From: Harriotta raleighana
Taxonomy: Eukaryota
Direction of reading: 5' to 3'
Length of the DNA stretch: 64,000 bases
Assembly: GCA_050575255.1 (NCBI GenBank)
Contig: JBNZDD010013714.1
Span: 5,749,817-5,813,816 of the forward strand
The position numbers and the translations under genes were made by a program. Positions 1 to 64,000 of the stretch are shown piece by piece (the first letter of the stretch is position 1; each line of letters starts with the position of its first letter). Below the pieces are notes generated by a model, which ran no database searches, was not told the origin of the DNA, and was given only the letters and a program-made list of their open reading frames with translations.

Positions 1-2381
1 GTGAAAAGCGCTATATCAAATGCAAGGATTATTATTATTATTAGTGAATTGTGTTTAACTTCTCAGAGCTCTCGGACTGTTGCTATTTTTGCAAAATGCT
101 GAATACATTATGAAAAGTAATAAATGGACAAGCTCTGAAGCCGATTCAGATCAGTGGTGTGCTGTTGCATTGTGCTGTCAGTTAATTGAAAAAATGTCAT
201 TGCTTTCTGTCGTGACACTGAGCAAAAATGCTTTGCCTCTCAGAGTACAGAGAGAAACACAGCTTGTTTCTCTGTGATTGAAAGTGGCTCAAATCCTCCT
301 AGGCATCTGCCATTGACTTTCCGAGTCCTGGACATATGGCACAGTAAATGATTTGTATTTACAGTACAGCCAGGCCTAGGTAACGCATTTCATAAAAGTA
401 ATGTTTTGCAACGGTGCCCTGGTTTGTATTCCCAGTTCTCTTTCACTGTGCCATGTCTTGGTATCCAGCTATTCAGGCAGCCATTATCTTTTACAAATCA
501 TTGCATCTGTTATCTTCTCAGGTTACTGTTGACAAAGGGTTTGTGATGCAACCACCTATAAACTCAGCTACTAACTGTCTGACTCATTTATCCTGCACTG
601 GCTACTCTCATTAAATGGGGGGGAAAAAAAATTCTTTGATGGCTACTAAATCAATACAATATAACCCTTAAGCACTTAATGAGAAAGGTAACAGAAGGTA
701 TATATGCAATATCAGTGAAACCAAAACTTACTTGGGTCAATGTGCGTGTTTTCATTTGCAGGAACTGGCATTGATTTTAACTAAACAATTAAATCTGTCA
801 TTCAGGAGTGGTGTAGCAATTGAGGGTGTGTGTGTGGGGAGAGGGTTGGTGGGGTTGCAGTGGGGGCGGGGGCACTGCATTTATTACTTAATGCAGGTGA
901 AAAGTAGAAATTGTTTGATTGTTTTCTGGACACTTTAGAGGAACATCAATGTGACGATTGTGAAATTAATGAAGGCTTTTGGGTAGATTCAGTGAAGAGG
1001 ACTGAATAAACAATAGGATTGCTTCAGAGACCTGGCTATTGTATTTACTTACTCCGAGGGTAATAACACTTAGCATCTACCCTGTGTGTCTGGAAACCTA
1101 AGATTTTAAAATTGGAATACATAAGACTTCGTGTAAGACAATGCAAGCGCTGTGTCATTCTGCAAATACAACCTATCCTTTTGTACATTTTGAGTCATAA
1201 TCTTAATGCAGTTTATGGGACATTTTGCTCAATGTTCTTTGCAATAAAATATGCTGCGTTCTAATATATGTTGCGTTATTCTAAATGCATTTTAAATGTC
1301 CTGTTCAAATTGGAATAAAACCTTTAGACGTTTTAATGAAAATCATTTTCTGTAAGGGAAACCTGATTAAGTGTCACTAACTTCAGATCTATTTGAATAA
1401 GTAAATGTGTGTAATAACACTAAATCTATTATCCTTTGCCTTAGAAAACTAATTTTGCAAAAAATAGGCCCAACCATAATAATGTGAATTGAACCTCATT
1501 GTTCCATCCAGAGAGTGGATTAAACAATCTAGAAAAATATATCTTCAGTCAAGCAAGTAATAGATAGATTACTGAAGTATTCAAATATATTTTTTCCATT
1601 ACATACATCAGTTTTATATACCCTATTATGTAAAAAAAGTAGATATTGAGATATTCCTATTCTGTATCCAGATTTATTGTTTCAGTCACTGAGTTTTATT
1701 TTTCAATTCAATGATTTTACAATATACAGAAATGCCCAGTGAAAGACAATGGCCAATAATATCATTCACCAAATCTGTAAATTTAGAAATGTTTCTGGTA
1801 TTTCATCTGTTATCAATGTAGAGTGGGCTCAAGCCCTTCTTTGTTCTTATATTATATTCTAATTTGATTCAGAAATCCTATGCAATAAGACTATAGGTAG
1901 TCAATAAAATAGGCCTGCTTTGAGGGTTGTGTTTACCATGTGCGAACAAATTTGTAGAAAGGCAATTGCTTCTGTAATCCTATTCATTGGTTGTTAATTA
2001 CAGAATGAATTCCCTCTATACAGAAGTATTAACACATGGGACGCCTTGGGACGTCCTCCTGACGTGAAACACGCTCTATAAGTGTAATTTTGTTGTTGTT
2101 GTTGTTAAAATAATCTGCAAATTAGACTCCAATATATCAGATTACACTTTACAACACCTGACATTAAAGGTGCTCTACTCTTTGCTGCTGTTGTTGTTGA
2201 ACAGAGGTCTCAACTATCTTTCATGACGAAAGAATCCTAATCCCAATGGAAAATGCTATTTGTTCTAATACTTTAACTGACAAGAAATCCATTCAGGAAT
2301 TATTTCTTATTAGTATAGGAAGATACTACATAAGAATTAGAACAAAATCTTCAGGATGAGGTTCCTTTTATTCTCTTTTCN

Positions 2382-2586
2382 AATTGTCCGCCTCATTTGC
2401 TGGGACACTGCTGCGCGCAATTTGGATGCCGCGTTTCGCCCACAAATATACAGTCAATTTTCCTACTTTCTTTCCCCCGATCCCTCCCCCCTGCTCTGAT
2501 CCCTACTTGACTGTTCAGCGCCTTGGGACGTCCTCCCGATGTGAAAGGCGCTATATAAATGTAATTTTGATTGATTTGATTGATTG
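2382..2586 (+). mobile_element. SINE-like fragment sharing the Deu-like core but with a different L2-type 3' end and (GATT)n tail
   Basis: ctgctgcgcgcaatttggatgccgcgtttcgcccacaaatatacagtcaatt, then cgccttgggacgtcctcccgatgtgaaaggcgctatataaatg(gatt)n. Confidence 0.75.
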
Positions 2587-2967
2587 AATCTGGCCAACTA
2601 TTGGTATAACTTAATAATCCTTGTATGGATATAGCACTTTATCACATTGTTGAGACATCTCAAAGCATGTCACGGGATATCCTGTGAAGTGTAGCGAATG
2701 TGTGTTTTTGTGAGCAAAACACAGGGGTCAATTGAGCACAGTTCAAAATTGTTGGGTTGTGGGAAGAGGTAATTTTATATAGATTCAAACTGAATACAGT
2801 ATAGCCTTTATAAGAGGATGATATAAGCAGACCATGATAAAAGAAATCTTAATATTATCGGTATTCCATCAAAGAAATCCTTGTAATGGTGGACGGTAAA
2901 TATGTTCTGCTAATCTGCAAAAAAAAAAAAGATTTATATCATGATCTTGTAATTAACCCTCTTAAGT

Positions 2968-3302
2968 GTGGAGCTCCTGTGGCTCAGTGGTTAGAGCACT
3001 TGTCTTACATGCCTTACAAGCATGAGACCTGTGTTCGAATCCAGGCGGATCAGGGCGAAACCTTGGGCAAGTTTCCTTACTCCACATGCCTAATAATAAT
3101 CCCTCCAAAAAAAAACACAATAATAAAATTGGTCATTTCAATCCACGACTGTTTGTGGGACGCTGCTGTGCGCAATTGGCTGCCGCGTTCCGCCCACAAA
3201 TATACAGTCAATTCACTTTACAGTATATTCTGTGAAGCGCTTTGGGACGTTGATAAGATGTGAAAAGCGCTATATCAAATGCAAGGATTATTATTATTAT
3301 TA
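2968..3302 (+). mobile_element. Full-length tRNA-derived SINE (Deu-like core, L2-like 3' end, (ATT)n tail)
   Basis: A box TGGCTCAGTGG, B box GTTCGAATCC, core tttgtgggacgctgctgtgcgcaattggctgccgcgtt, tail gtgaaaagcgctatatcaaatgcaagg(att)n. Near-identical copy at 41755-42086. Confidence 0.92.
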
Positions 3303-6300
3303 GTGAATTGTGTTTAACTTCTCAGAGCTCTCGGACTGTTGCTATTTTTGCAAAATGCTGAATACATTATGAAAAGTAATAAATGGACAAGCTCTGAAGC
3401 CGATTCAGATCAGTGGTGTGCTGTTGCATTGTGCTGTCAGTTAATTGAAAAAATGTCATTGCTTTCTGTCGTGACACTGAGCAAAAATGCTTTGCCTCTC
3501 AGAGTACAGAGAGAAACACAGCTTGTTTCTCTGTGATTGAAAGTGGCTCAAATCCTCCTAGGCATCTGCCATTGACTTTCCGAGTCCTGGACATATGGCA
3601 CAGTAAATGATTTGTATTTACAGTACAGCCAGGCCTAGGTAACGCATTTCATAAAAGTAATGTTTTGCAACGGTGCCCTGGTTTGTATTCCCAGTTCTCT
3701 TTCACTGTGCCATGTCTTGGTATCCAGCTATTCAGGCAGCCATTATCTTTTACAAATCATTGCATCTGTTATCTTCTCAGGTTACTGTTGACAAAGGGTT
3801 TGTGATGCAACCACCTATAAACTCAGCTACTAACTGTCTGACTCATTTATCCTGCACTGGCTACTCTCATTAAATGGGGGGGAAAAAAAATTCTTTGATG
3901 GCTACTAAATCAATACAATATAACCCTTAAGCACTTAATGAGAAAGGTAACAGAAGGTATATATGCAATATCAGTGAAACCAAAACTTACTTGGGTCAAT
4001 GTGCGTGTTTTCATTTGCAGGAACTGGCATTGATTTTAACTAAACAATTAAATCTGTCATTCAGGAGTGGTGTAGCAATTGAGGGTGTGTGTGTGGGGAG
4101 AGGGTTGGTGGGGTTGCAGTGGGGGCGGGGGCACTGCATTTATTACTTAATGCAGGTGAAAAGTAGAAATTGTTTGATTGTTTTCTGGACACTTTAGAGG
4201 AACATCAATGTGACGATTGTGAAATTAATGAAGGCTTTTGGGTAGATTCAGTGAAGAGGACTGAATAAACAATAGGATTGCTTCAGAGACCTGGCTATTG
4301 TATTTACTTACTCCGAGGGTAATAACACTTAGCATCTACCCTGTGTGTCTGGAAACCTAAGATTTTAAAATTGGAATACATAAGACTTCGTGTAAGACAA
4401 TGCAAGCGCTGTGTCATTCTGCAAATACAACCTATCCTTTTGTACATTTTGAGTCATAATCTTAATGCAGTTTATGGGACATTTTGCTCAATGTTCTTTG
4501 CAATAAAATATGCTGCGTTCTAATATATGTTGCGTTATTCTAAATGCATTTTAAATGTCCTGTTCAAATTGGAATAAAACCTTTAGACGTTTTAATGAAA
4601 ATCATTTTCTGTAAGGGAAACCTGATTAAGTGTCACTAACTTCAGATCTATTTGAATAAGTAAATGTGTGTAATAACACTAAATCTATTATCCTTTGCCT
4701 TAGAAAACTAATTTTGCAAAAAATAGGCCCAACCATAATAATGTGAATTGAACCTCATTGTTCCATCCAGAGAGTGGATTAAACAATCTAGAAAAATATA
4801 TCTTCAGTCAAGCAAGTAATAGATAGATTACTGAAGTATTCAAATATATTTTTTCCATTACATACATCAGTTTTATATACCCTATTATGTAAAAAAAGTA
4901 GATATTGAGATATTCCTATTCTGTATCCAGATTTATTGTTTCAGTCACTGAGTTTTATTTTTCAATTCAATGATTTTACAATATACAGAAATGCCCAGTG
5001 AAAGACAATGGCCAATAATATCATTCACCAAATCTGTAAATTTAGAAATGTTTCTGGTATTTCATCTGTTATCAATGTAGAGTGGGCTCAAGCCCTTCTT
5101 TGTTCTTATATTATATTCTAATTTGATTCAGAAATCCTATGCAATAAGACTATAGGTAGTCAATAAAATAGGCCTGCTTTGAGGGTTGTGTTTACCATGT
5201 GCGAACAAATTTGTAGAAAGGCAATTGCTTCTGTAATCCTATTCATTGGTTGTTAATTACAGAATGAATTCCCTCTATACAGAAGTATTAACACATGGGA
5301 CGCCTTGGGACGTCCTCCTGACGTGAAACACGCTCTATAAGTGTAATTTTGTTGTTGTTGTTGTTAAAATAATCTGCAAATTAGACTCCAATATATCAGA
5401 TTACACTTTACAACACCTGACATTAAAGGTGCTCTACTCTTTGCTGCTGTTGTTGTTGAACAGAGGTCTCAACTATCTTTCATGACGAAAGAATCCTAAT
5501 CCCAATGGAAAATGCTATTTGTTCTAATACTTTAACTGACAAGAAATCCATTCAGGAATTATTTCTTATTAGTATAGGAAGATACTACATAAGAATTAGA
5601 ACAAAATCTTCAGGATGAGGTTCCTTTTATTCTCTTTTCCTTTCAATCTGGTCTCTGGGATGGGGAGGACAATTGTCCCTTTTTACTGCTTGTCTCCTTC
5701 AGACCCATGTATGAACATGTGCTTTATCTCCTCTCTCCCATTCAAACACAATGTCGAGTGTCTCCAGAGTCCATATATTTAAAACTACGAGTGTAATAAT
5801 TTAACACACTTGAATAGTAGCCAGGTACGTTACATTATAATGAATGGAAATTGCCAACTGTATGTGGAACTCTCAGTAATTTAGTTTGGGTAGTCTTGGC
5901 CTGACAATATGTTTTTGTGTATGTTAGCCAGTGAACTTGACCCCAAAAAACCAAAATGTACAGTTATATCCCCAAATTACATCAAGCATCTTAATCTCCG
6001 AAGTTAGCACTCAGAAATAATTTTGAACCCCTTGTCTTCAATGGGGTGATGATAATAACAATCTGTTTACTTTTGAAAGCAATTTTATACAATGAAATGA
6101 TAAAGTTATTTAGTGAAATCTCTGCCTTGATCGAGTTTCACTCCATCAGGTGCCGATCGACTGAAATTGTTGCACAGAAGACATAGAGGCAGAACAGGAT
6201 CAGCGTTGGTAGGGTTAGTCACTCAAGGCAGTTGAAGAGAAAAGTGCATTGGAAGAAAATTTAGGTGTTGCAGAAGAGCTTTGCAAAATGCCCTTACATA

Positions 6301-8682
6301 CCCAGTCACAACTTTGATTCTTGTGGTTACAATATGTTTAAGGTTTGAGGGAAATTTCATTAGATGAAAAGGAGATAACGGCAACATTTTCATAAGGGTA
6401 AAATAACCAGAGGAGCCATGCTCCCTCCACGGGCAATGCAAAATCAGAGCCCACCCTTCCTCTCAATCTCCTTGGGGAACTTCTACATAGAGTTGTGCCT
6501 CATGGTGCCAGTTGTTGAAGAGCATCTAGAAGATTGGTGGTTTTCACGTGAGATATTTGTGGCAAACAAGAACTGAGCCATTCGGTATTGAGTCACTACA
6601 CTCTGTCAGATCAACTACCCAAATCACACTGGTTTTCAGACTGTGCACTTGGTATAATGTGTAAATTATTAAGAGGGGCTATCATCAACATCCTTTTACT
6701 AGATCATCTGATCACTGAAATCCGTGAATCCTATAAATACAAAAAATTAGCTGTGCCTTTTGAGATCAAAATAATTACAGTAAAATGAAATTGACTAATT
6801 AATAGTTTTTTCCATCATATATTGTACTTGTTTTTATTTGTGACAGTAACTTTACTCAGCGATTGTCATCTCTAACCTGTTACATTATTTTGCGGTTAAA
6901 TCCAACATACAAGATTTAATTGTATTTGCTTCACCAGAGGAATTTTAACCTCTTAAATTGCCTGCTGGCGAGGATACAAACACCATTGTTGGCATGACAG
7001 AGGCTGACACAGAAAGCAAAATTTCACAACCTCCAATGCCTGTAATGTTCTTCTAAGTTGAAGAATGGAGCTTTTGTAAAAAAAATCCTATGCTATAAAT
7101 ACAATTCACTAATTGTCCTCAAATATCTTTTTCTGTCATCTTTACTCTCATAACAAGTCTTTTTGGCACCTTTTGCCTCGCTTTGTTCATGTCTGATTGA
7201 TTTACTTGTGATTTCTGAGGCAGACTGTTTTATATTGCAGGGAAACCTTCTTTCTTTGATCGATGTATTTGTGTTTCAGTGAAGAGATTCTAGATGAGAG
7301 TTATTAGCTACAACTTTATCCAAATACTGTAGTTCTGTATATGAAAAAATAAATTGCTACAAATACTGGTTTTGAGATGAAAACCTTATTTCTAGGTTGA
7401 TTCTATCCACCTGTAATATTTTACTAGGATCTTGCATCTGGTGTTTTTGCTGTAAGCACAAACATTTAATTTCCCCTTTCCATCAAATTGGAAGGATAGA
7501 AAAAGAGTATCAAATAGTGTGAATTTGGATTAAAAATAAGACAAAAGGGGGCATTTAGGGTAGAAATGTAAATGGAATATTTTGAAAATGGTTGTTTAAA
7601 AAAAAGCGTATTTATTGTTTGTTACCTTTTGACTGCCTACCACACATCTTACCATTTATGTACATCTCAACCAACTTTCAGTCCTATTGACTGAATGTGC
7701 TGGTATTTACAAAAGACTACTGATGTCCATTGCTGTAATTGCCGTGGAACCATTGAAAAGGAGGTCATTCAGCCCATCATATCCTTTGGTGGTGCTATTT
7801 CTCCGCTGGATCTATTTACTCTAATCCCATTTCCTGCTATTTCCCTGCATCTTTTAATATATTTGATCGTATGATTCATTTAACCCTCACACAATTGTCA
7901 AAACTAAAGTGGCTGCCAGGAAACACTCAGCTCATGTTGTTTCAGGAGAATTCTTCATTATATTCTGGTTCCAAGCAATTAAATGAAGGTGACGGCAGAC
8001 AGGTAACATGTGAACGTTTTCAGTGTGTCATCTTTCAAATTTGTTCTGTGCAGCTCTAAGAAAGATACCAGCTTGTCTGTGGGTTATCCATTTATATTCT
8101 ATAATATTGGATAGTATTCTGACTGGATTGTTTGAATCACAAAAAGGTCTTTTAAGAATGGCAGATTATTAGTTGCAAAGTTGACATCAAAGTCAACAAT
8201 TTGACAAATTCTGGACTCTCTGAAGTGCTATGTAAATAGAATAAATCTAGATCCAGGTGGAACATTTCCCTAAGATTTCCAAATTGGCCTCTGCTAGACA
8301 GTAGTAGTTGCAACTGGGAATTTGCAGTTGGCCAGTAACTCCCCAAGGTGCTTAGTGGACCTGAAAAGATTAATTGCATTGATTAATTATTCTACCCTTT
8401 TGCTTTATTTGATGATTGTCAGCTTTATTTATGAGCTGTAAGACTGTGGAAAGAAGTTTACTGCCACAGCATTAAGCTGGAGGACCATTGACGACGATGA
8501 TGTAATCTCCTACCACAAGTTGCCAAAAGGAGTGGGAACCTTCCTGCTGTTGAAGACGAAATGTAACACGATGACTTGTCTCTTAAATACAGTAAACACA
8601 AGGGTTCAAACATTTAGTTATTTAGTAAACAATTTTATAGTGTAGTGTTCTTTAAATACCCACTGCACTGTGCTTGGGTATT

Positions 8683-9021
8683 TGGCTCAGTTGGTAAAGC
8701 TTTAGCCTTTGAGTTAGAAGGTTATTATAGATTCAAGTCCCATGAGCTCATAGTCCATGCTGACCACGACAACAACAACTTCGATTTAAATCCACCATCC
8801 ATGCCGGACGGCGTCTCAGAGCACTTGACAGTACAGTGCTGGGAGTGGTTGCATTTTTGTAGGTGATGTCCTTTAGATGAGGCACAAAGGTGAGGTGCTG
8901 TCCACCCATGGACACTGAAGATACAATGACACTATTTAAAAAGAAGAGAGTTCCTCCAGAAAATTGGTCATTGGTGGCTGTATGTGAGACCTGGTTTGCA
9001 CAAATTGGCTACTGTGTTTGC
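8683..9021 (+). mobile_element. Old DeuSINE-like element (SacSINE1/AmnSINE1-related), interrupted by a reverse L2-type tail at about 8765-8830
   Basis: tRNA-like head tggctcagttggta...agaaggtt...ttcaagtccca; Deu-like body ...gacactatttaaaaagaagag...tgcacaaattggct. Family assignment is from memory. Confidence 0.6.
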
Positions 9022-10435
9022 TTGGGATGAAATTTGAGCACTCAATGGGTGAAACCCATATTATTCTATGGTCTGTTTGGAGAATTCACATTTTTCAATC
9101 AATTAAAATAACGTTCCCAACATAGTTGACGCTGCATTTTTGGTTATCAAATTGGATATTAAAAGGCCTAATTAAAGAGATTGCTGGAAGCACAGTGCAA
9201 TCTCTGGTTAAACTTTTCAAGAATAACATTGTTGAAAATATTGAGGCTGACTTGCACTGTGCTGTTATCACTGTTGGGAACTGCTTAAGCTGTTCTAAGC
9301 TGTTGCCATAATTACTCACCTCCTCACCTTGCCCAGTGGGAAAACTATACCCCTTTAATAGGCCACATACCATAGGACACAACACATTGAATCTGTGTGC
9401 AGCAGCATGATTTATAAGAAGGGACTAAAAGAAACTTATAAAATTGTTCATCTGTAAAGGATTTGATCTAAAATATCTTGTGATTTTAATAAAAGCAAAA
9501 TTGATTCACTTGTACATAAATTGTCCTTGCTCTGTTATCAGAAGCATGCAACCTGTGAGGGTTCCAATGGATTATGTTTACTGTGTAAAATTGTTTTATT
9601 GGGCTGCAAACACAAAAAAGGCACTGATCCCATCAGTGAAACAAAAACATTGTTGGGGGAGTTCCCAGTTGGCCGAACCTGATAAGGATGTTACTGGCCA
9701 GGTCAAATGTCTGCCTAATGAAGATGAATGAAGAAAATCTCGTACAAGAAACACATGGTGGGCATTCAGCTCAGGTTATTGGAAGTGTGATGGGAGCTTT
9801 GACTAACATCACAGCATCATTCATCACTGTCAAGTTTAGGCTCTGAGAATTCTTTCTATAAATATCAGTCAAGCTGGTATAACTCTGCTTCATTTAGACA
9901 GGAAAAAAAATTGGTGTGGAGGATCTTGAAAACAGCTTCATATTTCATCATCTGAAATAGGGGAGTAATTGCAACACAGCAGTCAGATTAGAGATCACAA
10001 AACGTATTGGGCGGATTTGATAGCACAGCTGATAACTTTGACTTGTTGCTGCTTGTCATTGTGAGCTCCCTTCATAGTGAAAATTTCTTGAGCAGTTATC
10101 TCAAATGATCTCACTGGAAGAAAGGCATGGGTGCTACCTGTGAACCAACTCAGCGCTTTCAGTGTTGACATTTTAAAAGGTTTAAGAATAATTATTTTGT
10201 ATCTGTTACTACTGGATCAGATTCTTCCCAGTGACTGCAGCCAAGCAGCTATTAGTGAGTATCTAAAAGCCAAATAAATGAGGCTCCGAGTATGTTTTCA
10301 TGGGGATATCGGCTTTGGACTTCCAGAAAGCTCTGATCCGAGAATCACTTAAAGTGGATTCTTGATCTTTAGCAATGTGTAGTGCCACCTAATACATTAT
10401 TAGCAGAAGCAGCTCAGATAATAGGCAAAGTCATA

Positions 10436-10705
10436 GCTCATAGTCTAGGCTGACACTCTCAATGCAGTGCTAGGAAAGTGCTGCATTGTTGGAAGTGCCA
10501 TCCTTTGGATGACATATTAAACCAAGCTCCTATCTGCTTGTTCAGGTGGATGTTAAACACATCAAGGTGCTATTTGAAAAGAAAAGGCATTTTCTCCTAC
10601 TATCTTGGCAAACAATCCCACAGATAAAATTGGTGATTCATTTTATTGGTGGTTTGTGAGACATTGCTGTGTGCAAATTAGCTGGCATGTTTGCCCACAA
10701 AATAT
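10436..10705 (+). mobile_element. Old DeuSINE-like element body
   Basis: tctaggctgacactc...gtgctgcattgttggaagtgccatcctttggatga...caggtggatgttaaa...tgctgtgtgcaaattagctg. Similar to 8683-9021; a head fragment lies near 32835-32945. Confidence 0.65.
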
Positions 10706-11835
10706 TCTTCCAGCAATATTGTCAGTGCTGTAACAAATGCAAGGATTCAAATTTTATTGCAAAGGCTTGTCTAATGTTTAACAGTGAAAACTATGTTGCT
10801 GTTCTGTATTGATAACCATGCCTCCACCACTTACCTAAATGCATTTAGATTAAATTGATATGCCGAGTGAATATTGACTGACAGACCTAACCAATTGAGA
10901 AGCAGGTGTATGAGGATTTAAAGCAAACATATAGGACATGTGTTTCAATGATTCCAATTAATTTGCTATAGTCGTACTGTTAATCTTGAGCAACTTGTTG
11001 ATGGCATTTTGTAGACACATTTTTGGAAAGCACCCAAAGCTTTCTAATGCTGTTCAGCACAAGGCAGAACATCACTGGCAGTAAAACCAAGCAGCATAGG
11101 CACAAAGTGAAATCGTCTGGTACCGGGAAAAAAGCCAAGATTTAAATTAGACAATAACCTCTGATCTGTATATTGCTTCTATTCTTCAGCTGCAGGCAAA
11201 GTGATTTGTTTTAATATAGTCCGCCCTGTAGAATATAATAGACTGATTTATGAGTCATTGCTCAACAATATGTGTTTCTCAAATTTATATAGATTCAATA
11301 ACTAGTTGGTAATATTTGGTAACAGTTGTGCAAGCATGGATTGAAACGGACTTGTAAATGTGGCTCATTTGAATACTCTTTCTTATGTTAGTTGAGTAAT
11401 GGAATGTAATTTTATTTTACAAAAAAAGGATGAAATTGAATTATTAAAACAATTTCAAGGTTGCTTTAATTATTCTTATTTATATGGCTATAATTGACGA
11501 TGGTACAAAGCTGACATTTGGAATTATAGAGATCTTATCCTTGGAGCCTGCTCTATACAACATCTGTAAGTTTGCTCATAATACCTTTCAGTTGACAAGG
11601 TTTCCAAGAGGTTACTCGATTAGAAGTTGCCGTATTCCTGGGTATGTATTTTCTTCGTAGTGAATCAGGCTTTTAAAGAGCTGAGAACGTTCGTGGTGTG
11701 CCAGGGATTGTTAAATTCCTGTTTGGGACCTAAAATTCAACCAAGAATTGAGTCTCTACAAACTCCATTTCAGACAGGATCCAGCAGCCAGCAGAGAGAG
11801 GAACCTTTCATCCCTCCCACTAGTTTGCACTATAA

Positions 11836-12160
11836 GAACAACAACAAAATTACATTTAAAGAGTGCCTTTCACGTTGAGAGGCCATTTCAAAGTGCTGAA
11901 TGAAACTCTATATTGAATTAAGAATCTAACTTAAGTACAGTATCTTTGAAATTTTGAATAGGGCAGAGTGGGGGGGGAGGGAGAGAGATGGGAGGGGGGC
12001 AAAAGGCATGATCGAAGAGGAGGGTCTTGAAACCGGCCTCGATGGAGGCAAGGGAGGAAGCTGAGCGAAGGGACTGTGGGATGGAGTTTCAGAATGTTGG
12101 GGCTAGATTTTAACCCAGGTCCCAGAGATGAAGGGATTGTGTGGTAATATTGCATTCACC
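11836..12160 (-). mobile_element. L2-clade LINE 3' fragment in reverse (related pieces near 33538-33750, 34767-34935, 52566-52630)
   Basis: (aac)n aaaattacattta...tgcctttcacg tail followed by purine-rich body gggtcttgaaaccgg...ggagtttcagaatg. Confidence 0.7.
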
Positions 12161-12202
12161 CAGGATCACAATTCTGTATTTAATTGAGATTATTTTGATA
12201 TT

Positions 12203-12507
12203 GTGGAATCCTGTAGCTCAGTGGTTTGAGCATTCACCTTGCAAGGGAGAGACCTGGGTTCAACACCAGGCAGGGAGAAGCCTCGGGCAAGTTTCCTTAC
12301 TCCACATGCCTGATAATAATCACTTTTTAAAAATAAATAAATAAATTGGTCAACTCAATCCTGTTTGTGGGCACTGCTGTGCACAATTGGCTGCCGTGTT
12401 TCGCATACAAAATATACAGTCAATTCACTTTACAGTATATTCTGTGAAGTGCTTTGAGATATTAGAAGACATGAAAAGCACTATATCAAATACAAGGATC
12501 ATTATTG
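12203..12507 (+). mobile_element. More diverged full-length copy of the same SINE family
   Basis: Head gtggaatcctgtagctcagtgg, body gggcaagtttccttactccacatgcct, same 3' end. Confidence 0.88.
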
Positions 12508-14141
12508 AATCGCTTCTGAGAACTGCTCTTGATTTCCTTGTACCATCATCAGCATTAGAAACAAAACCAAGACAGAGGCACTGTGTGTGAAGTATCTTGT
12601 TCTATACTTATTTAGCTTATCATAAACCACTCGCAGGACACAATAATTCTGTTAATACCTTGCAATCAGATTTCCTTAAATAATATTTAAATTCATTCCT
12701 GATGTTTAAAAAGTACACACTTCACAAGAATTACACTGCAACAGTGAGGAAAAATGTATCTTGGACTGTTCTGTTCAAATAACACTTTCCAATCTAGATT
12801 CCAATATCTTGGAATTACACTATCTCAAATGTTTAATTATTTCATATGGTGTAAATAGATGTTTTATAAAGGTCACCGTGTTTGAATCTGAGGGATTGAA
12901 AATGAGTTTTCTCAGGTTTTTTTTACACATATAGATATTTACGTTTGCCTTTTAATACACTCTATAATGTTTAAGGACAGGAACGGAGTTGGAAGGTTTA
13001 TTTAAGAAGGGTTTTTACAAAACGCCATGATTGATGGTTGAAATTTGCAATTCAGTCAGACACTTTGACAGAGAACAAAAAGTGGTTCTGATGCAATACA
13101 AAGGGTATTAGCAAACAGCTGTCCAGACTTATGAACAACCATCATGTTTGACTTTGAATTCATGTTGGAATAAATTTAACAGGGTTCAGACTAACACAGG
13201 CCAGAGGTAGAGGAATTATTTGAATCTCCAGTCTATTTATCATGATTAGCCAGTTTAGCATCTACTTTGGAAAGTGTTATTTGAACAGAAATGTGGAAAA
13301 GGTCTGTGACTGAATTCCACAATCTCAGTCATTCTCAACTACTGGGTTTTCGTGATAGTGTCAAATTCAGGCACATTTATATATTTAAAAAAACAGATCC
13401 TTACTAGCTAAATTTAAATAACCAAAAATGATTAACTTCCCTATTCTTAATGTCTAGTACACTAGTACTCATAAACTGTTTTACTGATCTTGAACACAGA
13501 TGAGGTTGTTAGCAACTGGCTTCCATCTAAACTGACTCAAAAGATCAGAACTGCAATGGTCCACAACCCAGTCCAATTCAGAATATATTTAGATGAGCAA
13601 TTTGTTCAGCTTGTTTCAGTAGTTACTTACTGATTATTTGGGCTAAATAAAGTGCATTCTAGTATTTAATTGAGTATCAACCTTTTGTTTTTAATCTTGT
13701 TTTCACCAAATAATCTATAAACCTTATAAAATCTTATTAAGAATAAGAAGTCTGCTATGGGAACAATTGTAGCATGGATAATGTTGTACAATTTGACCTG
13801 CATATAATTTGTTTGTGTTGAGTGTTTTAAACAGCCAATGTTAGTGGTTATATTCCTTAATGACAGCATCAAACTGGGCCTGTGATTCCTCGGTGAGTGA
13901 GGCAGTATGGCGCTTCCTCACAAGGGAGCCTGGAATATCAGAGCGGGTATCACTCCTTTCAGAGATGTTAGAACACCAATCCAGGAATGAACCTTCTGTC
14001 TGCTTCTATTGCTTGGGTAAAGAGTGGTGTTTGAAGCAGAAGGAGTGTAGAGAGGGGAAATAAATAATTAATGCAAAGAATTGATTAAAATAAAAATCCG
14101 ATTAGCCCCAGTCTATTAAGATATCATATTTGACTTTGCTA

Positions 14142-14177
14142 TGTGTGTGTGTGTGTGTATATATATATATTTATATA

Positions 14178-14212
<35 letters not shown>

Positions 14213-14220
14213 GATATATA
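14142..14220. repeat. Compound (TG)n(TA)n microsatellite, present twice
   Basis: Direct reading. Confidence 0.95.
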
Positions 14221-28018: not shown

Positions 28019-28270
28019 ACATTCCACACTCCAAGCCTTGGGGATGAGGAATTTGAGATTCCACCCATTACCCCACCGCCAGAATCAGACCCCACTCTGG
28101 GACTAACAGATGTGGTGTCAGCTTTTCAAGGCCTTAATGATCCACTGCCGTCACAGGGAAATGAATTCACACCCCACTTTCCTCCACAAAGCCTGGATCT
28201 GCCTTCCATCACAATATCCAGAAGTATTATGGACCAAGATGGTGGACTCCTGAACAATGGCTTGTCTGTG
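28019..28270 (+). CDS. TOX3: TOX3 exon 3 (252 nt; [25 protein letters not shown]...NNGLSV)
   Basis: Acceptor ctttccctgtctttag, donor GTG|gtaggt, 84 codons. Carries the TOX-family motif [17 protein letters not shown] and TOX3-type [15 protein letters not shown]. Confidence 0.97.
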
Positions 28271-28974
28271 GTAGGTGGCACTTGCTTACATTGCCTATAT
28301 AACAACAGCTTTTTTATTTTGAGCACAGATGAGGCATGGCTTTGAATCCATTTGATTATAATTTCTTTAAACGTTGAAAGGCAGCCGTACTTAATACTGA
28401 GGTATTTATTGAAATAACATCTGTACACAACTATTTCTGCAATACTCCCAACAATCCACATCTTCACCATACAAGTACTTCCTACTGTCTTTTCTAAGAC
28501 ATATAATGCTAAGTACCTGTTGATTTATTCCTAACCTTTCCTCATCAGAAATTTGACAGACACATAAGTTAAGTCAAAAATGACAAATTATAAATAGCCC
28601 ATCATTCCTTAAACTCACATATGTACACAATCATCCTTTTACTGTTAATGAGAAGTTTGATTTGCTTGATGAGGAGACACTGATATTCTACAAACGTCTT
28701 GTGTATACCTTCACCCAGATAGAGTGGAAATGACGTTCATGCAGTGAGTGACTCTGCAAAGATGTTTCTTGGCAGCCAAATGAGACGTTTTGACATGATA
28801 AAGTGGTACTGTATATCAAATGCAAGCACGGCAGTATTTAAAATGAGCTTTGGAAAAATAAAGGTAACAATTGTGACCTTGAAATTTTGGAACTTTTGAT
28901 CGAAGTCACAAATATAGGCCTTCTTAGAATTCTGCCACCCGTAAACTCACCTGCTCTAAACATCAAATCTTCCA

Positions 28975-29390
28975 TTGGACCAATTCTCACCAGGCTTCAC
29001 TGGCTCCCTATCACAAAATGGATGACTTCAAGTTCCTCACACTTGTCTATAAATCCCTTTACATCCTGTTACCTTTGTACCTCTCCAACTCGCTTATTCC
29101 CTATTCTACCACCTGCTGCCTCTGCTCGCCTGACTCCAGCCTCCTGCTTGTCCCTCATGCCCTCCACTTGACAATTGGAGTCCTTGCTTTCACCCACTAT
29201 GCCCCAAAATTTTGGAACTATATCAATCCCAATCCTGCCCCCTTTCAAATTACCCTTGATTACTCTTCTCTTCGACCATGCTTACGGACACTTCCTCCCT
29301 AGGCTCAGTGTCAGGCTCCGCCATTGTTAAGCGCTCCTAGATGCTAGCCTGCATGAAGGATGCTAAATAAATGGAAGTTGTTGTTGTTGT
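28975..29390 (+). mobile_element. L2-clade LINE 3' fragment (decayed ORF2 C-terminus plus (GTT)n tail)
   Basis: PILTRLHWLPI / FKFLTLVYKSL...YLSNSL...LLLVP...IGVLAFTHYAPKFWN across a frameshift, typical of the L2 ORF2 end. Confidence 0.85.
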
Positions 29391-29976
29391 AAACCTTAAT
29401 TTTTCTTGCTGTCTTTTAATAGCAGGTGAGAACCATGAAAACGTTGATCAGAATTCAGTTGGGTCATCACAAATGTGTTTTGCTGAGGAACAAGTGTAGG
29501 CAATTCAGACCATCTAGCCTACTTCACTGTTTCCTTAGATTATATGGTTAATTTGTAACTCAATACCGTTTACCTAGCTTTCATCCCAATAGCCCTACTC
29601 ACTACTGATTCTGTATTAGCAGTCCTTTGGGACAGTGATTTCCACAAACCACAACTCTTGAGTAAAGAACTGTCCTTGTCATCTTTCAATGCTAACGGAT
29701 CTACCTCATTTAGAGGATTTAGAGGATGCTCTCTTAATCTGGATTCCATAGACTACAGGAAATGGTATCTCCTTATCTGTTTACTGCAACAAGCACAACA
29801 GTAAGAGAACACGTATTACTTTCTGCCGTCCAAGACCACAGTAGACAGTGACTGATTTTCCGTTGGTTTGCTGTGTGTATGAAGGTAACTTTAGCCTTCC
29901 TGAAGAGATCTGTTGTTCAAATAACAACTTTCAAATTCTAAATACAGTATCTTGTATTAATGCAGAAACATCAATA

Positions 29977-30623
29977 CAGTAAAAACCCGTTTATCCGGCA
30001 CCCACGGGACCTGACCAGTGTCGGTTAAACGGTTTTCCGTTTGAACGTTTTTAAAATAAAATATTTTTGAAAAAGAAAATTTTAAATTATTTTAACACAT
30101 TCCATAATAATAATAGACTAAATAATAACAGATAATAATATTGTATGGGTATTTTATTGTAAATGTTGTACACTGTACATATAAATAATAGAGTAAATAC
30201 AGTAATAACGGATACTGTAATAACAGAATATTGTGTGGCTACTTTATTGTAAATGTTGAACAATACTATATAAATAATCGACTAAATACAGTAATAACAG
30301 ATACTCTAATAACAGAATATTGTATTAGTATTTTATTATTTATACCTAACTTTGCAATGTGGCCCCCACAGAGGAAAACAAAACGGCAGCTCGACTTTTA
30401 AAAACAACGGCAGTAGCGCAATTTTTTTTTAAATGGCAGTAGCGCGACTTTAAGCTGACTAGTGGCCAGCCAATATACCTGCACCAGTAATCACGTGCAA
30501 CAATCGATTCATTAAATCGTCATCACTATTCTGCCGGATAATTTCCAGATTATCAAATCGGGACTTTTTTTGAGGTACCGGTTCAACGGATTTTCTGGTT
30601 CCTCGATAAATGGGCTTTTACTG
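29977..30623. mobile_element. 647-bp non-autonomous Tc1/mariner-pogo (Tigger-like) element / MITE
   Basis: Left TIR CAGTAAAAACCCGTTTATC; right end GATAAATGGGCTTTTACTG (reverse complement CAGTAAAAGCCCATTTATC, 17/19). TA flanks both ends. No transposase ORF. Confidence 0.88.
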
Positions 30624-32519
30624 TATAACCAATTTGTTGCTGTCCTTTACCAAAGGCCAGGCAATGCACAAGTGCAGATGTGGCATCTTACCATTCAGTG
30701 TATTTTTAACTACCGTTTTGATGTTTGCAGAGATTATCACACACAAGCTGGTGAGAGAGGATTGAGAGACAGGTGTAGGGCGAGTGCATACACAAGAACA
30801 GGTGTTTAAATGGAGGCCGAGCCTTGCAGATAAAATGCAACACAGCTGCTTCAGGGATGCAGAATTCTTAGAAACTCATACTTTTAGACAAGCTGTGAAA
30901 TGTTTACACAGCATTCATTAAACCTTTTGAGTTACCAAACACTGTAATCCGCTTTCTTGAATGCAGAAGAATCCAATTTATGGCATCTTTCTGTATTTGT
31001 GCTTCGGCCTATGTTATGCTGGCCAAAACAGTAATTTTGCTATTTTTATTGACAGAATTATAAATCATCCTAGAAAACCAAAATAGCGAGCGTCCAAGAG
31101 CCCAATTGTTAATATTTTTTTAAAAAAAATTATTGTGGAAAAACACAAGTCCTCAATGTTACTTTTTTTTGCATACCTGCATAACTTGCTGTGTGATAAT
31201 TTGAATTATTAGCACCAATAGAGAAAGGAGGCAAGTGAATGGATGGGTGGGAATGAACTTAGGGTACCATTGCTCGTAGCATGCAAAAAGAGCCATGTCA
31301 AACTTTTTAAACAAGTTTCAATCTTTACAGGACATTTGCGACTTTTTCTTTCATATATAAAAAAATTGCGGTCATGGATTCCTTGCATTTCCTGACTCCC
31401 TGTGGTAGGATAATCTTACCTACACTCCTGTTAACAATTGTGCTCCAGGCGTATATCTTTCTCTGGGAGACAGGTGAGGTAGAACAGGCAGGAAGGTAAC
31501 TTTATGTGCTATGTTCAATTATCCTTCTTAATGGGTTGAATTAAGAGCCTCTGCTGCTATCTTCATGATGGAAGACAGTATGGATAAAGAGAAGGGGGAG
31601 AAAATGGGGAATGTTACATCCGATACAAACACACTTGTGCACACGTACTCATCATCCTTACCTGCTCAACCACAGAATGTAAAATGCCAAAGGGTTATAT
31701 TAAAATAGGTTATGTCCCTATTTTTATTTCTCCCTTAAGAAGGAAACTGGTGGGTTTCAATGATGCAGCACTGATACATCACCTTTCCATTTCCCTAAGG
31801 TAATGCACGGAAATATAGAGTATGCCAGGCCACAAAGCAGGTTTTCTTGTTTAAAAGAATGTATCCGCTCTCATCTGGATTTGCAAAATACTGTAGTGGA
31901 AGCATTATTAGACACAGGACTGGATAAAATGAAATTACTTATGGATCCTCAATTAAAAGGAATAATGGTTTTCCTTAGAGGCAGCATACAGTGCACCATT
32001 CACTCATTTTTCCATTAAACGACTCAGACATAGATATTTTTAGTTTATGGAGAGTGGAGCTTTATACCACAAGGATATAATTTACCTTTCAGGCATTAAG
32101 CACTTTTCCTGCTTTATATGAGATTTTCAGTATTTGCTCATTGCATGATTGACACATTCTGCTGGAAGGAAGTACATGTATTTTGCTTTCAAGACTGACA
32201 ATGAAACGATTCAATTCTGTAGAAGTAATAACTGTTGAGCAAATTTATTATACACTAAAATGGGAAACTAATTTTTGCAGACTGATTCAAGCTAGACACT
32301 AATTGGATGGATATATGGCTAACTTGGGCTATGTTTTACAGATATGTCTCAGATCTTTATATTCCTTTAGCTTCTATGAGTTTGGACTGATTGCATTAAC
32401 AACAAACAAAGGCAATGTTTAAGCTTCTTTTTGGTCACAAATAGTAGTTAACAGACATAGTTGGTCTGCTAGTTAACAATTATGTTTAAAATAGTCATAT
32501 TCTACCCATTGCCCTGAAA

Positions 32520-32625
32520 CAACAACAACAACCTTGATTTATATAGCGCCCTCCACGCCGGACGGCGTCTCAGAGAGCTTCACAATAATGGTTCCCAGGA
32601 CCGAGCCAGGGGCAGGGGTAGAAAG
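32520..32625 (-). mobile_element. L2-type 3' end, reverse orientation
   Basis: Its reverse complement aligns over its length with 25427-25538. Confidence 0.8.
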
Positions 32626-35600
32626 TCCTGTATTCTACAATTCAAAATCAGTTTAGACAAACTGGTCTCAAAATGTTTTACTGGATATGCTGCTAGTGTG
32701 GTGACTGTGTATTTTGTGGGTGAACTCCTATAACTGTGAACAATACAAACATGAACACAATTGCAATAGAGCTATTTTAACATTGAGATTATAATAGACC
32801 CCATTTGGATATTTTCATAGAAAACTGTAAACTTGACTTGAGTTGGTAGTTGTCTTGCTTCTGAAGCAGAAGGTTGTGGGTTCAAACCTCACTTTAGCAC
32901 TTTGAGTTGAGAGTCTAGATTTACACACCAATGTAATGCTGGGAAAGGGTTTGGGGGCTAACAATTCTTCATGTTTTAAAAAAAGTTATACTTATTGACG
33001 AATTATGAGACACAGTGTGCAAATTGTCTGCTTCATTCCTTTATAAAATATATAGTTGTTTCATTTAAAAGTAAATTCCTCGGAAACTGGAACTTTGAGA
33101 TATTTTAACATGATAAGGAACTGTATCAAAAGCTATTACAGTATTGTTATTATTATCTCAAGCAGATGTTTTCATCAGGTGAAGGATGACATGATCCATT
33201 CATCCTCTGGGCCTATAAGGTTTTGAAATGACCAAAATATAAAGCAACTAGAGACACAAACTACACTGTACAAGGCGTTCTTTGTTCCCACAGAGACTAA
33301 TGCCATCTATTGCCTTGATACAATGGAATTTAATTCCCTCAATCCCCAGTGACATAACAGTGCTAAAAGAAAATCCTGGAGCAAGATTCCATTGGAAGAT
33401 TTTGCATCAAAGACCATAAAAACATCACTAGCTGATTTACACTATAAATGTAAATAGGATTCTTGTACACCAACAACCTTCATCTATATAGTGCCCTTCG
33501 TGTAGGGTAATGTCTCGGAGTGCTTTACAAAGAGGACGATGACAATAACTTGCATTTACATAGCGCCCTACACACAGGATGGCATCTTGGTGCGCTGACG
33601 TGGTTGGTTGCTGAGCCAGGGAGAGGAGAGAGAGCGGGGCTGACCATAGGCACGTTCGAAGAGGTAGGTTTTAGGCAGGATTTAGACAGAGTACGGGCAA
33701 AGTGGAGGCATAGATATAGGGAGTGTCAGAGGTTAGGGCTTAAAATCTAGAAGTGAATTTCAGGCAGTAGTCTAGTCTACGATTCTGATGATGAGTTAAA
33801 CCACTTGGACTTCAATTGCTGACATGTAAACCCTGGCTTGGATGACAGGCATCTATTGTCCTCTGAGCGCACAGTGTATAACAGAACACGTGATTTCTCA
33901 TGTTTGACAAATCTGTACACTGACCTTTCCTGATGATCAATTTTGAAAAATATATTTTGACCTGTTTAGAATGTCAGAAATAGCACAATTGTACAATTAA
34001 TGGTCTCAGTTTCAAGATTTTAAAACACTAAATCCATTATATGCTGTAATTTGTATTTTGGCAACAGTAAGCACTACGTTTAATTAAATTGAGCCCAATA
34101 ATAATCGTTACTATAATTATTCTTTACTTGGATTCTTATCCCAGATGCAAAGGGCAATGTCATATTGTTGCCAAAATCTGATGCACGAACTCTGCAGCAG
34201 TCTTGTACTTTCACCAAGTGACCATTTCTCTGGGTTCAAACTCCAGTAGACAAATGTTGAAAGAGTCCAGGTCAGTATTTGGGATTTAATAGTGGTTTAT
34301 TCCCTCTCTCCAAGGGGAGGAGCAATGGAAAGCTTAGGCTCCCTTATGCTGCTTATTGTCTCATCAAAACCTTACCAGCCACATCAATAGTACACAATGT
34401 ACACCTGAGCGGGAGGTAAGACTACAGGATTATACACTTCCAGGAGTCGATACCCATTTGCTATCCACCTGCTCATAGTACAGTTTATAATCTTGGTAGA
34501 TCTTAGGATATAGTTGAAACATTATTCAGGCCTCCGAGTTCTTCTAGACTCTGCCAAAAAGGCTGTGATGTTCTCCATGGCTTTCTCCGCCCTGTGTAGA
34601 GAAATGCCACTTGCAGCCTAATTGGCCCTAACACGTTTGACAGAAGCCTGTCTTTTTGAGTGTCTTTGTTCAAAGTGGCAAACTGTGTCTGGGAAAATGC
34701 TGCGGTTTAGAGCATTAGGCAATAGCCCTAGTGTACTTGATGGGAAGGAAACACTTCAAAGCAAAAACAACACAACAAAATTACATTTATATGGTGCCTT
34801 TCACATCAGGAGGACGTCCTAAGGTGCTGGAGTGTCAGTATTTCAGACCTGACCTGGGGTCAGGATTGGGGAAGGAAAGGAGGGGAAGTGGGGTGTAACT
34901 AGTGGCATGGTTGAAGAGGAGGGTCTTGAGGACTATAAGTCAGAGATAAGTTGAACCATTCTTTTGTATGCTGAACAGTGAACCTGGGTGGAAACATGGC
35001 TGAATTCTTCCCTTCTCTCTTTGCAGGCATTACAACTAATTGTAGTTGCTTTGATTTCTTCCCAGCTGAGATCAAGCCAGTGACCTTCTGGGTCAAAAGG
35101 TTTAGTGCTACTCCCATCAGTGATTTCATCCACTGAAACAATTGGACAAGAGAAACGGGGAAAGGCCATTATAATGCAGCTGATTTGGTTCAATATCTCA
35201 GTGGGTTCATTATGAGTGATGCGCATGTAAAACAAAACTGGCTATGTTGTCAGGTTGCCCCTGAATTTACTTCCTGTGTCCTGTGTAAGTGTGCTATACA
35301 CAGGAAACATCACTTATGATTGTGTGTGAAATAGAAGTGGCAACAATGATCCTTCCTGCACAGACTATATGTGTGTGTGTATATGCAGAGCGCAGGAACT
35401 GATGTCAGTGGTGACCTGCCTTTGCAGAAGTCAGTAATTTTTTTTAGTGTGTGAAGCTGGTTAGTCACAACAGAATCTAGACACACTGCACGTCCGATTT
35501 GTGTGGGCGCACAGGAGGCCCACGTTATAAGCAGAACAGCGTTATATTGAAGGGCATTATAACAGGGTTCCCTGTGTTTCATTTGAAACCGTGGCGAGTG

Positions 35601-35683
35601 GTTTAGCAGATTCCCTTAGCACCTCTCCACAATCTGTCCAGCCCACTGAGTAGCAATGACTTCTGTAGTACATCAGTTTCAGA

Positions 35684-35871
35684 NNNNNNNNNNNNNNNNN
35701 NNNNNNNNNNNNNNNNNNNNNNNNNNNNNNNNNNNNNNNNNNNNNNNNNNNNNNNNNNNNNNNNNNNNNNNNNNNNNNNNNNNNNNNNNNNNNNNNNNNN
35801 NNNNNNNNNNNNNNNNNNNNNNNNNNNNNNNNNNNNNNNNNNNNNNNNNNNNNNNNNNNNNNNNNNNNNNN
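35684..35871. other. Assembly gap (188 N)
   Basis: Run of N. Confidence 1.
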
Positions 35872-38800
35872 CACAGTGCACCGCAGAAAAATCCTCGGCC
35901 CTAGAGACTTCAGGGAAAACAGCTGAGCGATTTATCTCCGCACTATTATAGGCTTTGGTAGCATTCAAAATTTCATTTTTCTCATTTGGTTTAAGAGCTT
36001 AATTCTGCAGGTAGTTGTGAATGAGAAAATAAAACACAGTTCACATTTAAATTGACAGAACAGGAGTATGTGCAGAGGGCTGATAAAATGTCTGAATAGA
36101 GCTGACCTTTCATGTTGGTGAAAGTTGCTGGGGGATTCATCCTCATAATTACCATATAGATTATTTTATTCCTCTTCTGCAATGAAACATTTCAGAGAGC
36201 ACTACTGCTGATTGAATGAAAATTGAACTTGTTAACAGTCTTTCCAGCTTTGACTTGGAAGTGCTAGAGGACTTTGCTGTATGTTATGTAAGGTTAGTTT
36301 TAATGAATTCTGATATTAACTCTGAAAGAACAGTGAATGTCAGAGTGAAATGCATCATCCCACAGTCCTCATTTATTATTCAGCTAATGCAGTAGATTTC
36401 ACTGAAGTGTATATAGTGTACTATTAAGTGTGTAATTTACTGAAGTGTATACAGTTTCAGAGTACCAGCTCGTTTCCACACCTACTGGAATTAGCCCAGT
36501 TCATTGTTTATTTATGAGTTTGTATTCCTTTTAAGTGACAAGATTCAACTGAGATTCAAAACGATAACTGGTCTTAAAATGAAGCTCAAATCTTTGGTGA
36601 TATCGAGGTTTTAAAATGAGATTTCCCATTATGGTGGCTCACAGCCTGGTAATGCTGACTGGAATTTGTACCAGTTTGCGCTTAAAGGCAAGAGTACCGA
36701 GGTTGTGCTGATTTCAAAGAGGAATTTTTATTATTATGAATTGCAAATGGGAATTCCTCCTTGTAGCCATAAATACACTACCCAGAAAATTGGTTGCAAT
36801 CTCTGAAAGTATGAATCAATGCTTATTTCATTAATCAATAGTTACAAAAGACCATTGTGTAGGAAACATATTGAAATCTAATTAGACCTTTGTGACAATC
36901 CCGATCCTCAATGTTGAATTACATTTTCCTTAAAAAATCATTTGTAAAAATTGATCTAAGGGAAGCATTTGTCTGTAAACATTACTTCATTGCAAACAAT
37001 CATATTTAACGACTTATTTTTGTGATTTCTCAGACAATTTAACTTTGAGTAGTAGAAGAAGTAATTTTTCAGCCTTCATTTTGAAAACATTACAAGTACC
37101 TCCAAACAAATCCACGTTTTTAATCAATTGAATGAATTAACAATCTTGTTTTCCAGAGCTGCAAGTGAAATAGCACTTTTATGGACCATTAAAATGCTTA
37201 ATGTCCGGAACGTTTGGTTCTTTTGGACAAAGTGTTCACTCCACAGCTGTTGATTTCCTCTTTACAAAAGACATTACTTTACCTATGGAATTTTCCATTA
37301 TAGCAAAAATAACTTTACAAATGAAACACAATGGCCTGTTGGAAAGTCAATATGATTCAGCAAGCAGTAATTGAGAAAGTTTCCGTAAATTTGATGTTTA
37401 AGCAAATGAGTTTCTATGATGAAAATAAACGTGTCTCTGCGATGCACAGTCATCAGTGGTCACAAGACATCAAGTAAAACAAATTGCCTTTGGTGTAGGA
37501 GTTAAAGAACAGGAGGTTTTGAGTTATAAAGAGCTGATGGAAATTTACCAAGACAGTGATTATCTCCCTGCTCTTCAGAATGGGTTATAATTAGAGCTCA
37601 CTTTTATCCCTTTAAAAAATATGCATTTGTTTTCCTTAGTTGGCATTTAATTCCACCCCCACCCCAGCAGATTCAAAATGGAACCAGGAACCCGATTGAT
37701 AAGTTCCTTAATGATTTTTGTGTCAGCTCTCACATTTTGCAAGGGTTGCTTTGGTTACATTTTTAAAATTTGTGGCACCTTTTGTGTTTAATCCGAAGAA
37801 CTGGCCTGTGATTTGCTTTGCCTGTCAGTTTGTTTTGCCACACAAACGTGACATGAGCTATTTCAATGGCCTCAGAGCATTATTTTTCTCGATTCTGTCA
37901 ACATTTTTTTAATATAGCATTTTAGCTGGTGCAGATAGCAATAAAGACTTTCACTCACAATATCGTTCATTTGGAAAATGGTTTGCATCTGAGTGTATTT
38001 GTAGTTCCCATTGTTGAAGTTTAACAGTGTATGAATCGATTGTTATAGCACAAGCACCCTCATACAATGCTTTCAGTTCCAACACAATCTCTATGATGAG
38101 GCTATTGCATCTTGACTCCCCATATTTCCATACTTCATTTAATGCTGTTTGATGTTATGAGACATTCTCTATAGCATGCATCTCATTACAAGACAAAAAG
38201 GTTGATTTACAAGGACTGTGCTATTATAAGAAAGCAGCATAATAATGGCGCATGATTATGGGGCTGTTAAATCCCATTGTTTCCAGTTATCCAAAAATTG
38301 ACCACAAACAATCTAAACTGACTGATAGTGAATGTCCCTTAATCAGAGTGTTGGGTTTTTCAATCTCTCGCTGTAATTCATGCCAGAAGGCTACACTGGG
38401 AATTCAAAGATTTAATAGCCCATTAAAGGCATATCTTTCACTCACAAAGAATAGACATATATAGATATGGGTAAAAGTAAATGGACTGTAGGCCACTTAC
38501 TTTATTGTGCTGGAGCCTATGGTGATACGTTTATATAGCGTTCCTCACCCATGCTTGGATTACAAAGGAAGGTGAATTTCTTTTAGGCTTGAATATTGGT
38601 CAATACTTGGACTCAACCTTATCAGGGATGACTGTGCTGAGATCTGGCCTTAGGGAATGGAATATTTTCCAGTTTTTTGCATATATATCAGAGTTTATTT
38701 TTAAGATTCGCAAACCAATTTGCAGCCAAAGGAGGATCCAGACTTCCCATTTACAAATCCTTTTGCAATTGTCATTCACCCAACCACATAATACACTTTT

Positions 38801-39515
38801 CTTGTATGAGTATCTTCAACCTCTTTGAAGGTCTCTTTGATTGAGTAACGAGTTCAGTTCCAATTAATTTCAATTAATTATGTCAGTTTTTGTGATTATG
38901 GTTTACTCACATTAGAACTAGTGGGAGATTACTTAGTGGCAGAGAGAAATAGGAAAGTTTCATCCTATTGTCCTGTCTATCATTGAAACTGGACTCTTCG
39001 AGAAGGAAGGATACATGCTAACACATCAAAACTTGTTTATTTGGCAAGTAAAACGGCTACACTTGGCCCAGAATACTAAAAACGATAATCCAAAGTGATT
39101 TAACCTGATTTGTTGGTGCTATACTTGTAATAGATAGCTAGACATGGCATGTTACAAACATCTCCCTTGACAAAGTAGACCTAACTACAGTAACAAATGT
39201 TTACGTCAATTATTTGGTGTTCAACCAGCTTTACTTTTGTATACCATGAGTGTACCAGTTAAAGATGCAGTTTTAATACCAGAAATATCGTGGGACCAGC
39301 AGTAATGCATGAGAGAGATGGCTACTTCTAGTGACTGGTCATTATTAACTCAGCATTGTTTGCGGAGATGCCCGTCTTCTCTCATCGCTGGGCCTGACAT
39401 TGTCGTCCAAATCTTAACAGTAGAAAGAAAGGGATGGTCTAAATCCCACTTCCTTAAGGTGTGTGCCAGTTCACCTTCTATTCTTGAATCGTGTTTTATT
39501 CTTGTTCTAACGCAG

Positions 39516-39785
39516 GACCTGGGTCAGACGCAAGTTTCCCAGTACCACCATGATCCTACCATGGGCATGAGGTCTGTTGTTCACTTGACCGATGTTAATC
39601 AAACAGGAAGGATGCAACACAGTCAGCTGACTACTATAAACCAATCTCAGCTGAGTGCACAGCTGGGGTTGACTTTAGGAGGTGCTAACATGCCACACAG
39701 TTCACCCTCACCCCCTGCTAGCAAGTCCGCTACCCCATCTCCTTCCAGCTCTGTAAATGACGATGATCCTGAGGAATTCAACAGG
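39516..39785 (+). CDS. TOX3: TOX3 exon 4 (270 nt; [10 protein letters not shown]...[15 protein letters not shown]...[17 protein letters not shown]...EEFNR)
   Basis: Acceptor ttctaacgcag, donor AGG|gtatgt, 90 codons. Conserved TOX motifs. Confidence 0.97.
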
Positions 39786-40595
39786 GTATGTTTGTTTGCT
39801 TACAGTCCTAACCATTGAAACACTAATTTTCTTTCAGTTCTTGTCATGTATTTATGTTTAAATGATAACAGTTACAGTTGACGTCCTTGTCACAATATTT
39901 GATGGTGATTGTTCTTACTCTTGCAGTGAACCATGCTGTTCTGCCTATTAAAAAGAGAAATATATTGTAGGTTGTAAGGGATAAATAAGGGATGGTTATT
40001 TTTCTGTTTTTCGACATGATCCGTTTTAAGAACTGGTACGGGTTTAGTGCAGATCAACTAAATTTCAAGGTCAACAAATCTCAAATCTCTCTTGGTCAGT
40101 TGTGATGAAAAAGTAAATGAACAGTTCCATCAAAATGTCACTGCTCACTTTTATGAGATAATTGTAATTTTTTGTTTACTTTGAGAGAGCGATATTTGAT
40201 TAACTAATCTGCCTTGATATGCCTTTATTCTGTCAAGCACTTTAGAGATTGTTTTAAAGCAATTTAGCTAATCCAGATCACGAAAAGACAGCTACATATT
40301 TGATTGCCTAGGGCTTTGATCTGCTGCTGCTAAATCCTTTATAATGCAAAAGTATACTCTGCGTTTAATGCTTAAAGACATTTGATGCATTGTCATATTT
40401 GATTCAGCTAAGAATAACTGTAGAAATGTTTGTACTTTCAATCTTATCCATGTTCTTAATGAGCTTAGACTTCTCAATGAATGATGACTTTTCAACACCA
40501 TTTATGTAAGGAATGTGCTCTATCCAATCTCTTGATTTTCAATCCCCTTGAAGTGAGCACTTGCTGTAACCAACTATAGACATACATGTATTTTT

Positions 40596-40616
40596 TATAT
40601 ATATATATATATATAT
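40596..40616. repeat. (TA)n microsatellite just upstream of the exon 5 acceptor
   Basis: Direct reading. Confidence 0.95.
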
Positions 40617-40632
40617 TTTGATTTTTTCACAG

Positions 40633-40860
40633 GTAAGTGTTGAAAAACGAGCTGCAGGGGATTCGGGGAAAAAACCGAAGACACCAAAGAAAAAGAAGAA
40701 GAAAGATCCCAACGAACCCCAGAAGCCGGTGTCAGCCTATGCGCTGTTCTTCAGGGACACTCAAGCTGCCATTAAAGGACAAAACACAAATGCTACATTT
40801 GGAGAAGTTTCTAAAATTGTGGCTTCCATGTGGGACAGTCTGGGAGAGGAACAAAAGCAG
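40633..40860 (+). CDS. TOX3: TOX3 exon 5 (228 nt; lysine-rich NLS and first part of the HMG box)
   Basis: [76 protein letters not shown]. Acceptor ttttttcacag, donor CAG|gtaaca. Confidence 0.98.
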
Positions 40861-41275
40861 GTAACACTGGCCAATACAATGACAAACCTTGAACTGAATC
40901 TGAGAACTATTGCTCACATGGATTTTGATGAAAAATATGAATGAACTGTCAACATTTTACTCAACTGCATAATGGTTTGTCCACTTTGAGACATCTCAAA
41001 GATGTGCTGAGGCACTATATCAAATGCAATCATATAATGGTATAATCCTATATTAAAAATAAAATTAATGGAAAACCAATGCACAAATTGGATGCTGAGT
41101 TCACCTACAAAAAACACAGTCACTACACTTTACAGTAAATCCTGTAAAGCATTTTGAGACGTCCTCCTAATGTGAACGTTGCTATATGAAATGCAAGGAG
41201 TATTATTATTGTTATATTTGGTTTGATTGCAATGCATTACATTTCAAAAATGAGAAATATCTATATTTTATCTAG

Positions 41276-41356
41276 GTCTACAAAAGGAAAACTGAAGCTG
41301 CCAAAAAAGAATACCTAAAAGCTCTTGCTGCTTACAGAGCCAGCCTTGTTTCAAAG
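41276..41356 (+). CDS. TOX3: TOX3 exon 6 (81 nt; end of HMG box, [27 protein letters not shown])
   Basis: Acceptor ttttatctag, donor AAG|gtagga, 27 codons matching TOX HMG helix 3. Below the ORF-track size cut-off. Confidence 0.98.
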
Positions 41357-41754
41357 GTAGGAATATACTGAATGCAGTTTTTTTCATTGTGCTGAGTTCT
41401 GTGTTTCACAAACGTAATGCACCTATGCTGAATGAAGAAGGCTCTTTGATTCATTAGTCTTCTCTTTAAATACCACCTGAAGACCTAGCACTTTTATTGT
41501 GCTTATGGTCACCTTTTGTTTAAACAGAATCTCATCACTCTGCTGCACTCCGGGTTGCGATTTCTGCATGTGTAGCTATACAAATCCAAGTTGTTGTGTA
41601 CTTCTGGTATAAATTAATATTTAATAGGGACTGAATGAAATGTGGGTACTGTTCTACGTTCTATTTCTGCCTTCTGTGCAGATCAGTGCAACTGACTGTT
41701 GATGTACTGAATGTAAACAGCATCTTATCAATCCCATTCCGTATCCTGGCTCTC

Positions 41755-42086
41755 GTGGAGCTCCTATGGCTCAGTGGTTAGAGCACTCGCCTTACAAGCC
41801 TTATAAGCATGAGACATGTGTTCGAATCCAGGCAGATCAGGGCGAAACCTTGGGCAAGTTTCCTTACTCCACATGCCTAATAATAATTCCTCCAAAAAAA
41901 AACACAATAATAAAATTGGTCATTTCAATCTATGACTGTTTGTGGACATTGCTGTGCGCAATTGGCTGCCGCATTCCGCCCACAAATATACAGTCAATTC
42001 ACTTTATAGTATATTCTGTGAAGCGCTTTGGGACATTGATAAGATGTGAAAAGCGCTATATCAAATGCAAGAATTATTATTATTAT
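41755..42086 (+). mobile_element. Full-length copy of the same tRNA-derived SINE
   Basis: End-to-end similarity to 2968-3302, with A/B boxes and (ATT)n tail. Confidence 0.92.
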
Positions 42087-43734
42087 CCTCTAATTGCAAG
42101 ATACGTTTCGGCTGACAAAATTAAGCTTCATTAATAGGAATTCGAACCATGTATCATGTGAAACATTTTACTTTCATCTCATTATCCATTTTATATTTTT
42201 TACGACTGGGCTGAATTTTTTAGATGGATTGATTAATATCCTAGTTAGCAGCTTTATACATGCTTATTATTTTCAAAATGTACTGCAATTATTGTCACCA
42301 GGGAACAAAGGTGCAAAACAAATCATTTCCAAATAGATACACTAGTAACATGCCATTTCCTTAGTGTCATGTTATCAAACCAGGAATGCCTTTGATGATT
42401 GAAAGAAATGAACAAGTGTTGATCAACCATCACCTCTGCTAAAAAAAACCTTATTAAATCAATGGAAATAAATCCAATAGGATCTATGCACATCAAATTT
42501 GTTCCAGGCTATCTGCAAGTTGTGTATTCTTCCACTCTTGATCATCTTAATTTTGAGCCAATTGACGTATTTTTCATGGGGTACAATAGTATCGTCTGAT
42601 TTTTTTTCACTGCTTGTTATTGTATGGGAAGTCAAGTTTGATTTTTTCCTTTTCTTACCCTAACAAACATATAAACCATCAGAAACCTAACAACGTTCTT
42701 TCCAACATCCAAGCAGATTCATCCGATCATCACCTGATGAACACCAGTGGCATCATAGCAATACTTAAATAAGTGTGAAATGTCAATTTAAGCACAGAAA
42801 TATACTAAGGGCAGTGTCAGGATTAAAAAAATAAATAATAAATTCAACGCCCTTTCCCTTTAATTCACTTAAAATGTAAAACCAGCAAGATGACCAGTAG
42901 TGGTTGTATACATTTGCATTTTCTCCTGTATTATTCTTGTTTCACTCACAAAATATACAGTCAATTCACTTTGACTGTGAAGTATATTCTGTGAAGCGCT
43001 TTGAGATGTTTTGAAGACATGATAAGGCACTATGTCCAATGCAAGGATTATTATTATTATTGTTAATAAAAGGATACATAACCTTATTTTGTTCAATTCA
43101 GAACATCACATTTAAAGAACTGCTCTATCTGGGAAAGACTGAAGCAAATGTGCTTAGGAGATGAAAGCGAACATTTGACATGTGATGGATACATAGCAAA
43201 TCACTCCGAAATACAAATGAGTCCAAATTGACAACAGCCCGGCACAGTTCAGCTTTTGCATTTGCACCAAAGTACATTGAGAAGCTGAGAAAATATAATT
43301 TGATTTTGAAAATAGTATTGCTTTTTTTGACACAAATTCTAAATCTAATGGTGAGCTGCCCCTTGGTACAGTACTTGTAATTGATGGTATAGTTATCATC
43401 TTTCATAACCGTGATCATTACATACCGAATACCCAGTACTGTGAAAGTTTTTTATGAGTTTTATTCTATTATTCATTTGTACTCTGTTCTGTCCCAGCTT
43501 TGGTGAATAGGCTTTCAACTAATATGTCCCTATTCTCTGGAACTTCATCTCCACAGTCTTTCTGACTTGCTCCCTCCCTGACTCCCATCTTTTAAGGCAC
43601 ATCTTGAAACATACTTCTTTGTCCGCGCTTTCGGTCATCTTTCCCCTCCCTCCCCTCTGCGTATCCTAACCAGGTGCCCAGCTTCCAGTGTGAGGTGATT
43701 TGAACTCCTGAACTGAAATGGCACTACAGAATCT

Positions 43735-43955
43735 TCTATCCCATTTTCTCCTTTGTCTTCCTTGCCCTGCCAACCCCTTCTCTGTTAGTCCTTAAAACCC
43801 TCTCCCTCCCAACATGCCCCAATTCTGACGAAGAGTCGTGGACCTGAAATGTTGATTCACCTTCCATTCTCCATAGATGCTGCCTGATCTGCTGAGTGTT
43901 CCCAGCAACTTCTGTTTTCGCTTTAGATTTCCAGCATCTGCAGTGTTTTGCGTTG
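43735..43955 (+). mobile_element. Probable Penelope-like retroelement terminal fragment
   Basis: Pyrimidine-rich run, then ctgacgaagagtc...gacctgaaatgttga...agatgctgcctgatctgctgagt...gatttccagcatctgcag, recalled as a common chondrichthyan repeat. Family call unverified. Confidence 0.5.
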
Positions 43956-44019
43956 GGTTTAATTTTATTGTATTGTGCTAACTTGACCTCATCTTTCTGT
44001 ATTCCATTCTCTTCCCTAG

Positions 44020-44681
44020 GCCGCAGCTGAATCTGCTGAAGCTCAGACCATGCGTTCTGTCCAACAGACTTTGGCGTCGACCAGCCTTTCATCATCCCTC
44101 CTTATGAATTCCCCACTCTCTCAGCATGGACCCACCTCGGCCTCAGCCCAGTCTCTTCAACAGACACTGCCGAGGGCAATAGCACCCAAGCCGCTGAGGT
44201 TGCCCTTGCAAGCCAATCAACTGGTGTCGTCGGTTAACATGGCGGCCAACATGTCATCGAACATGGTTCCCACTCCACCGTCGCCCCAGCTCAGCCCCCC
44301 CCTGCAGCCGCAGCAACATCACATGCAGCAGATGCAGCAGCAGCAGTTGCAGCACTTCCAGCAGCATCAGATGCAGCAGCAGATGCAGCAGCAGATGCAA
44401 CACCAGCAGATCCAGCAGCAGCAACAGCACCAAATCCAGCAGCAGCACCACATGCAGCACCACCAAATGCAGCAGCAGCAGCAGCAGATGCAGCAGCACA
44501 TGCAACAGCACATGCAGCAGCAGCTCCAGCAGCAGCTCCAGCAGCAGCANCAGCAGCAGCAGATGCAGCAGCAGATGCAACAGCACATGCAGCAGCAGCT
44601 CCAGCAGCAGCTCCAGCAGCAGCAGATCCAACAGCAATTACAGCAAATGCAGCTCCAGCACATGCAAAAACAGCAAATACT

Positions 44682-44720
<39 letters not shown>

Positions 44721-44904
44721 GCAACAACAACAGCAACAGCCCCCACCTCAGCACTCGCCGCCTCAGCATTCCCCTGACCCGTCCCAGTCAGTGGTGGCCA
44801 CGCAGATCACCTCCCCAATCCCCACGCGGTCAAGTCCACAGCCAGCCCAGCAGCAACAGCAATCTCCACTGCAAACCCAGGCCCAGACCCAAATATTGCC
44901 ACAG
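44020..44904 (+). CDS. TOX3: TOX3 exon 7 (885 nt as assembled; [21 protein letters not shown]..., Q/H-rich tract, ...QTQILPQ). Unspliced read-through adds VSKHSN* to 44925
   Basis: Acceptor ctcttccctag. TOX3-diagnostic [29 protein letters not shown] and QITSPIP. Phase-0 donor CAG|gtcagt at 44905. Confidence 0.96.
44305..44739 (+). repeat. CAG/CAA-rich coding repeat (polyQ with interspersed M/L/I/H); ends in 19 uninterrupted Gln (44683-44739) followed by PPP
   Basis: Read directly from exon 7. Contains one N at 44550. Confidence 0.95.
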
Positions 44905-47900
44905 GTCAGTAAGCATTCAAATTAGGAAACTTTACCAGCCACATATGACCTAATCCTGGTACTGGTAATATCACCAATCAGGGGTGACTGGTGTTGGTAA
45001 ATCTGGTGTATTCATTAATGATCTAAAAATAATAATAATATTCCTTGCGTTTGATATAGCACTTTTAGAGCACGTCTTCCAGATATCTCAAAGTGTTTTG
45101 TTTGTTCTGAATGAAAAACAGTTTTACTCTGCAATATTCTGCAGTGCCTTGAGAAAGCATGATCCCAATGTAGATTTCCTGCTCCACCCCCCAAAAAAAA
45201 TCATTACACTTTCAATAAAGTTATCGATGTCAATGTGAAACAGAGATATTTATTTCTGTTCTGCCCTGTGTATAAAACACATTTTGTACAACGATGACAT
45301 CTCCTTCATCTTTCTTTATAATCTAGTTCTTTGAAGAAACTGTTCAAAAACAATTAAGCTATTTGTTTGAATAAAAGATGCAACGTTAAAGAAATGAGTG
45401 GTAAATGGGTGCAGTTATATTTAATTTAACTTTATATATAACTTTGTGCTTGGTACAGTAGCTTAAACGTTGTTGAAACATCTCAAAGCACTTCGCAAGA
45501 TTTTACTGTGAAGTGTAGTGATTGTGCATTTATAAACAAATGTGCCAGGCAATTTGCACACAGCAATATATCATCAACAACCATAAGAAACATTTAATTA
45601 ACATAGTACATTTATCCAAAAGTTCCACATAAACTATACTGCACTTCTTTTCTATTCTTAGTGATGGAAATTCTATTGGGAAACCATAAGAAATCCTGCT
45701 AAGAAATATAGCAAATTAAATACTATTTTTCCAAACTCACCTGCAACTGCATTCCACGAACAAATTTGGTGAAACAAATTTGTTTTCCAGTATGGTATTT
45801 AGTTTGTTAAATGCTTTGCGAATGTTAAGTAGAACAATTAAATTAATACAAAAGCATTCAGAAAACAATTAGACAAACACCACAGGTGAAGGAGGGTATG
45901 GGGAATGAGCAAGGATTTGGGATTAGGATGGATTGAATCTTGGAGGTGCAAACATTGACATGTTGTTGCGTTTTGAATTACTTTGTGCCTGGTAAAGGAG
46001 TTGATAAAGCAATTGAAACTGGAATCTGGATTCACATTCTCCGCTCTTAATCACTCTGACTAAGGACTGAGGATAGTGCTGCGCAAGCTCCCTGAATTTT
46101 TAATGTTATTAAAGAACAGGGTGACTGACTTGTGGAGAACATTAAAACTCTTAATGGCCATCAAATGAATTGCCTGAGAACATTTAATGATGACGTGTTT
46201 TTGTTTTTCAAAATAAATTGTAAAGTAGTTTCATACCACAGGCCTGAGCATCAATTCAATTCAGTATTTGTTTAGAGTATGGAACTCAGCCAAATTGAAT
46301 CCTCAGTAAAAAGTGTAGTAATAGATAAGTGGTTTACATCATAAACTATATGTTTTACTGTATGTTCTTTAAGCACTTGAAATTACAACGATCCACCTTC
46401 TTTCATTGAGCTCTGCCAACAGAATTTGTTGTTTTCAGAACATTCCCCATTGTGCTGCCATGGTCACAAAGCATTCTAATGCAGTTCTCTGTAATCAAAA
46501 TTGCTCTCAAAACTGTGAGAAGTACTCTGCCCGGCGTGCACACTGATGTAATGGAAAGAATATGAGTTCAAAGGCTGTGTAGCATGCTAAAAGAAATAAT
46601 ATTCATTGAACTACTTCTGAATTAGAACGGATTGTATAGATTGGTACGAGTTTTGTATTAGGAATCCTTAACATGCTTAACGTTCCTCACCAGATGTATC
46701 AGGAATTTCTGTGCTACTGGTGTGGGGGAAAAAAAGATACTGAACACCTTTGTGAGCACACAGATGGGATTAGCAGTTCACGTTATTTCATTTCTCATCC
46801 AAGTGCTTTAAAAATGAGGCTGTAGTAATGTTTTCTGGAACAGCATGGCTGCCGTCCCCAGCTGTCTCCAGTGATTAATTACAGCATCTGTCCTGTCAGA
46901 AGCTATAGTGAAGAAGTCTGGTTAAAATTGCAAATTAGCACTGGCAACAACCTTAAACTGCTGATGATAAAATGAAAATTAAAAACAGCAAGTGTCATGC
47001 ATGACTGGAATCCCAATACACACTGGGGCACATGCTAGAGTATGTGTCCATAGCTACCAGCTACTAGATGGAAACAGAAATTAAAATAATGAGCACTCAG
47101 GAAATAGCAGGTATTGTGTAGAGGCTGGATTACACGTCTCATTGATAAAGAAACAGAGATTTCTCCTTTGCTGTGCAACTGTTCCGTGTTTTGATCCTTG
47201 TGTACAAATATTTAATAACGTGGTAGTGTGTATCTGATTAAATTCTTAAACTCATGCTTAGAATAAATTACGTTGGAAAGGACAAAGCTTGCTATATGGA
47301 AATGTTCTTCTCCAATCAGCATCTCTTTTGCCATCAGAAAATTGATACGAGGTTAGCAGTTTTGCAATATAAAGATTTTTTTTTGACATTTACTATTTTG
47401 TCCAAGTAAATTTTTGACATTGCTGTGATCATATTTTATTTTATTTTGGGGCCTGTTCCAGAAATTAAAGTTGATGTGAATTATTCTACCCTGGGGAAAT
47501 TAAGTCCAGTGTAAAATTATGATGTGATACCTCGCCTGCACGGAAAAAAATCTTTGTTCTTTCATTAGATATTCATTGTGCAAATAGCTAATAGTTACAA
47601 ATTGTACAGTCACATTAAAAAAAACATTGAATGAGCTTCAATGTTTTTTAACTCATTGAGCCTTAAATGATCCCATTTGTTTTCATTGAGTTCAGTGAGA
47701 GAGCACAGTAGGCCCTTTCCCATGTTTGCAGAGAGCAGTATCATCATTCCAGCACAAAACAAGTTCAGTTCCCATTAAATCAGCATTGACATAAGTTGAA
47801 AGAACACAAAAAAGTTTTAATTATAGTTGGCACCAGGTCATTAATCACCAAGTTAGAGTACAACAGCCTCGATGACTGTAAGCAGCATAATTTCAGTCAA

Positions 47901-49380
47901 CCATTATCACCTGACCCATTGATGTGTGCAGTATTACGAGACAGATGGATTAAATATCTCAGGTTTAACCAGTGTCTTCTGCCTGCTCCATTGAATAGTC
48001 TTTAAGCGTTTGAAAGGCGTCTTTCCATTACCACTTCATGGACTATTTTTCAGGACTGGACTGGAGTATAACCTTTCCTGCCCCTTTGTTTGGCTTTTGT
48101 TTTGTAACAGCTGTTATCATCGTTTTTGGTCAGCTGTGATTGCTGGAGGGAAAATAGGACCAGATGGTGTTTTGCTATGCATGAATGGAGTGTTAGAGTA
48201 GTTTGGACTGAATAGGCCAAGTTTGAATGGTGTCTATTCACCACCTGCCCCCTTAGCAGCAATGTTCAGATCAGAGTAGCATGATCTGTCTTGGACTTAG
48301 TCCGCTGGGCTGGGAAAAAATTGAGAACTTTGTTGGATTTAGCTTATATTTATTGATCTGCTGTAGGGGAAGCCGCATAATGCAGTACACAGTCAATTTG
48401 AGTTAATTGGATATGACATTGCATGTACATGTAATCTATCATTGTTTTCCTTTCAATACAGGTTATCTGTTTGTTTCCATGGGAACGTGGCATTGTGGTA
48501 GTGTAGTACTTTAGATAAATGGGAGAGGCAGAGATATATTTTTGTGTGTGTTTTGCTTTTGTGCAGTCCTTTTGTGTTTATGTTGCGCATTGTGAAGATA
48601 AGGTGGATTGTGATTCAAAAAGTGTCTCTTTGCTCAGTTTTCCATTTCAAACATTGCTCTGTGAAAATACAAAGGCAGGATAGATTAGTTGAACCTCATA
48701 CTGTCAATCCAATTAATTTCTGGTGTTAGAACATTCAAATGGTGCCTTTGCTAATTTTTAATTTGAATTGTAATTACCAATTATTGTGTTGAATTTACAA
48801 GGACATGCTCTCAGAAAATAATGCTTTTTTTGAGACGGCAGTGCCTAAAATGACCCCTGTTTTGTTGAGGAGTGCTTTGGCTCTCTAATTTGTATGCAAT
48901 CCTTGCCAGCTCTTGTCTGTTGGAAGGCAAAGTAAGTATAATTTTCTTCATTCCTGTATCCGTAGGTCAATCATTCCCTTGAAAAGAATGAGTGTGAGTT
49001 CTGTTACTTTGCATAAGGTTTAATGCTTGACCTTAGGCAGTATTCAAAACCCAGACTGGGTACTTTATTCTCTCCCATTGTGCATACACTCTGGTTACCA
49101 GGAGGCTGGAGCAGGGGGCAGCTTTACATTTGGTGTATCAAGACATGCTATGAAGGCAGAAAACAACTTCTCGGGACCCCTAACTATTCACTGCGTGAAG
49201 AGCTGGTATCATTATTCATTGTTGGCTATTGATACTCCTTCTATTACATTCACATCTTGTTGACCACTAGAGAGAGAAACAAGTTCGCAGGCTATTGCCG
49301 TCCACAACAGGACCATTTAAAACATTTGGATTAAAATTAGAAAAAAATTACATATTTAAATAGTTTTTAACTACTTCCAG

Positions 49381-49556
49381 ACCTTTTCACCGTCTCTACC
49401 CGAAGTCCAGCCTGTCATCACCTCTCCCCTACCAGCTCCTGTGGGTACTACCACTCCAATACGATGCATGAGGACTGGCTGCACAAATCCACCAATCCAG
49501 AGTGTGGAGTGGGATAATGAATACTGTAGCAGCGGGTGTGTAGTTAACCACTGCAG
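49381..49556 (+). CDS. TOX3: TOX3 putative exon 8 (176 nt): [58 protein letters not shown](R), a TOX4-like Cys-rich module
   Basis: Acceptor ttttaactacttccag, stop-free phase-0 frame, donor CAG|gtaata (phase 2). C-x4-C-x14-C-x3-C-x3-H-C pattern like the TOX4 C-terminus. Not in the ORF track. Confidence 0.9.
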
Positions 49557-51240
49557 GTAATATTTCACACATACCTGTTTTACCAGATCAATTACATTCA
49601 GATTAAATAAAGATATACATTTTTGAAGGCACACTTAGCTGACAGAAACAAACAAAAATATCAAATCAAATCTACCGCATATTTTTAGCTAAAAATCTCT
49701 CATTCACAAAGTTTTTAACTGCAGTGGTATCTCATGCAATTCAAGTTTTATTTGATGGAAACCTGTTTTAAAGGCAGAGATGGGCTTGGTATTACTTTTA
49801 CATTGTCTTGGAACACATTAACATACATTGTGATCTTAATGTACCGATTTCATTTTAGTACGTGTAATTTCAACCATCAATCACTGTCAGTTTAAAACTG
49901 ATCAAATATTGATTATTCCATCAGGCCTTGTAATATAGAAACACATATACTATATACACTGCATCTTCTGAATGTAAAAAATATTTTTTCTCATTAATAA
50001 AAGCCTGAACATATTGGATGAGTGTGTTTTTTAAAAAAAATTGTTCTATGGAATGGATTCTTAGTGAATTCTAAAAATATGGAAGGTTATGGGTCTTATT
50101 GAAAAATAAAATTATTTGCTGATATTTCCACAGTTGAGTCACTTTTTGTGAATTTCACATTTCTTAACATAAGCAAATCTGGTAGATTTTGAAAATGTTA
50201 AGAAAAAATTCAGTCCTTTAATGCATATAGTAAAGAGTGTTGTGTTTCTAATCCATTGTATATGCAGAATCACTCTGCAGATATGTATCTGTGTACAAGT
50301 CTTTCATTCTGACTTGGTCTTAACATGATCATTAGTTCATTGTGAAATTCACCGTTGTCATATTGTAAATAGATCAGAAAATAAAAGGTTAATAGAATCT
50401 ACAAATATCAACCTGACGTGTTTTGAATTATGTACCTGTGCTGCACATTTAGAGTTTGGTATTTCCTGCTTGCCCCATTCTACATGATCTGTTTCAAGAG
50501 TAAAGGGTGTAATGTTAGGTTTGATGATTTTCAGTTAGTGGTGGAGCATGAAATGTGGATGTTGCAATTACCAAAAACCGGAAATAAGAATCAGAATCAA
50601 TGCTATGCTTTTCTGGTTTTAACAGTGTCAGTTTGTGATGTTTATTGTGAATAGAGGTTCCCAGTTACAGTTCAGATCTACTTTGAAACATTATACATGA
50701 TGTGTTTACAGTCCAACTCCAATGTTATTACTGCTGATTAGATCTTATTTGCCAGTTGAGTACCATAATACCAATGCGTGACCATTTTATTCAGCAATTA
50801 TAAAAGTGCCAGCATGATGGGATGTTATTTCTGCTAGAAAATATTGATATATATTCATGGATTTTAAATTCTAATGCAAGGAAAGGGATTGTGGTAAATC
50901 CAAAAGCAAATCACCAGGTGTGCATTCGAACTTAAATTTTAAGTCTACCATAAACTTTTCTTTCAAGCTTAATTAAATTAAAACATGCAGGCCTAGCCTT
51001 GAAAAGGTTAAGATGCTTGTTATCACTAAAATCTAATTTCAATCTATTGCTCAAGTGACCTTTTCTTTCTCGTGTTGTGGTCCAGATATATTGGCAGAGA
51101 GAAAAAAAAGAATAGTTTAATTATCTAACTGGCTTTGGAATAGGTGCTATAATGCCTAAGGGCCTGTAATAATATTTATGGAATGTTTCATTCAGATTAA
51201 ATGTAATTGCAATAAGGTTAAAATCTTGTATCTTTTACAG

Positions 51241-51301
51241 GGATGTCTTCATGGCGTGGGTTGTCTCTCGTAATCAGAGCAATGCTGCTCCTGTGAAGTG
51301 A
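51241..51301 (+). CDS. TOX3: TOX3 putative terminal coding exon 9: (R)DVFMAWVVSRNQSNAAPVK*
   Basis: Acceptor tatcttttacag. The first G completes the split AG|G Arg codon. Resembles the TOX4 end [20 protein letters not shown] as recalled. TGA at 51299-51301. Confidence 0.9.
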
Positions 51302-52390
51302 AGATTTGCCATCGATGTTTTGTAGCCAAAACGCAGCATTTGTCAGACGCACTGCCAAGAAGATGTTCTCAAAGGCAGTCTGACATGCTTTGTTTCCTTG
51401 TAACTACATGGGCACCAACTTCAGAAGGCTTTCCAATGACAGGCAGTACAGACTTTCTTTAGGCCCACCTGCCATTCTGCCAGTGCCTGGAGAGCTAGCC
51501 ATTTTACATTGTGTAATGTAGCTTCAGATGATTATTTTGTTTGACATGAACTTAAAGGGCATGGCTTTTAGTAAATGACAAGCCTCTGCATGATTGCTGA
51601 AGACTGTGAGAAGATACAGATGGAAAAAAAACTACTTTTTTGTGACAGTGATGTCATTGTGGCCAGTCAAGGATTAAGGTACTGAGTGAAACATAATATT
51701 TAAATGGAATGCTAACTACATTTTTTTAATAATAGCTCAGATTACTTTGGAGTGGCTTTAAAGGGGATGGTTTTATGTTCCCAGAAATTGTTCTCATTCT
51801 ACATAATGTACACAATGACCAAGTGTAAGAACTTTGGTTTCTTGGATGTAATTATTTTTTTAAGTTCTTAAGAAACCCAGGTTCATTATGTATTCAAATA
51901 GTTGTGTGGCATCCATATGTTAATACTTTTATCATTGTTAGTTTCATGCATTTGTTCTGCAACCAAAAAGAGAGTTATTTTACTATGTACTGTACTGTAG
52001 AAATTGCTTTTGTATGGCAATGTCTTAGCATAGTGTGCTCAATTTAACTGTGCCTCCTTTAAAGGAGAATTCTGTGTATAAGGTCAAATGCTTTTAAAAA
52101 GCTCCTCTTTAATGCAGTAGCCAAGGTAGAGATGGCTAGTAAAATAGCCTGCAAACCAAAATCAATAATGTTTAATATTTTTACTTTTGTCTGTATTTAA
52201 TTTTTTGTATTAAAATGTGGTCTTATTTAAGGTTTAATTATTGGAAAATGATAGCTGACATTTAACAGATCCATCTTTCAGTAAAACCAATGTGTTCCTT
52301 GATTCAGAAATTCAAGTTTTCTTTCTGTATTGTAACTGATCTTTAAATTTACTTATTTTGGCTGTAATAAAAAGTGACATGGAAATACTT
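51302..52390 (+). other. TOX3: Probable 3' UTR of the long TOX3 isoform, poly(A) signal AATAAA at 52366-52371 (ATTAAA at 52209-52214)
   Basis: AT-rich kilobase with no recognisable repeats after the stop codon, ending in a canonical hexamer. The cleavage site is inferred. Confidence 0.55.
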
Positions 52391-55300
52391 TTGAGACAGT
52401 ATCATGAACCATTTGAAAGATAAATTTCCCATTGAAGTTGACATTTTTCCACATTATATGCAGATAGTACTTCAGGGTATTAGAATGACTGATGTGTCAC
52501 GACTTACAAGGACAACTGAATTCACCGCATTATATCGGAGACGTAGAATCCAGACATCCAAGGTCAAGACAACAACAAAATTACATTTATAGAACATCTT
52601 TCACATCGGGAGGATGTCCCAAGGTGCTGAAAGAAAGTCCATTTTGAATTGCGAATCTAACTTTGAACTTTTTAATTTCATAGAATTGGATGTTTTCCTG
52701 TTGACTAAGAATCCTGAAACATTCGGATTGAGGTTCAGGTTAGTGTATGGTTATGATCCCACATTGCCAAAGGCAGTTGGTATAAAGCCGATTGGAACTT
52801 CATCCCATATGTATTCACATTGGTGTCCATTGGCGTTAGTTGACTGAACTACTGTGTTACAGAAAGGCTAAATTGAAATCTTTGTATGTTATCTCCGCAG
52901 GTGGTCTACCCGCATCTTCACCTTTGAAGATCTATATATTTGCTCTCTCAGATCTCTCTGTTCCTTGAGATTGGCAATTAGATGAACCAGTTGCATTATG
53001 CTTGAAACCAATTTCATTTAATCAGGCTGCTCTCCAGCGTTTGACATTTTTATTTGGCCTTGAAAGGCTTGATCTTCGCTTCTTAGGCATCTTTATTCTT
53101 TAAGATTAAGAAAAGGTACTATGGAATTCATTAATAATGATCATTGCATTTGATATAGCGCTTTTCACATCTTCTAGATGTCTCAAAGCACTTTACAGAA
53201 TATACTATATCAGCATCCCTTGTTCACATATCTGCACACATATCCTTTTGGGAAGACACTTGGTTGGGAGGATTCCTGGTTGGGAGGAGTGGAAGGTTGG
53301 ACTCCCAGTGCCTTGAGACATCTTACGGATGTGAAAGGTGCTCTATAAATGGAATTTGTTGTTGTAGTTGACTCCTTTTTGGAGTCCATACATGTGTGAT
53401 GAGCTTGTTTAGGTCACATTAGGAGATTTCCCCCCCACCACCAAAATATTCTCATGACATTCCCCCATGCAAGACCTTTTTGATGAAAAAATCGTGTCTC
53501 TACATCAAGTGATTATTGCATTATTGACAGGGAGTCAAAACAGACACAGAGACATTTCATCTTTATTAATACTGTATAAGTAAATATACCATTTAAGGCA
53601 TACCTAAACTGTTTCTTACCCAGAAGCAGATCCAGCAGTGCACTTTTGTCATATCTAGTCAACCCTGTGAAGATTAAAGTGTTTCATAATTTCCAACTCT
53701 TATTAGTGTTGAAATTTTTTTAGAATGTTTCTAAACTTGATCCACACGGACTCTTCCTGAACTTCATCTTCTATACTGCCTTCCTTACTATTCCTCTGAT
53801 CTTATCCTTAATTAATAAACCCACTACTTCTCCTTTTGCTCATATTAATCTGTCTTGAAAATTCTGTAACTGGCAATATCTGGTTTTCATATCCTTCCTT
53901 GTCTGAAGGAAGCCAACTTTCTGTCAAATGTATGATATTTTATCTTTCAATTTTAATTTGTGCCTCTAGTTCCCTAACTTTATTCTGAATGCTTTGACCA
54001 TTTACATATGTGAGTGTTGACATCCAGGCTACCTGACAGCTGGGCAGTGCAGTGGAAAAAATGACTCCTTGCCAACATTGCAAAACTATTTGTTGAGGAG
54101 GTCCCAAGCAAGTTCTTGTGTATACTGCAGGTGACCATAGAGTGACCTGTTCTGGTAGGGAGCTTGTCCACCAAACAATCAAACAAGGCAGGAAATGGTG
54201 GCGTTATATTATGGCAACATGAACCATATTGCCTCGGAAAACTTTGCAGGCAGACTGAACTCAATTTGAAAAATGAACTGAGGTAAAATATTGATATTAC
54301 TGTCTAGTGGGACCAGACCATTTGTCTGTGCATTGGAGAAAGTTGAAATTAATAATGGGATAAAAAGAAAAGTCCATGATAGAACAGAGAATAAAATAGT
54401 ACAGTACATTGAAAATGTACAAGCAGTCGAGCAACATCTGAAAGAACAAATCGATTAATATTTAGGATATGACATCAGGTGTATTCCAATGAGGGGATCA
54501 CACTTGAACTGTTAACCCATCCTCTTAAAATCCAAACAACCTGCTCTGCATTGCCAACATTTAAGAACTGGAAATGTGCCTGCATATGATCAGGTGGTCT
54601 ATATAATATTGCGTGTTTTCCTTTCGCATAATGGTTGATAAAGTGTCTAGGTTATAAATGGAGTCTTTGCAGTAAATCACAACAACATTTGTCTCCTCAT
54701 GCACTGCAGGCTTGTTTCTCAGGATATATATCATGTGACAGCTTCTGAGATGAACTTGCTACAAAGTTTTAGGATATCTCGATACGGTTAAAAGTATTAT
54801 TTGGTGGGTGAAATACAATCAAGATTCAGATTTCTCACGCTTTTGGCTCCCACATAACTTAACAGCTTAAACTCCCACATGGATTCAGTTGTTCAATACA
54901 GGATTAGTGGGAGTTCTGTTGTCTTATTCTATAGGGGGTAAAAGATAGGCCAGAGCATAGTAGCCCATCGCAGCTCAGAATGTTTTGAACTGTTCAAGTC
55001 CGATTCTTATATGAAGCTTTCAAGCCTTGTCATTCATCTTACCATTAAAAAGACAGTGGTTTGACTGGTACTCCCCCCCCCCTCCTTTGCTAAGCAAGAG
55101 CTTGCTAACAGTCCGTGTCACTTGCATGAAAGATGCAGACGCCACGCCTATTGTCAACAGGACTATTGTCTGCTAATTGTTCTTGCCATCTCCCAATGCT
55201 TGGCTCATGCCATTGGATCTGGGCTGTTAAGATTTTTGCAAGTAGGTGGTTATAGATTTTGCTGCAACAGCAGCTGGGTAGAGCTAACAGTATTCAGCTG

Positions 55301-56904
55301 CCAACTCTGGGTACAATGAATGGATGCTACCCTGCTGACTTCCAACAGTGATCCTTCACCAGTAAATAAGTCCTTGAAAGCCTACTAAACAGGAGCAATT
55401 GATAATTGGCACATACAAATAAAATCTAACTTTTTATTTCAATGTGCCAGGGTAATCTTCTGTAACAGATTTTCACAGTGTTCTGGGCACATTAGTGTTG
55501 ACATATAATATAATGTACATATTATGTATGACATGGACATATGATAGTAATGATAATTATCCTTAGATTTGATAGAGCGCCTTATGGTTTAGTTGAGACA
55601 TCTCAAAGCGCTTCCCAGAGTATTTCTGTGAAGTGTGGTGACTGTGTATTTGTAGGTGAATGTGGTCAGCTGAATTGGATGCAACAATCAGCCCACACAC
55701 TGGTTATCTCACAAATAGCCCTGAAGCGAATTACCAATTTTATTTCAGGCAACTGTTAGACATGATAAAAAAAGAAAAAGTACTAGGAAGGGCTTAAAAT
55801 TAGAACCAATTCAGATTGTTGAATTGCCAACTCCAATCAACAAGTGTGTGAGAGCCTAGTAGGCACTCCAAACATGATTGCTTCTAATTCCAGTCAGACG
55901 TTCAGGAATTTTACCTTATCTGTTGCCCTTCTTGGAACTTAAGTTGTCATGTTTTTCACTATTACCCGAGTGTAAGGAAATCAGCCAACTGAAGTGATTT
56001 TACTGCTGAGGACTAGAAATTTATAGTTTTGTTAAACACTTCAGGTAACTAAATAAAAAGAACATGTTTAATGCTGAATGTAAAATCTATTGTGATGTGA
56101 TTGGCAGGCAGACATGGGTCTTCCAGTCCGATGCTGTTTCCCTGGCATTGTTGAGATTCATTGCTTAACCAGATAAGCTCCCTACTGTTTGACACTGAAC
56201 CTGACCTAGGTGACCTTGAATTGCGATGCCCTATTTGATTTCCAATCTGTTTTTGATTGGATTGGGGGTGGGGGGCTGCTGGAATGAAGAGATTGTTTTT
56301 CAATTCTTTGGATTCAATTTAAAGAAAATTGTAAACTGGCGAATCTTAATTTAGATTTGAGAAATAAAGATTTTTTTAAAAATGTGTTGCTGGCAAGAAT
56401 GCGTTGGAATACTGATGCATTCAGAGAAAGGATATAATATAAATTAACAAGTCATTTTTGTGCCTCTTCTATGATTTCGATAATTTTGTCAGTGCTAACA
56501 CTGGATTTTGGACTGATATCTTTGCAAATCTAGCCTTAGAAAGTGACAAAAAGTTTCCAGTAAAAGTCTAAGCAACCATTCATACAGGCACAGAAATGCC
56601 ATTTCTAAGTAATAGCTTCATGACATTTTCACTTAACACTGGTGGTGGTGTAACTATTTGCTTCCATCTTTATACAGTTTGTTCAATTTTCCTTTATTAT
56701 TTAATCAGCTCAAAATCCTACAGGAAAAGTGTAGGAGTTACTTTTTCTAACAAAAAATTCAGGTTTGGTTAAATTAACTTTGGGACTTCTGTGATCCACA
56801 TATCTGAGCTTTATAGAAATAAATATTTGCCATAGTCCATCCACTGAGAACTCAGTGTTCAATATTCAAGTTTTGTGTTAGAACTGCTTTAGATCTTCAA
56901 GATC

Positions 56905-57200
56905 GTCTCACATGTGTTCAAATACCTTCACTCTGTTGAAACCTCCCTACTTCTCCGACCTCCTCACTCCCCAATCCGCCACCCGCTGCTTCCACGTGAC
57001 TGGCACCGGCCTCCCACTCATCCCTCGCACTCTCTGCCCCACCGTCAGAGGTTGCGCTTTCAGCCACTATGCCCTGGAACTCTGGAACACTTTCCTCCAA
57101 TCCCTCTGCCTTATCTGCTCTTTCTTCTTTTTCCCATTTGCAAACATTCCTCTACGACCGTACATATAGCCCCCTTTCCCGTGAAGGGTGTTATGTAAGT
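56905..57200 (+). mobile_element. L2-clade LINE 3' fragment
   Basis: PPYFSDLLTP...LPLIPRT...RGCAFSHYALELWNT; homologous to the fragment at 28975. Confidence 0.8.
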
Positions 57201-59213
57201 GCATGGTATTGTTTAGAGAAAGCATTGCGTCTTGAAATTCATCTCCGATTCAGATCAAGCTTTGACTAACAAGAACATCAGCATAAAACAAGTCATGATT
57301 TTTTGTGTGCTGTGCTTACTGCCAATCCTATCAGTCTCTCCTGTTGATCTGTGGAGCTCCAGATTCTGAGCTCCAAACTAGATCCAATTGAGAAATATAA
57401 TAATACTCCTTACATTTGATGTAGCGTTTTTCACATCTTCTAGACATCTCAAAGAGCTTTACAGAATGGACTATAAAGTGAATTGACTGTATATTTGTAG
57501 GCCAAAATGATTTCTAACAGTAGGAGAGGAAAAGATGTTTGAAGGTGCTTTGTGTTCCATGGGGATTTGCTATGTGTAACTTGGGACTTATAGCAGGAAG
57601 GTGAGCAAGTCATTTAGCAATTTAATCCATAGCACTTACAATATTAAAAAGAAGCAATTCCTTCCCCACAGCTACCACATGTCAAAGGCTTTCACAGAAC
57701 TTGAAGGCTTTACTACAATGCTGTCACAACAAGCAAAACCAAATTGTATTATCTGAAAGTTTCAGATGCCGAGGTACAGAAAACCCGTTGCAAGGGAAGA
57801 AACCTACTGGGTAATTTGCAGCATTTCATAACCTGCTTTTTGTGATAATTATCACAAGGAACACATTATAAAACATGGGAAATTTAATCCCATTATTTTT
57901 TGTGTAAAATGTTCCAAGCCAATGCCTGTAATTTACTGACAGAATAAATCTTCTTCTAATTGATTAAGGCTGGGATTCTGTTTCTTGGGGGTATGATTGT
58001 AATCCAATGATTGTACCTGTCTGGCAGTAAAATGATACAGATGCAGTTACACTGGTGGAATAAAGTCCGTGGCTGGTTAGAATTTCCATGGCTAATTTTC
58101 ACAACTGTTTATAATTGGCAGTGATAATGAAAAGGTAACTTTAACATTGTACTGTAATTTTAAATGCTTTCTTCTTATGTTCACAGCTGCAATCCTGTTT
58201 GTTGTAAGAAGCTGAGCTGTTTGTCTGTACAGCATTTTGTGTGGGAAGGTTTATAAAAACATTGAAAGTGTCTCCATGCAGTCTGCATATTGCTCCTGGC
58301 CTAGCCATTTCCTCTGCTTGCTTGTGTATAAATGATATGATACTGCAACTGAAAGAACAGCAGGGATAAATGTAACGGTTCATTACTGGCTCTAAGCCCT
58401 TACCACCAGGGATAAATTCTTACCACTTGCCCACTGCAAAAGAACAGCTCTAAATGGGCAGAAACTTTAAACAAATATAAGTTTTACATGTGTCTGGAGA
58501 TTAAGTTCTTCGACCTTGACAAGCAGGATTATTTTATAAAAAATCATTAAGCACCAACATCGCTGTTTAAAACCTGTTCATTCCCATCTGGTTTCTTAAT
58601 GATGTATTCATTATGCACTGGTGGGCTGTGAATGTTATGGGAAATGAAGGCTACCTACAGTGGTATGATACAATTAGTATGAATGCAGTGCTATCTTTTT
58701 AACAGCAGATTTTTAGCTTTTGAAATCTCAAAGGTCTTTTTTTTCAGGTATAAGCTAATTGTTCTTTGTTATGGTGCAATGATGAGGAAAGGATTTCATC
58801 CATAATAATATAATAATCAGGTTACCTGTCAGAATATAAACCCTGTGCTGTTCTTCAACACTTGCTTTGTGAACGGAACCAACACATGAGAAACCAAAAC
58901 AGACTTCTTACCCTGGATATTTATTTATAGAGTATTTCAAAATGATGTACAGTATTTCTTTCACATTCCCTTGTGCCTATTTTTGTGGAATATTAGCCTG
59001 CACTGTTTAAGTAGAGCATGTGAATATAATAATAAGAATTATCCTTATATTTGGTTCTGCACGTTTCACATCAGAAGAATGTCCCAAAGTGTTTCACAGG
59101 ATTATACTTGGGGCTTCTGGTTTTCAGAGTTTATATATTTTTTTTACCAATTATTAGTCATTAATCGTGCTTTTTGGGGGACTTTTATTACTATACTGAG
59201 AAGGCACGGAGAG

Positions 59214-59385
59214 ATAATAATAATAATCCTGCATTTCATATAGCGCCTTATCACGCATTCGAGATGTGTCAAAGTGCTTCACAGAATATACTATAAAGTG
59301 AATATTTTGTGGGCAAAATGTGGCTGCCAATTACGCACAGCATCAATTGTCATGGATTGAGTGAACAAATTATTATTATTTTATT
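59214..59385 (-). mobile_element. 3' part of the SINE in reverse (similar - fragments near 2611, 16645, 21213, 45028, 45470, 53136, 55545, 57397, 63254)
   Basis: (aat)n cctgcatttcatatagcgcc...cttcacagaatatact...tttgtgggc is the reverse complement of the SINE 3' end. Confidence 0.8.
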
Positions 59386-59435
59386 GTGCCTCCCTCCTCC
59401 CAAACATTTCAGCAGACGCAAATGTGAATACGGAG

Positions 59436-59515
59436 GAGAGAGAGAGAGAGGTGGACAGTGACGCATGCCCATTCGGCTCACCAGAACACTGCTGAGAGAG
59501 AGAGAGAGAGAGAGA
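59436..59515. repeat. Two (GA)n tracts
   Basis: Direct reading. Confidence 0.9.
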
Positions 59516-62500
59516 AAGAAAACCTCACTCAGGAGATCACTCTTAAATATGTTTTTTCGGTCTTTATTGGATAAAAATTTTATTTTTATTTTTTTGTAAT
59601 AGGGAGTGGTTTTCTCTTTTTTTTATCAGTAAAACTAGAAATCAGAAGCATTTACTGGAATATGGTAACTGTGTGTTTTGTGACAAATGGTTCCTCTTGC
59701 AGAATTATAAAGTTTATTTTGTTTCAGCTAACGTCTAACTAGTGAACTTCTTTGCCTAATTTCTTGACTTTTAAAGTTTTAACTGAAGAGATTTACCGTG
59801 ATCTCACTGCAACTCAAAGTCTTGAGGCATGCACTAATATTAATATTTCAGATTAACACGGGACATGTGATCACCAGTGCTATGTATCACATCACAACCC
59901 TGTTTCTCACTTACTCCATTTCCCCTCACTGTATAAATAAATGTAAATGCAATCGTTCTCGCACTTCTTTCTAATTCTCGTACTGGCAAGGATTTCATCT
60001 GCAAAAATGGTTTTGATTTTACCCCACAGAAAGAATCAGGAGTAGTCACTAGCACACAAAGCAACCAGCTGGGAGCTTCTGACATTAATAAATAGGAATA
60101 TAGGCAGTTGACATTTTCGAGAGCTGGAGTAACCATGGAACCAACTAATACGGGTGCTGGGTTCCAAGCGCATTTACAAATAATAAAAAGTGATGCAACC
60201 TTTTGTGGTGTTTACCGACGGTTATTAACCAGTTCCAAGAAATGCAGACAATTTGCTCTTTCATTTCCGCAGTTGCTTTGTTGTTCACCTACTTTCCCAA
60301 ATAAGTCTCTCACTTTGTCTCGTGGGGCCTCATCTGGCTAAGAAGCATGCAATTACTGAAATGGATTAGACATCTGTGAATAACAAATTTGCTCACACTA
60401 TCAACTGCACCATTTAATTGGACAAAACTGTTTGTGGCTACAATTAAATACTGGCTACCCCCACCCCTCCGCACCACCCCATTGTACGTAGAATCACAAC
60501 AGAGATTAACACTTTACACATGAATATTATATCACCTGTGGTGCAGTATTGCCTATTTGTGAAAATATATATTTTTAAAGAAATATGACCTTCTTCGTTA
60601 TAACTCAAATAGTGAGCTCTGGAAAGCTATTCAGAAATAAACTTTGACCTAAAGATTAGTTAGCTATATTGAGTAGTTAATTTGGCATTTCATTTGGTTT
60701 TGTTTAGTAAAGGCCTTGCTGAATCATCATCTATTTGGAAAATGATAAAGTTGTGCTCCCAAGATCAGACTTATCCTAACTTTTATCCAAAGACCATTTC
60801 CTAAAAGCATTTTTTAATAATTTATTTTCACCTCGTAAAATTACAAAGAGCACCAATTTTGCATAATTTCCAGGTTCTGAAATGGTCAAGGGATAATAAT
60901 ATTTTGACCATAATTGCAAATTTTGGATGCTTCAACATATTCAATGGAACTCCACTCGACCACTTGCACACTGTTCAATCTCTAAAGTTGTCTTATATTG
61001 TTAAAATGATGGTGCACAATATTGGCCACCTCATCCCGGAGATAGACATTCCCTCAGTAATTCAGAGCTGTGTTGCTGCTGACCTTGCAACCCTTTGGTC
61101 TGAAATACGAACACATTTTCTGCTGTTGAATAAAATAGGACCACGATTGCAGAAATTTTTATAAATAAGATGTTTTAACTCATAGCTCCCTTCCATTTTT
61201 TTCTCTACATTGTTATAGAATTAACATATAGAATAAGAAGTATTTCTTTGCTGTTTTTATATTTAAATTTTGGAATTTACTTAACGTAAAACAAGAGTTA
61301 CCCATTTAAAGGAAAGGTTTGCGATTTGAGTCACATTTCCAGCCGTTTACAGCTATATTCATATTCAACTCCCTCCAAACAACATCAAGGAGCATCAGGA
61401 TGGTCTAGTACAAGTGGTAGATATAAGCAAAATGAGTGATTACTAGAATTACCAACAGATTATTTCAACACCTTAGAAAATGTTTTTGTAAACAATGTAG
61501 AAGTTTACTGATGAGGCTAATTTGTTACTGGTTACTTCATGGTGTTTTACAATCAGTGCAATAGAAGGGGAAACATTACATTTAGAATTTAAGCAAGTAA
61601 TTTGTTCAAAAGCTTTATCAGACCACATTTGGTTTGCAAAGGCATTCATAAAAGGGCTTTTGTGGCAATTTAAAAGCAAATCACAACCATAATTCAATAG
61701 TGCCATTTTTACAATGACAACTGCTGCATTTGGGACAACATTTAAAGCAGCTATCACCTTCAATTCATTTCCCTAACAGGATCTTGTCTATAAACCATCC
61801 AGCCTATTAAATATAATGACACTGTTCATTTATCAAGTATGTTGTGGATTACGCTGAAATAAATTCTAAATTTAGTGGTTTCAATAGAAGCCTATTATTT
61901 AGTTTTATTTTGAGTGGAGCTGAACACAAGTTGAATGTTTTTTTAATCAAATATAATTGACTGAAAGATTGGCCACTGAAGCCACACAATGAATGCTTCA
62001 TTCTTTTCAAATTCCACTGTAATGTAAACAGGTATAGAGCCTAATACCAGAGGCTCCATGGCAAGTCATTTACAAGAGTATCCTTGCACTTCTCTAGCCA
62101 ATTTTGGTTGTATTGGGACTTGACCTATTGCTAAATGTTTTTTAAAGATATGTATCATATTGAACTAGGTTAATTTGTTGAAATTATCCATACTCTCATG
62201 AAGTGTTCAGATATTTTGTAAGTCTGAAACTCTTGCAACTGTCTCCCTTCCATTCCATGTGGACTAACACTGAAGTATTGATAAGGAAAGAGGCTGCTTT
62301 ACAAATTGATCACATTAAAGGGTTATCTCGCTTTAAGCAGATCTCTGACTTCTAACCTGAAGGTGAACTGATATCCTTCTAATTAGCAATAGGTCCCTGT
62401 CGGAGCCTGAGAATGATTGGAGACTTTGGCATGTATAAAGTATTGGTAGATGATTCCCATCAGATGAATCACTGCTTGGTACGATTCACTCATTGAAAGG

Positions 62501-63562
62501 AAGGGGCTTATAGCTCATTAGGGATAAAGGGAGCGAGTTTCATGTAACTAGGCAACTGTAGGCTGAAGATTTTAACATGGATATTGCTGATGATAGATGG
62601 TGCCACATCTCCAAAACATTCTTGATTTGAGTATTAATGCAAAGCTCTATCTCATCTAGATGAATGTGTTTAATTGTGTGCTCTGCACTTTGATAAATCT
62701 ATTTGGGGCAGGGGCGAATGAAAAGAGCCTTTGTTGGAGATGTGGTCAGGTGGTGGCATTCCAGTGTAAACCATAAGGGGGATATCATGGAGGTGACAGG
62801 AATTCTTGGATTTCTCACCTAAATTGTTGAGATGAGTAAAATTCATGCATCTCGAGCCGATCGAAGGTTAATTTCTTTCAAGATCTGATCATATTGTATG
62901 CATCATGTTTACAAAGTCATGATGTAATGCACTAATTAGTCAATGTCCTGATGTACATGGTTAAATCTCTGTTTATCTAGTGGTGATCAATCCACAGTTC
63001 GCAGGCCAAAAGTGGCTCACATGACTGTCAAGACGTAGACCTGCCGAAATTCGCACTACGCAGGTAAATCTGTACAGGTAAATCAATATTTTGTTCCCAA
63101 TATCTACTACATCATGATATTTATTGTGTGGCCATGAATCAAGTAATATTCAATCAAAGAAATTCAACCAAAAAGGTTACCCACCACTGACTAGACTGAT
63201 CAGCCGGAATTTCTCTCAGATAGGAGAAATTCTTCTATCAGTTTTTATAGTAAATAATAATTATTCTTGCATTTAATAGAGCTCCTTTTCTTGAGGTTGA
63301 GACGTCTCAAAGAGCTTCACGGAATATACTAAAGCGGATTGACTATTTTTTGGGGGCAAAATGCAGTGTTTACAAGGAATACACTTCAGGTTGAGAGTAT
63401 TGTTCTTCTCTCTTTACCCTTGTTGCCAAACACATTGCATATCTGCTATTGCAGATGGGTCATCTCAGAATTATAGCAATAACAAATCTCCTGTCAACAA
63501 TGGAAAGTAAAGAATACTGCTTTATCCATATTTATCCTGATAATACCAGCTCAGCGGCAGAC

Positions 63563-63845
63563 AGTGGCAAATCGGAACATTTGTGACTGTCACGAACGAT
63601 CATTTGATTTGTGTCAATTATTATAACGCATGCTATCCCCTCCAATTAATCTGTTAACGTTTACCATAACATACTCATAATGGTACGGACTTGTTGATAG
63701 CAANAGTGGCAAATCGGAACATTTGTGACTGTCACGAACGATCATTTGATTTGTGTCAATTATTATAACACATGCTATCCCCTCCAATTAATCTATTAAC
63801 GTTTACCATAACATACTCATAATGGTACGGACTTGTTGATAGCAA
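63563..63845. repeat. 141-bp tandem duplication separated by a single N (63704). Probable assembly or haplotype overlap
   Basis: 63563-63703 vs 63705-63845, two G/A differences seen. Confidence 0.9.
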
Positions 63846-64000
63846 TCATTGTGTTTCTGTGGTGCAAACAGGAATGCTCAGTACATCCTGGGGGAAGTCT
63901 CACATAATACATTACTTAGTTATCCTTTGGAAACAACAGTTTTTTGAAACCTTTGTCATTTAGCATTTTGTATGTCTATATGTATTTTGGATACACCTAC

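Follow-up and report, generated by a model that had tools for sequence, protein, structure and literature searches.

The 64-kb stretch of Harriotta raleighana DNA analysed here (the window) carries a TOX3 gene with two exons beyond the polyQ exon. These exons, 8 and 9, probably encode the ancestral Tox C-terminal domain (CTD): to judge from sequence, the form that includes them would bind zinc, dock on PNUTS and recruit PP1-PNUTS-WDR82.

All parts of the gene lie on the forward strand; exon 1 was not found within the window. Coding exon 2 (20157..20222) is followed by GC, not GT, and with a donor at 20223-20230 that reads GCAAGT a GC-AG intron is likely. Exon 3 (28019..28270) encodes the acidic N-terminal region and matches C. 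milii TOX3 at 97.6%, exon 4 spans 39516..39785, exon 5 (40633..40860) encodes a basic stretch and the first part of the HMG box, and exon 6 (41276..41356) encodes the end of the box. Within exon 5 the HMG box has GQNTNA in place of the GQNPNA of the other cartilaginous-fish TOX3 rows, either a substitution confined to this gene or an error in sequencing. Exon 7 (44020..44904) is the polyQ exon and ends at a phase-0 donor (CAG/GTCAGT). Exon 8 (49381..49556, 176 nt) has a CAG acceptor and a phase-2 donor (CAG/GTAATA), and encodes a Pro-rich linker of 27 aa followed by the four-Cys zinc loop of a TOX4-type CTD. The coding part of exon 9 (51241..51301) follows a CAG acceptor, runs for 61 nt up to TGA, and by homology encodes the second half of the PNUTS-binding helix. 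Joined, exons 2-9 form a 672-aa frame with 0 internal stops, to which exons 8 and 9 (phases 0, then 2) contribute a stop-free tail of 78 aa. The earlier note had proposed these two exons from their canonical splice sites, compatible phases and open frame, and all of this is borne out. When scored with a textbook consensus matrix and ranked against every GT of the window, the donors of exons 7 and 8 fall at the 99.4 and 98.9 percentiles, comparable to the remaining TOX3 donors (98.5-99.4). Elsewhere in the window, positions 59-935 and 3318-4194 are identical 877-base stretches, 3259 bases apart with N at 2381, which probably reflect duplication in the assembly or tandem copying in the very recent past.

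Three 3' ends can be read in the window: 7-8-9, 7-9 and read-through of exon 7. If exon 8 is skipped, exon 9 is read in another frame for 10 aa, up to a stop at 51271-51273. If the exon-7 donor is left unused, six codons are added before a stop (44905..44925), at the position of the VSIF end of bony-vertebrate TOX3; AATAAA occurs past this stop at 45214 and 45370, as consensus matches only. For the long form, a 3' UTR at 51302..52400 is likely, with an AATAAA at 52366 downstream of exon 9, again as a consensus match only.

The identity of the gene was assessed by phylogeny and by synteny. The window protein and C. milii TOX3 share 99% identity over 355 columns. In the main tree (372 columns, 23 rows, tail and polyQ excluded), 13 TOX3 rows split from 4 TOX4 rows at 100/98, and the window gene falls with the TOX3 rows and in neither the TOX4 nor the TOX/TOX2 clade. 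The AU test rejects a joining of the five cartilaginous-fish genes with the TOX4 clade (p 0.021), whereas moving the window gene alone to TOX4 falls short of rejection (p 0.059); TOX3 monophyly is not rejected (p 0.27). When TOX and TOX2 of this genome are included, in a shorter alignment, TOX+TOX2 (100/98) and TOX4 (97/98) are recovered; there, cartilaginous-fish TOX3 fails to resolve. The contig that holds the window (at 5.75-5.81 Mb) also carries FTO at 5.33 Mb and, at 5.49 Mb, a gene of the RB family, 0.26-0.43 Mb ahead of the window; the RB_A match is named RBL2 from its position only. The human block holds FTO, RBL2, CHD9, SALL1 and TOX3 together (a table row in PMC3436827). CHD9 and SALL1 were not located, and the search for BRK gave 0 matches on its contig.

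Four TOX HMG loci occur in this genome: the window and the contigs C13722, C13721 and C2698. The last is a GC-rich contig of 1246 bases with a single TOX4-like exon, TOX4-like by elimination and unplaced by the tree; the 3' exons of TOX4 were not found in this genome. That the tail resembles TOX4 while the separate TOX4-like gene amounts to one exon in the assembly would, together with the AU value for the window gene by itself, fit a gene that is TOX4, or a TOX3 that acquired its end through gene conversion with TOX4 or through the copying of TOX4 exons. Against this stand the near-identity to C. milii TOX3, the 100/98 split, the rejection of the five-gene placement and the contig neighbours matching the human TOX3 block. 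In addition, a shark TOX4-like protein is just 51% identical to exon 8. Such an origin is therefore very improbable. Tree and FTO synteny together support the window gene as the TOX3 orthologue, not TOX4, in agreement with the TOX3-type body described previously; a position within the TOX4 clade, which would have spoken against it, is not what the tree returns.

The tail is assigned to the zinc/PNUTS domain of TOX4 exon by exon. Exon 8 alone matches PDB 9ci7_B, the human TOX4 CTD, with E 4.8e-12 and exon 9 alone with E 0.0066. Because each exon finds this structure separately and the Cys-Trp-Tyr motif occurs a single time across the six frames of the window, a chance match is not a tenable explanation. 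No Pfam family covers the tail. In human TOX4, according to PMC12278311, residues 571-596 form the zinc loop (ligands C572, C577, C592 and C596), residues 597-612 form a helix binding PNUTS helices 1 and 3, and the interaction has a KD of 0.3 nM and requires zinc. Residues 601-621, which correspond to exon 9 of the window TOX3, are needed for co-IP of PP1-alpha (PMC8975821). In the gapless alignment to human TOX4, the zinc ligands are 4/4 identical with their spacing kept, as are all eight hydrophobic PNUTS contacts (W587, Y591, V597, V598, V604, F605, W608 and V609). Three of the five polar contacts (K585, D586, D588, R612, N613) are identical, the exceptions being D586E and K585V, so that 11/13 of the named contact residues agree overall. 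The earlier note had called the tail a Cys/His module of TOX4 type: the TOX4 type stands on these ligands and contacts, whereas the published ligands are four Cys and not His. Its guess that the module binds zinc has a published counterpart in TOX4 (PMC12278311). A long-form tail that binds one zinc through four Cys is likely by homology, as is docking of its helix on the PNUTS N-terminal domain. A search for PNUTS in this genome with PF08711 gave 9 matches among 12 candidates, none of them PNUTS-like.

Two substitutions, K585V and E595G, may weaken PNUTS binding. K585 is present in only 3/60 other complete tails, the comparison set being those that pass an ungapped filter among 150 listed representatives. 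Gly at position 595 is found in the window and in C. milii and in 0/60 other tails; E595 is not among the named contacts and sits at the modelled helix start. The structural comparison uses the C. milii orthologue, modelled with AlphaFold2 from 59 sequences, which has 50/51 CTD residues as in the window. The model reaches pLDDT 94-97 over residues 621-660 and predicts a helix at 642-663. Foldseek aligns it to 9ci7_B with TM 0.78 by target length and E 2.8e-4 (rmsd 3.8 over 53 columns), and the predicted loop-plus-long-helix fold is matched. Beside the four Cys, a His and a Cys at 49548-49553 (equivalents of human H600 and C601) are invariant in 59/59 aligned tails. In the available part of PMC12278311 neither is named as a zinc ligand, and C601 is mutated to Ser in the crystal construct; the pair may have a second metal site or a redox role, overlooked so far.

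The earlier note described exons 8 and 9 as hidden. They are indeed missing from the program-made list of open reading frames, but they are present in public TOX3 models of cartilaginous fishes in RefSeq and UniRef, including XP_007887638.1 (C. milii) and XP_078399090.1. Exon 8 matches proteins named TOX3 isoform X1 from Cetorhinus (88%) and Hypanus (85%). Among the 39 cartilaginous-fish TOX3 records listed (a sample that includes 15/24 and 15/19 members of two large clusters), a full tail occurs in 18 records and 10/16 species, exon-8 skipping (7-9, ending LHGVGCLS) in 12 records and 11/16 species, and read-through of the exon-7 donor in 9 records and 9/16 species. The full-tail models are automatic and could be steered by TOX4 protein alignments. 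The exon-8-skipping end, in turn, is not derivable from TOX4 protein homology, and real junction reads therefore probably underlie it. A word search with the tail alone returned just two shark/ray clusters; since it missed TOX4 too, its blank elsewhere is no evidence.

These counts also bear on how much the long form matters. The tail could be real and folded while the long form is a minor isoform, kept in reserve or competing for the one site at which TOX4 binds PNUTS, and not a recruiter that has targets of its own. Two of the three modelled 3' ends are without the domain, exon-8 skipping is found in one species more than the full tail among the records listed, and bony vertebrates manage without a TOX3 tail. 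This minor role is nonetheless unlikely: between the window and the basking shark 45/51 CTD residues and 21/27 linker residues are identical, and the CTD identity points to steady purifying selection; moreover, the full tail is isoform X1 in most cartilaginous-fish models, even if the X1 label often merely denotes the longest isoform.

The distribution of the tail indicates that it is old. It is complete in TOX4 of lungfish, paddlefish and birds, in Tox proteins of Myxine and Petromyzon, and in Saccoglossus, and a partial shark TOX4-like protein (P0151) carries the zinc loop. Because Tox proteins of an invertebrate, a hagfish and a lamprey have it, the tail is ancestral, in line with the earlier note, which had the ancestral jawed-vertebrate TOX3 keeping it. 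In 64/150 listed representatives, the sequence stops or becomes unrelated directly after the His-Cys pair, as would be expected if the exon 8/9 intron were old and shared. No TOX3-specific motifs were found among 150 listed of 227 representative matches; this blank is weak because that set has no shark TOX3 among its representatives either.

Unlike the window gene, bony-vertebrate TOX3 contains some part of the tail motif in 0/184 records (the best 120 of 1686 matches plus cluster members), and a loss of the tail from TOX3 in bony vertebrates is likely on this protein comparison. The sample consists of 113 records from the best 120 matches and 71 cluster members, all protein models, and spans reedfish, bichir, sturgeon, paddlefish, gar, tarpon, coelacanth, lungfish, amphibians, reptiles, birds and mammals, with Megalops as its sole teleost. 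The loss, presented previously as mammalian, is accordingly older. In 153 of the same 184 records the protein ends in the VSIF-type read-through peptide. In mammals a stop in the polyQ exon is not universal: 17 records, all mammalian, splice on from the exon-7 point to a short unrelated exon.

This short exon downstream of exon 7 is read in frames one base apart in mammals and in the duck: at offset +1 only 1/31 positions is incompatible, compared with 10-19 at other offsets. On this comparison, P0039, P0066, P0067 and related records represent conserved DNA whose protein frame is not conserved. As a candidate remnant of exon 8 or 9, the mammalian exon found no support, its best profile scores in the window lying below the shuffled mean (19.0 vs 20.1; 17.9 vs 18.5).

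Bony vertebrates might still retain exons 8 and 9 unannotated, in which case the tail was not lost when bony fishes arose. The evidence there consists of protein models only, the exon-7 splice point remains in use in the 17 mammalian records, and a HeLa complexome lists PPP1R10/TOX3/WDR82 (PMC3494656). Yet a similar pipeline detects the tail in sharks and the motif in none of the bony records sampled, and the mammalian downstream exon has no match after exon 7 in the window above shuffles but fits the exon of the duck with a shifted frame; retention is accordingly quite improbable. The HeLa listing misfits a tail-less human TOX3, unless perhaps its peptides are shared with TOX4: of the tryptic peptides from human TOX3 isoform 2, 4/18 recur unchanged in TOX4 of birds and lungfish.

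Under the preferred reading, in which the tail is the ancestral docking domain, the choice at the exon-7 donor would act as the switch. Splicing 7-8-9 would yield a protein that has, besides the HMG box and polyQ, a zinc-folded tail for binding PNUTS; this long form would bring PP1 and WDR82 to TOX3-bound chromatin and tune Pol II phosphorylation as described for TOX4. Exon-8 skipping or read-through would instead give the tail-less HMG/polyQ coactivator known from mammals. By parsimony, the tail would already have been present in a single pre-vertebrate Tox. Once the genome had duplicated in vertebrates, TOX and TOX2 would have lost the helix exon before the split of cartilaginous and bony fishes, while TOX4 would have retained the tail throughout and TOX3 optionally, in cartilaginous fishes; in stem bony fishes the TOX3 tail would have been lost and the read-through end fixed. 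Cartilaginous-fish TOX3 as a splice-switchable PP1-PNUTS-WDR82 subunit, with bony-vertebrate TOX3, human included, as the frozen read-through form, is a tentative proposal to which we give slightly less than even chances. A stepwise loss of PP1 docking, in TOX and TOX2 first and TOX3 later, would, if true, explain why general regulation of Pol II in mammals falls to TOX4 alone.

Neither the domain nor the gene is new, and the exons are in public models. The evolutionary and functional reading of the TOX3 tail was not found in print; what is described here is a known domain that has been retained, is already annotated in databases and plausibly comes under a splice switch. In the literature covered (subscription papers being mostly outside its scope), no report was found of a TOX3 C-terminal zinc/PNUTS domain or of its loss. 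PMC12278311 describes the PNUTS surface as so far used by Tox4 only, and TOX3 is unmentioned in its main text. PMC13012119 compares Tox3 from catshark to mouse, and the terms "C-terminal", "Tox4" and "PP1" are absent from its main text; its Fig. S7 alignment, which includes catshark Tox3, is shown as a picture in which the tail may be visible. The accessible portions of PMC13710973, PMC12166427, PMC10247741 and PMC13052469 contain nothing on the tail. If a second paralogue in vertebrates offers the whole docking domain as a splice option, it would be a natural test of what PP1 recruitment does to a TOX protein, and the finding would also date the point from which TOX3, a gene of the cerebellum and of breast cancer, was a coactivator only.

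The window gene can be set beside its relatives in turn. In the same genome, TOX and TOX2 have a homologous penultimate exon whose donor is in phase 2, as in the window TOX3, but in joins predicted from splice sites they continue into a different last exon that ends LYLT and is without the PNUTS helix. TOX (C13722:6255413-6255556) keeps the first three zinc-loop Cys; in TOX2 (C13721:1211620-1211939) just the final two Cys and the His-Cys pair remain. As read from these exons, the two genes display complementary decay of one domain. The TOX2 exons are tandem-doubled (C13721:1202761-1204783 and 1211620-1211939), the second pair lying beside N, and are likely assembly artefacts.

Cartilaginous-fish TOX3 (C. 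milii, Cetorhinus, Hypanus, Mobula, Amblyraja and others) shares with the window the gene, the two exons and the three 3' ends. In C. milii, 76/78 tail residues are identical (26/27 in the linker and 50/51 in the CTD), with small substitutions only. Bony-vertebrate TOX3 is the orthologue, in which the N-terminus, HMG box and polyQ exon are common to both and the protein ends at the exon-7 point; PMC13012119 and PMC13710973 describe it as a neuronal coactivator of CREB/CBP and Atoh1. The tail itself compares with the TOX4 CTD of the PTW/PP1 phosphatase, as seen in the PNUTS:Tox4 complex (PDB 9CI7), with which the window shares, gaplessly, the C-x4-C-x14-C-x3-C zinc loop and the helix. Between human TOX4 571-613 and the window, 32/43 residues are identical (counted by hand, with the C601S of the construct taken as Cys), and K585, D586 and E595 are replaced by Val, Glu and Gly. 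In contrast to TOX4, the window gene joins this tail to a TOX3 body that includes a long polyQ exon, and has it as one of three modelled ends.
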